Shown here in pieces: positions 1 to 64,000 of a stretch of DNA of 64,000 nt. The notes below the pieces were generated by a model. It saw only the letters and a list, made by a program, of their open reading frames with translations. It made no database searches and was not told the origin of the DNA. This stretch comes from Spirochaetia bacterium. Its GTDB lineage: Bacteria; Spirochaetota; Spirochaetia; SZUA-6; Bin103. Positions within the stretch are counted from its first letter, which is position 1. Every line of letters begins with the position of its first letter. The stretch lies in the NCBI GenBank assembly GCA_965208575.1, contig CBDBOV010000002.1, positions 320,001 through 384,000 of the forward strand, read 5' to 3'. The position numbers were made by a program, and so were the translations under genes.

Positions 1-435
1 CAGTGCGAGTCAGACTGTCAGAAGCGCGCGGCGTGTGACTTAAGGGCTCACGCCCCTCACGCCGCGCGCACGTACGGTTCTTTGAGTACCAATTTGCGCC
101 TCCGATGGGCCGGCAACAGCCGGCGGGGTTGTGGTGAATGAAGGAGGTGGAGCGACGAGTGAGATTGACCGGCGACGCCGGCGGTGGTGAAGGCGACGGC
201 GCGCGCGCTTTCGCGTACGTGGCGACCGGCCGGAGCGGTTAAAGGTTTACCGAATAAAAAATTGCGGGGGGAGGCAGAGGATTGTACTGGCTGCCTTGCC
301 GGCAACCGGTCACTACACTGGCTGTGATGGTGACGACTCATCCCGATCCGCCTCTTTCTGAACGCGGCATGGTCGCACGCGGGCGGCATCCTGTCAATCT
401 CCCGTTGGAGCGATACTTGCGCCGGCGCGGGTCGG

Positions 436-846
436 TCAGTCTTGACACATGTGGAGTGTCATGTGCGATCGGAACCAGTCGGCGAGTGCGGTTTCACTGA
501 CGCGGCCGGAGGCGACGCCTTCCATGGTGCGGATGGCGTCGGCGGGGTCGAATTCGAGGCGCCTGCCGTTGTCGGCAAGGAACAGGCGCGCGGTAACCCA
601 CGCGGTACGCTTGTTGCCGTCGAGGAAGCCGTGGTTCTTGGCGATTCCGTATGCGTACGCCGCTGCCAGGTCCGCCGCGTCCGGGTCCCGGTAGCGCGCG
701 AGGTGGGCGGGCCGGGCCAGTGCGGACTCCACCATGCCCGGATCGCGAATTCCGTCCATGCCGCCGTGCTCGGCGAGTTGGCGATCATGGATCGCGTAGA
801 CGACGTCCCTTGCAGCCCAATTCCATGCGCCGCCGCCGCCGCTCAC
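436..846 (-). CDS. doc: Death-on-curing (Doc/Fic) family toxin
   Basis: Fic/Doc motif HGFLDGNKRTA; N-terminal IHDRQLAEHGG..GIRD..ESAL typical of Doc; 4-nt overlap with upstream antitoxin. Confidence 0.93.
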   Translation of the reverse strand: MSGGGGAWNWAARDVVYAIHDRQLAEHGGMDGIRDPGMVESALARPAHLARYRDPDAADLAAAYAYGIAKNHGFLDGNKRTAWVTARLFLADNGRRLEFDPADAIRTMEGVASGRVSETALADWFRSHMTLHMCQD

Positions 847-1070
847 TTGGCCAGCGCCCGCAGCACCTCACGGTCGTCGTGCATGATCTCTTCGGCCAGG
901 CCCATCTGCCGGGCGAAAGTGGGATCATACGGGGTCAGCCGAAAGGCGCCGTCCGGGGCCTCGGTCAGGTAGAGCGTGTCACCCTTCCTGACCCCGAGCC
1001 GGGCCAGCGCCGCCTTGGTGAGGATAACGCCGGACGATGCACCTACGGTGGTTACCTTGAATGAGAGCAT
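843..1070 (-). CDS. AbrB/MazE-type antitoxin
   Basis: KVTTVGASSGVIL...LGVRKGDTLYL swapped-hairpin pattern; ATG at 1070 with GAGG RBS; coupled to doc. Confidence 0.88.
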   Translation of the reverse strand: MLSFKVTTVGASSGVILTKAALARLGVRKGDTLYLTEAPDGAFRLTPYDPTFARQMGLAEEIMHDDREVLRALAK

Positions 1071-1084
1071 CTCTACCTCGCACA

Positions 1085-1103
1085 CATTATAATGTTCATT
1101 ATA
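1085..1103. promoter_or_regulatory. Palindromic operator / -10 region of TA operon
   Basis: TATAATG-TT-CATTATA inverted repeat (1088-1103) plus CATTATAATG palindrome just upstream of the antitoxin; AT-rich in a high-GC context. Confidence 0.65.
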
Positions 1104-1113
1104 TGATTGACGG

Positions 1114-2748
1114 TCAACGCGGGTCAGGCGCGCGCGGATTGCGGTCGAGGGAGTCGTTGCGGTAGTGGCAGCCGGCGCTGCGCGGGTTGCGCAGGGCGGC
1201 GTAGGTGATCAGCAGCGCGGTCTGCACGGCGTTGCGCAGCGCCAACAGGCGCGGGGTGAGGGCATTGTCGGCGTAGAAGCCGTCGATCTCGCTCTTCAGC
1301 TCGCGCAGCAGGTGGCTGGCGCGGTCGAGGCGCTTGGTGGTGCGCACCAGGCCGACGTAGTGCCACATGGTGTTGCGGATCACGCCCAGATCCTGGGTGA
1401 TCAGTTCGTCGTCCGGCTCGGCGGACGCCATCTCCCAGGGACGCACCGCGGGCAGGTGGAAGTCGGCCCCGGCGGCGATCTCGGCGGCGTGCCGGCGGGC
1501 GGCGGATGCGCCCATCACCACGCACTCCAGCAGCGAGGTGCTGGCCAGCCGGTTGGCGCCGTGCAGCCCGGTGCAGGCGGTCTCGCCGATGGCGCTCAGG
1601 TGGGCGATGTTGGTGTTGCCGGCCATGTCGGTGTGGATGCCGCCGCACGAGTAGTGCGCGGCCGGCACCACCGGGATCGGTTCGCGGGTCATGTCGACGC
1701 CGGCGGCCAGCAGGCGGGCGTTGATGGTGGGAAAGCGGCGGCGCGCATAGTCGGCGTCGACGCCGGCCAGGTCGATGTACACGGTGTCGCTCGCCCCGCG
1801 CAGCAGCTCGGAGTGGATGGAGCGGGAGATCACGTCGCGCGGCGCCAGCGAGCCGTCGGGGTGGTAGCGCTCCATGAACGCCTCGCCCTGCCGGTTGATC
1901 AGCACGCCGCCCTCGCCGCGCACCGCCTCGGAAACCAGGAACGGGCGCTCGCCGCGGCGGTGGAACACGGTGGGATGGAACTGCACGTACTCCATGTCGA
2001 TGACGCGCGCGCCGACCCGGTAGGCCATCGCCACGCCGTGGCCGTAGGCGCCGGCGTCGTTGGTGCTGTGCAGGTAGACCTGGCCGAGGCCGCCGGTGGC
2101 CAGCACGGTCTTCTTCGCCATGATCGGACGCACCTCGCCGGCGGCCACGTCCAGTACGTGCGCGCCGATGCAGCTCAGCGGCCGGTAGCGGTCGAGAAAG
2201 TCCACCGAGCTGTGCGACAGGGTGAGCAGGTCGACCGCGAAGCAGCCGGTGGCCACGGTCAGGCTGCCGCCGCCGGGCAGGGTGCCGGCCGCGGCCAGCT
2301 CCGCCAGCCGCCGGTGCAGGGCGGTCAGGATGGCGCGCCCGGTGTGGTCCTTGGCGTAGATGATGCGGTGGCGGGAGTGCGACGCCTCGCGGGTGAAGCG
2401 CAGCGCGCCGCCGCCGTCGCGGTCGAAGGCCACCTGCAGATCGTCGATCAGCAACTCGCGCACCAGGCGCGGGCCGTCGCGCACGATGGCGTCCACGGCG
2501 GCGGGGTTGGCGGAGTGGCCGCTGGCGGTGTCGATGTCGGCGCGCAGCAGGTCGCCGTCGCCATGATCATGGACGTCGTAGATGATGCCGCCCTGCGCCC
2601 ACAGGCTGTTGCTGGCGGTCAGTTCGCGGGCGCCGGTGATCAGGGTCACGTGCAGGCCGGCGCGGGCGGCCTGCACGGCGTACACCGCGCCGGCGGCGCC
2701 GGCGCCGATCACCAGGCAGTCGGTGCGGGCGGGTGTCGCGGCAGTCAT
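1114..2748 (-). CDS. nadB: L-aspartate oxidase
   Basis: GAGAAG FAD motif, SNSLWAQGGI, EASHS, VQFHPT, SEAVRGEG, AAHYSCGG, HGANRLASTSL; ATG at 2748 overlaps nadC stop (the ORF-track start is over-extended). Confidence 0.95.
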   Translation of the reverse strand: MTAATPARTDCLVIGAGAAGAVYAVQAARAGLHVTLITGARELTASNSLWAQGGIIYDVHDHGDGDLLRADIDTASGHSANPAAVDAIVRDGPRLVRELLIDDLQVAFDRDGGGALRFTREASHSRHRIIYAKDHTGRAILTALHRRLAELAAAGTLPGGGSLTVATGCFAVDLLTLSHSSVDFLDRYRPLSCIGAHVLDVAAGEVRPIMAKKTVLATGGLGQVYLHSTNDAGAYGHGVAMAYRVGARVIDMEYVQFHPTVFHRRGERPFLVSEAVRGEGGVLINRQGEAFMERYHPDGSLAPRDVISRSIHSELLRGASDTVYIDLAGVDADYARRRFPTINARLLAAGVDMTREPIPVVPAAHYSCGGIHTDMAGNTNIAHLSAIGETACTGLHGANRLASTSLLECVVMGASAARRHAAEIAAGADFHLPAVRPWEMASAEPDDELITQDLGVIRNTMWHYVGLVRTTKRLDRASHLLRELKSEIDGFYADNALTPRLLALRNAVQTALLITYAALRNPRSAGCHYRNDSLDRNPRAPDPR

Positions 2749-3584
2749 TGCAGGCCGAGGAAGTCGAGCCCCAGGTCGGGGCGGCGCGGCGCGGCGGTGA
2801 TGGCGCTGGTGGACAGGAAGTCCGCCCCGGCGGCGGCGTAGGCGGCCAGCGACTCGGCGGTGACGCCGCCGGACACCTCCACGATGGCCCGTCCCGCGAT
2901 CACGGCGACCGCTTCGCGCACCTGCTCGGGAGTCATGTTGTCGAGCAGGATCACGTCGGCGCCGGCGGCGGCGGCCTCGCGCACCTGGGCCAGGGTGTCG
3001 GCCTCCACCTCGATGCGGGCGACGTGCGGCGCCTGCGCGCGGGCGCTCCGTACCGCGGCGGCGACGCCGCCGGCCACCGCGACGTGGTTGTCCTTGATCA
3101 TGACGCAGTCGGCGAGCGAGGCGCGGTGGTTGCGCCCGCCGCCGCAACGCACCGCGTACTTCTCCAGTTCGCGCAGGCCGGGGGTGGTCTTGCGCGTGTC
3201 GCACACCGCCGCCGCGGTGCCACGCAGCCGGTCGGCATAGGCGCGGGTCGTGGTGGCGATGCCGGACAGGTGCTGCAGCAGGTTGAGGGCGGTGCGCTCT
3301 GCCGCCAGGATCGGCCGCGCGGCGCCCGAAACGTACAGCACGCGGTCGCCGGGGCCGGCGTCGGTGCCGTCGGCGAGCGCCGGCTCCACGTTCAGGTCGG
3401 CGTCGAGGCGCCAGAACACGGCGGCGGCGATCTCGGCGCCGCACACCACCAGCGCCTCGCGCGCCACCACCGCCACCCGGCACTCGCTGCCGGCCGGCAC
3501 CACGGCGCTGCCGGTGACATCACCCAGCCCCAGATCCTCCTCCAGGGCGGTCTCGATCACCCGCCGCGCCGACAACGGGATCAC
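2745..3584 (-). CDS. nadC: Nicotinate-nucleotide pyrophosphorylase (carboxylating)
   Basis: ALEEDLG.GDVT, DTRKTTPGLR, MIKDNH, IEVEAD, ILLDNM motifs. Confidence 0.97.
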   Translation of the reverse strand: MIPLSARRVIETALEEDLGLGDVTGSAVVPAGSECRVAVVAREALVVCGAEIAAAVFWRLDADLNVEPALADGTDAGPGDRVLYVSGAARPILAAERTALNLLQHLSGIATTTRAYADRLRGTAAAVCDTRKTTPGLRELEKYAVRCGGGRNHRASLADCVMIKDNHVAVAGGVAAAVRSARAQAPHVARIEVEADTLAQVREAAAAGADVILLDNMTPEQVREAVAVIAGRAIVEVSGGVTAESLAAYAAAGADFLSTSAITAAPRRPDLGLDFLGLQ

Positions 3585-4603
3585 GTCAATTCGAACATCC
3601 GGTCGATGGAGCGCAGCGCCGCCACCCGCACCGTCTCGTCGAGTTCAATGATTTGGTGCGGCTGCGGATCGACCAGCACGTCGCGGATCTTCTGCAGGCT
3701 GTTGAGCTTCATGTGCGGACACAGCCGGCAGGAGCCGACGAACTGCTTGCCGGGGTTTTCTACTTCGACGCGGCTCACCAGGCCGCACTCGGTGAGCAGC
3801 ATGAAGTAGGTGGCGTCGGTGTCGCGCACGTACTCCATCATCTTGCCGGTGCTGCCGACGAAGTCGCTCGCCGCGGTCACCTCCGGGGTGCACTCCGGGT
3901 GGCTCACCACCTTGACCCCCGGGAAGCGGGCGCGCGCCTCATCGATCGCGCCGGCGGTGAACTGGTCGTGCACCAGGCAGGTGCCGTCGGAACTGTGGAT
4001 TACCTTGTCGATGCCGCGCGCCGCCATCTCGCGGGCGATGTTGGCCGCCATCAGGCGGTCGGGCACGAACAGGATCTCGCGCTCCGGCAGCCGCTCGATG
4101 ATGCGGTACACGTTGGCCGACGTCACGCACACGTCGCTGACCGCCTTCACCTCCGCCGAACTGTTGATGTAGCACACCACCGCCGCTTCCGGGTGGCGCG
4201 CCTTGAGAGCGGTCAGCTCGGCGCCGGTCAGGGAGTCGGCGAGCGAGCAGCCGGAGGCGATGTCGGGCACCAGCACCTGCGCGTCGGGGCACAGGATCTT
4301 GGCGGTCTCGGCCATGAACACCACGCCGGCGAACACGATCACGTCGGCGTCGGAGTTGCGCGCCTCCAGGCTGAGCGCGTAGGAGTCGCTCTTGAAGTCC
4401 GCCACGCCGTAGACGATCTCCGGGTCGACGTAGGAGTGGGCCAGGATGATGGCGTTCCGTTCCGCCTTCAGGCGGCCTATCTCGCAGATCAGCGGGGCGA
4501 CCTCGTGGCAGCGCTCCAGGGTCCATTGCGCGCCCGGCTGACACTCCACGTGCAGCAGATTCGAGAACAGCCGTTCCGCTTCCTGTGCCACGGCGGTAGC
4601 CAT
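3581..4603 (-). CDS. nadA: Quinolinate synthase
   Basis: ILAHSY, GVVFMAETAKIL, GCSLAD, YINSSAEVKA, HPEC, C..CPHMK; in nad operon. Confidence 0.96.
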   Translation of the reverse strand: MATAVAQEAERLFSNLLHVECQPGAQWTLERCHEVAPLICEIGRLKAERNAIILAHSYVDPEIVYGVADFKSDSYALSLEARNSDADVIVFAGVVFMAETAKILCPDAQVLVPDIASGCSLADSLTGAELTALKARHPEAAVVCYINSSAEVKAVSDVCVTSANVYRIIERLPEREILFVPDRLMAANIAREMAARGIDKVIHSSDGTCLVHDQFTAGAIDEARARFPGVKVVSHPECTPEVTAASDFVGSTGKMMEYVRDTDATYFMLLTECGLVSRVEVENPGKQFVGSCRLCPHMKLNSLQKIRDVLVDPQPHQIIELDETVRVAALRSIDRMFELT

Positions 4604-4624
4604 CGCGGTTAACCGTCTAGATAC

Positions 4625-5473
4625 TCACGCCTTTGCGCCCGTGTCAACGCCGTCCAGGGCGGCGGATTGCGGCGGATTCGAGGGAAGCGGCAGCCGGACG
4701 CCGTGGCGGCTCACTCTTGCGGCGGCTTGGGGGCGGTACAGCAGATTCCCGATCAGCCACGGAACTCGCGGCGGCGAGCCTGCACGGTCGAGGTGGCGGG
4801 CCCAGGCCTCGAGATAGTCGCGGAATGTTGCGCTCGCGCAGGGATCCCAGCAGTTCAGCCGGCCGCAGTCGCGCCACAGCGAGGGGTCGTCCAGGAACGG
4901 CCGCAGGAGGCTTCCGGCGATCACGCCGTTGCGTTCGCGTCCGTACGGGTCCGCTTCCAGGTCCGGCAGGTGATCCGCCAGCCACCGCGGCAGATCGTCC
5001 GGCCGGGGGTACCGCTCCAGGACGCGCGCCGCGTAGTCGGTAAAGTTGGGCGCGAACGCCGCCGCCTGTGCCACGCCGTGCGGAGGATCGTCGGCCCACG
5101 CCGGCGCCAGGCGGTGCAGGACGAACAGCGAGGCGAGCTCGCACAGCGCCTCGTCGAACCAGCGGTGCTTGTGCGCCCGGTGGCGGTCGAAGTTGATCAT
5201 GACGTGGCACAGCTCGTGGGCGAACTGGTAGACGTACTGGCACCAGTAGGTGTCGCGCGCGCTGAGCCGCACCTGGTAGGGCCGCCGGTCGTGGAACACG
5301 CGCGGGTTGCGGCGCCAGGGCGCCACGTGGATGGCGGCGTCGGGTGCGCGCCCGAACGCGGCCAGCAGCACCTCCGCCGCGGAGGTGAGCACGCCCCGGA
5401 TCGTCCTCAGGCTGGTCGCCCCCCAATTGCCGTTCTCGATGACCAGGAGGGGGGCGGTTTCGTCAGCCATCAC
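4625..5473 (-). CDS. Hypothetical protein with zincin HExxH motif (putative metallopeptidase)
   Basis: YQFAHELCHV followed by WFDEALCELAS (gluzincin-like third ligand); 4-nt overlap with upstream ATPase. Confidence 0.65.
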   Translation of the reverse strand: MMADETAPLLVIENGNWGATSLRTIRGVLTSAAEVLLAAFGRAPDAAIHVAPWRRNPRVFHDRRPYQVRLSARDTYWCQYVYQFAHELCHVMINFDRHRAHKHRWFDEALCELASLFVLHRLAPAWADDPPHGVAQAAAFAPNFTDYAARVLERYPRPDDLPRWLADHLPDLEADPYGRERNGVIAGSLLRPFLDDPSLWRDCGRLNCWDPCASATFRDYLEAWARHLDRAGSPPRVPWLIGNLLYRPQAAARVSRHGVRLPLPSNPPQSAALDGVDTGAKA

Positions 5474-7038
5474 TCCGCTCCGTTCAGTTTTGGCGATGCG
5501 GGCAGTGCACCCGGCCGCCCGGTCAGCTCATCGCTCAGCACGCGCTGGTAGTCGGCCAGATCCCGGCAAATCCAGCCGTCCACCTCCAGGCGGTCGCGCA
5601 GCCGCTTCGGGAACCGCGGCGCGAACAGCGCGAACTGGTGCTGCCAGCCGGTGAAGCGTCGCCCGACCCCGGTGGACAGGAACCGATCGACGTGATCGCG
5701 AAAGCCGTGCAGCGCGGCACCGTCGTGGCGCTCGGGATTGCGCTTGCAGGAGCCGAAGCGGACGCGGCGTTCCTGCTCGTTCCAGGCGATGAAGTCGATC
5801 TCCACGGATCCCGCCTGTGACCGTGGACGATTCCAGTAGCCGGCGACGCGATCGGTAATCGGAAAGTCCGAAGCATCTGCCCGGGACGCCGCCTCGGTGG
5901 CCTCGCCGACCATCCGTTCGAACGCATGTCCCTCGAGCGTGCGGAGCGCGGCGAGAGCGCGGTGCGCCACCTGCGGCGCCGGCAACACGCGCGCGGCCTG
6001 ACAGGCGGGCTGCATGACGCGCAGCCACGCGCTCAGGAATTGATCGGAGATCATGTACCGCGCCCGCCGCTGCCGCTCGCCGGCGAAGATCGGCAGTTTC
6101 CTCTCGACCAGCCGCAGGTCGCGGGTCACGGCGTTCAGGTAGGGTCCCAGCGACAGCTCCGGCAGCGCGTCGCGCAGTTCGGCGTGGGTGCAGCCCGGGC
6201 GCTCTGCCAGCGTGCGCAGGATGGCGAGGTAGTTGCGCCGCAACTCGCGAGCGAGCAGTCCCTCTCCTTCTTCTCGCAAAGGTGAGCCGGAACGCAGAAA
6301 CAAGCGCTCGCACACCTGCTGCGCCCACGACTCCCAGTCGGGGACGGCGTCCAGGCCGTCGGTTTCCGCGAAGTGGCGCCAATACTTGGGGACGCCACCG
6401 AACAGCGTCCACAGCGTCAGGCAGCGAGCCGGATCGTTCGCGCGATGTGCGCGGCACACCTCGAATATGGTGGGCAGATCCCAGGGACCGAGGGTCAGCT
6501 CGAACGTCGTGCGTCCGAACAGCGGTGCCCGCCGGTCGTGCAGCAGCGCCTCCATCTCGGTCTGCACGGAGCCCAGGACAATCAGGCCGCCCACCGCATC
6601 GCGGTCCTGGAGGCGGTCGACCTGTTCCTGCAGCAGAGACGGGAAACCGCTCAGCGGACCGCGGTGGCAGATCTGAAACTCGTCGAGGACTACGATGGTT
6701 CCGCGAGAGCAAAGCGAGCCCACCGCGGCGGCTATCGCGGGCAGGTCGCGGATCCGATCCGCCGTCTCGGTGTCCGCGGCCAGACCGGCTTCACCGAGCG
6801 CGCTGCGGAATACGGCGGCGAAGTCGGCAGGGCCGCTGTCCGGGATCCGGACGAGGAGAACCCGCGGGCCAGCCGGCTCATCTTCGGAGACGATCATCAG
6901 CGCCTGCTGGATGAGGGCGGTCTTGCCGATCCGACGGCGACCGCGGATCGCCCCGAAGAACCAGCGCCGGCGGCGCATGATCTCCAGGAGGCTGCCAAGT
7001 TCCTCCCGGCGCCCGTAGAATGACCAGGAAGCCGTCAC
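5470..7038 (-). CDS. Archaeal-type AAA ATPase with wHTH and C-terminal PD-(D/E)xK-like (DUF234-like) domain
   Basis: FYGRREEL, Walker A GRRRIGKT, Walker B VVLDEFQ, GGVPKY, C-terminal YW..EIDFIA..GSCKR; GTG start at 7038. Confidence 0.85.
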   Translation of the reverse strand: MTASWSFYGRREELGSLLEIMRRRRWFFGAIRGRRRIGKTALIQQALMIVSEDEPAGPRVLLVRIPDSGPADFAAVFRSALGEAGLAADTETADRIRDLPAIAAAVGSLCSRGTIVVLDEFQICHRGPLSGFPSLLQEQVDRLQDRDAVGGLIVLGSVQTEMEALLHDRRAPLFGRTTFELTLGPWDLPTIFEVCRAHRANDPARCLTLWTLFGGVPKYWRHFAETDGLDAVPDWESWAQQVCERLFLRSGSPLREEGEGLLARELRRNYLAILRTLAERPGCTHAELRDALPELSLGPYLNAVTRDLRLVERKLPIFAGERQRRARYMISDQFLSAWLRVMQPACQAARVLPAPQVAHRALAALRTLEGHAFERMVGEATEAASRADASDFPITDRVAGYWNRPRSQAGSVEIDFIAWNEQERRVRFGSCKRNPERHDGAALHGFRDHVDRFLSTGVGRRFTGWQHQFALFAPRFPKRLRDRLEVDGWICRDLADYQRVLSDELTGRPGALPASPKLNGAE

Positions 7039-7141
7039 GGAGTATAAGGTAATTTTTTTTCCGTTGTTGTCAAGCTGGGGCGCCGGGCAGGTTGTTGGCG
7101 TGCCGGCGCGGACGGTACGTTTGGCGCGGAGCGTTGCGGCC

Positions 7142-7915
7142 ATGAGAAACTACCTGCGCGAGAACATCGAGCGCTATCGGAGGATGGCGCGGGCGGGGGG
7201 CCCTGCCAATTACCACGACTTCTCGTCGCGCGGGTTTCTGCACGAGGTGATTCCGAGGCTGGCCCTGCACCGGGACCGCCCGCGGGTGCTGGAGTTGGGT
7301 ACGGGTATCGGTCCGGGTGCCGTCTACCTGTCCGAGCGCGGGTTCGCCGTGCACGCCGTCGACGTGATACCGGAAGCGATAGCGCAGGCGCGGCTGATCG
7401 CCGCGGAGCGCGGGCTGGACGTCTGCTTCGAGGTGATGGACGTGACCCGGATTCCCGGTCGCGGGCCGGCCTACGACCTGATCGTGGACAGTTACTGCCT
7501 GCAGGGGATCGTGCTGGACGCGGACCGGGAGGCGGTGTTCCGTGCAGTGAAGGCGCGGCTCCATCCGCGCGGCTGCTACCTGGTGAGCAGCGCCATGTAC
7601 GCCGCCAGCCGCCACCGCCCCGACCGGCAGGTGGTCGACGGGCGAACGGGCCGCGTGTTCGACCGCTACGACGGGGAGAGCCTGTTCGACCCGGCCACGG
7701 ACATCCACTACCAGCCGTACGACGGCAATGAAGGGGTCGACGGCGCGATCCGCGTCAACGGCGCATGGTACTACCCGTTCCGCCGCTACCGCACCGGCCC
7801 CCGGCTGCGCGAGGAAGTGGAGTCGTACGGCTTCAGGGTCCTCCACCAGTCCGGCGAACTGGGCCAGCACCTGGTCGCCGTCCACCAGGGGAGCGATGTG
7901 TGTCTTGCTCGATAG
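7142..7915 (+). CDS. Class I SAM-dependent methyltransferase
   Basis: VLELGTGIG motif I, AVDV, YDLIVD motif. Confidence 0.85.
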   Translation: MRNYLRENIERYRRMARAGGPANYHDFSSRGFLHEVIPRLALHRDRPRVLELGTGIGPGAVYLSERGFAVHAVDVIPEAIAQARLIAAERGLDVCFEVMDVTRIPGRGPAYDLIVDSYCLQGIVLDADREAVFRAVKARLHPRGCYLVSSAMYAASRHRPDRQVVDGRTGRVFDRYDGESLFDPATDIHYQPYDGNEGVDGAIRVNGAWYYPFRRYRTGPRLREEVESYGFRVLHQSGELGQHLVAVHQGSDVCLAR

Positions 7916-7920
7916 TGGCT

Positions 7921-7955
7921 TCGCCGGTGTCGCCAAGTGTCGCCAGTGTCGCCAC
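7921..7955. repeat. Short tandem repeat (GTGTCGCCA-like, ~4 units)
   Basis: tcgccg gtgtcgcca a gtgtcgcca gtgtcgcca in intergenic DNA. Confidence 0.6.
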
Positions 7956-8004
7956 CGCTGTATCGTACCGATTTGCCATATCTGCTAATCTGAGTTGGCG
8001 CGCC

Positions 8005-8060
8005 ATGATTGAGTCCCTGCGCCTTCGCAACGTCGGTCCGGCACCAGCGGCGCGGCTTGC
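8005..8060 (+). pseudogene. Probable N-terminal relic of an SMC/AAA_15-like ATPase
   Basis: MIESLRLRNVGPA resembles the first strand of ABC/SMC-type ATPases, but no Walker A follows. Confidence 0.35.
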
Positions 8061-8123
8061 GCCTGCGCGGGGAAGTCGGCGGGAGCTTCACCGGCCGGGA
8101 ATCCCGTGGCATCTCGTAGGTCT

Positions 8124-9416
8124 TCACGGCGCCGTGTGCGCCACCTCGGCAGGTGCGGGAGTGGCGGCGGCGAGCAGGTGGGAGCCGGACAGGGCGTCGG
8201 TGATGGCGTCGACGAACTCGGGGACGTCGTCGGGGACGCGGCCGGTGACGACGTTGCCGTCGATCATGGCAGGCCAGGCGAAGTCGTAGCGGGCGCCCAT
8301 GGTGATCACGTCGTCGCGGCAGGCGGTGAAGCCGGCGATGCGGCGCCCGTCCACCAGGTCGGCGGCGGCCAGTACGAGGGGGCCGTGGCAGATCGCCGCC
8401 ACCACCTTGCCGGCGTCGGCGGCGCGCCGGCACAGCTCCACCGGCGAGCCTTCGTCGAGGCAGTTCCAGGGGCAGAAGGCGCCCGGGATCATCACCGCGT
8501 CAAAGTCGTCGAGGCTGAGGTCAGCGAGCGGTACGACGGGATAGCGCGAGTCGTCGAGCTCCTGGAACGGCACCGACATGCCGAAGTTGCCCATGACCAC
8601 GTCCAGCCCGAGCATCGGCGGGCGCGATACCGCCGGCGCCGGGAAGGTGCCGAGGATCACCTGGGCGCCGCGCTGGTCGAACTCCATCGCCGGCACGCAC
8701 AGCTCCACGTCCTCGAAGTCCTGGCCGGCGACGATCAGGATGCGCTTGGCGGCCAGCAGGTCGACGGTGGGATCCCGCCAGTCGGGCTGGAACCAGTGCG
8801 CGATGGCGCGCACGAACTCGGGGGTGGCGTCGCTGTCGCGGGCGGTGATCAGGTTGCCGTCCACCACCACCGGCTGATCCACGAAGGCGCCGAGCCGGGA
8901 CAGGAAGGGGCGCACCACGCGGTAGCCGGTGACCCGCTGGCCGGCAACCACGCCGGCGCTCATCAGCACCATCTGGCCGCACTCCAGGGCGCCGACCAGG
9001 ACGCCGTCGCGGTAGGCCGCCGACACGAACCCCGTCACCGCCGGGTCGACGCGCAGCACGTCGGCGGAATGGCCGCCGAGCACGATCAGGGCATCCAGGT
9101 CGCCGGCGGCCTCCGTGGTGAGTTGCGCCTGGTCGCGGAATACGTGCGTGGTATAGCGGTCGCCGTGCGCCATGGTCGGAATCGGGTCGAGGCGCAGCCC
9201 GAACGTGCCCTGTACCGTGTCCGAGGTGGCGGGCCGGGTCATCTTCCAGCCTACCTCCGGCCAGCCGATCACCAGGTTGGTTACGCGCGCCCCCAGCTCG
9301 CTCAGGTACAGGTTCAGGTAGTAGGCCTGGAAGTCGCTGAACTCCGGGCCCGCCAGCAGCCCGACCCGCCTGCCGGTCAACGGCCCCCGCTTGATCCTGG
9401 CCGGTGCATCATCCAT
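8124..9416 (-). CDS. Tandem two-domain DJ-1/PfpI family protein
   Basis: Two type-1 glutamine amidotransferase-like domains; second has FEDVEL and AAICHGP; both end in V.DGN..T.R. Confidence 0.88.
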   Translation of the reverse strand: MDDAPARIKRGPLTGRRVGLLAGPEFSDFQAYYLNLYLSELGARVTNLVIGWPEVGWKMTRPATSDTVQGTFGLRLDPIPTMAHGDRYTTHVFRDQAQLTTEAAGDLDALIVLGGHSADVLRVDPAVTGFVSAAYRDGVLVGALECGQMVLMSAGVVAGQRVTGYRVVRPFLSRLGAFVDQPVVVDGNLITARDSDATPEFVRAIAHWFQPDWRDPTVDLLAAKRILIVAGQDFEDVELCVPAMEFDQRGAQVILGTFPAPAVSRPPMLGLDVVMGNFGMSVPFQELDDSRYPVVPLADLSLDDFDAVMIPGAFCPWNCLDEGSPVELCRRAADAGKVVAAICHGPLVLAAADLVDGRRIAGFTACRDDVITMGARYDFAWPAMIDGNVVTGRVPDDVPEFVDAITDALSGSHLLAAATPAPAEVAHTAP

Positions 9417-9739
9417 CGCTTGCCTCCCGCGGAGCGCGCATCCGCCCCCTCTTGCTGCCTACCATACCCGGTGCACGGGACCGATAGTCAAAACCTCCAC
9501 GCCGCTCGCGGGTCTGGGAGCCGTCGTACTCGAAGGACGGAACGTCTTGATCAGGCTCCGCGGCAAAGTCGTCATACAGCCGAAGCAGTCCGCGGCAGGT
9601 CTCGTAACCCTCGCTCATCGATCCTCCCCAACGTCGGGTCGACCGGCCCGGTCTCGCCGGAACGATCGCGCGACCCAGAGCATACAGCGGCGTCAGGGAC
9701 CAGCGTAGATCCCGTGCCCCGAGTGACCTTCGCGATCCG

Positions 9740-10357
9740 TTGAGGAGTCGGATCGCCCCGGTTGCCCACCGCCACGGCGTCGATTTCAATGAATTGCGTG
9801 GGAGGTGGCCCGTGATTGCACGAATCCTCAAAAGACAGGTGGCCGGATTCGGCGACCGGTACGGCTACGACGCCAGCTACCTTCACGAGCTGGTCGACAC
9901 CGACCGCACGGGCGCGGTCAAGATGCTGCTGTTGGGTCCGTTCACCCGGCACCGATTCGGCCTGCCGGCGGCGCCCTACTTCGCCGCCAAGATCATCGCT
10001 ACGCAACGCGCCGACTGCGGCGCCTGCCTGAAGCTGGCGATCGACATGGCGGTCGAGGCCGGGGTGCCGCTGGCCCCGATCCGGCACTTGCTGGTCGGCT
10101 CGGCGGAGGAGGCACCGCCGGACATGCAGTTGGCCGCCCGGTACGCCCATGCGGTGCTGGACAACGATCCAGCCCTGCCCGAGGCGATCGAAGAGTGTAC
10201 GCGGCGCTGGGGCAAGCGAGGCCTCGCCGGCCTGGCGGCGGCCGTCGCCGCCGGCCAGCTTTATCCCGTGTTCAAACGCGGCCTGGGACACGGAACCTCG
10301 TGCACGCCAGTGATGGAGTGGCTGCGCTCCCCTGACGAGGGCTCGTGCGATTCTTGA
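9740..10357 (+). CDS. AhpD/carboxymuconolactone decarboxylase-like protein (start uncertain)
   Basis: F..RYGYDASYL, DCGAC CxxC, WGKRGL helical pattern. Confidence 0.7.
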   Translation: MRSRIAPVAHRHGVDFNELRGRWPVIARILKRQVAGFGDRYGYDASYLHELVDTDRTGAVKMLLLGPFTRHRFGLPAAPYFAAKIIATQRADCGACLKLAIDMAVEAGVPLAPIRHLLVGSAEEAPPDMQLAARYAHAVLDNDPALPEAIEECTRRWGKRGLAGLAAAVAAGQLYPVFKRGLGHGTSCTPVMEWLRSPDEGSCDS

Positions 10358-10391
10358 TGCCCTGCCTCCGTGCTATTGTTGCAACGGCACC

Positions 10392-11660
10392 ATGATCCGA
10401 CGCCTCCAGGCCTTCAACTACCGGTGTTTACGGTACGTGGACGTGGAGCTTGGCCGCTTCCACGTGCTCGTGGGTCCCAACGCCAGTGGCAAGAGCACGT
10501 GATTCGACGCCATAGCCTTCCTCGGCGATCTGGTGTCAGGCGGGCTCGAGGCAGCGGTCGAGAACCGCACGAGCAACTTCCAGGATCTCGTATGGGGCCG
10601 GCCAAGAGATGGTCTCGGCTTCGAACTGGCAGTGGAGTTCGACATATCGGACAAGCTCAGAAAACTGCTGCCTGCGGAGAAGGATTACGAAGCCTTTCGT
10701 TACGAGGTGGCGATCCGAGAGACCGAAGGCGACATCAGGATCGACTCGGAACGCGGTATGTTGATGCCACGGCGAGAATCACAACCGACGATCCAGCATG
10801 AGATGTTCCCAGCTCCGATGGCACCCCCTTTGACCATATTGATCGGTGGCAATCGTCGGGGATGGCGAACCATTCTGAGCAAGTCCACGCAAGCCAAGGA
10901 CAATTTCAACATCGAGACTTCCTCCAAGTCGGGTAAGGGATGGGCGACCAGCATCGCATTTGGCTATCGACGTTCGGCGCTTGGCAATCTTCCCGAGTCT
11001 CCGACGAACTTTCCGGTCTCGACGCATGTCAAGAGAGTGCTGGGAACCTCGATCAAGTCGTTCTTCCTCGTTAGCCGCGGTATGCGTGCGGCTAGTTCAC
11101 CAGCGAGGCGTGGTGATGGAATCGCGGAGGACGGTTCGAACCTTCCCTGGGTGATCAAGAGACTGAAGGAAGAACACCCCGAGTCCTATTGGGAATGGTT
11201 GTCGCACGTTCAGACGACGCTACGCGACTTGGCCTGCGTCGAGGTCGTGGAGCGTCAAGACGATCGCCACGCCTACCTGCGGCTTCGCTACAGGTCGGGG
11301 GTAGAGATACCATCATGGATGGCATCCGATGGGACACTCCGATTGTTGGCATTGACTCTTCCCGCTTACTTGCCGGGGTCGAATGATATTTGCATTCTGG
11401 AAGAGCCGGAAAACGGCATCCATCCGTTGGCTGTCGATTGTGTCTTCCAGTCGCTCAGTTCGGTGTACGAGTCGCAGGTACTGCTGGCGACCCACTCGCC
11501 CGTTGTGCTGAGAATGGCCGCATTGGACGAGGCACTCTGTTTCGCGAAGGATGCAGATGGTGCAACCGATGTCGTCCCGGGACACCTCCATCCCCGGTTG
11601 AAGGATTGGAGAGGCTCCCCCAACATGGATGTTTTGTTCGCCACCGGCGTCATTGGATGA
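10392..11660 (+). pseudogene. AAA_21/ABC-type ATPase (MAD3-like, defence-associated) interrupted by an in-frame TGA
   Basis: MIRRLQAFNYRCLRYVDV..FHVLVGPNASGKST*FDAIAF with TGA at 10500-10502 in frame with the 10533-11660 ORF; SDGTLRLL signature, LEEPENGIHP Walker B, ATHSP. Confidence 0.8.
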
Positions 11661-11878
11661 CCGATACTCCAACTGAACCACGTAGGCCTGTGCGGCTTGG
11701 CAACTGCGAGTGCCGCCTATCGGCTGTGCCAAGGTCGATCAGGGTCCTCACGAGTAGTCTTACGATAGGTGGAAACTCGGGATCCCGGATAGGACTAGAT
11801 CTTTTATTGTTTCCGGACGCAACAAGAGACGTCACCGCTTCCTGGTATAGGACCATATACCAGCGGTTGCGGCTTCGA

Positions 11879-13228
11879 TTATTGGCGCTTGAGCATCTCG
11901 CCGATCTCTTCCTTGACGAGATCCTCTTGGAGTTTGAAGAAGTCAAACAACTCATACATACCAGCCAGTAAACGATGAGCTATCTCGACGATATTATCCC
12001 GCACCTGTGATGCTGGTATGATGGTGTTTTCTTCAAACGAGTCAGTCATACTGGTCCGACTAGTGAATATCACGCTCGGGCGTCGCCGATCGATAGAAGT
12101 GAGTTTCCGCCCGTTCAGGCCGCTAAACCGACATCGAACTGCTATACTACTGACGCCGGCGAAGGTCTCTGCAAGACGTCCCGCGAACAGGACACTCTCT
12201 GCTACTCGCCAAACAGGCAGAGTAACATCTATAACGGAACCATCCGAGTAGTGTAGCAGCCCATCTTCCGTGTATCCACGAATCGTATAGAGGTTACCAT
12301 TCGGCGTGGCCCGCCAATAATCGCACACCGAAGGGTCATCGTCCGTCACGCGGCTGTCGCCGCCAGGCCAAGATTCTATGCTCTGCCCATAGGGTCGCTG
12401 TTCCCAATCCAAGAACGGCACCCAACCAGTCAGTTTTATGCGGTGTGCTTCTGCAAGCCTATTACGTAGCTCTGTAAGATTACCTGCGGGGACGGCACCT
12501 ATTGGTGAGAATGCCATCTCGTAGTAACCGTGTGGAAATCTCGCCGCTGCACCTTCGGGGAGTGGCTTGACAAGTTCCTCCCATCTCTTGCGGGACTCAT
12601 CGCAGAATGAAAACAATTCGGCAAACGCATCTGGAGAAGGAGCGGGCGGCTCGGAAGTACCTAACACGATAGCCCTGATAGAGTCCAACATGTCGGACCT
12701 GTTCTCCCTTACACAACGATCAATCAAGTGACGCCACTCGGCACCCGACTGGGGTTCTTCGCTGCGAGGGCCTGGTTTCCTTATGTAACATCGGTGTTTC
12801 TGTATCGCGCCATCGCAGCCCCGTTTTGCCATCACTGGGACCTTGCTTCCAGGAACGGTTACTACCGGATGTTTAACTCCGTTCTGCTTGTTCTCAACAT
12901 AGTGAACCTCGCAGTGAAATTCAGGGTCAGCAAAACGGATAATCGCGCTGTTCACCGCATCCTGCTTAATCTCAAGCTGCGGCGGGCCGGGCTGCGATCG
13001 CAGGTTTGCCCCATCTTCCAGGAACCCTAGGACGATGAACCCCCCACCATGATTGGCTAATGCTATGGCCGCCTTCGCCAAGTTAGCCTTGTGCTCGTTC
13101 TTACGCAAGTCGAGCCAACACTTATACTCGGCGCTAAGGTCTTCCCTCGGGTGGGATACTAAAGAATCGATTCTGCTCGGCAGGCGTTCCGCCGGGCCTT
13201 GGCCACCTATCGCCGCCGCGTGTCCCAT
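11879..13228 (-). CDS. Schlafen/AlbA_2 domain protein
   Basis: EDLSAEYK..LAKAAIALANHGGGFIVLG AlbA_2 signature; markedly lower GC than flanks; start Met at 13228. Confidence 0.85.
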   Translation of the reverse strand: MGHAAAIGGQGPAERLPSRIDSLVSHPREDLSAEYKCWLDLRKNEHKANLAKAAIALANHGGGFIVLGFLEDGANLRSQPGPPQLEIKQDAVNSAIIRFADPEFHCEVHYVENKQNGVKHPVVTVPGSKVPVMAKRGCDGAIQKHRCYIRKPGPRSEEPQSGAEWRHLIDRCVRENRSDMLDSIRAIVLGTSEPPAPSPDAFAELFSFCDESRKRWEELVKPLPEGAAARFPHGYYEMAFSPIGAVPAGNLTELRNRLAEAHRIKLTGWVPFLDWEQRPYGQSIESWPGGDSRVTDDDPSVCDYWRATPNGNLYTIRGYTEDGLLHYSDGSVIDVTLPVWRVAESVLFAGRLAETFAGVSSIAVRCRFSGLNGRKLTSIDRRRPSVIFTSRTSMTDSFEENTIIPASQVRDNIVEIAHRLLAGMYELFDFFKLQEDLVKEEIGEMLKRQ

Positions 13229-13505
13229 ATGTCTCCTTAGTCCGCCAAATCCGGGCGAGTCGGCGCGGAAAGTATTGCGCTGGGTGCGAGTAGTCAATTG
13301 CTGCTTACATGAAGGTGGTGAAGGTGGCTTGGTACATTCTTTGTCTGTGGCACCTGTGGTGCAGCGGCCTCCTGGCGTTTGGCGACCTCTCGCTGAGTCC
13401 GTTTGGGTGGCGCTGCCCGGCGGCCGCTGCCGGCACTGTGTCGTAGCTCGGACGAGTTGAGGCGCCGAACTTGCGTTCCTGCCCAACAACCACGGTTGGT
13501 CGTGG

Positions 13506-15149
13506 TCAGGAGACTTCGTGGATTTCGCGGGCTATGGGGAAGCGGCGGCCGGTGCCGAAGGCGCGTGGGGAGATCTTGAGGATGGTGGGGGCCTGGCGGC
13601 GCTTGTACTCGGAGAGGCCGACGCGGCGCAGGACGTCGGCGACGGTGGCGTCGTCGTAGCCGCGGGCGACGATCTCGGCGCGGGTGAGGTTGCCGATCAC
13701 GTACAGGTCGAGGATGCGGTCGAGCACTTCGTAGTCGGGCAGGGAGTCCTGGTCGGTCTGGCCGGGGCGCAGTTCGGCGGAGGGTGGCTTGGTGAGGGTG
13801 GCCTCGGGGATGATCTCTCCGTCGCGGTTGATGGCGCGGGCGAGGGCGTACACCTCGGTCTTGAGCAGGTCGCCGATCGGGGCGAGGCCGCCGCACAGGT
13901 CGCCGTACAGGGTGGAGTAGCCGGTGGCGAGTTCCGACTTGTTGCCGGTGGCGAGCAGGATGGAGCCGGTCTTGTTGGAGTAGGCCATCATCAGCATGCC
14001 GCGGATGCGCGCCTGCAGGTTCTCCTCGGTGATGTCGGGCGGTAAGCCGGCGAACACCGGGGCGAGGGCGCGCTCGTAGCCGGCGTACAGTTCTTCGATG
14101 GCGATGGTGTGCATTGGCACGCCGAGCCGCTCGCACAGCAGCGCGGCGTCGGTCTTGCTGCCTTGCGACGAGTACATCGAGGGCAGCGAGAACGCGGTGA
14201 CCCGCTCCGGGCCGAGCGCACGGGCGGCCAGCGCGGCCACCAGCGCGGAGTCGATGCCCCCGGACACGGAAACGTGCACGCGTTCGTGGTGGGTCTTGCG
14301 CAGGTAGTCGGCGATGCCCATGCCGAGGGCGCGCTCGGCGGCGTGCCAGTCGTCGTCCGCGGGGGCGACCGGCTCGCCGGGCTGCTCGCTGTCCCACACC
14401 ATGAGCTGTTCCTCGAAGCCGGTACATTGCAGTACGAGTTCGCCGCGGGCGTCGGTTACCATCGACTGGCCGTCGAACAGCAGGCCGTCGTTGCCGCCCA
14501 CCATGTTGACGTATACCACCGGGACGCCGGCGCTCGCGCCGATACCGGCCAGGAGCCGGCGGCGTACGTGCGGTTTGCCGCGGTAGTAGGGGGAGGCGGA
14601 CGGCGCCACCAGCACGGTCGCGCCCTGGTCCAGGCAGTCGCGCACCGGATCGACGGCGTAGCGGCCGGCGGGGTCGGGCTCGGTCTCCCACCAGATGTCC
14701 TCGCAGATGGTGATGCCGATGCGTTCGCCCTTGAAGTGGGCGAGGCGCCGTTCGGCGGCGGGTTCGAAGTAGCGCGACTCGTCGAACACGTCGTAGGCGG
14801 GCAACAGGGTCTTGGCCTGCGTGTGCAGGATGCGCCCTTCGGCGAGCAGGCTGGCGGCGTTGGCCAGGTGCTTGCCGGAAGCGCCGCGGTTGCGGTCGAC
14901 GTAGCCGATCACGGCGCCGAGGCCGGGCGGCATGGCGCGCTGAAGGTGGCGCAGCGCCTTGCGGTTCTCCGCCACGAACGAGCCGTGATCGAGCAGGTCC
15001 ATCGGCGGGTAGCCGCACAGGCACAGCTCCGGGAACACCACCAGGTCGGCATGCAGGGCACGCGCCTCCCGCAGCCGGGCGAGGATGCGTGCACTGTTGC
15101 CGGCGAAGTCGCCGACGGTGGAGTTGATCTGGGCGAGGGCGATGCGCAT
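13506..15149 (-). CDS. nadE: Glutamine-dependent NAD+ synthetase
   Basis: Nitrilase domain (VFPEL, ICEDIW) fused to SGGIDS, NLQARIRG, TGNKSE, PSAELRPGQTD. Confidence 0.97.
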   Translation of the reverse strand: MRIALAQINSTVGDFAGNSARILARLREARALHADLVVFPELCLCGYPPMDLLDHGSFVAENRKALRHLQRAMPPGLGAVIGYVDRNRGASGKHLANAASLLAEGRILHTQAKTLLPAYDVFDESRYFEPAAERRLAHFKGERIGITICEDIWWETEPDPAGRYAVDPVRDCLDQGATVLVAPSASPYYRGKPHVRRRLLAGIGASAGVPVVYVNMVGGNDGLLFDGQSMVTDARGELVLQCTGFEEQLMVWDSEQPGEPVAPADDDWHAAERALGMGIADYLRKTHHERVHVSVSGGIDSALVAALAARALGPERVTAFSLPSMYSSQGSKTDAALLCERLGVPMHTIAIEELYAGYERALAPVFAGLPPDITEENLQARIRGMLMMAYSNKTGSILLATGNKSELATGYSTLYGDLCGGLAPIGDLLKTEVYALARAINRDGEIIPEATLTKPPSAELRPGQTDQDSLPDYEVLDRILDLYVIGNLTRAEIVARGYDDATVADVLRRVGLSEYKRRQAPTILKISPRAFGTGRRFPIAREIHEVS

Positions 15150-15157
15150 CGGCTGAT

Positions 15158-15231
<74 letters not shown>

Positions 15232-15697
15232 GCGGTTGAACTACGCTCCATGAATAGCAGGATTCGCGCTGCAGGCTCAAGCGCCGGCCCACGGACGGTG
15301 CGAATGCGAATAGCGGTGGTGGCGGTCGACGAAATCGGAACGCACCGATCTCACCCCACCGCTCCGGTCGGCACGGCAGCAGATGGGGGACCGGGCGGGC
15401 TGCCGCGGGTGCCGGTGGTCGTGAGGCCCACGTGCCGGGCGGGTCGGACCATCTTGGCGGCGTGAGGTGTCCGACCTGCACCAAAAAACTGCAGAAAATC
15501 GGGCGCAGGGGTTGACGCACTTTTCCGCTGCCGCTGAAGGCCCCTGGCGGGCCTTGAAGCCCGGCAATGGTCTGCGACCGCCAAGTGGCCGACCGCGTGC
15601 CCCTGCAGCCGCCAATTCGCGCCCCAGTGGCGCTGCCGGTGCCGGGTCGAGGACCTGCACGAAAGTGCTATCTACCGGCCAGTGTTATATTTAAGAC

Positions 15698-18118
15698 ATG
15701 CCAAACATGACCGGCGAGACCGGCAGACGACCCTTCAGTTCACTCGGCGATCAGCAGCTCCTGGAGCAGACCAGGCGCCTGGCGGCCAACCAGCGCGGGC
15801 TCGAAGTGCACATCCTGGACCATCTCGACGAGATCGACCGGCGTGGGCTGGCGCTGCGGCGCGGGTTCTCGAGCCTGTTCGACTACGCGGTGCGGGAGTT
15901 GCGGTTCACCGATGCGGCCGCGCAACGGCGTATTCAGACCATGAGGTTGTGCCGGCGGCATGGCTGGGTGCGGGCCATGCTGCACAGCGGCGAGTTGAGT
16001 GTGACGTCGGCGGCGCAGTTGGAGACCGCGTTTGGCGCCGCCGAGCGCCAGTGCCGGAGAGCGAGCGCGAGCGTCGATGAGGAGCGCTGCGAAGATCTGC
16101 ATGGGCTGCCTGCGGTGCCGAGCGGAGCGGGAGACCAGGATGCCGAAGCGTCGGGAGCGAGGATGGCCGGTGCCGCGGCGGTGACGGCATCGACGCCGCG
16201 CGGCGTGGCCGCCGTCGCCCAGGAGCTCGGTGACGCCAGAGGCTGCGGGGCCCGGCATACCGGGAATGACGGCTGCAGACGGCTGTCGGTCGAGCCGGAG
16301 GCGCGGTCGCTCGGTGACGCCGGAGGCCGCGAGGAGCGGCATGCGGAGCGCGACCGTTGCGGGCCATCGTCGGACGGCTCGGCGGCGTGGTCGTCTTGTG
16401 CCGCCGGGGGCCGCGAAGACCGGCATACTGTGAGCGACCGTTGCAGCCGACCGTCTGACGACTCGGCGGCAGGCGGTGTCCGCCCGGCAGCGGCGGGTGC
16501 GCAGCCGGTGGGCCGATTGGACTGGAGTGCCGCCACCTCGGGCGCTGCACCGGCTTCGACGGCCGCCACGCTGCACGCGCCACCGCCTGCGGCGCCGGGG
16601 CGTGTACCGCGGCCCGGGCTCACGGGTACTGAGGCCGCGACCACGCCGGTGGTGCCGGTGGCGAGCCACGCGGCTGCGCAGCACCGCGGCGCCCGGCATG
16701 GCGATGCGCTGCCGGCGCGCCGGGAGTCGAGCGGAGCCGCCTGGCACTCTCCGGCACCGTTGCGGGCTGCCGGTGCCGCCGTGGCCTCCTCGGACCAGGG
16801 CCCGGCGGCGCCACTGCTGCCGCCGGCGAGGGGCGCCGAGCCGGGACCGTTGCCGGTCGTGGCCGCATCGGAGCCGCGGCTCACCGCTGCGCTCGCACCG
16901 GCGCCGTCACGCAGTGATCGGAACCCGGAACTTTGTTCCAACCCGGAACTTTGTTCCAACCCGGAGCGGTCCGCCGGGCCGGTGACCGCCGCCGTGCTGC
17001 TGCACCCGCGGCGCCAGCGCGAGCTGATCGAGCAGGCCGCCGGCATGAGCACGCGCCAGGTCGCCGGCCTGCTGGCGAGCGCCGCTCCCCAGGTGGTGCC
17101 GCCGCGCGACACGCTGCGCGCGGTGGCGCCGGACCGCTACACCTTGAAGGTGAGCATCGACCAGGAGTGCGAGCAGGGACTGCGCCGCCTGAAGGACCTG
17201 CTGTCGCACGTCGACCCGCGCATGTCGTGGGGGGACCTGGTGGCGCGCCTGGTGCGCGAGGCGGTGGCGCGGCACGACCCGCGGCGCGGCGGTGGCAGGC
17301 GGGGGCGTACGGGCGGCACGGCAGCATCGTCGCCGCGGGAGCGGACCGGCGCACCCTCGGTCGTGGCGGCGGCCGCGGCCGGCGGGGAGCAGCCGCGGGC
17401 CGCGACGATCCGCAACGCTGCCGGGGTGCGCGGCGTTGCGCCCGCCGCCCCGACGGGCGGTGCAATGTCAGTTGGCGCCGGCGGCGGCCTGGCCGACGGT
17501 ACTGATGCCACGCCGATCCGGCCGGCCGCGACTGCGGCGCCGAGGTTGGCCAGCGGCGGCTCTGCCGACGGCGCTGGTGCCACGCGGATCCCGAGGGCAA
17601 CGACTGCGGCGCCGGAGTTGGTCAGCGGCGGCACCGGCGACGGCGCTGAAGGCGCAGATGCGACGCGGATCCGGTCGGCAACGACTGCGGCGTCGCAGTT
17701 GGTCAGTGGCGGCTCCGCCGACGGCGCTGGTGCCACGCGGATTCGACGGGTCACGACTGCGGCGCCGAAGTTGGCCGGCGGCGTGCCGCCTGCGCGTGGT
17801 GCGGGCGGCACGCCGGGGGGAGCGTCGCCGCAGTGCACCGGCGATGCTCCGCTCGGCCCGCGCCGGCCGTCGCCGCGGCGCTCCATTCCAGCGGCTGTCC
17901 GGCGTCTCGTCTGGCTGCGTGACGGGGGGCGCTGCCGCTATCGGGATCCGCTCACCGGTCGCCGCTGCAATTCGTCCCACCTGCTACAGATCCACCACCT
18001 GCTGCCGGTTGCAGAGGGGGGCGGCCCGGAGGCGGAGAACTTGGCTCTCGCATGTCTGGCGCACCACCGCATGTGCCACGGCTACGGACCAACTCCGCCG
18101 CCGGAGCCGTCGCGGTAG
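15698..18118 (+). CDS. HNH endonuclease with DUF222-like N-terminal helical region and long low-complexity insertions
   Basis: N-terminal L.DQQLL..ILDHLDEIDRR..GFSSLFDY; C-terminal RSIPAAVRRLVWLRDGGRC..C..IHH....GG..ENL..C..HH. Confidence 0.82.
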   Translation: MPNMTGETGRRPFSSLGDQQLLEQTRRLAANQRGLEVHILDHLDEIDRRGLALRRGFSSLFDYAVRELRFTDAAAQRRIQTMRLCRRHGWVRAMLHSGELSVTSAAQLETAFGAAERQCRRASASVDEERCEDLHGLPAVPSGAGDQDAEASGARMAGAAAVTASTPRGVAAVAQELGDARGCGARHTGNDGCRRLSVEPEARSLGDAGGREERHAERDRCGPSSDGSAAWSSCAAGGREDRHTVSDRCSRPSDDSAAGGVRPAAAGAQPVGRLDWSAATSGAAPASTAATLHAPPPAAPGRVPRPGLTGTEAATTPVVPVASHAAAQHRGARHGDALPARRESSGAAWHSPAPLRAAGAAVASSDQGPAAPLLPPARGAEPGPLPVVAASEPRLTAALAPAPSRSDRNPELCSNPELCSNPERSAGPVTAAVLLHPRRQRELIEQAAGMSTRQVAGLLASAAPQVVPPRDTLRAVAPDRYTLKVSIDQECEQGLRRLKDLLSHVDPRMSWGDLVARLVREAVARHDPRRGGGRRGRTGGTAASSPRERTGAPSVVAAAAAGGEQPRAATIRNAAGVRGVAPAAPTGGAMSVGAGGGLADGTDATPIRPAATAAPRLASGGSADGAGATRIPRATTAAPELVSGGTGDGAEGADATRIRSATTAASQLVSGGSADGAGATRIRRVTTAAPKLAGGVPPARGAGGTPGGASPQCTGDAPLGPRRPSPRRSIPAAVRRLVWLRDGGRCRYRDPLTGRRCNSSHLLQIHHLLPVAEGGGPEAENLALACLAHHRMCHGYGPTPPPEPSR
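16922..16965 (+). repeat. 18-bp in-frame tandem repeat (NPELCS)
   Basis: aacccggaactttgttcc x2 plus a partial third unit. Confidence 0.85.
17480..17780 (+). repeat. Four degenerate ~72-bp in-frame repeats (GGSADGAGATRI..TTAAP.L)
   Basis: Visible at both DNA and protein level inside the HNH gene. Confidence 0.8.
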
Positions 18119-18276
18119 CGCCGCCTCCACGCCGGGGCTGCGTGCGGAGTTGGCCGCCCGTCGTGCGTTCCGGCAAGCTGTCTGCCGTCGATCCGGCTAT
18201 GCGAATTCTGCCGTTCGGACCCCCCGCGGAGGTCGTGGAGGTCGCGGAGGGCGCTCGGATGCGGCGTCCGACCCGG

Positions 18277-18918
18277 TCATCCGTTCTGCAGGCGGCGCAG
18301 GGGGGTGGGGAAGCCGCGCGCGGAGAGTTCACCGGCGATGCGGTCGGCGTCGGCGGCGTTCAGGTTGCGGATCACCACGCGGGTGACGCCGGGCCCGGAT
18401 GTCAGTTCCGCGCGGTAGCCGGCCGCGCGCAGCCGGTCGAGCAGGGTGTTCGCGTTGGCGCGGTCTTCGAACGAGGCGACCTGCAGGAAGTAGGTGCCGG
18501 CCTGTGCGTCGCCGCCGCCGATCACCTCAATGCGCACCGGAGCGGTGCCGGTACGGTCCAGGCCGAGGTCGCGCGCGGCGGCCAGCGACAGGTCGATGAT
18601 GCGGCCATGCACGAACGGTCCGCGGTCGTTGATGCGCACCACGGTGGAGGCGCGGGTGCCGAGGTGGGTGACGCGCACCATGGTGCCGAACGGCAATTCG
18701 CGGTGTGCCGCGGTGTGCGCCCACATGTCGTACGGCTCGCCGCTGGCGGTAGGCTTGCCGTGGAAGTCCTGGCCGTACCAGGACGCCTCGCCGGTCTGTG
18801 TCGAGCCGGCCGGGGCGCGGGTCATCTCGCGCCCGGTGGCGCAGCCGGCGAAGCCGAGCACCCCCGCCAGGGAGAGGAGCAGAGGCGCACGGATTGAGGA
18901 TGACAGTCGGCGCAGCAT
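18277..18918 (-). CDS. rlpA: Septal ring lytic transglycosylase RlpA lipoprotein with SPOR domain
   Basis: Lipobox FAGC, GEASWYG..TASGE.YD..TAAHRELPFG, RINDRGPF, IIDLS; C-terminal LQVASF SPOR. Confidence 0.93.
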   Translation of the reverse strand: MLRRLSSSIRAPLLLSLAGVLGFAGCATGREMTRAPAGSTQTGEASWYGQDFHGKPTASGEPYDMWAHTAAHRELPFGTMVRVTHLGTRASTVVRINDRGPFVHGRIIDLSLAAARDLGLDRTGTAPVRIEVIGGGDAQAGTYFLQVASFEDRANANTLLDRLRAAGYRAELTSGPGVTRVVIRNLNAADADRIAGELSARGFPTPLRRLQNG

Positions 18919-18982
18919 GTTCGCGTGGCGCCACGCCCCGACATTGCCGGGCGAGTGACGCTTTTCCTATACTCGGCGGGAG

Positions 18983-20659
18983 ATGGCCGCGACTGAACCC
19001 TCCCCCGCCGGCGCCCGCACCGGGGCACCCTCCAACCACTGGGCGGACCAGGCCGCGGAGCGCATCATCCGCGGGCGCGGCGACCGCACCCGCTACGTGG
19101 TCGCCTCCGGCGTGGCTCCGTCCGGCTCGGTGCACTTCGGGCACCTGCGCGAGGTGATGTCGACCGAGCTGGTGGCGCGCGCGCTGCGCGACCGCGGCAA
19201 GCAGGTGCGCTTCATCTACTCGTGGGACGACTACGACGTGTTCCGCAAGGTGCCGGTCAACCTGCCGCGCCAGGATGAGCTGGCGCGCCACCTGCGCAAG
19301 CCGGTGGTGGACGTGCCCGACCCGTTCCACGCCGCCGACAACTTCGCCGCCGGCTTCGAGCGCAGCCTGGAGCAGGTGCTGCCGCGGCTCGGCATAACGC
19401 CGGAGTACCTCTACCAGGCGCAGCGCTACCGGGACTGCCGCTACGCCGACGGCGTGCGTGCCGCGCTGGCCGCGCGGGCGAAGATCCGCGACATCCTGAA
19501 CCGCCATCGCGAGCGCCCGCTGGGCGACCACTACTGGCCGATCACCATCTACTCGGAGCGGGACGGTACCGACCGCACCACGGTGCTGGATTGGGACGGC
19601 GCCGACACCGTGACCTACCGCGACGTGGACGGAACCGAGAAGCGGTTGAACCTGACCCGCTCCGGCGCCGCCAAGCTGCTGTGGCGGGTCGACTGGCCGA
19701 TGCGCTGGGCGTTCGAGCAGGTGGACTTCGAGCCGGCGGGCAAGGACCACCTGACCGCCGGCGGGTCGTTCGACACCGGCGGCCCGATCGCCCGCGAGGT
19801 GTACGGCCGCGAGCCGCCGGTAACCTTCCTGTACGGCGACGTGGGCGTGAAGGGGGGCGCCGGGCGCATCTCCTCCTCCGCCGGCAACGCGGTCACCATC
19901 GAGCAGGTGCTGGCCGTGTACCAGCCGGAGGTGGTGCGCTACCTGTACGCGGGCACGCGGCCGAGCGCCGAGTTCGTGATCTCTTTCGATCTGGACGTCC
20001 TGAAGGTGTACGAGGACTACGATCAGGCCGAGCGGATCTACTACGGGACCGCGGAGGTGGGCGCCAGGCGGCGCGCGCGGGTGGGCCGCGTGTATGAGCT
20101 TTCGCAGGTCGCGGCGCCGGCGCCGTCCATGCCGCCACAGGTGCCGTTCCGCCACTTGTGCAACCTGATCCAGGTGCGCGACGGCGACGTGGCCGCGACC
20201 GTGGCCGCATTGGCGGAGGAGCTTGGATTGACCGGAGACGAGCATGGCGACGCCCGCCGCCGCCTGCAGACGCGCGCGCGCGGGGCGGCCACCTGGCTCG
20301 CCGAGTACGCACCGCCGGCGATGCGGTTCCGGTTGCGGCGGCCGGATCAGCCGGCGCCGGAGGTGGCCCCGGCCGAGGGGCGGGCGCTCGGCGCCCTGTA
20401 CGGGGAGCTGGAACACCTGGAGCGCCACGACGGCGCCTCCCTGGCGGGCCGCGTCTACGCCATCGCCGAGCAGGAGGGGCTGGCGGCGCGCGCCCTGTTC
20501 AAGGCCGCCTACCGGGTGCTGCTCGACGCCGACCGCGGGCCGCGGCTGGCCGATTTCATCCTGCTCAGCGGGCGCGAGCGCATCGCGCCGCTGCTCGCGC
20601 CCTACGCCGGGCGCGCCGCGGCGGGCACCGTCGGCGGCGTGGCGGGTGCGGCGAGGTAA
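18983..20659 (+). CDS. lysS: Lysine--tRNA ligase, class I
   Basis: HWAD, SGVAPSGSVHFGHLRE, DDYDVFRKVP, KLLWRVDWPMRW, EPAGKDH, GPRL. Confidence 0.96.
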   Translation: MAATEPSPAGARTGAPSNHWADQAAERIIRGRGDRTRYVVASGVAPSGSVHFGHLREVMSTELVARALRDRGKQVRFIYSWDDYDVFRKVPVNLPRQDELARHLRKPVVDVPDPFHAADNFAAGFERSLEQVLPRLGITPEYLYQAQRYRDCRYADGVRAALAARAKIRDILNRHRERPLGDHYWPITIYSERDGTDRTTVLDWDGADTVTYRDVDGTEKRLNLTRSGAAKLLWRVDWPMRWAFEQVDFEPAGKDHLTAGGSFDTGGPIAREVYGREPPVTFLYGDVGVKGGAGRISSSAGNAVTIEQVLAVYQPEVVRYLYAGTRPSAEFVISFDLDVLKVYEDYDQAERIYYGTAEVGARRRARVGRVYELSQVAAPAPSMPPQVPFRHLCNLIQVRDGDVAATVAALAEELGLTGDEHGDARRRLQTRARGAATWLAEYAPPAMRFRLRRPDQPAPEVAPAEGRALGALYGELEHLERHDGASLAGRVYAIAEQEGLAARALFKAAYRVLLDADRGPRLADFILLSGRERIAPLLAPYAGRAAAGTVGGVAGAAR

Positions 20660-20897
20660 GCTGTAGCTTGAACCGATGGCGCGCCTGACAGAGGCGCGGG
20701 CGATCCGCGGCGTTGATCCGGTATCGCGCAGCCGAGGCGTGCTCGGTGGGTGTTCGTCGGCGCTTTGCGGCGGTGGCATCGAACTGGCGCATCGGGCGCC
20801 GCCGGCGGACTGGGTACGGTGCGATATGCACTTGCCCAGGCCCCAAGAAGGACATGCAAAGGTTGACGGGTAGGTCCGCGCGTGGCACATTCGGCAC

Positions 20898-21620
20898 ATG
20901 ACGGACCGGGAACGGGACGCGCTGCTGCTGGAGCTACGGGAAGAACAGAGGGCCATGGGGCAGCGCATGGCCACCAAGGACGACCTTGCCGCCATGGAGC
21001 AGCGCATGGCCACGAAGGACGACCTTGCCGCCGTGGAGCAGCGCATGGCCACGAAGGACGACCTTGCCGCCATGGAGCAGCGCATGGCCACGAAGGACGA
21101 CCTTGCCGCCGTGGAGCAGCGCATGGCCACGAAGGACGACCTTGCCGCCGTGGAGCAGCGCATGGCCACGAAGGACGACCTTGCCGCCATGGAGCAGCGC
21201 ATGGCCACGAAGGACGACCTTGCCGCCATGGAGCAGCGCATGGCCACGAAGGACGACCTTGCCGCCATGGAGCAGCGCATGGCCACGAAGGACGACCTTG
21301 CCGCCATGGAGCAGCGCATGGCCACGAAGGACGACCTTGCCGCCATGGAGCAGCGCATGGCCACGAAGGACGACCTTGCCGCCATGGAGCAGCGCATGGC
21401 CACGAAGGACGACCTTGCCGCCGTGGAACAGCGCATGGCCACGAAGGACGACCTTGCCGCCGTGGAACAGCGTATGGCCACGAAGGACGACCTTGCCGCC
21501 ATGGAGCAACGCATAGAAGTGAGCGTGGCAGAGATGGTACGCGAAGGTGCTGACAGAATCCTCGCAGCAGTCACCGAATTGGCCGAGACGAAGGCCGACA
21601 AGGAGCATGTCCATGTCTGA
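20898..21620 (+). CDS. Coiled-coil repeat protein (14 x MATKDDLAA[M/V]EQR)
   Basis: 240-aa ORF with TTGACG-17-CACATT promoter-like motif 6 nt upstream; repeat has amphipathic periodicity. Confidence 0.85.
   Translation: MTDRERDALLLELREEQRAMGQRMATKDDLAAMEQRMATKDDLAAVEQRMATKDDLAAMEQRMATKDDLAAVEQRMATKDDLAAVEQRMATKDDLAAMEQRMATKDDLAAMEQRMATKDDLAAMEQRMATKDDLAAMEQRMATKDDLAAMEQRMATKDDLAAMEQRMATKDDLAAVEQRMATKDDLAAVEQRMATKDDLAAMEQRIEVSVAEMVREGADRILAAVTELAETKADKEHVHV
20967..21512 (+). repeat. 39-bp tandem repeat x14
   Basis: atggccacgaaggacgaccttgccgcc[a/g]tggagcagcgc, nearly invariant, no spacers. Confidence 0.97.
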
Positions 21621-21709
21621 TCGTCGGCCGACCTTGAGCAGGTTCGGGAATGGATAGACGACTTCAAGAAGCTGGTGGAGCGTGATTCCTAAACGGTATC
21701 AGTGATGTA

Positions 21710-22432
21710 ATGGACCGGGGAGCAGGCGCTTCCGATCCGAAGGCCGCGGCGGGCCGCGCGGCCGCCGCGTTGGTCGAGTCCGGGATGCGGGTGGGGCTTG
21801 GCACCGGCTCCACCGCCGTGCACGTGGTGCGGGCGGTCGCGGAGGCGGTGCGCGGCGGGGCCTTGCGCGACCTCGCCCTGGTGCCGACCAGCAGCCAGAT
21901 CCAGGCGGTGTGCTGGGAGTTGGGCCTGGACCTGCTCACGCTGAGCGACCCGGCGGTGGGCGGGGCGCTCGACCTGGCCATCGACGGCGCCGACGAGGTG
22001 GACCCGGCGTGGAACCTGACCAAGGGCGGCGGCGGCGCGTTGCTCAACGAGAAGGTGGTGGCGCAGGCGAGCAGCCGCTACGTGATCGTGGTGGACGAGT
22101 CGAAGCTGGTGGCGCGTCTCGGCGAGCGCGTCGCGTTGCCGGTCGAGGTGGTGCCGTTTGCCCTGGCCCCTGTACGCGCCGCCCTGGAGCGCCGCGGCTA
22201 CCGTCCCGCCGTGCGCATGGCGGAGCGCAAGCAGGGCCCGGTGGTCACCGACAACGGCAACCTGCTGATCGACGCCTGGCCGCCGGCGGACCTGGATCCG
22301 GTACGCGCCGAGCGCGAGCTGGCGGCGATCCCCGGAGTCGTGGAGAACGGCCTGTTCACCGCCTGCGTCACCGACCTGATGGTCGGCGGCGAGTGCGGCG
22401 TCCGCCACGAGCGCCGACCCTTGCCGCGGTAG
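21710..22432 (+). CDS. rpiA: Ribose-5-phosphate isomerase A
   Basis: GLGTGST, IDGADEVD, KGGGGALL.EKVVA, PVEV.PF, TDNGN. Confidence 0.97.
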   Translation: MDRGAGASDPKAAAGRAAAALVESGMRVGLGTGSTAVHVVRAVAEAVRGGALRDLALVPTSSQIQAVCWELGLDLLTLSDPAVGGALDLAIDGADEVDPAWNLTKGGGGALLNEKVVAQASSRYVIVVDESKLVARLGERVALPVEVVPFALAPVRAALERRGYRPAVRMAERKQGPVVTDNGNLLIDAWPPADLDPVRAERELAAIPGVVENGLFTACVTDLMVGGECGVRHERRPLPR

Positions 22433-22605
22433 GTTCTCGGATTCACCTGGAGTGAGGTTCGATTCGCGTCATGGCAGCGGCGCCGGCGCCTGCCGTGTCC
22501 GCATGCTGTGACTGCCGCCCGCCGGCGCAGTACTTTGAAAAGGGAATTATATACAATAGTGCCAGAGGCTTGACAAGCCTCTGAGTCCATGGCACTATTG
22601 TAGGC

Positions 22606-23598
22606 ATGCCGAGTGAATGTACCACCGGACCTGGCAAGGCTTTCCGCCACGGCCTGAGCCTGCCCGAACTGTTCCAGGAGTTCCCTGATGACGCCGCCGC
22701 CGAGGCGTGGTTCGTCCGGCAGCGCTGGGAGGGCGGCAAGCCCGTCTGCCCAGCCTGCGGGCACCGCGACGTGCAGACCGGAGCAGCCCACAAGTCGATG
22801 CCGTTCCGCTGCCGACACCGCGAGTGCCGGAAGCGTTTCAGCGTGAAGACCGGCACCGCCATGCAGTCCAGCAACTTGGGCTACCAGACCTGGGCCATCG
22901 CCCTCTACCTCGTCATCACTTCGATCAAGGGGGTCTCGTCCATGCGGCTGCGCCGCGACCTGAAGCTTACGCAGAAGTCAGCGTGGCACTTGGCGCACCG
23001 GATACGCATGGCGTGGGGCGAAGATATGTCGCAGATGTTCGACGGGCCGGCAGAGGTGGACGAGGCGTACTTCGGCGGGAAGGAGCGCAACAAACACGCC
23101 GACAAGAAGCTCAACGGCGGGCGCGGCACGGTCGGCAAGGTGGCTGTCGCCGGCGTTAGGGACCGCGAGACGAACCGGATCAGTGCCGCTGTCGTGGACA
23201 CCACTCAGAAGCGGGAGCTGCACGGGTTCATCGCGGCCCGCGTCGAGCTGGGCGCCACCCTCTACACCGACGAGATGGGCAGTTACCGCGGGCTCCCCAA
23301 CCACGAGACCGTCAACCACGGCGTCGGCCAGTACGTCTCCCGGCAGGCGCACATCAACGGCATGGAGAGCTTCTGGGCCATGATGAAGCGTGGCTACTAC
23401 GGCATCTACCACCGCATGAGCCCGAAGCACCTGGATCGCTACGTCGACGAGTTCAGCGGCCGGCACAACATCCGGTGCCATGACACGCTGGACCAGATGG
23501 CGGCCGTCGCGCGCGGGCTGCTCGGGAAGATGCTGCGCTACCGGGACCTCATCAAGCCCAACGGGCGCCCGTCAGGAGCCCGCGAGATCGCTCGGTGA
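22606..23598 (+). CDS. IS1595 family transposase
   Basis: Zn ribbon CPAC..C...C, HTH KGVSS..L.R.L..TQKSAW, catalytic EVDEAY / YTDE / NGMESFW, HL.RY..EF. Confidence 0.95.
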   Translation: MPSECTTGPGKAFRHGLSLPELFQEFPDDAAAEAWFVRQRWEGGKPVCPACGHRDVQTGAAHKSMPFRCRHRECRKRFSVKTGTAMQSSNLGYQTWAIALYLVITSIKGVSSMRLRRDLKLTQKSAWHLAHRIRMAWGEDMSQMFDGPAEVDEAYFGGKERNKHADKKLNGGRGTVGKVAVAGVRDRETNRISAAVVDTTQKRELHGFIAARVELGATLYTDEMGSYRGLPNHETVNHGVGQYVSRQAHINGMESFWAMMKRGYYGIYHRMSPKHLDRYVDEFSGRHNIRCHDTLDQMAAVARGLLGKMLRYRDLIKPNGRPSGAREIAR

Positions 23599-23599
23599 T

Positions 23600-23911
23600 C
23601 TAACTTGTCGCCAAATCCACCTTGGTTTGCAGGTGAGATGGAAGCTGGGCTTTAAGGGTATCTACTACCCACTTCATCTTGATAGCCAATTCAAACTTGG
23701 CGCTGGCTATTACTTCATCAGTATTCAAGGGTCTCTCGGCCACGTCGTGAGTTTCATCCACCACCAGATCTGTGATCTTTCGTTCAACGCCGTCCTCGTC
23801 TACAGCATTCAGGGAAAACGTAACCTGAGCCCTGGTAGGATCGGACACATCCAGGTTAATGAAGCGAACGCTCATCTTCCGATCTTCCATTCGGATTGCT
23901 CCCATGTACAA
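23600..23911 (-). CDS. Hypothetical passenger protein
   Basis: ~100-aa lower-GC ORF with natural composition, convergent on the transposase stop; start uncertain. Confidence 0.55.
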   Translation of the reverse strand: MYMGAIRMEDRKMSVRFINLDVSDPTRAQVTFSLNAVDEDGVERKITDLVVDETHDVAERPLNTDEVIASAKFELAIKMKWVVDTLKAQLPSHLQTKVDLATS

Positions 23912-24039
23912 AACTCCTTCGCCGCTTGACGTAGGAGCGAGGTCGTACTAACCTCGTGGTGCTTGTGGGAGGTCAACCAACGAAGCACCCGGAGGCAGTA
24001 GCTTCCACCCCTCCGCGTCAGCGGCAGGCGATATGTGAA

Positions 24040-24060
24040 GCGCCCCCGCACAGGGGGCGC
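24040..24060. terminator. Hairpin downstream of the passenger protease
   Basis: GCGCCCCC-gcaca-GGGGGCGC perfect stem immediately after the stop of the minus-strand gene. Confidence 0.55.
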
Positions 24061-24067
24061 TTGCATG

Positions 24068-24991
24068 TTACTCTACCGGTGCAGCCGTCGCCACCCGGAG
24101 CAGCGCACCTCTCTCGGTCGTCTCGAACATCTCGATCATGGTCCACACCTCGTCGACGCGGACGCCGAAGTTGAGGTTTCCTGACGCATCGGGAATAGGT
24201 CGGCCCGTGCCGGGGTCGATGGTCTTCACGATGCTTCCGAAATTGACCGCTACGACGAATCCCCAGCGGTCGATGATCGGACTTCCGCTGGTTCCACCAG
24301 TGGTGTTGAGATTGTGCTGAATGATCCTGGTGTTCGTTGCGGTCGGCGTCGCCGATCCGTACGGCCGCAACGCGCTGATCGTGCCCTGCTTGTATGACGC
24401 GATCGGAGCAGACCGGTAAAGCTGATTGAGTTCTCCAGGAAATCCCATCGTGGCTATCTGCTCGGCAACCTGAAGAAGGGTAACGTCTTCCTCGGGCATA
24501 AGCTCCAGGAGCACGGGCAATTCCCCGTCGATGATGATCGACGCCAGGTCCGGTGAGAAGAAGTCTCCATATTCCGGGTGGACTTCGTACTCGATCAGAC
24601 GGTACGTACCCGCGCCACCGACCGGAGTTCCTGAACGAACAGCGATTGGAGTCGGATTCAGGTGCGCTATCGCGGGCAACAGGTCACGCAACCCGACAGC
24701 AACATGGGCATTCGTCCAGAGCGCATTGTCGTAGTAGGCGGCAAACCCGGTGCCGATGAAGTAGCCACCGCCATCGGGGAAGGAGAACCCCAACGCGTAG
24801 ACGGCCTCGGCGACACGATAATCGCTGATGATCTCGGGCCAAGTGAGAGGCTGCGACGGCGGGTCCGGCTGGGCGGGCTCGGGTGCCACCGGGGCAGCCG
24901 GCGCCTTTCCGGGGCCGCTGCTGCAGGCAGCGAGGGTGAGGGCGATGACCAGCCCGAAGAGGGCGGTCCTGATGAACGCGCGGTGCGTCAT
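24068..24991 (-). CDS. Lipoprotein with trypsin-like serine protease domain
   Basis: Lipobox LAAC, Pro-rich linker, triad TNAHV / PDLA / GGTSGSP; AGGAG RBS. Confidence 0.9.
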   Translation of the reverse strand: MTHRAFIRTALFGLVIALTLAACSSGPGKAPAAPVAPEPAQPDPPSQPLTWPEIISDYRVAEAVYALGFSFPDGGGYFIGTGFAAYYDNALWTNAHVAVGLRDLLPAIAHLNPTPIAVRSGTPVGGAGTYRLIEYEVHPEYGDFFSPDLASIIIDGELPVLLELMPEEDVTLLQVAEQIATMGFPGELNQLYRSAPIASYKQGTISALRPYGSATPTATNTRIIQHNLNTTGGTSGSPIIDRWGFVVAVNFGSIVKTIDPGTGRPIPDASGNLNFGVRVDEVWTMIEMFETTERGALLRVATAAPVE

Positions 24992-25250
24992 GTAGAACTC
25001 CTGTCGCCCGGGCCAGAAGGCGCCGGGCCGTTTCAGAACTCGACCACCGCGTGCTCAGCACAGAGGTAGGTTGGTGTCCTGGTCTGTTCACCCCTGGGCC
25101 GGGTAGCTACTCCCTGCCCGTGGTGGGGCTGTTGTATTCGACCAGCGACCCGGCATGAGCCGAGACGCGATGGGTCGAGTTCCGTTGGGGCATCATTGTA
25201 TGGACATGGTGCGAAGGGTCAAGCGATACTGCGACGAAGGAGCAGGAAGG

Positions 25251-25457
25251 ATGAGAGAGCAGAAGAAACGGGTGGTCGAGGTGCCGGCGCACGACTACGA
25301 GCCGACGAAGGCGGAGATGGAGGAGGAGGTCACGGTGGGGGATGAGACCACGACGTTCGAGGAGGCGGTGCAGCACTTCCTGCGGACGCCGGTGGAGGTG
25401 CGGGAGGTCAGCGCTGATGAGTGGCGGAGGAGGCGTAAGCGGAACGCTGGTGGGTGA
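25251..25457 (+). CDS. Small acidic hypothetical passenger protein
   Basis: MREQKKRVVEVPAHDYEPTKAEMEEEV...; AGGAAGG RBS; GC3-rich codon use. Confidence 0.65.
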   Translation: MREQKKRVVEVPAHDYEPTKAEMEEEVTVGDETTTFEEAVQHFLRTPVEVREVSADEWRRRRKRNAGG

Positions 25458-25737
25458 ATCGGACGGAGACCTTACTCCCCAGGAGATCGAGGAGGCTCTT
25501 GAGATTTTCCTCGGGGCTCTGGCTGCGGCGTTGAGAAGGGGCAGTCGGCATGGGGGCAATATGGTTCTTCAGATACTGGAGGAAGAACTATTCCCTCGCG
25601 GTGCCAGCGAGCCAAGATATCCTCGAAAACACGCTGCGCTCCTCTCTCGATTTTATCGAGGTCTAAGGTCACGGTATTTTTCATCGGCGCCCTGGCCGCG
25701 TCATCGGCCCGGCTCTGAGATGCCATGGAGCGAGTAA
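25450..25737 (+). CDS. Hypothetical passenger protein (alternative: antisense ORF 25472-25762)
   Basis: GTG overlaps the previous stop; helical DLTPQEIEEALEIFLGAL; strand ambiguous. Confidence 0.4.
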   Translation: MGESDGDLTPQEIEEALEIFLGALAAALRRGSRHGGNMVLQILEEELFPRGASEPRYPRKHAALLSRFYRGLRSRYFSSAPWPRHRPGSEMPWSE

Positions 25738-26031
25738 GCCACGGCCGGGTGCCATCGGTCAAACAGGCGCTATGGCACTATTGTATATAATTCCCTTTGA
25801 AAAAATGGAGCAGCGGGTTCGGATCGCTGAGCAGAAGCGTTCAGGGGTGAGCTGCAAGAGCCGCTCGGCTCGGGGTCAGACCGGCAAGACCGAGCCAGCG
25901 GGTGCGAACGCGTCGCGCCGGAGGTGTCAGGCGACAGGCGCCCGTTCCGGCGCGGCGCAATCCGGGCGCTACGGGGGAGTAGCGTGCCTGCGCCGAAGAC
26001 TGGACGGTGTGCGGTGTTGGCCGACTCGCCG

Positions 26032-27153
26032 ATGAGCGGCGCGCGACGGCGCGTGGCGGTGCTGCTGTCCGGGGGCGTGGACAGCGCGCTCGCCCTGGCG
26101 CTGCTGCGCGAGGCGGGCCACGAGTTGACAGCCTTCTACCTGAAGATCTGGCTGGAGGAGGAGCTGGCGTTCCTCGGTGATTGCCCGTGGGAGGAGGACA
26201 TGGCGTACGCCACCGCCGTGTGCCGCCAGCTCGAGGTGCCGCTGGAGGTGGTGCCGCTGCAGGATGAGTACCGCCGGGCGGTGGTCGAGTACGCCCTCGC
26301 CGCGCTGCGCGCCGGCTACACGCCGAGCCCCGACGTGCTGTGCAACCGCGCCATCAAGTTCGGCGCGTTCGGCGACCGGCTGGCGGCGGACTACGACGTC
26401 GTGGCCAGCGGCCACTACGCGCGGCTGCGGCGGCGGGAGGACGGCCGCTGCCAGCTCCTGCGCGGCGTGGACCCGGTCAAGGACCAGAGCTATTTCCTCG
26501 CCTACCTGCGGCCAGATCAACTCAGCCGGCTGTGCTTTCCGATCGGCGGCCTGCACAAGCATGAGGTCCGCGCCCTGGCGAGGGAGCAAGCGCTGGCGCC
26601 CGCGGCTCGGCGCGACAGCCAGGGCATCTGCTTTCTCGGCAAGCTGACCTACCGCGACTTCGTGCGCGCCCACCTCGGCGAGCAGCCGGGCCCGATCCGG
26701 GAGGCCGGCAGCGGCGCCGCACTCGGCAGCCACCGCGGCCACTGGTTCCACACCATCGGCCAGCGGCAGGGTCTGGGTCTGGGCACCGGCCCCTGGTACG
26801 TGGTGGCCAAGGACGTGGCCGCCAACACGGTATACGTCGCCCACGACCCCGCGGCCGCCGCGCCGCGCGCCGTGTCGTTGGTGGACGGCAACTGGATCGA
26901 GCCGCTGCCCGATACCGCATCGGGCGATCAACCCGTGCTGGTACGCATCCGTCACGGCGACACGCCGCGCCCTGCCACACTCGCCAGCGCCCCTACCGCG
27001 AATGGCGCCGGCGCTCCCAGGCTGCGTTTCGACGCCCCGGTCCCCGGCCTCGCCAGCGGCCAGTTCGCGGTGTTGTACAGCGGCTCCGAGCCGGCTCTCT
27101 GCTACGGCTCAGCCGTGATGCAGCGTCCGTACTGCGCGGGTACCGGGTTTTGA
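26032..27153 (+). CDS. mnmA: tRNA-specific 2-thiouridylase
   Basis: LLSGGVDS, TPSPDVLCNRAIKFG, ASGHYA, KDQSYFL, DSQGICF, TIGQRQGL. Confidence 0.96.
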   Translation: MSGARRRVAVLLSGGVDSALALALLREAGHELTAFYLKIWLEEELAFLGDCPWEEDMAYATAVCRQLEVPLEVVPLQDEYRRAVVEYALAALRAGYTPSPDVLCNRAIKFGAFGDRLAADYDVVASGHYARLRRREDGRCQLLRGVDPVKDQSYFLAYLRPDQLSRLCFPIGGLHKHEVRALAREQALAPAARRDSQGICFLGKLTYRDFVRAHLGEQPGPIREAGSGAALGSHRGHWFHTIGQRQGLGLGTGPWYVVAKDVAANTVYVAHDPAAAAPRAVSLVDGNWIEPLPDTASGDQPVLVRIRHGDTPRPATLASAPTANGAGAPRLRFDAPVPGLASGQFAVLYSGSEPALCYGSAVMQRPYCAGTGF

Positions 27154-27386
27154 CGCCGGCGCCATCACACCGCTCCCTCGACGACCGCGGCCAGCCATGC
27201 GTTGAGGCTCTTTCCGGCAGCCTTGGCTGCCGCGGTCGCGGCTCGGTCATCGCGGTTCCACCCCGGCTTCCCTGAGAAATCCCCACATCGAGTCGGCCAC
27301 GGCCTGCCTTGCGACCCGCCGCGGGCGTGGGGTGTGCGCGTGCGTGTTGACCGATGCTCCGGCTGTGATTAGCTTAGTGGTCCTGT

Positions 27387-27411
27387 AATCCTGACTAATT
27401 CGATCAGAATT
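27387..27411. promoter_or_regulatory. Putative Rrf2 (IscR/CymR-type) operator
   Basis: AATCCTGACTAATTCGATCAGAATT imperfect 25-bp palindrome 32 nt upstream of the Rrf2 gene. Confidence 0.6.
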
Positions 27412-27443
27412 GACGAGAATGGGCGGGGAGGCGAATCGGGGAG

Positions 27444-27857
27444 ATGTTGTCGCTTTCGGCGAAGGCGCGCTATGGGCTGCAGGCGGCGTACGACCTGGCG
27501 CTGCATGCCGGTAATGGGCCGCGGCAGGCGCGCGAGGTGGCGGCCGAGCAGGGCATTCCGCAGCACTTCCTGGAGCAGGTGCTGGTGCAGCTCAAGCGCG
27601 CCCTGCTGGTACGCAGCTATCGCGGCAGCCACGGCGGCTACGTGCTGGCGCGCGACCCGCAGGAGATTTCGGTGCTGGAGGTGCTGACCAGTCTGGACGG
27701 ACCGCTGGAGCTGGACGGGGGGCCGTGGAGCGACGCCGTGCTGGCGGTGCCGTTGCGGCGCGCCGCGGCCGGGGTGACTCGGGCACTGGAGGTGAGCCTG
27801 GCCGACCTGGTGTGGGACAAGCAGCGTTCCGGGCCGCGCCTGACCTATCAGATATGA
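27444..27857 (+). CDS. Rrf2 family transcriptional regulator (CymR-like, no Fe-S cysteines)
   Basis: LSAKARYGL, IPQHFLEQVL..L, VRSYRGSHGGYVLAR. Confidence 0.92.
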   Translation: MLSLSAKARYGLQAAYDLALHAGNGPRQAREVAAEQGIPQHFLEQVLVQLKRALLVRSYRGSHGGYVLARDPQEISVLEVLTSLDGPLELDGGPWSDAVLAVPLRRAAAGVTRALEVSLADLVWDKQRSGPRLTYQI

Positions 27858-28600
27858 CGGACATGACACACACGACGGACAAGGCGGCGGCCGCGGCCGC
27901 GATCGCGGAATTGGCGGCGGCCGCAGAGGGCGGGCCGGAGCTGCTGCTCGGCGCCCTGGTGCGGCGTTATGGCGACCGGGTCACGCTGGCCTCGTCGCTG
28001 GGCGCCGAGGACCAGGTGCTGACCCACATGCTGCTGGCCATCAAGCCGCGGGCGCGCATCTTCGTGCTCGACACCGGGCGCCTGCACCAGGAGACCTACG
28101 ACCTGATGGCGCGCACGATGAGCCGCTACGGCATGCGCTACGAGGTGCTGTTCCCGGACGCCGCGGCGGTGCAGGAGATGGTGAGCGGCGAAGGCCCCAA
28201 CCTGTTCTACGCCAGCGTGGCCGGGCGCACGCGCTGCTGCGAGGTGCGCAAGGTGGAGCCGCTCGGCCGGGCGCTGGCCGGTGCCGACGCCTGGATTACC
28301 GGCCTGCGCCGTGCGCAGAGCCCGGAGCGCGGCGACACGCCGCTGGTGGAGTGGGACGCCGCCCATGCGGCGGTCAAGGCGAACCCGCTGGCGGAGTGGA
28401 GCGACGAGCAGGTGTGGGACTACCTGCGCGCCCACGGGGTGCCCTACAACGTGCTGCATGACCGCGGCTTCCTGAGCATCGGCTGCGCGCCGTGCACGCG
28501 CGCCGTGGAGCCGGGCGAGCCGGCGCGCGCCGGGCGCTGGTGGTGGGAGCAGGGCACCGCCAAGGAGTGCGGCCTGCACCCGGCGGAGGCGGCGCGGTGA
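27854..28600 (+). CDS. cysH: Adenylyl-sulfate (APS) reductase, CysH family, Fe-S type
   Basis: [38 protein letters not shown]. Confidence 0.93.
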
Positions 28601-29478
28601 CCGCGCTCGAGCGCCTGGAGGCGCAGAGCGTATACATCCTGCGCGAGGCGTACCGCGAGTTCCCGCGGCTGTGCATGCTGTGGTCGATCGGCAAGGACAG
28701 CACCGTCCTCCTGTGGCTTACCCGCAAGGCGTTCTTCGGCGAGGTGCCGTTCCCGCTCGTGCACATCGACACGTCGTTCAAGATCCCGGAGATGATCGCC
28801 TACCGCGACCAGTTGGTGCGCGACTGGCGGCTCAACCTGATCTACGGCGAGAACCGCGCCGCGCTCGACGCACGGCACACGTTCCCGGCCGGCGCCATCT
28901 CCCGGATCGCCTGCTGCAAGGCGCTGAAGACCGACGCGCTGGTCAACACCCTGTCGGGCGAGTGGCCGCGCTACCGCTACGACCACGACCTGCAGCGCTA
29001 CGTGCAGGACTCCAACACCGAACCGTACACGGGGGTGATCGTGGGCGCGCGCGCGGACGAGGAGGGCAGCCGCTCCAAGGAACGCTACTTCTCGCCGCGC
29101 GACCACCACAGCGACTGGGACATCGGCGACCAGCCGCCGGAGTTGTGGAACCAGTTCAAGACCGACTTTGCGCCCGGCACCCACGTACGCGTGCATCCGC
29201 TGCTCGACTGGACCGAGCTGAACATCTGGGAGTACATCGAGGCGGAGGAGATACCGGTGGTACCGCTCTACTTCAACCACGGCGACGGCACCCGCTACCG
29301 TTCGCTCGGCTGCTACCCATGCACCACGCCGGTGCGCTCGGACGCCACCTCGGTGGCGGAGATCGTCGACGAGCTGCGCACCGGGCAGTTCGCCCACATC
29401 GCCGAGCGCGCCGGGCGCGAGCAGGACAAGGAGGGCGACGGCACCCTCGAGACCCTGCGCCGCGAGGGCTACATGTAA
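28597..29478 (+). CDS. cysD: Sulfate adenylyltransferase subunit 2
   Basis: [50 protein letters not shown]. Confidence 0.96.
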
Positions 29479-31379
29479 TGGCAGCCGCCACAGCACAAGC
29501 AGCCGCGGCACAGGCAGCCGCAGTGCAAGCGGCGGCCGCGCCGCCGCCCGATCTGCCGACCATGAATGTGGTGGTGGTGGGCCACGTCGATCACGGCAAG
29601 AGCACGGTGGTGGGCCGCCTGCTGCACGACACCGGCGTGCTGCCGCATGGCAAGATCGAACAGGTGCGCAGCAACTGCGAGCGCAGCGGCAAGCCGTTCG
29701 AGTACGCATTCCTGATCGATGCGCTGCAGGACGAGCAGGCGCAGGGCATCACCATCGACGCCGCGCGCGTGTTCTTCCGGTCCGACAAGCGGCGCTACAT
29801 CATCATCGACGCCCCCGGCCACATCGAGTTCCTGAAGAACATGATCTCCGGCGCGGCGCGCGCCGAGGCGGCGATCCTGGTGATCGACGCCAGCGAAGGG
29901 GTGCGGGAGAACTCGCGCCGGCACGGGTTCATGGCCGCCATGCTCGGCATCCGCCAGCTCCTGGTGGTGGTCAACAAGATGGACCTGGTGGGCTACGACG
30001 AGGCCGTGTTCACCGCCATCCGCGAGGAGTACGAGGCGTTCCTGGGCGAAATCCAGGTCGAGCCGCGCGGCTTCGTCCCGGTGAGCGGGCGCCACGGCGA
30101 CAACCTGGTGGCCGGCTCGGAGCGCACGCCGTGGTATGAAGGCGCCGCGCTGCTGGAGCAGATCGACGCGTTCGCGAGCGCCGGCGCGGAGACGGCGCAG
30201 GCGCTGCGGCTGCCGGTGCAGGACGTGTACAAGTTTCCGGTGCGCGGCGACGACGCCCGCATCATCGCCGGCACCGTGGCCACCGGCAGCGTGCGGGTGG
30301 GCGACGCGGTAGAGTTCCTGCCGTCGCGCAAGCGGGCGCGGGTGCGCAGCATCGAGGGCTTCCAGGTGGCGTCGCACGAGCAGGCCGCCGCGGGCATGGC
30401 CACCGGCATCACCCTCACCGACGAACTGTACGTGCGCCCCGGGGAACTGATGTACCGGGTCGGCGAACGGGCGCCGCGGGTCGGCACCACGTTCCGCTGC
30501 AATCTGTTCTGGCTCGGCCGCAACCCGCTGGTGCCCGGCAAGCGGTACCGGCTCAAGCTGGCGACCACGCGGGTCGGCGTGCACGTGAAAGAGATCGTCC
30601 AGGTGCTCGATGCAGCCACCCTGGAGCGCAGCGAATCGGACGCCCACAAGGGCCACGTCGGCCGCCACGAGGTGGCCGAGTGCGTGCTGGAGACGCAGAA
30701 CCCGATCGCCTTCGACCTCGGCCTGGGCGCCGAGTTCGCCGCCACCGGGCGCTTCGTGCTGGTCGACGAGTACGAGATCGCCGGCGGCGGCATCGTTACC
30801 GAGTACGTTTCGGGGCTGAAGGCGTCGCTGCGCGAACACGTCAAGCAGCGCGACTACGCCTGGGTGCGCGGCGCCATTACCGCCGAGCAGCGCATCGAGC
30901 GCTACCGGCAGCGGCCGCGGCTGGTGGTGTTCACCGGGGCGGACGGCGACGTGCTGCACGAGTTGGCGCGCGACCTGGAGGACCGGCTGTTCCGCGCCGG
31001 CGGCAGCGCCTACTACCTGGGCCTGACCAACCTGGCGCGCGGGCTCGATGCCACCATGGACGAGGCGGCCGCGCGCGCGGCGGCCCACACCGACGAGGAC
31101 CGCAGCGAACACCTGCGCCGGCTCGGTGAAGTGGCGCACATTCTCGGCGACGCCGGGCAAATCGTGATCACCACGGTCACCGATCTCGACGCCGCGGAGG
31201 CGGAGATTCTGCGCATTCTCAACGAGCCCAACGACATGCTGGTGATTCGCGTGGGCGCCGACCAGCACGCGGTCAACGCCGACCTGGTGATCGTCCCCGG
31301 TACGCCGCCGGACAAGGCGGTGGCCGCGGCGCACCGCCTGCTGCGCGAGCGCGAGGTGGTGCTCGAGTACTACCTGTGA
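29478..31379 (+). CDS. cysN: Sulfate adenylyltransferase subunit 1 with degenerate C-terminal APS-kinase-like domain
   Basis: [27 protein letters not shown]; the C-terminal CysC-like region lacks a P-loop. Confidence 0.93.
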
Positions 31380-31392
31380 CCGCGCGGCATCG

Positions 31393-33042
31393 TTGATGGC
31401 GGCGTTCGTCAGTCTCATCGGGGCGGGGCCGGGGGATCCGGAGCTGATCACCGTGCGCGGACAGCGCGCGCTGGCCGCCGCCGACGTGATTGTCCACGAC
31501 GACCTGGTGGACCGCCGCCTGCTGATCTCCTGCGCCGGCCGTCCGGTGCACGCGCTCGGCGACCGCCGCGCACCGGCCGCGGAGCGGCAGCGCCGCCTGT
31601 ACAGCGTGCTGGCCGAACACGCGCTCGCCGGGCGGCGGGTGGCGCACCTGAAGGGCGGCGACCCGCTGCTGTACGGCCGCGGCGCCGAGGAGATCCAGTT
31701 CCTGCGCGCCGCCGGCATTCCCTACGAGATCGTGCCGGGAGTCACCGCCGCCGCCGGCGCCGCCGCCTACGCGGAACTGCCGCTGACCCGGCGGCGGCGC
31801 GCCTCCTCGGTGGCGCTGTGCACCGGCCACACCGAGCAGGTCGCGGTGCCGGCGGCGGATACCCTGGTGTACTACATGGCCGCCGCCCGGCTGGCGGAAG
31901 TGGCGCGGCGCGTGCTGGAGCATGGCCGTGCGCCCGACACGCCGGTGGCACTGGTGCGCAACGCCAGCCGCCCCGAGCAGTCGGTCACCACCCTGACCCT
32001 GGCCGAGGTCGCGCGGCTGCCGCCGCCCGACCCGCCGCTGGTGGCGGTGATCGGTCCCGGCGGCGCCCCGCTCACCGGTGTCCCGGACGCCGCCGCGGAG
32101 GTGATTGCCGCCTACCGCCTGGCAACCGGTGAGTTCAGACCGGCTCCCGCTGCCGCCGCGGAGTCGCAAACCGATTGGACGCGGGGGTCAGCGCCCGCGC
32201 CGGCGGCGGACGCGGGAACCGGCGCCCGCCGCGCACCCGACGCCAGCGCGCGCTCGGTCGACGAAGGCATCGCGCAGAACCGTCCCGGCGACGCTCCAGC
32301 GGCTCGCTTCGCCGCGGCAGCCGCCGCGGTGGCAACAACCGATGCGCTACCCGAGCCGTGGTTCGCGGCGGCGCGCAAGGTACTGGTTACCGGAACCACG
32401 GCGGAGCCCTACCGCCACCTTGGCGAGCTGGTGCACACTCCGCTGATCGCGATCGCGGAGCCGGAGGACTGGCAGCCGCTCGACGCCGCGCTCAAGCGCC
32501 TGGCGTCCTACTCGCTGGTCGTGTTTACCAGCCGCTTCGCGGTCGCGGCGCTGCTGGGGCGGCTGCTCGCCCGCGGCGGCGATGCGCGGCGCCTGGCCGG
32601 GGCCCGGCTGGCCGCAATCGGCCGTGGCACGGCCGCGGCACTGCGCAGCCGCGGCCTGGCGGCCGACCTGGTGGCCGCGTCGGAGGACACCGAGGGCCTG
32701 CTGGAGGCGCTGCGCAATGCCGGTGCGATGGCCGGCGAACGCGTGCTGCTGCCGCGCTCCGCGCTGGCCGGCGCCGCGCTGCCGGATGCGCTGCACGCCG
32801 CCGGAGCGCAGGTGACGGCGGTCACCGCCTACCGCAATCTGCCGGTGCCCGATCCGGTGCGGGTGGACCTGGCCGCCCTCGATGCGGCTCTGCTCACCTC
32901 GCCCTCCACGGTTGCGGCATTCCGCAACCTGTACGGCGAGCAGGTGCCGGCGTCCCTCGCGCTGTGGTGCCGCGGCCCGCGCACCCGCGCCGCCGCGCAG
33001 GCGGCGTTCGGCCGCGGCGCCCCCGTCCCGTCCCCGTCCTGA
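31393..33042 (+). CDS. cobA: Uroporphyrinogen-III C-methyltransferase / uroporphyrinogen-III synthase fusion
   Basis: GAGPGDPELIT, LKGGDP..GRG.EE, VPGVTA; HemD part VFTS, AAIG..TA, TSPSTV. Confidence 0.9.
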   Translation: MMAAFVSLIGAGPGDPELITVRGQRALAAADVIVHDDLVDRRLLISCAGRPVHALGDRRAPAAERQRRLYSVLAEHALAGRRVAHLKGGDPLLYGRGAEEIQFLRAAGIPYEIVPGVTAAAGAAAYAELPLTRRRRASSVALCTGHTEQVAVPAADTLVYYMAAARLAEVARRVLEHGRAPDTPVALVRNASRPEQSVTTLTLAEVARLPPPDPPLVAVIGPGGAPLTGVPDAAAEVIAAYRLATGEFRPAPAAAAESQTDWTRGSAPAPAADAGTGARRAPDASARSVDEGIAQNRPGDAPAARFAAAAAAVATTDALPEPWFAAARKVLVTGTTAEPYRHLGELVHTPLIAIAEPEDWQPLDAALKRLASYSLVVFTSRFAVAALLGRLLARGGDARRLAGARLAAIGRGTAAALRSRGLAADLVAASEDTEGLLEALRNAGAMAGERVLLPRSALAGAALPDALHAAGAQVTAVTAYRNLPVPDPVRVDLAALDAALLTSPSTVAAFRNLYGEQVPASLALWCRGPRTRAAAQAAFGRGAPVPSPS

Positions 33043-33111
33043 CCGCCCGAGCCCGCGCAGGCATGGCAGCACGGGCGGCATCCGAGACGCCGGAGGATGA
33101 GTTGCCGGGTG

Positions 33112-34035
33112 TTACCCGCGGGCGCGGAGCTGTTGCAGGAGGGCGTCGTCGCGGCGCCACTTCTTGCGCACCTTGACGCGCAGGTCGAGGTGGATGCGGT
33201 GGCCGAAGATGCGTGCGAGTTCGGCCGTGGCGTCGCGGCGGATGGCAGCGATGCCGGCGCCGCCGCGGCCCACCACGATGCCGACCTGGCTTGGCCGCTC
33301 CACCCAGATGGTGGCGCGAATCCACAGCGCGCCGGGGCGCTGTTCCAGGTCGATCACGTCGACGTACAGGGCGTGCGGCACCTCCGCCGTCACGCGGGCG
33401 AAGGCATGCTCGCGCACGATCTCGGCAACGCGGAAGTCGGGCGTCTGGTCGGTGTACATGTCGTCCGGGTAGAGCAGGTCGCCGACCGGGCTCAGTTCCA
33501 GCAGGCGCGCCACCAGGGCGGGCACGCCGGTGCCGGTGCGTGCCGACACGGAGCGGATCTCGTCGATGCCGGCGCGGCGCAGGCGGGCCTCGCGCTCCTC
33601 GGCGCCGCGCGTTCCCGCCAGGTCCACCTTGTTGCACGCCGCCACCCGCGCGCCGGCGAAGCGACGGGTGGCGGCGAGCACCGCCTCATCCTCGGGGCCG
33701 AACGGCCGGGTGGCGTCGAACAGCAGCAACAGCAGGTCGACTTCGTCGGCGACCGACAGCGCCACGGTCTTCAGCACCAGGTTCAGCTTGCGCTCGCTGA
33801 CGTGCAGGCCGGGGGTGTCGAGGAAGATGAGCTGGCCGGCCGGCAGGGTCGCGATGCCGCGCACACGGCTGCGCGTGGTCTGCGGCACCGGCGACACGAT
33901 GGACACCTTGTGCCCGCAGATGTGGTTGATGAGCGACGACTTGCCGGTCGACGGGCGCCCGACGACGCCGATCGTGCCGACGCGCATCGGGTCCGCGCCT
34001 GCCGGTTCGGCGCGCGCCGGCTCGGCGCCGGTCAC
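33112..34035 (-). CDS. era: GTPase Era
   Basis: GRPSTGKS, PQTTR, DTPG, NKVD, EIVRE, KH domain GIVVGRGG; GTG overlaps the tetR stop (alternative ATG at 33987). Confidence 0.95.
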   Translation of the reverse strand: MTGAEPARAEPAGADPMRVGTIGVVGRPSTGKSSLINHICGHKVSIVSPVPQTTRSRVRGIATLPAGQLIFLDTPGLHVSERKLNLVLKTVALSVADEVDLLLLLFDATRPFGPEDEAVLAATRRFAGARVAACNKVDLAGTRGAEEREARLRRAGIDEIRSVSARTGTGVPALVARLLELSPVGDLLYPDDMYTDQTPDFRVAEIVREHAFARVTAEVPHALYVDVIDLEQRPGALWIRATIWVERPSQVGIVVGRGGAGIAAIRRDATAELARIFGHRIHLDLRVKVRKKWRRDDALLQQLRARG

Positions 34036-34736
34036 TGCGGTTCGTTCCCGGAAGCGGACGGCACCGGCGACCGCCCGCGCGCGCGGGCGCGGCGCCGGTC
34101 CACCCGCTCGGCGCGCTTGCGCAGCGTGAGCCGCCGCCGCAGGCCGCGTTCCACCAGCGTCAGGGTGTCTTCGATCAGGATATCGTTGCCGGGGCTGCCG
34201 AAGTTGGCCAGCAGGGCGGTGTAGAGCGCGATCAGCATCGAGCGCACGTTGTGAAACCGCGCCGTACGGAAGGTGCGCAGGCGGATGCCGGCGAGGAGAA
34301 TCTCGTCGATCATCTCGCCGATGCGCTCGAGTACCCACGCGGAACGCTGCGCGGGGCTCGCGCCGGGGCACACGTAGCGCCGGTCGCCGGTCAGCACGCC
34401 GAGCAGGATCGGGCTGCGCCGCAGGCCGAGCGTAATGAAGCGGTACAGCGCCTTGAGTTGATTCATGGGCGACTCGAAGCGGTCGACCACGCGTCTCGCC
34501 TCGCTGATGGCGCGCCGTTCGATCACCTCCACGATGTGCGCGTAAAACGCCTCCTTGCTTGGGAAGTAGCGGTAGAAGCTGCCGGTCGCCAGACCGGCGT
34601 CGCGGGTAATCTGCTCGACGCTGACTTCGCGGTAGCCCTGCGCCGAGAACAGGCGCTCGCCGATTTCCAGCAGTGCCGCCCGGCGCCGCGCACGGGCCGG
34701 ACGTTCTAGTTCCAATTGCTGTGGGATGGCGTTCAT
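34032..34736 (-). CDS. TetR/AcrR family regulator
   Basis: LFSAQGY..VSVEQI...GLATGSFYRYFPSKE HTH. Confidence 0.92.
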   Translation of the reverse strand: MNAIPQQLELERPARARRRAALLEIGERLFSAQGYREVSVEQITRDAGLATGSFYRYFPSKEAFYAHIVEVIERRAISEARRVVDRFESPMNQLKALYRFITLGLRRSPILLGVLTGDRRYVCPGASPAQRSAWVLERIGEMIDEILLAGIRLRTFRTARFHNVRSMLIALYTALLANFGSPGNDILIEDTLTLVERGLRRRLTLRKRAERVDRRRARARGRSPVPSASGNEPQ

Positions 34737-34746
34737 AGCGAAAAAG

Positions 34747-34769
34747 TGAATATCGTATTCAGATATTCA
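34747..34769. promoter_or_regulatory. Putative TetR operator
   Basis: TGAATA-tcg-TATTCA palindrome nested in TGAATATC-N7-GATATTCA, 10 nt upstream of the tetR start. Confidence 0.65.
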
Positions 34770-34999
34770 GGCGCCCAGTCTAACCGAAACCCGGATTGCA
34801 TACCACCTGCGGCGATTATTTCGCCATCGTAGCACTCTTCGCGCACGCGCGGAATACGCTTCCCGCGCGGCCCCTTACACTGACCGTATTGGCCCTACCC
34901 GCGGTCCACTGCAGGTGCCGGGAACGGCTGGCCGGCACCGTGCCGGCGGTCGCCCCGGAGGCAGAGGCATTCGCCGGTAGTACCATGTGGGAGAGAACC

Positions 35000-36328
35000 A
35001 TGGAGTCCATGCACTATCGGCTGCGCTGCCTGGCGTGTGGGGCATCGTACCCTGAACAGCGCGCCGGGTTCCGTCTGCAGTGCGACTGCGCGGTACCGCC
35101 GCGCGGCCTGCTGCGTGCCGAGTACCGTGAACGGTTCGTACCGGTCAGCGAGAATGGGGTGTTCCGCTACCGCAACTGGCTGCCGATCCGGCGCGGCGCG
35201 CCGTGGAGCGCCGTGCTGCGGCGCCCGGCGCCCGGTCCCGTGGCCTACCGCAGCCGCGAGCTGGCCCGCCGCATCGGGCTCGATCGGTTGGTGGTGCTGT
35301 TCTCGGGCTACTGGCCGGAACGCGGAGCCGGTTGCGAAACCTGCAGCTTCAAGGAGCTGGAAGCGCTTGCGGTGACCGCGCGGCTGCCCGAGGCTGATCG
35401 GCGGCCACTGGTGGTTGCCTCCGCGGGCAACACCGGGCGCGCGTTCCACACCGTCTGCTCGCGCCATGCCGTACCCGCGGTGGTGGTGGTGCCCGAGGCC
35501 GCCCTGCCGGCACTGTGGACCACCGCCCCGGCTGCCGCCGAGACCACGCTGGTAGCGGTAACCGGCGACGCCGACTACGCCGATGCGATACGGGTTGCCG
35601 GCATGATCGCCGCCCTGCCCGGCTTCCTGGCCGAGGGCGGTGCACACAACGTGGCGCGGCGCGACGGCATGGGAACCGCGCTGCTCGCCGGCGTCGAGTG
35701 CGCCGGCGCCCTGCCGCGCCACTACGTGCAGGCGGTCGGCAGCGGCACCGGCGCGATCGCCGCGTGGGAAATGGCGCAGCGCCTGGTGCGGGACGGCCGT
35801 TTCGGCGGCCAGGTACCGCGCATGCACCTGGCGCAGAACCGGCCCTTCACCATCATGGCGGACGCCTGGCAGCGGCGCAGCAGGCAACTGCCGCCGCTCG
35901 ACGAGGCGCAGGCCAAGCGCCGCATCGCCGCCCTGCGCGCCACGGTGCTGAGCAACCGCCAGCCGCCCTACGCGCTCGCCGGCGGCGTGTACGACGCCCT
36001 GTCCGCCAGCGCCGGGGCGATGTACCGCGTCACCAACCGGCAGGCGGAGCACGCCGGTGCCCTGTTCGCGGCGGTCGAGGGCTGCGACATCGACCCCGCG
36101 GCGGCGGTGGCCGTGGCGGCGCTGCAGCAGGCGGTGGCGTGTGGCGCGGTCGGGCGGGACGAGATGGTGTTTCTCAACGTGACCGGCGGCGGCCTCCGGC
36201 GCCTGCACGGCGAGCAGCGCACGCGCCGGCTGGCACCCGACCTCGTGGTCGATCACCGCACCGTCACCGACGCCGACCTGGCGCGGAGGCTCGAAGCGGT
36301 CCGCGCCCCGGTCCGGGAGGTGGCATGA
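35000..36328 (+). CDS. Cysteate synthase (PLP, threonine-synthase-like fold; CapA-like)
   Basis: N-terminal C..C Zn knuckle, LLRAEY, FSGYWPERGA..TCSFKELEA, ASAGNTGRAF, EGG..NVARRDGMGT, YVQAVGSGTG, LSNR.PPY. Confidence 0.85.
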   Translation: MESMHYRLRCLACGASYPEQRAGFRLQCDCAVPPRGLLRAEYRERFVPVSENGVFRYRNWLPIRRGAPWSAVLRRPAPGPVAYRSRELARRIGLDRLVVLFSGYWPERGAGCETCSFKELEALAVTARLPEADRRPLVVASAGNTGRAFHTVCSRHAVPAVVVVPEAALPALWTTAPAAAETTLVAVTGDADYADAIRVAGMIAALPGFLAEGGAHNVARRDGMGTALLAGVECAGALPRHYVQAVGSGTGAIAAWEMAQRLVRDGRFGGQVPRMHLAQNRPFTIMADAWQRRSRQLPPLDEAQAKRRIAALRATVLSNRQPPYALAGGVYDALSASAGAMYRVTNRQAEHAGALFAAVEGCDIDPAAAVAVAALQQAVACGAVGRDEMVFLNVTGGGLRRLHGEQRTRRLAPDLVVDHRTVTDADLARRLEAVRAPVREVA

Positions 36329-37566
36329 GCGACCTGTTCGCCAAGTGCCGCGGCGACGGCGGGTACTTCGGCGTGTACCGGGCGGCCGGCGACAAGTACG
36401 TCGTGCGCCCCATTCTGGACTCCCTGCCCGGCCCGCACATGGAATCGGGCGGGCGCCGGGTGATCATGTGGGGCATCAACAGCTACCTCGGCCTGACCGG
36501 AAACGAACGCATCAAGGCGGCCGCCGAGGCGTCGGTGGCGCGCTACTCCACCTGCACGCCGATGGGGTCGCGCCTGCTCACCGGCAACACGAGCAGGCAC
36601 GAGGCGCTGGAGCGGCGGCTGGCCGAATACTGCGGCAAGCAGGCCTCCGTGCTGTTCAACTACGGCTACCTCGGCGTGATGGGCACGATCTCCGCCCTGA
36701 TCGGCCCCAAGGACGTAGTGATCATCGACAAGCTGTCGCACGCATCGATGATCGACGGCACCATCCTGGCGATGGCGGGGCGCCGCTTCCGGCCGTTCCG
36801 CCACAACGACATGGAGAGTCTCGAGCAGCAGCTTCGCGCCGAGCGCGAGCGCGGCGCCGGCGGCATCCTGATCGTGATCGAGGGCGTGTACGGGATGCGC
36901 GGCGACCTGGCCAACCTGCCCGACATCGCCGCCCTCGCGCGCCGCTACGAGGCGCGCATCTTCATCGACGACGCGCACGGGTTCGGGGTGATGGGCGCCG
37001 GCGGACGCGGCACCGCCGAGCACTTCGGCGTGCAGGACGAGATCGACCTCTACTTCGGCACCTTCGCCAAGGCGTTCGCGGCGATCGGCGGCGTCACCGC
37101 CGGCGACCCGGAGGTGATCGAGTACATTCGATTCAACGCGCGTACCAACGTGTTCGCCAAGGCGTTGCCGATGGTCTACGTGGACGTGCTCGACGCCACG
37201 CTCGACGAGATCCTCGCGCATCCGGAGTATCGTGAACGGATGTGGCACAACGCGCGCGCCCTGCAGCGCGGCCTGCTCGAGTTGGGCTACAGCATCGGCG
37301 ATACCCAGTCGCCGGTGACGCCGGTGTACATTCCCTCCGGCCCGGAGACCGGTCGCGCGATCATGGTGATGCTGCGCGAGGAGTACGGCGTATTCCTGTC
37401 CGGCGTCACCTACCCGGTGGTGCCGCGCGGCATCAACCTGTTCCGCATGATCCCGACGGCGCTGCACACCGACCAGGACGTGGCCGACACCCTGGCCGCG
37501 TTCGCCGAGATTCGCGACCGCCTGAACCTGGACCTCGCCAGTCTGAAGAGCCTCAGCCTGGCCTGA
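36325..37566 (+). CDS. Alpha-oxoamine synthase family acyltransferase (cysteate-C-fatty acyltransferase/CapB-like)
   Basis: WGINSYLGL, PMGSRLLTG, SHASMIDG, EGVYGMRGD, DDAHGFG, DLYFGTFAK; ATGA overlap with cysteate synthase. Confidence 0.8.
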   Translation: MSDLFAKCRGDGGYFGVYRAAGDKYVVRPILDSLPGPHMESGGRRVIMWGINSYLGLTGNERIKAAAEASVARYSTCTPMGSRLLTGNTSRHEALERRLAEYCGKQASVLFNYGYLGVMGTISALIGPKDVVIIDKLSHASMIDGTILAMAGRRFRPFRHNDMESLEQQLRAERERGAGGILIVIEGVYGMRGDLANLPDIAALARRYEARIFIDDAHGFGVMGAGGRGTAEHFGVQDEIDLYFGTFAKAFAAIGGVTAGDPEVIEYIRFNARTNVFAKALPMVYVDVLDATLDEILAHPEYRERMWHNARALQRGLLELGYSIGDTQSPVTPVYIPSGPETGRAIMVMLREEYGVFLSGVTYPVVPRGINLFRMIPTALHTDQDVADTLAAFAEIRDRLNLDLASLKSLSLA

Positions 37567-37571
37567 CCGCG

Positions 37572-38684
37572 ATGGCCGCCACCTCGCGCGGCCGCGGGTT
37601 GTGCGGCCGCCGGCTCCGCGTCCCGGTGCGCGCGGTCGCGCCCGTCTCGCTTTCGCCGACCGGCGGCGGCGACTCACCGCGCCGCCTCGGGCCGTGCCCG
37701 GCGGCGGTCACGGCCGCGGTTGCGGTCGTGCTTGCCCTGCTGGCGCTGAACGGCTGCGGCGAGGCGTTGCGGCAGCATGAATTCGCGGCCATGTCCACGG
37801 TGGTGCGCGCTTCGGTGTACGGGCCGGGCCCCGACTGGCAGGCGTTCGAGCGCGCCGCCCACGCGTACGCCGCGCGCTACGACCACCGCGACCCGGCGAG
37901 CCCGGTGGCGCGGCTCAACCGCGACGGCGCGGCCGCGCTCGACCCGCTGACCGCCGCCACCCTGAGCCGCGCCGTGCAGTTGGCGGAGGCCACCGGCGGC
38001 GCGTTCGATCCCACCATGCTGCCGGTCACCCGGTTGTGGAACTTCGACGACGGCGGCGCGCTGCCCGACGCCGCCGCCCTGCGCGCCGCGCTGCAACGGG
38101 TCGACTACCGCCGCCTGCGGGTGACCGGCGGCACGGCGACGCTGGACGGAGCGGAACTGGACCTGGGCGCCATCGGCAAGGGCGCCGTGGTGGATCACCT
38201 GGCCGACTGGCTCACCGAACGCGGCTACCGGCGGTTTCTGCTGGAGGCGGGCGGCGACGTGCTGGTGTCGGACCTGAAGCCGGACGGCACGCAATGGCGG
38301 ATCTGGATCCGGCACCCGCGCTCCGCGGACGCCCCGCTGGCGATCGCCACCATAGGCGCGGCGGGGCAGCGGGTGGCGCTGGCCACGTCGGGAGACTACG
38401 AGCGCTTCATGGAGCGCGACGGCGTGCGTTACCATCACATCCTCAATCCCGCGACCGGGCACCCGGACAGCGACGCGGTCTCGGCGTCGGTGATCGCCGG
38501 CAGCGCAACCGAGGCGGACGCGCTCGCGACGGCGCTGTTCGTCCTGGGCAGCGGCGGCGGGGAGCTGTTGCGCGGCGGCTACGCGGGGATCGAGGGGGTG
38601 ATCATGTACCGCGCGGGCGAGGAGCTTGCGGCGCTGACCAGCGAGCGGTTTCCGGCGCTGCATGGCCGCCTCAACGTGAATTGA
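37572..38684 (+). CDS. apbE: FAD:protein FMN transferase lipoprotein
   Basis: Lipobox LNGC, AMST, GAFDPT, LDLGAIGKG, ATSGDYER, YHHILNPATG, ADALATA; start uncertain. Confidence 0.92.
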   Translation: MAATSRGRGLCGRRLRVPVRAVAPVSLSPTGGGDSPRRLGPCPAAVTAAVAVVLALLALNGCGEALRQHEFAAMSTVVRASVYGPGPDWQAFERAAHAYAARYDHRDPASPVARLNRDGAAALDPLTAATLSRAVQLAEATGGAFDPTMLPVTRLWNFDDGGALPDAAALRAALQRVDYRRLRVTGGTATLDGAELDLGAIGKGAVVDHLADWLTERGYRRFLLEAGGDVLVSDLKPDGTQWRIWIRHPRSADAPLAIATIGAAGQRVALATSGDYERFMERDGVRYHHILNPATGHPDSDAVSASVIAGSATEADALATALFVLGSGGGELLRGGYAGIEGVIMYRAGEELAALTSERFPALHGRLNVN

Positions 38685-38800
38685 CGCCGGAGGTCGCGCA
38701 GGTCGCGCAGCGGGCGGTCATTGGCGCGCCCTGGAAGCGGTGAGTATATTGCCGCGCGAGGCTGGCGAGCGGCGGCGGGAAGCTGGCGGCGCGCCGGCGA

Positions 38801-39457
38801 ATGGGAGGCTACGTGCGACCCGACTGGTACGCAGGAAGAGGCTGGCATGCCGCCGACGGCTGGCATGCCGAGGACGAGCAGGACGAGGCGGACGGGGAAG
38901 GTCGCGGCGGCGAGGCCGAAAATCCGCTGTTGAAGCAGTTCCTGAAGACGCGCACCATATTGCTCACCGGCGAGATCAACAAGGAGCTCGCCGAGCGGGT
39001 GGTGCGGCAACTGCTGTTGATGGAGCAGGAGGGCGACGACCCGATCAAGGTGTTCATCGACAGCCCCGGCGGCGACGCCGACGCCGGTTTCGCGATCCTG
39101 GACATGATGCGGTTCGTGCGCCCGCCGATCAAGATGATCGGCATGGGTCTGGTGGCCAGCGCCGGTGCGATCATCCTGCTGGCGGCCCCCAAGGAGCGCC
39201 GCTTCGCGCTGCCCAACTCGCGCTACCTGATCCACCAGCCGATGGCCGGCTTCCGCGGCGTGGGCACCGAGATCGAGATTCAGGCCAAGGAGATCGACCT
39301 GATGCGGCGCAAGATGAACGTGCTGATCTCGCAGGAGACCGGCAAGCCGGAATCGGAAGTGGAGCAGGATACCGACCGCGACTACTGGATGGGCGCCCAG
39401 GAAGCGCTCGCCTACGGACTGGTCGGCAGTATCATCAGCTCACAGGATGAGTTGTAG
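38801..39457 (+). CDS. clpP: ATP-dependent Clp protease proteolytic subunit
   Basis: IDSPGG, GLVASAGA, IHQP, DTDRDYW, A.EALAYGLV. Confidence 0.95.
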   Translation: MGGYVRPDWYAGRGWHAADGWHAEDEQDEADGEGRGGEAENPLLKQFLKTRTILLTGEINKELAERVVRQLLLMEQEGDDPIKVFIDSPGGDADAGFAILDMMRFVRPPIKMIGMGLVASAGAIILLAAPKERRFALPNSRYLIHQPMAGFRGVGTEIEIQAKEIDLMRRKMNVLISQETGKPESEVEQDTDRDYWMGAQEALAYGLVGSIISSQDEL

Positions 39458-40418
39458 GGCAACATTCTCCGGGTTGCGGCGCGACCGGCTGCACGCGCTC
39501 GTTGGGGGTGCCGGCCGGGTTCCCGAGGTGCACTCCTACAAGGTGCGCGACATCGTGGGTCTCGACGACCGGCTGCTGGTGGTGACCAGCGACCGGGTGT
39601 CGGCATTCGACCGCGTGCTGACCACCATTCCCTGCAAGGGACAGGTGCTGAATCAGCTTTCGGCGTTCTGGTTCCGGCACACCGCCGACATCGTGGCCAA
39701 CCACCTGCTGCGCGAGGTGACGCCGCGCAGCATGCTGGTGCGGCGCTGTTCGGTGGTGCCGGTCGAGGTGGTGGTGCGCGGCTACCTGACCGGCTCGGCG
39801 TGGCGCGACTACCAGCGCGACGGAGCGGTGTCAGGCATTCGGCTCCCGGCTGGGATGCGCGCCGGCGAACCGTTCCCGGCGCCGCTGCTGACGCCGTCGG
39901 CCAAGGGAAAGCCGGGAGAGCACGACCGCCCGCTCGCGCGCGAAGCGCTGCTCGCCGGCGGCATCGTGGATGGCCGGTTGTGGGAACGCATCGAGGCGGC
40001 GGCGCTGCAACTGTACCGGCGCGGCGTCGAACTGGCCGCGCGCAGCGGTCTGATCCTTGTGGACACCAAGTACGAATTCGGCACCGTTGGCGAGGAGCTG
40101 CTGTTGGCCGACGAGGTGCACACGCCCGACAGCAGCCGGTACTGGTACGCCGACGAATACGCCGAGCGCTTTGCCGAAGGCCGCCCGCAGCGCACGCTGG
40201 ACAAGGAGTTCCTGCGTGCCTGGCTGATGCAGCGCGGCTACCTGGGCGACGGCGACGCGCCGGAGATACCCGACGACGTGCGGGAGGCGCTCGGCGCGCG
40301 CTACCGGGAGGCGTTCCGGCTGCTGACCGGCGCCGAGCTGGAGCCGTCGCCGCTCACCGAACAGGACGAGTTGGCGGCGTACGCGGATCTGATCGGCGCC
40401 GTCCCCGCCGGCGACTGA
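39447..40418 (+). CDS. purC: SAICAR synthetase
   Basis: KVRD, SDRVSAFD, PVEVVVRGYLTGS, LVDTKYEFG, DEVHTPDSSRYW, DKEFLR; true start may be further downstream (e.g. GTG 39528). Confidence 0.95.
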   Translation: MSCRATFSGLRRDRLHALVGGAGRVPEVHSYKVRDIVGLDDRLLVVTSDRVSAFDRVLTTIPCKGQVLNQLSAFWFRHTADIVANHLLREVTPRSMLVRRCSVVPVEVVVRGYLTGSAWRDYQRDGAVSGIRLPAGMRAGEPFPAPLLTPSAKGKPGEHDRPLAREALLAGGIVDGRLWERIEAAALQLYRRGVELAARSGLILVDTKYEFGTVGEELLLADEVHTPDSSRYWYADEYAERFAEGRPQRTLDKEFLRAWLMQRGYLGDGDAPEIPDDVREALGARYREAFRLLTGAELEPSPLTEQDELAAYADLIGAVPAGD

Positions 40419-41572
40419 TGGTGCCGCCGGCTCGGGGCGCCGGCCGCGCGTGCGGCGGTTTGGCTTGCGCCGCCGGTCCACGGCCTCCGCGCGGCTTCCC
40501 GGTCCGGATCGTGCGCGCAGCCGGGGTGGTCGCCGTGGTCCTGCTGCTGGCCGCCTGTAGCGGCTCGGCGCGCACCATCACCGTGGTCACCTACAACGTC
40601 GAGAACCTGTTCGACGCCGAGATTGACGGCGGCGAATACCGCGAGTTCACCCGCCATGGGGGCTGGAGCGAGGCGCTGTACACGGCCAAGCTGCGCGCCA
40701 TCGGCAGCGCGCTGGCTGCCGCCGACCGCGCCGGCGCCGACCTGGTGGCACTGCAGGAGGTGGAGCACTACGGTGCGGCGCGGCGGCTGGTGGAGCTGGA
40801 GCTGGACGGCCTCGGCTACCGGCACGTGGTGTGGCTGCCCGACCCGCACAACGCCAACGGGCCGGTGGTACTGTCCAAGCTGCCGGTGCGCCGGGTTGGC
40901 GCGCTGTGGGTGGGCGGCGGCCTGGAGGGCGGCCTGGAGCGGCCGTTGCGGCCGATCCTGGAAGTGGAGGTGGCGCTCGGCCCGGACCCCGATGCGCCGT
41001 CGCTGTTCCTGTTCAACAATCACTGGAAGTCGAAGCTCGGAGGCGCCGCCGAGACCGAGGTGTACCGGCGCCGCGCGGCGGCGCTGCTGGCCCGCCGGAT
41101 CGAGGAGATCGGCGCGGCCGATCCGGCGGCGGAGATCCTGGTGGCCGGCGACCTGAACGAGTCGATCGACGAGTATGAACGCCAGGGACGGCGCTACGCC
41201 ACCGCGCTGATGCCGGCCGCGGCGCCGGAGACCGAGGGCGGGCTGCGCGTGACGGGAACGGTCCCGAGCGCCGGCCGGCCGACGGAGCTGTTCAGTCCCT
41301 GGCTGGCGCATGACGCGGAGTCGGAGCCGCCGGGCAGTTACCGGTTCGGGGGCGAGTGGCAGACGATCGACCACCTGCTGCTCGGGGCGGGCCTGTTCGA
41401 CGAGCGCGGCCTGAGCTACGACGCGGGCGGCGCCGGTTTCGCGGTGGTCCACGACGGCCTGCTCGACGGCGATGGTGCGCCGCGCGCGTTCTACCGCGGC
41501 CCGCCGGCGGGCGGCCACTCCGATCACCTCCCCCTCCGCCTGGAGCTGACCCTGCACCCGCCGGGCGACTGA
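40418..41572 (+). CDS. Endonuclease/exonuclease/phosphatase family lipoprotein
   Basis: Lipobox LAAC, TYNVENLFD, LQEVE, NHWKSK, GDLN, IDH, SDHLP. Confidence 0.9.
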   Translation: MVPPARGAGRACGGLACAAGPRPPRGFPVRIVRAAGVVAVVLLLAACSGSARTITVVTYNVENLFDAEIDGGEYREFTRHGGWSEALYTAKLRAIGSALAAADRAGADLVALQEVEHYGAARRLVELELDGLGYRHVVWLPDPHNANGPVVLSKLPVRRVGALWVGGGLEGGLERPLRPILEVEVALGPDPDAPSLFLFNNHWKSKLGGAAETEVYRRRAAALLARRIEEIGAADPAAEILVAGDLNESIDEYERQGRRYATALMPAAAPETEGGLRVTGTVPSAGRPTELFSPWLAHDAESEPPGSYRFGGEWQTIDHLLLGAGLFDERGLSYDAGGAGFAVVHDGLLDGDGAPRAFYRGPPAGGHSDHLPLRLELTLHPPGD

Positions 41573-41809
41573 AGCGCCCGGCCACCGGCCGGCGGTCCGG
41601 CTGCGCGACGGGATGCGCCGACCGGCGCGGCAGTGGGGCTCGCGGTGCGCGTGCGCGGTGCGCTGGAGCGCGCATGATGCGGGCCGCGGAGGTTGGCGCC
41701 CGTGCGCCGCTGTGCCGGGGGCGCCGGCTCGTCATTTCGCACCGTGCTCCGCACTGACCTGCGGCCATGCCGGCCGCGTGTCCTGTTCGCCGGTCAGGCG
41801 GTCAGGCGG

Positions 41810-42658
41810 TCAGGGCAGGCCGCGCGCCCCGTTGTCGTTGCCGGAGCCGGCGAGCCGTTCGATGGCAACCGCGAGGCTGCGCAGCCGATTGCGGGAAGCG
41901 GCGTGGCCGCGGCCGAGTTGCAGGAACTGGCTCTCCATGCGCGCGTCGGCGTCGAGCAGCGCCGTGACCTCGTCGCGGGCGCGCTGCAGCGTGTCGGCAA
42001 GCTCCAGGGCGGAGCCGGCCAGGTGCACGCCGCGCAGCGCGTGGCCGACCGTGTGCAGGTAGAGGTACAGCCCCGAGGGTCCCACCGGCACCACGCGGCG
42101 CTGCAGGGCGGTGCGCAGAAGATCGTCCTCCGGCCCGGCGAAGCAGCGCAGGTAGAGCGCGTCGGTCGGCACGTACAGCAGGGCGAAGTTGTAGGTGCCG
42201 GCATCCGGCAGCACGTACTTGTCGCCGACCGCGGCCACGTGGCGGCCGATGGCGCGCGCGGCGGCCTTGCTCAGCGGCTGGTCGGGGGCCGCGTCCTCCA
42301 CCGCCTCGAACGGAAACTTGGCGTCGATGGCCACGTTGCGCTCGCCGAGCCGCACCATGGCATCGACGCGCACCCCGCCCGGCAGCGTGACCTGGGTGGC
42401 GAAGCCGGAGCGCGGCAGCCAGGTGGCCAGCAGCTCCTCCAGCAGGCGCTCGCCGTACGCACCGCGCCGGCGCGGCACGGTGAGCGCCTCCTCGAAGCGC
42501 ATCAGGCGCCGCGAGAGCTGGTCGAGCTGCTCCACCCGCCGGCGCACCGCACCGCCGCCCGCGCCGCCGGCGCGCAGCGCGGCCATCACGAGCAGCGTCG
42601 CCAGCACGCCGGCCGCCGCCGCGGCGCCGGCCGCCAGTTCCAGGCTCAGCATCGGCAT
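41810..42658 (-). CDS. rmuC: DNA recombination protein RmuC
   Basis: N-terminal TM helix, RGAYGE..LE, RVDA, IDAKFP, KY.....T..FALLYVP. Confidence 0.88.
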   Translation of the reverse strand: MPMLSLELAAGAAAAAGVLATLLVMAALRAGGAGGGAVRRRVEQLDQLSRRLMRFEEALTVPRRRGAYGERLLEELLATWLPRSGFATQVTLPGGVRVDAMVRLGERNVAIDAKFPFEAVEDAAPDQPLSKAAARAIGRHVAAVGDKYVLPDAGTYNFALLYVPTDALYLRCFAGPEDDLLRTALQRRVVPVGPSGLYLYLHTVGHALRGVHLAGSALELADTLQRARDEVTALLDADARMESQFLQLGRGHAASRNRLRSLAVAIERLAGSGNDNGARGLP

Positions 42659-42859
42659 TTCGTTACCTACAAGTATCGGTATGCGGCGGTCGGCGCCATG
42701 AAGCCGGCCACCTGACCTGCCGCCGCTGCCCGTGCCACCGGTCGGCACGCGGCGTGGCTGCGACGGGCGCCGCGTGTTTGGCCGGCGCGCGCGCCAGGCG
42801 GGACGGGGCAAACGGCGAACGACGAAAGACGGCGGAAGCGTGGCGGAAACGGCTGCAGA

Positions 42860-44766
42860 GAGCCAATTGCGCTGTCGGTAAGTTCCAAGCGGGCAGCGAG
42901 ATAGAAGTGGGCGATTTTTTCTTTACCCCGTGACCGAGGCAATTGCGCTTGCTGCAAGCCCGATGCAGGCGATCAGAAACCAGGGGGAGGTATTTCTTAC
43001 CCCACGACCTGCTGATCCCCTGTACGCGCGTCGGGAGCGCCGGTCAAGGCCCCGATGATACATCGCAACTGTTTGTCTACAAAATAATTGACGGTTCTCC
43101 TGTAACTCGCCATAGTGGCAAGTGAACAGTAATTCACAACAGGAGAACCGCCGATGGCCACTATACCACATCCGTTTCTGTTCCGCTGGGACAGCGTCGA
43201 CCAGTTGGGTGATCTCGAACGCCTGACGCTGGTGCTCGACGCGCTCCCCGACGAGCCGCTGATGCAACTGCTGGAAGCCGGTCGCGGTCGCGGTCGCAAC
43301 GATTATCCGGTGCGCCCGATGTGGAACTCGCTGATCGCCGGCTTCGTGTTCCAGCATCCCAGCATCGCCGCCTTGCGGCGCGAGTTGCTGCGCAACGCGC
43401 AGTTGCGAGACCTGTGCGGGTTCGACCCGTTCGACGGCGCACGGGCGGTGCCCAGCGAATACGCCTATACCCGCTTCCAGCGCCGGCTGCGCAAGCATCA
43501 GGGGCAGATCGATGAGCTGTTCCACAGCACCCTCGACGAACTCCGGATTGAGCTGCCGGACCTGGGCCAGGTACAGGCGCTGGACGGCAAGGAGCTGCAC
43601 TCCCTGGCCAACGGTCCGAGCAGCTATCCGGTGCCGAAGGATAACAAGGAAGACACCGACGGGCGCCGCGACCGCGATGCCGATTGGGGCGTCAAGGGTT
43701 CCGGCGAGAAGAAGGGCGAGAAGGGCGAGAAGAAAGGCAAGAAGAAACACTACTGGTTCGGCTACCTGTTGCACTTGGTCGTGGACGCCACCTACGAGGT
43801 GCCGCTGGCGTTCGAGGTCACCAAGGCGTCGACCGGTGAGCAGCCGCAGGCACAGCGACTGCTTGATCAGATGCAGGATCGTCATCCCGAGCTGCTGCAA
43901 CGGTGCGATCGCCTGAGCGCCGACAAGGGCTACGACGACCAAAAGCTGATCAATCGGCTGTGGCAACAGCATCAGATCAAGCCGGTCATCGACATTCGAA
44001 ACTGCTGGAAGGACGGAGAGGCGGAGCAGGATGGCGTCCTCACCAAGCGGGTGAGCGGTCAGGAGAACGTGATCTATACCCACGACGGCCAGGTATCCTG
44101 CATGTGCCCGCGGACCGGTGAACTGCACCGCATGGCCTACGGCGGCTTCGAGCAGGCTCGCGAGTCGCTCAAGTATCGCTGTCCGGCGCGCTACTCGGGG
44201 GTCACCTGCAAGGGCATGGATCGGTGCCCGGTGAGCGACGCGGTGCGCATCCCGCTGGCCGAGGATCGGCGCGTGTTCACGCCGGTGGCGCGGTCCAGCT
44301 ACCGGTGGCAGGACTTCTACGACCAGCGCGGTGCCGTGGAGCGGGTCAACAGCCGGTTGGCCGGCGGCTTCGGGTTCGAGCGACCGGGCATCCGCGGGCT
44401 GGCGAAGATGCAGCTGCGCGTCACCATGGCGCTGACGATCATGCTGGCGATGGCCGTGGGGCGCATCCGCGCCGGCCAACCAGAGAACCTGCGGAGTCTG
44501 GTCAAACCCGCCTGACCGACGGCCACTCGCCGGTCACCAAGAAACCCAATCCCACCGGCTCCTCAGCGAGACCGGTCTGTCCCGATCTGTGCATTGAGCC
44601 ACGGATGAGGCTTGATCCCACCTCGCGGACCCCACTCAGCACACTCGATAGAGCCGTCATTCGGCGCCGGGCGAGCGTCAGCGACGCCGTCAACGTCCCG
44701 GGCGCGTGCTCTCTGGTGTGACCGGCTGCTCAACGGCCCAAAAAACCGCTACAGCGCAATTGGCTC
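42860..44766 (+). mobile_element. Complete insertion sequence (1907 bp, IS1182/IS5-like DDE)
   Basis: Perfect 16-bp TIRs GAGCCAATTGCGCTGT / ACAGCGCAATTGGCTC; 5-bp TSD GCAGA at 42855-42859 and 44767-44771. Confidence 0.93.
43154..44515 (+). CDS. DDE transposase
   Basis: GR.DY N-terminal domain, ALDG, WFGY.LHL, ADKGYD, Y.QR.AVERVNSRL; AGGAG RBS. Confidence 0.93.
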   Translation: MATIPHPFLFRWDSVDQLGDLERLTLVLDALPDEPLMQLLEAGRGRGRNDYPVRPMWNSLIAGFVFQHPSIAALRRELLRNAQLRDLCGFDPFDGARAVPSEYAYTRFQRRLRKHQGQIDELFHSTLDELRIELPDLGQVQALDGKELHSLANGPSSYPVPKDNKEDTDGRRDRDADWGVKGSGEKKGEKGEKKGKKKHYWFGYLLHLVVDATYEVPLAFEVTKASTGEQPQAQRLLDQMQDRHPELLQRCDRLSADKGYDDQKLINRLWQQHQIKPVIDIRNCWKDGEAEQDGVLTKRVSGQENVIYTHDGQVSCMCPRTGELHRMAYGGFEQARESLKYRCPARYSGVTCKGMDRCPVSDAVRIPLAEDRRVFTPVARSSYRWQDFYDQRGAVERVNSRLAGGFGFERPGIRGLAKMQLRVTMALTIMLAMAVGRIRAGQPENLRSLVKPA

Positions 44767-44818
44767 GCAGAGTTGTCGTCGCGCGCGGCGCCGTACTATA
44801 AGTCCACGGGTGGGAAAC

Positions 44819-46156
44819 ATGTCTGAGGTCTACGGCTCCGCGAGCGCCTACCGGGCGGCGCTGCAGCAACGCGCACTGGTTCCGCGCGGCTTCCGTTTTG
44901 CGGTCGCCGCCACCGAGTTCACCCCGGCCGAGCTGGGCGCCGCGGCGCAGCCGCTGCCGATCAAGCTCACCGCCATCCTGGCGCCGGCCGCCAGCGCCGC
45001 CTGGGCCGCGGTGCTGACCCGCAATCGCGTGACCGGCGCGCCGGTGGAGATCGTGCGCGGCCATCGCGGGCGGCCGGTGCGCGGCATGGTGGTCAACAAC
45101 AAGGTCGCCAACGTGTGCGCCGCCGGCGGCGAAGCGGCCGCGCGCAGCGTTTTGGCGAGCGTCGGCGACGCGCTCGGCGTTCCGGGGGCCGAGCTGCTGC
45201 CGGCGTCCACCGGGGTGATCGGCTGGCAGCTCCCGGTGGACGCCCTGGCGGCGGCCGCCCCGGAACTGGCCGCCAACCTCGGCACCAGCACCGCGCCCGA
45301 GGCGGCGGAGGCGATCATGACCACCGATGCCTACCCGAAGCTGCGCAGCGCGGTCACCCCGTCCGGGCACCGTGTGCTGGGCATCGCCAAGGGCGCCGGG
45401 ATGATCGAGCCGGACATGGGCACCATGCTGGCGTTCATCGTCACCGATGCGCCGGCCACGGCGGACGAACTGCAGGAGGAGCTGCAGCGCGCCGCGCGGT
45501 CGTCGTTCAACGCCATCACCGTGGACGGCGACCAGAGCACCAGCGACATGGCGGTGCTGCTCAGCAGCGGCGAGCGAGCGCCCGACGCGCCGCGCGTGGC
45601 CGGCCTGGGCGCCGCCGTGCGGCAGGTGTGCACGGCGCTGGCCGGCGACATCGTGCGCAACGGCGAGGGCACCCGTCACGTCATGGAGATCGCGGTGACC
45701 TCGCGGCTGCCGGAGGCGGATGCGCTGGCGGTGGCCAAGGCGGTCGGCAACGGGCCGCTGGTGAAGACCGCAGTGTACGGCAACGACCCCAACGTGGGGC
45801 GCATCGCGAGCGCGGTCGGCGACTACCTGGGCAGCCGGCCCGATCTGGGCCATGTCGGCGCGCGCGACCTGACCATCACGCTCGGCGACCGGCAGGTGTT
45901 CGCGGCGGGCGCGTTCACCCTGGGGCCGGCGCTGGAGCGCGACCTGAGCGACTACCTGGTCTCCTGCCGGTGCGACTCGGGAGGCGGCTTCCCGCCTCAT
46001 GACCGGGTGGTGCGCATCGGCATCCGCATCGACGGATCGGACAATGCGGCGGCGGCTGCCGGCGGAGCGCCCGAGGGTCCGCGGCACACGGTGCGCGCCC
46101 TGGCCTCCGACCTCGGCTACGAGTATGTCCGCGAGAATGCAGACTACCGGAGCTGA
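44819..46156 (+). CDS. argJ: Bifunctional ornithine acetyltransferase ArgJ
   Basis: STGVIG, AIMTTD, AKGAGMIEPDMGTML (autoproteolysis Thr), DGDQSTSD, NGEG, DPNVGRI. Confidence 0.94.
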   Translation: MSEVYGSASAYRAALQQRALVPRGFRFAVAATEFTPAELGAAAQPLPIKLTAILAPAASAAWAAVLTRNRVTGAPVEIVRGHRGRPVRGMVVNNKVANVCAAGGEAAARSVLASVGDALGVPGAELLPASTGVIGWQLPVDALAAAAPELAANLGTSTAPEAAEAIMTTDAYPKLRSAVTPSGHRVLGIAKGAGMIEPDMGTMLAFIVTDAPATADELQEELQRAARSSFNAITVDGDQSTSDMAVLLSSGERAPDAPRVAGLGAAVRQVCTALAGDIVRNGEGTRHVMEIAVTSRLPEADALAVAKAVGNGPLVKTAVYGNDPNVGRIASAVGDYLGSRPDLGHVGARDLTITLGDRQVFAAGAFTLGPALERDLSDYLVSCRCDSGGGFPPHDRVVRIGIRIDGSDNAAAAAGGAPEGPRHTVRALASDLGYEYVRENADYRS

Positions 46157-47186
46157 GCCGGCCGCGCGGCCGGGTGAGCGGACAAGGGAACGGGAAGCCG
46201 AGCAGACCGCCGAGCAGGGACGCCTGCTCGACGCCTGCTTCGCCGAAGTGGGCAAGCGCATCGTCGGCCAGCGGTCGATGGTGCGGGGCATGATGATGGC
46301 GCTGCTCGCCGGCGGGCACGTGCTGCTGGAGGGGATGCCCGGCCTGGCCAAGACGCGCGCGGTGAAGGCGCTCGCGGAGGTCACCGACGTGAGTTTCCGC
46401 CGCCTGCAGTTCACGCCCGACCTGCTCCCGGCCGACGTGATCGGCACCATGGTGTACCGGCCGAACAGCGGCGAGTTCGTGGCGCGCAAGGGGCCGATCT
46501 TCGCGCACCTGGTGCTGGCAGACGAGATCAACCGGGCGCCCGCCAAGGTGCAGTCCGCGCTGCTGGAGGCGATGGAGGAGCGCCAGGTCACGCTTGGCAC
46601 CGAGACCCACGCGCTGGACGAGCCGTTCCTGGTGCTGGCGACCCAGAACCCGATCGAGCAGCAGGGAACGTATCCGCTGCCGGAGGCGCAGCTCGACCGC
46701 TTCCTGCTCAAGCTGCGCGTCCCGTACCCCGCATACGAGGAGGAACTGGAAGTGTTGCGGCTGGTCGGCGACGAGCAGCCCGCGGCGCTGCGCCCGCTGC
46801 TCGACCGGCGCGCCATCGCCGGCCTGCGCGCGAGTGCGGCGCGCACCCGGGTCGACCGCCGCATCGAAGAGTACGTCGTGACCCTGATGCGCGCCACGCG
46901 CCCGGAGCCCGGCGCCGCCGGCGGTGACAACGGGGCGGCGGCCGGGCCGGACTATCTGCGCTTCATCGAGCACGGCGCATCGCCGCGCGCGTCGATCTAC
47001 CTGTACCGCTGCGCCAAGATCGCTGCGCTGTTCGCCGGCCGCCCGTTCGTGGTCCCCGAGGACGTCAAGGCGGTGACGCCCGCCGTCCTGCGCCACCGCC
47101 TGGTAATGAGCTACGAGGGCGAGTCGGAGGGGATCACGCCCGAACAGGTGATCGAGGCGCTGCTGGCCCACGTGGAGGTGCCGTAG
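46125..47186 (+). CDS. moxR: MoxR family AAA+ ATPase
   Basis: EGMPGLAKT, RLQFTPDLLPAD, ADEINRA, ATQNPIEQ, PEAQLDRF; start uncertain (46125 or 46137). Confidence 0.95.
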   Translation: MSARMQTTGAEPAARPGERTREREAEQTAEQGRLLDACFAEVGKRIVGQRSMVRGMMMALLAGGHVLLEGMPGLAKTRAVKALAEVTDVSFRRLQFTPDLLPADVIGTMVYRPNSGEFVARKGPIFAHLVLADEINRAPAKVQSALLEAMEERQVTLGTETHALDEPFLVLATQNPIEQQGTYPLPEAQLDRFLLKLRVPYPAYEEELEVLRLVGDEQPAALRPLLDRRAIAGLRASAARTRVDRRIEEYVVTLMRATRPEPGAAGGDNGAAAGPDYLRFIEHGASPRASIYLYRCAKIAALFAGRPFVVPEDVKAVTPAVLRHRLVMSYEGESEGITPEQVIEALLAHVEVP

Positions 47187-47190
47187 CCTG

Positions 47191-48075
47191 GTGGCGGCAG
47201 GCACGATCGCCGCACAGGCGCGCCGGCTGGATCTGCTCGCGCGGCAGACGGTAGCGAGTCTGCAGGCGGGCGGACACCGGAGCGTGTACCGCGGCGAAGG
47301 CATGGAGTTCGACGAGGTGCGCGAGTATGCGGTCGGCGACGATGCGCGGTCGATCGACTGGAACGTGACCTCGCGCATCGGCAGCCCGTTCACCAAGGTG
47401 TTTCGCGAGCAGCGGGAGCTGAACCTGGTGCTGGTGGTGGACGTATCCGGGTCGCTGCTGAGCGGCGACGGTGCACGCCGCGAACTGGCCGCGTGGATTG
47501 CCGCCATTCTCGCCCACGCCGCGCATCTCGCCGGCGACCCGGCAAGCGCGTACCTGTTTTCCGACCGCCGCGAACGCTGGCTGCCGGCGCGCCGCGGGCG
47601 CGGCCATCCGCTGCGCATCGCCGGCGAGGTGCTGGCCATCGAACCGGCCGGACGCGGCTCCGACCTCGCCGGCGCGCTGCGCGGCGTTGCCGGCGTGCTG
47701 CACCGGCGCGCCACCTGCGTGCTGGTGTCCGACTTCAGGACTACCGGCTTCTGGCCGCAGCTCGCGCTGTTGCGCCGCCGCCACGAGGTGGTTGCGGTAC
47801 GCGTGGCCGATGCCGGCGACGGCGCGTTCCCGGCGGTGGGCCGTGTGGACGTGCAGGATCCGGAAGCGGGGCGGGTGTCCTGGGCCGCCGGCCGGTCGCG
47901 GCGGTTCCGCGCCGCCTATGCCGCCTATTGGCGGGATCACTACCGCACGGTCCGTGCCGGCTTTCGCGGTCACGGCGTCGACCTGCTGGAAATCGCCGCC
48001 GGCGAAGATCCCGGCGTCGCCCTGGCGGCGTTCTTTCGCCGCCGCGGCCGCGGCAGGCGCCGCGCACCGTGCTGA
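47191..48075 (+). CDS. DUF58 domain protein
   Basis: GEGMEFDEVREY..GDD..IDWNVT, DVSGS, VSDF. Confidence 0.92.
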   Translation: MAAGTIAAQARRLDLLARQTVASLQAGGHRSVYRGEGMEFDEVREYAVGDDARSIDWNVTSRIGSPFTKVFREQRELNLVLVVDVSGSLLSGDGARRELAAWIAAILAHAAHLAGDPASAYLFSDRRERWLPARRGRGHPLRIAGEVLAIEPAGRGSDLAGALRGVAGVLHRRATCVLVSDFRTTGFWPQLALLRRRHEVVAVRVADAGDGAFPAVGRVDVQDPEAGRVSWAAGRSRRFRAAYAAYWRDHYRTVRAGFRGHGVDLLEIAAGEDPGVALAAFFRRRGRGRRRAPC

Positions 48076-48287
48076 CACGCGCGCCCGGACCGGCGCACCC
48101 GCGCGTCCGGTACCGCCGTTCCCTGCCGTACGAGAAGCTCGCCACCCGCACCGGCTGCGCATTCGGCACCGCGTGCGGCGCGCAGGGCGGCCACACCGCG
48201 GGCCCGCGCTCGCGGGCGAGGAGGCGGCACCGCGACCCGCGGGCCCTGCGGCCCGTGCGGCCCGGTGCCCTCCTGTGCCGCCGTGGC

Positions 48288-49247
48288 ATGGCCTGGTTGA
48301 CGCTGTTGGCCGCGGCGTGTTGCGGGGTGGCGCCGGCCGCCGCCGAGGCGGCGGCGGGTGTGGAAGCGAAGCGGGTACGGGAGGTGCGGTTCGAGCCCGC
48401 GCGCTTCGTGGCCGGCGACCTGGTGGTGGCGCGCATCGTCGTGCACGGCGCCGCGGATCTCACGGCACCGGACGCCGTGGCCGGCGACGACTGGCTGGCG
48501 GTGCACGGCGTGGAAGTGTTGACGCGCACCGACGGACACCGGGAGGTGCGCGTGCGATTTACCAGCTACCGCCCCGGCGTCGGTGAGTTGCCGCCGATCG
48601 ACCTGGGTTCGTTCCAACTGACCGGGATCGGCTTTCTCACCAGCTCGGTGCTGCCGCGGTACGGCGAGCTGCCGCCCGCGCTGCGTCCGCCGGCGCCGCA
48701 GATGGCGGTCCCCGGTACCGCGGCGCTCCTGATCGGCGGCGCACTGGCCGTCCTGGCCTTGCCCTACCCGCTGGTCAGCGGCGTGTTGCTGCTGGCCGGC
48801 GCCGGGCGCCGCCTGCGCGCCCGCCGCGCGCGCACCCGGCCGCGCATGGTGCTGGAGCGCGCCGTGCAGCGCCTGCAGGCCGGCGATCCCGCCAGCGTCG
48901 ACGGCGCCGGCAGCGCCAACGCGGCCGGCGATCCGGTCTTGTTCTATGCGCGCCTGTCGCGGTTGGCGCGCGGCTACCTCGCCGCGCGGCTGGCGCTGCC
49001 GGCCTACGCCCTGACCGTCCGCGAGTTGCGCGCGGCGCTGCCGGAACAGGGGCTGCCGCACGGCCTGGGAGCGGACCTGACCGCGATTCTGGAGGCAGCA
49101 GACCGGGTGAAGTTCTCCGGCGCAGGTGCCGGCGCCGAGGAGATGCGGGCGGCCGCACGGCAGTTGGTGACGCTGGCCCGGGCGGTCGACGCGGTGCTTG
49201 AGGAGCGCGCAACGCGCCGGCGAGGAGCGACTGGTGTGGAGCTTTGA
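48288..49247 (+). CDS. Bat-operon membrane protein (BatD-like/hypothetical)
   Basis: Signal peptide, beta-rich domain, TM helix, C-terminal LT..EL...ADRVKF; could start at GTG 48069. Confidence 0.7.
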   Translation: MAWLTLLAAACCGVAPAAAEAAAGVEAKRVREVRFEPARFVAGDLVVARIVVHGAADLTAPDAVAGDDWLAVHGVEVLTRTDGHREVRVRFTSYRPGVGELPPIDLGSFQLTGIGFLTSSVLPRYGELPPALRPPAPQMAVPGTAALLIGGALAVLALPYPLVSGVLLLAGAGRRLRARRARTRPRMVLERAVQRLQAGDPASVDGAGSANAAGDPVLFYARLSRLARGYLAARLALPAYALTVRELRAALPEQGLPHGLGADLTAILEAADRVKFSGAGAGAEEMRAAARQLVTLARAVDAVLEERATRRRGATGVEL

Positions 49248-50232
49248 GCAGCCGCTGCTGCTCGGCGTGCTGCTGTTGCTGCCGCCGGCCGTCTACCTGG
49301 TTCACTTCCGGCCGGGCCGCGGCGGCGTGCTGCGCGTGCCCCTGCACCGCTGGGGCGCCACGCCGCTCGTCCGCCGCGGTGCGGATCAGTTGCTTGCCGT
49401 TGCGGCGCGCGTCCCGTTCTGGCTGGCGGCCGCGCTGTTGATTGTCGCCGCCGCCGGCCCGGCGCGCGTGCACCAGGACGAGGTGCACCTGAGCCCCGGA
49501 CTCGACCTGATGATCGTGCTCGACGAGTCGCCGAGCATGGCGGCCCGCGACCTGGGCAGCGCCCGCCGCCTGGACGCCGCGGTCAGGGTCATCCGCGACT
49601 TCGTGGCCGGCCGCGGCAACGACGCCATCGGACTGGTGAGCTTCAGCGACCGCGCCGTGCTGCGGGTTGCCAAGACGCTCGACCGGGCCGCCCTGCACGC
49701 CGCCCTCGATCGGATGGCGGTGCCTTCGCCTGGGGACACCACCGCCATCGGCATGGGCATCGCGGTGGCCCTGCTGCACCTGCAGGACAGCGCGGCGCCG
49801 GGCCGCGTGATTGTGCTGCTCACCGACGGCGACAACAACGCCGGCGCGCTGACGCCGGAGGCCGCCGCGGCGCTGGCCGCCGCGCGCGGCGTGCGCATCT
49901 ACACCGTCGGCATCGGCGGCGCCGGCGACGCGGTGATCGAGATAACCGACCCGCGCACCGGGCTGACGCAGCGCGGCCGCTATCGCGGCCGATTCGACCC
50001 CGCCCTGCTGGAGCGGGTGGCCCGGATCACCGGCGGGCGATCGTTTGCCGCCGACGAGCCGGGGGTGCTGGCCGCGGTGTTCCGCGAGATCGACGCACTG
50101 GAACGGGTCGACCGCCACACCCGGGTGCAGGTCTCGCGCCGTCCGCATCACCGGGCGCTGCTGCTTGCCGCGCTGTGCGTGCTGCTGCTCGACGTGGCGC
50201 TGCGCCGCGTGGTGCTCGCGGAGCTGTTCTAA
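49234..50232 (+). CDS. VWA domain protein, BatA-like
   Basis: N-terminal TM, DESPSM MIDAS, TAIG.G, LLTDG.NN.G, YTVGIG, C-terminal TM. Confidence 0.9.
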   Translation: MWSFEQPLLLGVLLLLPPAVYLVHFRPGRGGVLRVPLHRWGATPLVRRGADQLLAVAARVPFWLAAALLIVAAAGPARVHQDEVHLSPGLDLMIVLDESPSMAARDLGSARRLDAAVRVIRDFVAGRGNDAIGLVSFSDRAVLRVAKTLDRAALHAALDRMAVPSPGDTTAIGMGIAVALLHLQDSAAPGRVIVLLTDGDNNAGALTPEAAAALAAARGVRIYTVGIGGAGDAVIEITDPRTGLTQRGRYRGRFDPALLERVARITGGRSFAADEPGVLAAVFREIDALERVDRHTRVQVSRRPHHRALLLAALCVLLLDVALRRVVLAELF

Positions 50233-50248
50233 AAGGAGCGCTGCGCGG

Positions 50249-51238
50249 ATGCTGACCCCGTTCGGTGCGATCACCATTGACCAGCCGGACATGCTGCTGC
50301 TGCTCGCCGTGCTGGCGCCGCTCGCCGCGGCCCTGGTGTACGCCGCCCGCCGCGCCCGCCGTGACCTGCACGCCCTGCGCCGCGTGGCGTCGCTGCCGGC
50401 GGCGAGCCCGGCGCCGGACGCGGTACTGCGCTTCAAGCGCAGCGCCGACGGAGCGCTGACGTGCGTGGCGGTAGCGTGCGTCATCCTGGGCGCCGCCGGC
50501 CCGCGCTGGGGAGCGGGCTGGCCGGCGCCAGCGCCGAACGGCAGCGAGGTGGTGCTCCTGATCGACCTGTCGCGCAGCATGGCGGTCGCGGACGTGGCGC
50601 CGAGCAGGCTGCACCGCGGGTTGGCAGCGGCCGGCGAACTGGTGGAGGCGCTGCCGGCCGCGGCAATTGCGGTGGTCGGATTCAGCGACACCGGCCACCT
50701 GCTGCTGCCGTTCACCGACGACCGCTACGCGTTGCGGCAGCAGCTTGCCGCGCTGCACGACCAGGCGCCGGCGCTTGGCGGGTCGCAACTGGCCGCGGCG
50801 CTGCGCTACGCCGGCTTCGAGCTGCCGGGCAGGCCGGACGCGGTGCGCACCGTGGTATTGGTGTCGGACGGCGAGAGCAGCGCCGGCGATCCGCTGCCGG
50901 TGGCACGGCGGGCCGGCCACGACGGCGTGGCGATAGTGACCGTGCCGGTGGGCACGGCGGCCGGGGCGCCGGTGGCGGCCGCCGGCGGTAAGCACTCGGC
51001 GCGTGACGAACGCGCAATGCTGGAGATCGCGCGCTTGAGCGGCGGCGTGCTCGCAGACCCGCTGCTGCCGCGGACCATGGCGGAGGCGCGCGCATTCCTG
51101 GCACGCCTGCCGGACGCGCGCGCGGCGAGTCGGTCCACGGCGCGCCGCCCGCGGTACGCGGTCCCGGCACTGGCGGCGCTGCTGGCGCTGGCCGGTTGCG
51201 CGGCGGTGCGGGCAATACGATGGCGCGCTACGTTCTGA
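50249..51238 (+). CDS. VWA domain protein, BatB-like
   Basis: GPRWG, DLSRSM...DVAPSRL, PFTDD, VSDGE. Confidence 0.88.
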   Translation: MLTPFGAITIDQPDMLLLLAVLAPLAAALVYAARRARRDLHALRRVASLPAASPAPDAVLRFKRSADGALTCVAVACVILGAAGPRWGAGWPAPAPNGSEVVLLIDLSRSMAVADVAPSRLHRGLAAAGELVEALPAAAIAVVGFSDTGHLLLPFTDDRYALRQQLAALHDQAPALGGSQLAAALRYAGFELPGRPDAVRTVVLVSDGESSAGDPLPVARRAGHDGVAIVTVPVGTAAGAPVAAAGGKHSARDERAMLEIARLSGGVLADPLLPRTMAEARAFLARLPDARAASRSTARRPRYAVPALAALLALAGCAAVRAIRWRATF

Positions 51239-51804
51239 GCACGGCGCCGGCGCTGCTGCTGGCGCTGCTGTTGCTGCTGGCCGCCGGCGCCCGTCAGCCG
51301 CCGGTCGCCGTCCTGGAGGGCAACTACGACTTCGCGCGCGGCGACGCGGCACGCGCCATCCGCCACTACCGCGGCGCCGCCCGCGCCGGGTCGCACGTGG
51401 CCGCCTACAATCTCGCGAACGCCCGGTTGGCCGTGGGCGAAACCGATGCCGGGCTGGATCTGTTGCAACGCATCCCCGCGGACGTGCACCCGGAACTGCG
51501 CCGCCGGGTCGCGTTCAACCTTGGCCATGCCCACTACCGCGCGGGCCGCTACCGGGAGGCGGCGCTGCACTTCCGCGACGCGTTGGCGCACGGCCCGGGG
51601 TCGGTGGATGCCCGAGTCAACCTCGAACTGGCGTTGCGCCGGATGCACGCCGGGCAGACGCGGGCGGCGACCACGGCCGCCACGACGCCGACGGCCGCCG
51701 CGACGCCGGACAACGGAACCGGATCGGAGATCCTGGAGCAATTGCGCACGCTGCAGACGGCGGTCCCGGCGCTGCCGCCGGCCGGCGGCGCGAGCGGTTA
51801 CTGA
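51220..51804 (+). CDS. TPR protein, BatC-like
   Basis: YNLANA, FNLGHAHY..GRY.EA..F..AL...P...DARVNLELA. Confidence 0.85.
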   Translation: MARYVLSTAPALLLALLLLLAAGARQPPVAVLEGNYDFARGDAARAIRHYRGAARAGSHVAAYNLANARLAVGETDAGLDLLQRIPADVHPELRRRVAFNLGHAHYRAGRYREAALHFRDALAHGPGSVDARVNLELALRRMHAGQTRAATTAATTPTAAATPDNGTGSEILEQLRTLQTAVPALPPAGGASGY

Positions 51805-51977
51805 TCGCCCGCCGGGCCGGCGCGCCGCGCCAGGTACGGCACCCGGCGGCGCAACGGGACCGAAGCTGGCCGCGTGGACGCGCGCCCGCGGGGCACACCA
51901 CGCCGCCGCCTGCTCGCCTCAGCGCCGGCGTCGGCCGGCGGCGCGGCGCGGGGTCGTCGTCGGCGCGGCGCGGTCCG

Positions 51978-52196
51978 TCAGTGTTCGCGATAGATAATGC
52001 GACCCCGAGTGAGGTCGTAGGGGGACAGGGCGACCCGGACCCGGTCGCCCGGCACGATGCGAATGTAGTGGCGGCGCATCTTTCCGGACAGGTGAGCAAG
52101 CACCCGGTGCCCGTTCTGCAACTCGACGCGGAACATGGTATTGGGTAACGATTCTCTGACCGTGCCCTGAATCTCGATCGCCTCTTCTTTGGCCAA
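51978..52196 (-). CDS. infA: Translation initiation factor IF-1
   Basis: [47 protein letters not shown]. Confidence 0.98.
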
Positions 52197-52410
52197 GAAA
52201 ACTCCTTTCGCCGGTGATGATTTCCCCGCTAGGGGGTTTTGTCAACCAAACGCCCGCCGCCGCCGCCGGCGCCGCCGCCAGACTGACTCTCGGCCGCTCA
52301 GGAAGCTTGACAAGGGATCGATAATTCACCATACATGCGCAGCCTGCGCAGCCCGCGCAGCTTGGCCCGGCCGGCTGGCGGTGCGGCGTTCTGGCAGGGA
52401 GTCGACAGGC

Positions 52411-52767
52411 TTGGAAAAGGCGTTCACCGAATCTATGCGGCAGCGGTTGACCGCACTGAAAAAAGACATACTCACGCATCTGGCCCAGGAGGACGCGGAG
52501 TTCCGCGAACTGTGGGAGGACATGGATCCCAAGGACCTGGTGGATGTTGCCGCCGAGGATGTCGACCGCAAGACGCTCGAGGCGCTCGGCGCCCAGGAAA
52601 TGCGCCGACTCAATCTGATCGAGTCGGCGCTCGCGCGCATTCCCAACGGCCACTACGGGGTATGCATGAAGTGCGGGTCGCGGATTCCCCGCGAACGGCT
52701 GGAGGCGATCCCCTACGCGCTGCTGTGCATCGGCTGCCAATCCTCGGAGGAACGCCGCAACCGCTGA
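52411..52767 (+). CDS. dksA: DksA/TraR C4 zinc-finger protein
   Basis: D.VD.A coiled-coil tip, YGVCMKCG..I..ERLEAIP...LCIGC; TTG start with GGGAG RBS. Confidence 0.85.
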   Translation: MEKAFTESMRQRLTALKKDILTHLAQEDAEFRELWEDMDPKDLVDVAAEDVDRKTLEALGAQEMRRLNLIESALARIPNGHYGVCMKCGSRIPRERLEAIPYALLCIGCQSSEERRNR

Positions 52768-52788
52768 CGGGCCGTTGGCCGAGGGCGG

Positions 52789-53418
52789 CTAACCGCCGGC
52801 GTTCCCATGGCCGGCATCGTGCCGGTGCACGGAGTCGTCACGGTGCACGGCATCGTGCCGGTGCGCGGTGGCGCACAGCATGCTCTTGCCCAGCGCCTCC
52901 AGGCGCGGTCCGTAGCGCGACAGCATGGCTGCCTCGGGCAGCAGCGCGGGATCGCGATCCACCTCCAGGTCTGGGTGCAGCAGCAGCAGTACGACCGCCT
53001 GCAGGTAGTAGTCGAAGAAATCGGTCACCAGGTGCAGTCGTCCGCCCCGGCGCAGCAGCCGCGCCAGGCGTGCCACCGTGTCGCCGCGCAGCAGCCGCCG
53101 CTTGCGGTGGCGCCGCTTCGGCCACGGATCGGGGAAGTAGACGTGCACGGCATCGAGGCTCTGCGCCGGTAGCCAGCCGATCACCTGTTCGGCGCGGCCA
53201 TGCACGATGACGCCGTTGCCGGCGCCGGCCGCGGCCAGCTTGCGGGCGCTCTTGCGGCACCGCTCCAGCTTCAGTTCCGTGCCGATCACCAGGGTGTCGC
53301 GGTGCGCGGCGCTGTGCGCGGCGAGGAAGTTGCCGTTGCCGCTGCCGATCTCCAGCTCCGCGCGCGGCGCACGCTGCAACAGCGGCGCCAGCCGCGCCAG
53401 GTCGGCCTGCGGCCACAC
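52789..53418 (-). CDS. trmB: tRNA (guanine-N7)-methyltransferase
   Basis: LEIGSGNG, YFPDPWPKRRHRKRRL, VTD...Y. Confidence 0.92.
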   Translation of the reverse strand: MWPQADLARLAPLLQRAPRAELEIGSGNGNFLAAHSAAHRDTLVIGTELKLERCRKSARKLAAAGAGNGVIVHGRAEQVIGWLPAQSLDAVHVYFPDPWPKRRHRKRRLLRGDTVARLARLLRRGGRLHLVTDFFDYYLQAVVLLLLHPDLEVDRDPALLPEAAMLSRYGPRLEALGKSMLCATAHRHDAVHRDDSVHRHDAGHGNAGG

Positions 53419-53483
53419 CTCGGCGCCGTCCGCGGGCGGCCACCCCGGCGGTGGGTCGCCCGAGCGATGCCGGATCGGACCGC

Positions 53484-54032
53484 TCAGTTCTTGGCGCGGG
53501 CGAAATCGACCGTGATTCGCCGTCCCTTGAAGCTGGTTCCGGAAAGAGCGGAAATGGTGTCCTGCGCGATCGCCTCCGGCACCTCGACGAACGAGTAGCT
53601 GTCCAGGACCCTGATTTCACCCAGGTCGGACCGGTCCACGGCGACCGACGCACTGATCAGTTCGGCCAGGTCGTCGGGCTGCACGCGCCGGTTGCGCCCG
53701 ATGCTGACGAACAGCCGGCGCAACCCGCCGGCGGCGGGCTCGGCTTCCCGGCGCGGCCGGGCGCGCGGCGCGGCGGCGGCCGGCTCCCGGCGTGACCGGC
53801 GGCGCTGCTCGCCGCGCCGCGCATCGGCGCCCCGGTCCGGCCGGGCGCCGGCCCGGGCAAGTTCCTTCACCATGTACGCCGTCACGTAGCCGCGCAGGTT
53901 GAAAGGCACGTGCTTCTTGAACAGCGCGCGGTATTCCTTGAGTTCAACGGGATCTTCGCGCTCCCGTACCGTGGTCACCATGCGTTCGAGGGCCGCGGTG
54001 ATTGCCTCGGACGGTACGTCAGCGGTTTCCAA
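53484..54032 (-). CDS. Stand-alone DbpA RNA-binding-domain protein
   Basis: RLFVSIGRNRRV.P.DL, GEIRVLDSYSFVEV, G.R.I.V..A; N-terminal EDP.EL..Y...FKK.VP..LR.YV.AY; TTG with GGAG RBS. Confidence 0.85.
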   Translation of the reverse strand: METADVPSEAITAALERMVTTVREREDPVELKEYRALFKKHVPFNLRGYVTAYMVKELARAGARPDRGADARRGEQRRRSRREPAAAAPRARPRREAEPAAGGLRRLFVSIGRNRRVQPDDLAELISASVAVDRSDLGEIRVLDSYSFVEVPEAIAQDTISALSGTSFKGRRITVDFARAKN

Positions 54033-54110
54033 GCTCCACTCCCACGATTGGAAGTATAGCACGCGGCGGGCGTTCCCGGTATGCTCCGGCTACCGAAAGC
54101 GGGAGGAACA

Positions 54111-55127
54111 ATGCAGGTCTATTACGAGGACGACATCGAGCGCCAGTGGATCGCCGGCAAGAGAGTGGCGGTGATCGGATACGGCAGCCAGGGCTTCGCG
54201 CACGCCAACAACCTGCGCGACTCGGGGGTGGAGGTGGCCGTCGGGCTGCGTCCCGACAGCGCCAGCGCGGCCAAGGTCAAGGAAACCGGCATACCGGTGC
54301 TGGAGACGGCCGCCGCCGCGGCCTGGGCCGACGCCATCATGGTGCTGGTACCGGATCACCTGCAGGCGGAGATCTACGAGCGCGACATCAAGCCCGGCCT
54401 GGCGCCCGGCAACAACCTGATGTTCGCCCACGGCTTCAACATCCACTTCGGGCTGATCAAGCCGGACGCCGACGTGGACGTGACCATGGTCGCCCCCAAG
54501 GGGCCCGGTCACACCGTGCGCCGCCAGTATGAGCTCGGCTACGGCGTGCCGTGCCTGGTGGCGGTGGCCAACGACGCATCCGGCGGCGGCAAGAACCTGG
54601 CCCTGGCGTACGCCGCGGCAATCGGCGGCGCGCGCGCCGGGGTGATCGAGACCAACTTTCGCGAGGAGACCGAGACCGACCTGTTCGGCGAGCAGTCGGT
54701 GCTGTGCGGCGGCCTGACCCACTTGATGCAGGCCGGCTACGAGACGCTGATCGAGGCGGGCTACGCCCCGGAGATGGCCTACTTCGAGACCATCCACGAG
54801 GTGAAGCTGATCGTCGACCTGATCTACGAGGGCGGCATGTCGCTGATGCGCTACTCGGTGTCGGACACCGCCGAGTTCGGCGACTACGTTTCGGGCGAGC
54901 GCCTGATCGACGCCCGCATCAAGGGCGAGATGAAGAAGATCCTGGCGGAGATCCAGGACGGCAGCTTCGCGCGCCGCTGGATGGACGAGAACCGCGCCGG
55001 CCGCGAGGGCTTCCTGAAGATGCGCGCCGACCACGCCGGCCACCAGCTCGAGGAAGTCGGCGCCAAGCTGCGCTCCATGATGCCCTGGATCGCCAAGGAA
55101 CGCCTGGTCGACAAGTCCAGGAACTGA
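54111..55127 (+). CDS. ilvC: Ketol-acid reductoisomerase
   Basis: [49 protein letters not shown]. Confidence 0.98.
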
Positions 55128-55234
55128 CCGGCACGCGGGACGGGCCGCTGCGTCGACCCGCCCCGCGTCCCCGAACCGCCGGCGCCGGCAGCATTGCTGT
55201 GCCGCGGCGGCGCGACCGAGTGGCAGTGCCTTAA

Positions 55235-55510
55235 CGGACGCTGCCGGGTGCGGAGCCTCTCGCTCAACGCCTGGTGGCTGATTCCGAGGAGCGCGGTCTG
55301 CGCCTTCAGATTGCGTGCTCGAGCGCTCGCCGCACGGCCTGTTCGAAGCTCTCCTTCTCTATCGGCTGAGCACGGAGTCATACACGTGGTCATAGGCGCG
55401 AGCTTCATGCTCTGCACCGCCACGGCAAGGTCGTTGGTCGCCGTGACGACCACCACCGGAATGTCGGGACGGGCCGATGCGACACGCTCCAGCATCTCCC
55501 GACCGGCAGT
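55235..55510 (-). pseudogene. Relic of an NtrC-type sigma54 response regulator
   Basis: Receiver fragment G.EML......PDIPVVVVTA.ND...AV.SMKL joined closely to Fis-HTH-like N...A.LLGIS.QAL..RL; AAA core absent. Confidence 0.6.
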
Positions 55511-55675
55511 GCCGCCATGCCCCACGGACGTGAGCGCCGCCGCCGTCGTTGATCGGCACCCGCAGATGCCACCATGGCATGCCGCCGAGTGAACGACCCG
55601 TGCGGGCGGAAAATACACGCGATACCCTCTCAGGAGATGAAATAGCGATGGTCTGTAGGTTTCCGATATTACTAC

Positions 55676-55690
55676 TTGACAATATGTCAA
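55676..55690. promoter_or_regulatory. Palindrome TTGACA-ATA-TGTCAA
   Basis: Perfect inverted consensus -35 hexamers in an AT-rich intergenic tract. Confidence 0.5.
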
Positions 55691-56074
55691 ATTAGACCGA
55701 CCATCCACATAAGCAGTGGATCACCCATCCACACGCACATTTACACGCGACTCTGTACAACTCGGCAAATTACGACGGACCCTGCCCGGCGCCGTTCCGC
55801 GACGCGGGCCGTGACGCATGCGCGGCTCTAGGGTTGCCGGCTCGGAGTAGGTGCCCGATGGCGGAGCGAGGAAACGACTCTTTGAGTAACAGATTGCTAA
55901 TAGCCCGGCGACACTCCTTGTTTTCCCTGTTCAGGGGTTGTCGGGACGAGTTGGAGCCCGAGCTTTCGGGCTTGGCGGTCGAGATGAGCGAACCTTCCGT
56001 TGCGGCGCCGCCGCTCGCAGGCGTCGATGCCGTGCTCGTTTCCCACCCTCTCTGCCACGCACGCAACTGACGAA

Positions 56075-57766
56075 ATGAGCCGCGTGTTTCCGGCCGGGCG
56101 GGATTCCCGCCGCCCGCCTTCCTGCCTCGGCCGAGCTACCGGGCGTGCGTCCTCACCTCCATGGCCGCGTTTTCCTTCACGTTCCGGCGCGTGGACGACA
56201 GCGCTGATGTTGCTCGCGTTCGCCGCGGGGGCGGCGGCGCAGGAGGGGCCCCGCCTCCTGACCGGCCTGACCGCGGAGGTCAGCCGTGACGGGGTCGTCC
56301 TCGCCTGGACCGTGGACGAGACCCTCGCGCACCGCATCGCCGGCTTCTCCTGCGTGTACCGTACGCCGGCGCACCTGCGGCTCGGCGTCGACGGCATCGT
56401 GCCCTGTGAGCCCGAGCGTGGTCCGGCGGAGATGCGCCTCCGCACCATTGCCGGTCTGCCCGAGTACGGCGAGTACGACTTCGAGCTGGTCGCGGACGAG
56501 GTGCCTGACGGGCCGGGGATCCCTTGGCCTCTGCGGGCGTTGCGGGTGCGGGTCGCGGTTACCGAGGATCTCGCGGGCCCGGCCGGAGCCGGGCGGGCGG
56601 TCACCGGTGCCGGACCGCTGGTGGAGAGTTGCGGCCGCGACGATGGGGAGGCCGGCACGGCGGGTGCCCCCCGCTGGCGTCTCGACGAGATCGTGTCGTC
56701 CGCGCACCTGACCCACTATCCGGGCCGCGGCTGGTCGGCGGGGGGCGACGCCTCCGCCCAACCGGACTGGCCGGAACCGCCGTCGCTGCCTGAGCTGATG
56801 GAGCAGGCCGGTCACGATGCGGCGTTCGTGCGGCAGGCCCTGAGCGGGGCCGGGGCGGACACCGAGAAGATTGCGGCGGCGGTCGCCGGCCCTGAGTTCG
56901 AGCCGGTGCTGGCGCGGGCCGCCGCAGGCACCAAGGCGTTGCTGCGCACTGCACCGGGCGGCGCCCGCGAGTTGCGGCTGCACTCCAGCTACCCATTCGG
57001 GGCCGACTACGTGTTCGAGACGAAGCACGCGGTGCCTGGCTGGGGCGACGCCGCCGGCCACCCGGTGGCCTGGGCGGAGTTGCGGCATCGGGTGGACTGT
57101 CCGCCGCCGGGGCGGCCCAACGCCACCCACGACGTGGTTCTGGCCCTGTCCGACGCGACCGGTGACGACCGCCGCCTGGCGCACTCCGGCTATGGCTGGT
57201 GGGCGGTGGCGCCGGTGGGGATGGCCCCGGAGCGCATCGTCGCGACCAAGGCCGGCCTGTCGTACGGCGACCTCTCCCCCCTGCCGCCCGCGGCGCCGGC
57301 GAGCTGGCGCGGACGCCTCAGCGGGCATCTGTTCTGGGACAAGCGCCGCTTCGTCCTGGCCGGCGAGGTGGCGCTGACCCTCGAGCGCACGGACGGTGCC
57401 GCGCGCCTCGCCGGGCGGATCGACGACGTCCGGCTGGCGCCGCTCGACCGCGAGACCCTGCGTCCGGGGGCGGGTCCGGGGTTGCCGTGGCGTTCCCTGA
57501 CCCTCGCCCCCGCGCCGGCGCAAGAAGGCGCGTGGTCGGGCACGGCGAGCGCCGGGGCGCGAAATCCCGCCGGGGCGTCCGGGAACATGCCGGCGGCGGA
57601 GGCCTTCCGCGGCGACTGGCGGGCCGCTGCTTACGGCCCGCACGCCGGAGAGGTCGCCGGGCGGCTGCGCCTGTGGACGCCGCTGGCGGCGGTCGCGGAC
57701 CCGGTCACCGACTGGCCGGAGCAGGCGGTCCTCGTCGCCGGATTCGGCGCGGAGCGCACACAGTGA
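56075..57766 (+). CDS. Secreted protein: FN3-like N-terminal domain and TbpB-like C-terminal beta-barrel
   Basis: Signal peptide ending AAA-QE; V.L.W...Y...GL..Y..Y.F FN3 pattern; C-terminal G.W.A..YGP.A.EVAG...AGFGAER. Confidence 0.6.
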   Translation: MSRVFPAGRDSRRPPSCLGRATGRASSPPWPRFPSRSGAWTTALMLLAFAAGAAAQEGPRLLTGLTAEVSRDGVVLAWTVDETLAHRIAGFSCVYRTPAHLRLGVDGIVPCEPERGPAEMRLRTIAGLPEYGEYDFELVADEVPDGPGIPWPLRALRVRVAVTEDLAGPAGAGRAVTGAGPLVESCGRDDGEAGTAGAPRWRLDEIVSSAHLTHYPGRGWSAGGDASAQPDWPEPPSLPELMEQAGHDAAFVRQALSGAGADTEKIAAAVAGPEFEPVLARAAAGTKALLRTAPGGARELRLHSSYPFGADYVFETKHAVPGWGDAAGHPVAWAELRHRVDCPPPGRPNATHDVVLALSDATGDDRRLAHSGYGWWAVAPVGMAPERIVATKAGLSYGDLSPLPPAAPASWRGRLSGHLFWDKRRFVLAGEVALTLERTDGAARLAGRIDDVRLAPLDRETLRPGAGPGLPWRSLTLAPAPAQEGAWSGTASAGARNPAGASGNMPAAEAFRGDWRAAAYGPHAGEVAGRLRLWTPLAAVADPVTDWPEQAVLVAGFGAERTQ

Positions 57767-57834
57767 GCCGACCGACCCGTCAATGCCCCGCCTCCTCCGG
57801 CGGCCCGCTGCCGGCGTGCGTGAAGCGCGTTGAA

Positions 57835-60800
57835 ATGGCCGTGAAGTTGGTCGCGCTGCGTCGCGCAACACCGCTCGTGTTTGTCCTCGCCTTGCTCGCC
57901 GGCACGTTCTGCGCTGCCGGTCCGGTGCTGGCGGAGCCGGTGGTGCGCGCCGTCGCGCTGGTGTCGGAGCCGACGGTGGACGCTGACGGGAGCGGCTCGA
58001 ACGAGACCTACAAGGTGGGCGACACGGTGCGCGCGCGGGTGACGTTCGACACGGCGGTGGACGTGGCCGGCAGCCCGGTGCTGAGGCTGCAGTTCGACCC
58101 GAGGTACGGCCAGAAGCCCATGACCTTCGACGCCACCCGGGGCCGGACGAACACGACGACGCTGGAGTTCACCTACGAGGTGGTGTCCGGCAACCTCTCC
58201 CGGCCGGGCATCGCGTTCTACGCGAACAAGCTGAGCGTGGGAGCGAACGCGAGCATCCGCGCGACCGGGACGCAGCAGAACGCGAACTTGGCGTTCGCCA
58301 GGGTGGACCACGACGCGGGCCACAAGGTGGACGGGCTCGGGCCGAAGGTGTCGAGCGCGGGGGTGGCCGGCACGACCCTGACCATCGTCTTCGACGAGCC
58401 GCTCGTCGACGCCGCCTCGCTCGCCAACAGCGCCTTCACGGTGAAGCGCACGCGCGCGGGCACCGAGGCCACGGTGAGCCTGAGCGGTTCGCCGTCGATC
58501 AGCGGCGCGACGCTGACCCTGACGCTGGCGAGCGCGGTGCTGTCGACCGACACCGCCGTCAAGGTGAGCTACGCCAAGCCCACCTCGGGCGCGGGCAACA
58601 CGCTGCGCGACGCGCCCGGCAACGACGTGAAGAACTTTGCCGATCGCGCCGTGTTGAACAAGCTGCACGCGCCGGGATCATGCGGAGCGGCCTCGAATCC
58701 CGGAGACTGGATCGCGTCGGTCACGTCCTCCACGACGACGATCAGCGTCACCTTGAAGAACCCTGCCCCGACCGGAATCGTGATTTTCGAAGTCTGCCGA
58801 GCCACGTCGCCAGGGAGGTTCAGCATCTTCAATGGCCTCAGCGTTACCGATCCTCGCGGAGGAAGCAGCCACACGTTTGACGCCGGTGGCGGCAGGCTCG
58901 ACCATCCCCTGCAATCGGGCACCGACCACTGGGTGCGTGTCCTCCCCGATTACCGCAGCGAACCCAGTGTGTGGTACTACATCCGCACCCGGGCGAACAC
59001 GGCGCCGAGCTTCGCGACGGGTGCCGCGTCGGGGTTCAGCGTGGTGGAGGGCAGCGCCGCGGGCGCGGCGGTGGGCACGGTGGCGGCGACCGACCCGGAC
59101 GGCGACACGCTGACCTATTCGCTGGCCAGCGACGGCACCGACCACGAAACGTTCGCCATCGACAGCGGCGGCCGCATCACGGTGGCGTCCGGCGCGACGC
59201 TGGAGCACGAGACGCAGGCGAGCTACTCGCTGACGGTGCAGGTGCATGACGGCAAGGACTACCGGGGCGACGCGGACAGCACGGTGGACGCGTCTCACGA
59301 CCTGACCGTGACGGTGAGGAACGTGCCGGTGGTGAGCGCCGTGGCGCTGGTGTCGGAGCCGACGGTGGACGCCGACGGCGACGGCACGGACGAGACCTAC
59401 AAGGTGGGCGATGAGGTGCGCGCGCGGGTGACGTTCGACGCGGCGGTGGACGTGGCGGGCAGCCCGGTGCTGAAGCTGGATTTCGACCCGGCGGAGTGGG
59501 GTGAGAAGTCGATGACCTTCGACGCCGCCCGGAGCCGGACGAACACGACGACGCTGGAGTTCACCTACGAGGTGGTGGCGAACAACCTGTCCACGCAGGG
59601 CATCGCGTTCTACGCGAACAAGCTGAGCGTGGGCGCGGGGGTGAGCATCCGCGCGGCGGGCAAGCAGCAGAACGCCGACCTGACCTTTGCCAAGGTGAAG
59701 CACGACGCGGCCCACAAGGTGGACGGGGTCGCGCCGGCGCTGATTGCGACCGCGCCGGTTTCGGTGACCTCGTCGGCGGGAGCGGCCGCCATTTACGCGA
59801 TCGGCGACGCGATCGAGATCACGGCGACGTTCAACGAGGCGGTGACGGTGACCACGGCGGGCACCCCGGTGGCGGGGCCGCGGCTCGCGTTCACGCTGGG
59901 GACGGGGACGAAGCACGCGGTGTACCACTCGGGCAGCGGCACGGCGGCGCTGGTGTTCCGCTACCCGGTGGCGGAGGGCGATGCGGACGGCGACGGCATT
60001 GCCGTGGCCGCGAACGGGCTGGAACTGAACGGCGGCACGATCGCGGACGCGGCCGGGAACGCGGCGGCGGCCGCGCAGCTTGAACACCCGGCCGTGGCCG
60101 CGCTTTCCGGCCACAAGGTGGACGGGGTGCGCCCGACGGTGCGGAGCGTGGTGGTGGCCGGCACGAAGCTGAAGGTGACGTTCAGCGAGACGCTGGGGGC
60201 GGCGTCGAGCCTCGCGAGCACGGCGTTCGCGGTGAAGAAGACCCCGCGGGGCGGGGTGGAGCAGACGGTGGCACTGAGCGGTTCGCCGTCGCTCTCCGGT
60301 GCGACGCTGACCCTGACGCTGGCGAGCGCGGTGGTGGGGACCGACACCGGGGTGAAGGTGAGCTACACCGCTCCCACCACGGGCACGGACAACACGCTGC
60401 GGGACGCGGTCGGCAACGACGTGAAGAGCTTTTCCGACGTGGCGGTAACGCCGATCAGGGGGGTGAGCGCCGTGGCGCTGGTGTCGGCGCCGCCCGCGGG
60501 GCAGAACGACACCTACAAGGTGGGCGATGAGGTGCGCGCGCGGGTGACGTTCAACGGCCCGGTGGACGTGACGGGCAGCCCGGTGCTGAAGCTGGATTTC
60601 GACCCTGGGGACTGGGGCGAGAAGTCGATGACCTTCGACGCCACCCGGAGCCGGACGAGCACGACGACGCTGGAGTTCACCTACGAGGTGGTGGCGGACA
60701 ACCTCTCCACGCAGGGCATCGCGTTCTACGCGAACAAGCTGAGCGCGGGCGGGAACGTGAGCATCCGCACGGCGGGGACGCAGCAGGACGCGGACCTGGC

Positions 60801-63800
60801 GTTCGCCAAGGTGGAGCACGACGCGGACCACAAGGTGGACGGGGTCCTGCCCGATCTGATTGCGGCGGATCCGGTCTCGGTGACCTCGGCGGCGGGGGCG
60901 GACGCCACCTACGCAATCGGCGACCCGATCGAGATCACGGCGACGTTCAACGAGGCGGTGACGGTGACCACGGCCGGGACCCCGGTGGCGGGGCCGCGGC
61001 TCGCACTTACGCTGGGGACGGGGACGAAGCACGCGGTGTACCACTCGGGCAGCGGCACGGCGGCGCTGGTGTTCCGCTACCCGGTGGCGGAGGGCGATGC
61101 GGACGCCGACGGCATTGCGATCGTCGGGAACGGGTTGGGACTGAACGGCGGCACGATCGCGGACGCGGCCGGGAACGCGGCGGCGGCCGAGCAGCTTGAG
61201 CACGCGGCATTGGATCGGCTCACCAGCCACAAGGTGGACGGGGTGCGCCCGACGGTGCGGAGCGCGGCGGCGGCCGGCACGAAGCTGAAGGTGACGTTCA
61301 GCGAGACGCTGGGGGCGGCGTCGAGCCTGGCGAACGGCGCGTTCGAGGTGAAGAAGACCCCGCGGGACGGGGTGGAGCAGACGGTGACGCTGAGCGGTTC
61401 GCCGTCGATCAGCGGGGCGACGCTGACCCTGACGCTGGCGAGCGCGGTGGTGGGGACCGACACCGCCATCAAGGTGAGCTACACCAGGCCGACGACGGGC
61501 ACGGCCAACACGCTGCGGGACGCGGTTGGCAATGACGCGGAGAACTTCGCCGACCAGGCGGTGCAGGTGGGCAACTTCGCGCCGAGCTTCGCGTCGGATG
61601 CTCCGTCGCGGTTCAGCGTGGCCGAGAACAGCGCCGCGGGCACGGCGGTGGGCACGGTGGCGGCCACCGACCCGGACGGCGGCACGCTGACCTATTCGCT
61701 GACCAGCGCCGGCACCGACCACAAAGCGTTCGCCATCGACAGCGGCGGCCGGATCACGGTGGCGTCCGGCGCGACGCTGGACCACGAGTCGCGGTCGAGC
61801 TACTCGCTCACCGTCCGGGTGCACGACGGCGGGAATTTCTTCGGCGGCCCGGGCACCGCCGTGGATGCGTCTCACCGCTTGACCATCACGGTGACGGACT
61901 TGACGGTCGAGCCGCCGGGGACGCCGTCGAAGCCGACGGTGAGGGGCACGCCGAGCAGCTTGCGGGTGAACTGGAACGCGCCGGACATGACCGGCCGGCC
62001 GGCGATCACGGGCTACGACGTTCGCTGGTTCAAGGGCAGCGCCGACCCGGCCCAGGACGCGCAGTGGACCAGGCACTTTCACGCCGGGGCCGCGACCCGC
62101 ACCACCATCGCCGAACTGGACCCCGGCAGCGCCTACCGGGTGCAGGTGCGGGCCGTGAACGCCGACGGCAAGAGCCCCTGGACCACCTCCGGCCAGGGCC
62201 GCACAACGTCGTCGGCGGCGCCGGCACAATGCGGATCGCCCTTGAATCCCGGAAACTGGATCGCGTCGGTCGCATCCTCCGCCACGACCGTCACCGTCAC
62301 CTTGACGACCGCTCCCCCGACCGGGACCGTTCATTTCGAAGTCTGTCAATTGGAGTTGGGGGGAGGTTACCGAACCTTTTTCGGCCGCAGCGTTACCAAT
62401 CCCGCGAGGGGCAGCAGTCATACGTTTGGCAGTGGTGGCAGCCGACCGCTGCCCTCGGGCACCGACCACTGGGTGCGTGTCCTCACCGCCTCCCACAATG
62501 CTGGCGCGTGGCACTACTTCCGCACCCGGGCGAACACGGCGCCGAGCTTCGCGACGGGTGCCGCGTCGGGGTTCAGCGTGGTGGAGGGTAGCGCCGCGGG
62601 CGCGGCGGTGGGCACGGTGGCGGCGGCCGACCCGGACGGCGATACGCTGACCTATTCGCTGGCCAGCGACGGCACGGACCACGAAACGTTCGCCATCGAC
62701 AGCGGCGGCCGCATCACGGTGGCGTCCGGCGCGACGCTGGAGCACGAGACGCAGGCGAGCTACTCGCTGACGGTGCAGGTGCATGACGGCAAGGACTACC
62801 GGGGCGACGCGGACAGCACGGTGGACGCGTCTCACGACCTGACCGTGACGGTGACGAACGTGCCGGTGGTGAGCGCGGTGGCGCTGGTGTCGGAGCCGAC
62901 GGTGGACGCCGACGGCGACGGCACGGACGAGACCTACAAGGTGGGCGACACGGTGCGTGCGCGGGTGACGTTCGACGCGGCGGTGGACGTGGCGGGCAGC
63001 CCGGTGCTGAAGCTGGATTTCGACCCGGCGGAGTGGGGCGAGAAGTCGATGACCTTCGACACCGCCCGGAGCCGGACGAACACGACGACGCTGGAGTTCA
63101 CCTACGAGGTGGTGGCGAACAACCTGTCCACGCAGGGTATCGCATTCTACGCGAACAAGCTGAGCGTGGGCGCGGGAGCGAGCATCCGAGCGGCGGGCAA
63201 GCAGCAGAACGCCGACCTGACCTTTGCCAAGGTGAAGCACGACGCGGCCCACAAGGTGGACGGGGTCGCGCCGGCGCTGATTGCGACCGCGCCGGTTTCG
63301 GTGACCTCGTCGGCGGGAGCGGCCGCCATTTACGCGATCGGCGACGCGATCGAGATCACGGCGACGTTCAACGAGGCGGTGACGGTGACCACGGCCGGGA
63401 CCCCGGTGGCGGGGCCACGGCTCGCGTTCACGCTGGGGTCGGGGACGAAGCACGCGGTGTACCACTCGGGCAGCGGCACGGCGGCGCCGGTGTTCCGCTA
63501 CACGGTGGCGGAGGGCGATGCGGACACCGACGGCATTGCCGTGGCCGAGAACGGGCTGGAACTGAACGGCGGCACGATCGCGGACGCGGCGGGGAACGCG
63601 GCGGCGGCCGCGCAGCTCGATCACCCGGCCGTCGCGGCGCTCGCCGCCCACAAGGTGGACGGGGTGCGCCCGACGGTGCGGAGCGTGGTGGTGGCCGGCA
63701 CGAAGCTGAAGGTGACGTTCAGCGAGACGCTGGGGGCGGCGTCGAGCCTCGCGAGCACGGCGTTCGCGGTGACGAAGACCCCGCGGGGCGGGGTGGAGCA

Positions 63801-64000
63801 GACGGTGGCGCTGAGCGGTTCGCCGTCGCTCTCCGGCGCGACGCTGACCCTGACGCTGGCGAGCGCGGTGGTGGGGACCGACACCGGGGTGAAGGTGAGC
63901 TACACCAAGCCGACGACGGGCACGGCCAACACGCTGCGGGACGCGGTCGGCAACGACGTGAAGAGCTTTTCCGGCGTGGCGGTAACGCCGATCAGGGGGG
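57835..64000 (+). CDS. Giant modular surface protein (cadherin, FN3, SwmB-like and Ig-like repeats); runs off the window
   Basis: Not in the ORF track (no stop in window). ATG at 57835: MAVKLVALRR..signal peptide; cadherin motifs NTAPSF..V.E....VGTV.A.DPDGD.LTYSL, L.HE...Y.L.V.V.DG; FN3 PPGTP..W.AP..ITGYDV.W..L.PG..Y.VQVRAVN; >2050 codons. Confidence 0.92.
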   Translation, partial: MAVKLVALRRATPLVFVLALLAGTFCAAGPVLAEPVVRAVALVSEPTVDADGSGSNETYKVGDTVRARVTFDTAVDVAGSPVLRLQFDPRYGQKPMTFDATRGRTNTTTLEFTYEVVSGNLSRPGIAFYANKLSVGANASIRATGTQQNANLAFARVDHDAGHKVDGLGPKVSSAGVAGTTLTIVFDEPLVDAASLANSAFTVKRTRAGTEATVSLSGSPSISGATLTLTLASAVLSTDTAVKVSYAKPTSGAGNTLRDAPGNDVKNFADRAVLNKLHAPGSCGAASNPGDWIASVTSSTTTISVTLKNPAPTGIVIFEVCRATSPGRFSIFNGLSVTDPRGGSSHTFDAGGGRLDHPLQSGTDHWVRVLPDYRSEPSVWYYIRTRANTAPSFATGAASGFSVVEGSAAGAAVGTVAATDPDGDTLTYSLASDGTDHETFAIDSGGRITVASGATLEHETQASYSLTVQVHDGKDYRGDADSTVDASHDLTVTVRNVPVVSAVALVSEPTVDADGDGTDETYKVGDEVRARVTFDAAVDVAGSPVLKLDFDPAEWGEKSMTFDAARSRTNTTTLEFTYEVVANNLSTQGIAFYANKLSVGAGVSIRAAGKQQNADLTFAKVKHDAAHKVDGVAPALIATAPVSVTSSAGAAAIYAIGDAIEITATFNEAVTVTTAGTPVAGPRLAFTLGTGTKHAVYHSGSGTAALVFRYPVAEGDADGDGIAVAANGLELNGGTIADAAGNAAAAAQLEHPAVAALSGHKVDGVRPTVRSVVVAGTKLKVTFSETLGAASSLASTAFAVKKTPRGGVEQTVALSGSPSLSGATLTLTLASAVVGTDTGVKVSYTAPTTGTDNTLRDAVGNDVKSFSDVAVTPIRGVSAVALVSAPPAGQNDTYKVGDEVRARVTFNGPVDVTGSPVLKLDFDPGDWGEKSMTFDATRSRTSTTTLEFTYEVVADNLSTQGIAFYANKLSAGGNVSIRTAGTQQDADLAFAKVEHDADHKVDGVLPDLIAADPVSVTSAAGADATYAIGDPIEITATFNEAVTVTTAGTPVAGPRLALTLGTGTKHAVYHSGSGTAALVFRYPVAEGDADADGIAIVGNGLGLNGGTIADAAGNAAAAEQLEHAALDRLTSHKVDGVRPTVRSAAAAGTKLKVTFSETLGAASSLANGAFEVKKTPRDGVEQTVTLSGSPSISGATLTLTLASAVVGTDTAIKVSYTRPTTGTANTLRDAVGNDAENFADQAVQVGNFAPSFASDAPSRFSVAENSAAGTAVGTVAATDPDGGTLTYSLTSAGTDHKAFAIDSGGRITVASGATLDHESRSSYSLTVRVHDGGNFFGGPGTAVDASHRLTITVTDLTVEPPGTPSKPTVRGTPSSLRVNWNAPDMTGRPAITGYDVRWFKGSADPAQDAQWTRHFHAGAATRTTIAELDPGSAYRVQVRAVNADGKSPWTTSGQGRTTSSAAPAQCGSPLNPGNWIASVASSATTVTVTLTTAPPTGTVHFEVCQLELGGGYRTFFGRSVTNPARGSSHTFGSGGSRPLPSGTDHWVRVLTASHNAGAWHYFRTRANTAPSFATGAASGFSVVEGSAAGAAVGTVAAADPDGDTLTYSLASDGTDHETFAIDSGGRITVASGATLEHETQASYSLTVQVHDGKDYRGDADSTVDASHDLTVTVTNVPVVSAVALVSEPTVDADGDGTDETYKVGDTVRARVTFDAAVDVAGSPVLKLDFDPAEWGEKSMTFDTARSRTNTTTLEFTYEVVANNLSTQGIAFYANKLSVGAGASIRAAGKQQNADLTFAKVKHDAAHKVDGVAPALIATAPVSVTSSAGAAAIYAIGDAIEITATFNEAVTVTTAGTPVAGPRLAFTLGSGTKHAVYHSGSGTAAPVFRYTVAEGDADTDGIAVAENGLELNGGTIADAAGNAAAAAQLDHPAVAALAAHKVDGVRPTVRSVVVAGTKLKVTFSETLGAASSLASTAFAVTKTPRGGVEQTVALSGSPSLSGATLTLTLASAVVGTDTGVKVSYTKPTTGTANTLRDAVGNDVKSFSGVAVTPIRG
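58984..64000 (+). repeat. Intragenic super-repeat: 58984-60463 recurs at 62521-64000 (offset 3537 bp)
   Basis: Near-identical nucleotide blocks at a constant offset; additional module copies at 57934-58660 and 60460-61900. Confidence 0.9.

Follow-up and report, generated by a model that had tools for sequence, protein, structure and literature searches.

Cysteate synthase and CFAT genes in a sponge-associated spirochaete: a probable sulfonolipid pathway outside Bacteroidota

Does a sponge-associated spirochaete carry the genes that open sulfonolipid synthesis, and is the sulfate-assimilation operon found close to them a dedicated supplier of their sulfite? Sulfonolipids are sphingolipid look-alikes that contain sulfur, and SulA, CapB and the other CFATs are cysteate acyl-ACP/CoA transferases of Bacteroidota. 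Reviews still assign sulfonolipids to Bacteroidota only. The window (the whole 64 kb stretch of DNA that was analysed) has a G+C content of ∼70%. An earlier note on this DNA had taken it for that of a probable spirochaete, which was borne out: the closest protein match was 98% identical and labelled 'Spirochaetaceae bacterium', and loci akin to that of the window came from spirochaete MAGs. Literature searches did not find a published report of a cysteate synthase and CFAT pair in spirochaetes.

Gene content was read from Pfam and NCBIfam scans (Table 1), in which the genes named in the earlier note all proved to be real and to lie where it had placed them. The coordinates of cysH, cysD, cysN and cobA-hemD are approximate; the cysH start (ATG 27854) was chosen from its position and from the lengths of its relatives.

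Table 1. Features of the sulfate operon, the gene pair and their surroundings (positions in the window)
Feature	Position	Strand	Basis
Rrf2-family regulator, opens sulfate-assimilation operon	27444..27857	+	PF02082 93 bits; TIGR00738 90.1 bits (cut-off 73.3)
cysH, thioredoxin-dependent APS reductase	27854..28600	+	TIGR02055 253.9 bits (cut-off 235.3); NF002537 267.4 bits (cut-off 154)
cysD, sulfate adenylyltransferase small subunit	28597..29478	+	NF003587 339.5 bits (cut-off 195); candidate start GTG 28597
cysN, sulfate adenylyltransferase large subunit	29478..31379	+	TIGR02034 340.8 bits (cut-off 336.1)
cobA-hemD fusion	31396..33042	+	PF00590 167.8 bits; PF02602 141.2 bits; NF004790 219.9 bits (cut-off 198)
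era	33112..33987	-	
tetR-family regulator, divergent from synthase gene	34032..34736	-	PF00440 51.3 bits
AT-rich inverted repeat TGAATATC-N7-GATATTCA, candidate TetR operator	34747..34769	.	directly upstream of tetR
Cysteate synthase, archaeal/Alistipes type	35000..36328	+	TIGR03844 481.2 bits (cut-off 324.9)
CFAT (alpha-oxoamine synthase, SulA/CapB type)	36325..37566	+	PF00155; PDB matches, tree, residues
ApbE-family flavin transferase, candidate lipoprotein	37572..38684	+	PF02424 233.4 bits

The reading of the first gene of the pair as a cysteate synthase was upheld by its TIGR03844 score and by its best solved relative, PDB entry 9k3c ('Cysteate synthase'; 347.8 bits, residues 6–434), with which its CSFKE, ASAGNT and GSGTGA stretches align. 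A threonine synthase was ruled out for 35000–36328, since the threonine synthase models gave at most 75.7 bits (against 481.2 for TIGR03844) and the best threonine synthase structure only 45.8 bits. Alistipes and Odoribacter use synthases of the TIGR03844 type, as does Methanosarcina in making coenzyme M; among 14 control genomes Methanosarcina acetivorans alone was also over the cut-off. The window protein shares with this archaeal type a score above the equivalog cut-off and a full-length alignment with 9k3c, and differs from it in that its gene is coupled to that of a CFAT, a bacterial lipid-type context. A review keeps the archaeal/Alistipes type apart from the Capnocytophaga CapA type, to which the window synthase does not belong. 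Sulfopyruvate decarboxylase (TIGR03845) was not found in the genome of the window organism (95% complete), and thus neither was a competing use of cysteate. The synthase was over the cut-off in 24 of the 401 Spirochaetota genomes sampled.

The acyltransferase fell under every NCBIfam equivalog cut-off, the top model being that of SPT (320 bits, cut-off 640), and its first-shell residue S141 is SPT-like. Both points would suit an SPT-, Kbl- or BioF-like enzyme acting on serine, glycine or alanine, in which case the synthase would serve otherwise and no sulfonated base would be made. Bacterial SPTs (NF047600; PDB entries 3a2b and 2jg2) share the alpha-oxoamine synthase chemistry of CFATs, in which an amino acid and a fatty acyl thioester undergo decarboxylative Claisen condensation. 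The two best PDB matches were the two cysteate acyltransferases characterised by structure, CapB (28eh, 377.8 bits) and SulA (7u7h, 374.8 bits), and the next, SPT 3a2b (267.8 bits), scored ∼110 bits less. The phylogeny put forward in the earlier note as a check was computed as a 64-row maximum-likelihood tree (IQ-TREE, LG+C20+F+G4 by PMSF). The window protein was placed inside the CFAT clade (support 100/100) with the Bacteroidota CFATs, including an Alistipes sp. protein that matches SulA 7u7h with 814 bits over 401 residues; six SPTs passing NF047600, E. coli Kbl and E. coli BioF lay outside it, separated by 100/100 branches. Within the clade it belongs to a subclade (99/96), sister to the characterised Bacteroidota enzymes, that consists of proteins from Spirochaetota, a WOR-3 MAG and a MAG labelled Legionellaceae and of FAAL-ACP fusions; the characterised CFATs all lie outside this subclade.

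Eight residues of the window protein (P79, M80, N112, Y115, E186, A248, A278 and K279) were identical in 24/24 proteins of its subclade and in 16/16 Bacteroidota-type CFATs, and all eight were different in 6/6 SPTs, which form a separate clade with Ala at K279, Phe at Y115 and Ser at A248 and without the P79 insertion. K279 corresponds to Lys281 of SulA, which PMC9304779 describes as the sole clear active-site difference from Spt, the K281A variant being inactive. Alanine scanning of CapB placed Tyr115 and Lys280 among the most sensitive residues, and the C141A variant kept partial activity (PMC13692747); CapB has Cys141 at the position of S141. The window protein has the same fold and length as SulA (Alistipes finegoldii) and CapB (Capnocytophaga ochracea) (alignment residues 1–402), and shares with them the PLP lysine (K249), the CFAT-specific lysine, the PMG insertion and the motifs N-Y/F-G-Y, HGFG and F-x-T-F-A-K; it differs in its sister-subclade position, in its ∼45% identity to the Alistipes orthologue and in Ser for the CapB Cys. 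Its gene is coupled to that of the cysteate synthase, and in 12/12 synthase loci of relatives a CFAT gene lies directly 3′ of the synthase gene. No protein in the genome of the window organism grouped with verified SPTs, and the sole alpha-oxoamine synthase paralogue there (E ≤ 1e-10) lies near BioD-like, FabA-like and AMP-binding genes and by this context looks like BioF. An SPT-, Kbl- or BioF-like enzyme thus appears already disfavoured, set back by tree and residues, and is considered highly improbable.

The translational coupling reported for the pair is visible as an ATGA stop/start overlap at 36325–36328 with a GGAGG-like stretch just 5′ of it; the ATG of the synthase gene is preceded by GGGAGAG. 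Synteny in relatives, a further check named in the earlier note, extends beyond the two enzymes: a tetR homologue adjoins the pair in 10/10 relatives' loci examined, and tetR, synthase and CFAT form a module conserved over several spirochaete families. Two other spirochaete families, in which the genes are unlinked, also have a CFAT, at 57–59% identity in 5/5 of the genomes tested. The inverted repeat may be the TetR operator; its inner motif occurs once in the window, and the intergenic regions of five same-genus loci keep the box as well. RNA-library contigs that match the pair are 90–99% alike and could be DNA carry-over. The ApbE gene starts 5 bases 3′ of the CFAT gene, a position it keeps across same-genus loci and, beyond the genus, in one family (L023); it is a candidate pathway member by position, without a known role in sulfonolipid synthesis.

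Judged by the families to which both enzymes belong, by their diagnostic residues, by the conserved linkage and by the co-occurrence of the genes, 35000–37566 most likely encodes the enzymes for the first two committed steps in sulfonolipid synthesis, with a capnine-type product. Sulfite would displace the phosphate of O-phospho-L-serine on the synthase to yield L-cysteate, which would form an external aldimine on K249 of the PLP-dependent CFAT. Its condensation there with an acyl thioester of long chain length (acyl-ACP being the likeliest donor) and loss of CO2 would yield a sulfonated long-chain base of the 3-ketocapnine type. Reduction of this base to the capnine type would fall to a ketoreductase encoded elsewhere, and an N-acyltransferase could then yield a ceramide-like sulfonolipid. 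The pair is probably under the control of the divergent TetR. The sulfonolipid pathway proposed in the earlier note is thus supported for both enzymes by family and residues, and for the CFAT by the tree as well; no ketocapnine reductase (CapC/KCR) was identified, and no SDR gene is conserved next to the pair in the relatives' loci compared.

Alternatively, the pair might make and condense cysteate for a product other than a membrane sulfonolipid, such as a shorter-chain or tailored sulfonated amino-ketone (for example a signal that is secreted, a precursor of an osmolyte or a building block for natural products). The pair has no linked gene for a reductase or an N-acyltransferase, which is consistent with this, although in sulfonolipid-making Bacteroidota the reductases likewise lie apart from the cfat and synthase genes (PMC11211663). 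TetR control together with the patchy occurrence in Spirochaetota would suit an accessory metabolite, and the ApbE gene 3′ of the pair and a two-domain glyoxalase-fold protein, which recurs next to CFAT genes at 11 loci from several phyla, point the same way. Against it, the residues at the acyl and cysteate sites match those of long-chain CFATs and fatty-acyl-AMP-ligase/ACP/CFAT fusions occur within the same subclade (P0123, 58% identical). In one MAG locus the CFAT gene adjoins an AMP-binding/ACP/ComA (phosphosulfolactate synthase) fusion. A non-membrane product is judged unlikely. On sequence grounds, the window holds clear counterparts of both enzymes that open sulfonolipid synthesis, a known kind of locus in a new phylum, and Spirochaetota would probably be a second bacterial phylum, beyond Bacteroidota, that makes sulfonolipids.

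APS reductase converts APS to sulfite, and the earlier note had this sulfite channelled from the operon into cysteate. The stops of Rrf2, cysH and cysD are each overlapped by the next candidate start (starts picked by position). The operon itself was correctly described as having neither a sulfite reductase nor a cysteine synthase gene; the search of the genome that had been suggested located a NirA-family sulfite reductase on contig C1, and CysK is encoded on C5. The cobA-hemD product combines TP_methylase and HEM4 domains (uroporphyrinogen-III C-methyltransferase and uroporphyrinogen-III synthase) and yields a precursor of siroheme, a sign of sulfite reduction. With CysD/CysN, an APS reductase of the thioredoxin type and cobA-hemD in the window, and the NirA-family reductase and CysK elsewhere, the gene set is as in assimilatory sulfate reduction via APS reductase. 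The operon departs from the ordinary form in being led by Rrf2 (the CymR and IscR models both stayed under their cut-offs), in the degenerate APS kinase-like C-terminal domain of CysN (PF01583 just 28.5 bits, profile positions 3–82 of 152), in whose translation no P-loop is visible, and in the second sulfite sink provided here by cysteate synthase.

The end of cobA-hemD lies ∼1.96 kb from the synthase start, in agreement with the ∼2 kb noted before, and because the gap holds two opposite-strand genes, era and tetR, the operon and the pair are taken to be separate transcription units. The operon adjoins the pair in 4/5 same-genus loci and in 0/5 loci from other families (two of them short). Together with the cobA-hemD, NirA-type and CysK genes, this would fit an accident of gene order within the genus, the operon serving cysteine only and the synthase tapping common sulfite; this possibility, which contests the channelling alone and is compatible with the sulfonolipid pathway, is a serious one that falls slightly short of even. 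The operon thus has the look of ordinary assimilation whose sulfite is shared, and not of a dedicated feeder of cysteate synthase: sulfite would come from the ordinary APS-reductase route, encoded 2 kb upstream in the genus of the window, and enter a pool common to cysteate synthase and to the NirA-type reductase and CysK for cysteine synthesis. What stands of the channelling proposal is the presence of APS reductase, CysD and CysN upstream and the joining of cys genes to CFAT or synthase genes elsewhere; the adjacency seen here is confined to the genus. Another spirochaete (L072) has cysD-cysN-synthase-CFAT in one row of overlapping genes, a Chlorobiota MAG (L102) has cysH-cysD-cysN divergent from the CFAT gene, and a third locus (L064) has a weak cysH-like gene divergent from the synthase gene. 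Such independent joining argues against an accident of order and, in L072 and L102, favours a functional link between the sulfate genes and the pair.

Domain and family scans confirmed all of the genes that the earlier note had listed for the window; they are collected in the following table together with the row of a second alpha-oxoamine synthase elsewhere in the same genome (G000). The window has a G+C content of ∼70% and the genome, a MAG-like assembly of an uncultured organism, comprises 6.5 Mb in six contigs and is 95% complete. The host, previously described as a probable spirochaete, was confirmed as such: the best database match (98%) is a protein named 'Spirochaetaceae bacterium', and the nearest species-representative loci are spirochaete MAGs. 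The synthase and acyltransferase genes (together termed the pair) do overlap by ATGA in the sequence, and in the sulfate operon (Rrf2-cysH-cysD-cysN-cobA/hemD) cysH, cysD and cysN each have a candidate start that overlaps the stop of the preceding gene.

Genes of the sulfate operon, the pair and their surroundings, with the second alpha-oxoamine synthase row
Feature	Position	Strand	Basis
Rrf2	27444-27857	+	domain/family scans
cysH	~27854-28600	+	domain/family scans
cysD	~28597-29478	+	domain/family scans
cysN	~29478-31379	+	domain/family scans
cobA-hemD fusion	~31396-33042	+	domain/family scans
era	33112-33987	-	domain/family scans
tetR	34032-34736	-	domain/family scans
cysteate synthase	35000-36328	+	domain/family scans
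alpha-oxoamine synthase (CFAT)	36325-37566	+	domain/family scans
ApbE	37572-38684	+	domain/family scans
clpP, purC	downstream of ApbE	+	domain/family scans
second alpha-oxoamine synthase row	G000 C4:30785-35600 (L027:6785-11601)		

By its structural matches, phylogeny and residues, the acyltransferase of the pair is a cysteate fatty-acyltransferase (CFAT; SulA/CapB type) in an uncharacterised sister subclade. It matched PF00155 with 160.5 bits and reached no equivalog cut-off in NCBIfam, where the best model was that of serine palmitoyltransferase (SPT; 320 bits against 640). Among solved structures, C. ochracea CapB (28eh) came first with 377.8 bits and A. finegoldii SulA (7u7h) second with 374.8 bits; both are characterised cysteate acyltransferases, and the best SPT came next with 267.8 bits.

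Trees were calculated from the CFAT-like proteins of relatives, of 80 named loci and of a 50%-identity library, with six Bacteroidales SPTs passing NF047600, E. coli BioF, E. coli Kbl and paralogues as comparators. SPT references were sought in five CFAT-bearing Bacteroidota genomes, none of which gave a protein above the SPT cut-off, and the verified SPTs came instead from 41 sampled genomes of the order; ten proteins of the 50%-identity library were run against NCBIfam and none was above an equivalog cut-off. In the first tree (91 rows, quick search, LG+G4) the window protein fell within a 67-row CFAT-type clade with an SH-aLRT of 98. A careful tree of 64 rows was calculated with LG+C20+F+G4 by PMSF; 27 near-duplicate rows (mostly CFAT-like) and the long or partial sequences P0131, P0136, L062, L154 and the L064 paralogue (P, library proteins; L, loci in other genomes) were left out, and the six SPTs were added. 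Here, the CFAT clade including the window protein had 100/100 support on a stem of 0.58, and the verified SPTs (100/100), Kbl (100/100) and BioF all lay outside it, as would be expected from the role in sulfonolipid synthesis proposed in the earlier note. The clade contains a Bacteroidota/Balneolota part (100/100) and a part with the window protein (99/96). The Bacteroidota part is tied to biochemistry by its L125 protein (Alistipes sp.), which matches SulA 7u7h with 814 bits over 401 residues.

[quoted passage not shown] For CapB, passages of PMC13692747 give Tyr115 and Lys250 as essential, less than 10% of the activity as left in mutants of Phe113, Gly114, His139 and Lys280, partial activity as retained in C141A, and a first shell around cysteate including Asn52, Phe113-Gly114-Tyr115, His139, Cys141, His219 and Thr247. 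In the window CFAT the PLP lysine is K249, which corresponds to CapB Lys250 and SulA Lys251 and does not vary in any of the 64 rows, and K279 aligns to SulA Lys281 and CapB Lys280, a position that is lysine in 24/24 and 16/16 CFAT-type rows and alanine in 6/6 SPTs. All 24 members of the window's subclade and all 16 Bacteroidota-type CFATs share P79, M80, N112, Y115, E186, A248, A278 and K279, and all eight positions differ in all six SPTs. N52, Y113-G114-Y115, H139, H218 and T246 are also present, position 113 being Y or F among CFATs. The sole difference in the listed first shell is at position 141, where the window CFAT has an SPT-like Ser and CapB has Cys; the window's subclade has Ser in 15 and Cys in nine of its 24 proteins.

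The upstream gene of the pair encodes, as judged from family models and solved homologues, a cysteate synthase of the archaeal/Alistipes type (TIGR03844), predicted to form L-cysteate from O-phosphoserine and sulfite. The alternative of a threonine synthase was decided against by the scores: TIGR03844, an NCBIfam equivalog with a cut-off of 324.9, gave the protein 481.2 bits, versus 75.7 bits with the best threonine synthase model (cut-off 303), and its top solved-structure match was 9k3c, 'Cysteate synthase' (347.8 bits, residues 6-434), versus at most 45.8 bits for solved threonine synthases. The CSFKE, ASAGNT and GSGTGA stretches align with 9k3c (CSFKE to CSFKE), and the K of SFK is presumably the PLP-binding lysine. 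According to a passage of a 2023 review (PMC10191378), Alistipes and Odoribacter possess a homologue of the archaeal cysteate synthase and not of Capnocytophaga CapA; since the window enzyme is of the archaeal/Alistipes type, 'CapA' is the wrong name for it. Sulfopyruvate decarboxylase was not found in the genome (95% complete), and a coenzyme-M-like use of cysteate is thus without support.

The pairing held in relatives. The TIGR03844 cut-off was passed in 11 of 41 relatives' genomes (own included), each of the 12 synthase loci obtained, including one fragment, had a CFAT gene immediately downstream of the synthase and a tetR homologue adjoined the pair in all ten larger loci, so that the conserved unit is tetR-synthase-CFAT. 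Directly upstream of tetR, in this genome of 70% G+C, lies an AT-rich inverted repeat (TGAATATC-N7-GATATTCA, 34747-34769), a candidate TetR operator. An exact pattern search for the palindrome in the intergenic regions of relatives gave no match; in an alignment, the box was conserved with small changes in the window and five same-genus loci. On the other side of the pair, an ApbE gene begins 5 bases past the CFAT stop; the flavin transferase that it encodes has an N-terminus like that of a lipoprotein (LNGC). The gene occupies this place in the same-genus loci and also in L023, from one other family.

Across Spirochaetota, 401 genomes were sampled and 24 passed the TIGR03844 cut-off, with 17/17 genomes in one family and 0/50, 0/75 and 0/38 in three large families. 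CFAT was adjacent to the synthase in only four of the 24 loci (1.5-kb flanks); a whole-genome search of five genomes of this sample located a CFAT elsewhere in every one (57-59% identity). Outside Spirochaetota, the window's CFAT subclade includes proteins from a WOR-3 MAG (L067, with an adjacent pair), an unclassified MAG and a MAG labelled Legionellaceae. Eight of the 80 named loci had a TIGR03844-type synthase no more than 5 kb from the CFAT gene, and most Bacteroidota of this set would have the other synthase type.

The earlier note had the sulfite of the sulfate operon channelled into cysteate and then into a sulfonolipid. The source of the sulfite stands: cysH passes the model of thioredoxin-dependent APS reductases, and sulfite is therefore made from APS. 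The C-terminal domain of CysN (window 30870-31379) is APS kinase-like without a visible P-loop, and is thus probably not catalytic, consistent with an APS-reductase route. A dedicated channel is less well supported. A genome-wide search for sulfite reductase returned a single siroheme protein, on contig C1, which belongs to the NirA family and has two NIR_SIR domains; CysK was above its cut-off on contig C5, and the last gene of the operon, cobA-hemD, leads to siroheme; the operon is accordingly an ordinary assimilatory one, the sulfite of which has two sinks. It adjoins the pair in four of five same-genus loci and in none of five loci of other families. Even so, links between sulfate genes and the pair or its members also occur elsewhere, in other arrangements: in L072 cysD-cysN-synthase-CFAT form one row of overlapping genes, in L064 a weak cysH-like gene is divergent from the synthase, and in L102 (a Chlorobiota MAG) cysH-cysD-cysN are divergent from the CFAT gene. 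The association is read as a recurrent but loose functional link and not as a dedicated channel.

For the later reduction step, which would call for a 3-ketocapnine reductase (CapC/KCR, an SDR), no SDR gene conserved beside the pair was found in the relatives' loci compared. Passages of PMC11211663 describe the active reductases of C. gleum and A. finegoldii as several scattered SDRs that are not clustered with the cfat or synthase genes, so that the result does not speak against the pathway. A sphingolipid cluster was at first suspected on contig C4 because the alpha-oxoamine synthase there scores highly on the SPT model (466 bits, cut-off 640). Its assignment as a sphingolipid SPT was rejected on the basis of its FabA-like, AMP-binding and BioD-like (AAA_26) neighbours; the protein is probably BioF and the row probably a biotin cluster with an unusual pimelate-activation route. 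As this is the sole other alpha-oxoamine synthase in the genome, CFAT is the only long-chain-base-type synthase found.

Near-identical DNA (pieces at least 99% alike) to window 34700-37600 was present in sponge metagenome runs, in 30/30 and 28/30 bins, from at least two studies, not counting the possible source run set, and the organism is likely to be sponge-associated; runs that shared only a small part of the sequence words were left out of account. Short metatranscriptome contigs from two libraries (90-99% alike, 27/30 and 12/30 bins of the pair) were considered as expression and rejected, because DNA may be present and the contigs may come from relatives. LpxC was not found and LpxA was not above its cut-off in the genome (95% complete); going by these two marker genes, the organism may be without lipid A, which invites the speculation that a sulfonolipid takes its place as an anionic outer-membrane lipid. 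The broader proposal, that in sponge spirochaetes apparently without lipid A synthesis a capnine-type sulfonolipid is a main anionic outer-membrane lipid and maybe also a host signal, is considered rather unlikely; the signal idea follows the precedent of Bacteroidota sulfonolipids, which induce choanoflagellates to develop into multicellular forms. Under this broader proposal, the CFAT subclade (Spirochaetota, WOR-3 and the FAAL-ACP fusions) would stand for another large group of sulfonolipid producers that has yet to be studied.

What is new is the lineage; the chemistry and the two enzyme families are already known. Full-text literature searches returned no report of the pathway or the lipid in spirochaetes, nor any lipidomics on a spirochaete with these genes, in line with the earlier note, which knew of none in this lineage; the supplements of PMC13692747 (Figure S1), PMC11525784 and PMC11211663 might list non-Bacteroidota homologues. 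Passages of PMC10191378 present sulfonolipids as bioactive sphingolipid analogues (the choanoflagellate rosette-inducing factor, pro-inflammatory agents and gliding-motility lipids), the synthesis of which appears limited to Bacteroidota. Human-microbiome surveys, as described in part of PMC11525784, gave loose homologues across many phyla and, with a stricter filter, 9632 of 9633 genomes from Bacteroidota. Both committed enzymes being conserved and linked in several spirochaete families and a WOR-3 MAG would widen the likely producers to another phylum, and sulfonolipids would then be less reliable as Bacteroidota biomarkers in lipidomics. The near-identical DNA in sponge metagenomes suggests that a sulfonolipid may have a role in an animal-microbe association. 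Salinispira pacifica, which is available in culture, has a CFAT homologue with 65% identity to the window protein.

Fusions of an AMP-binding (fatty-acyl-AMP-ligase-like) domain, ACP and CFAT were found in the library proteins P0123, P0125 and P0126 (1049-1127 aa); P0123 is 58% identical to the window CFAT, and its 90% cluster includes a member named Rhodothermaceae. In the MAG labelled Legionellaceae (L070:4983-9148) downstream of a CFAT-like gene lie first an AMP-binding gene and then a fusion gene of an AMP-binding C-terminal part, ACP and ComA, the last being the sulfite-using (2R)-phospho-3-sulfolactate synthase. The locus resembles one of sulfonolipid type in which the sulfonate would be supplied by another route, and the fusions together with this gene context lend support to a predicted fatty-acyl and sulfonate chemistry for the subclade. 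A two-domain glyoxalase/VOC-fold protein (∼353 aa), to which the window's genome holds weak matches only (26% identity over 163 residues), recurs a few kilobases from CFAT genes in 11 loci (L022:6018-7061, L063, L064, L067:6296-7357, L071, L073:6364-7425, L087, L102, L103, L104 and L137) that span Spirochaetota, WOR-3, Chlorobiota and Bacteroidota.
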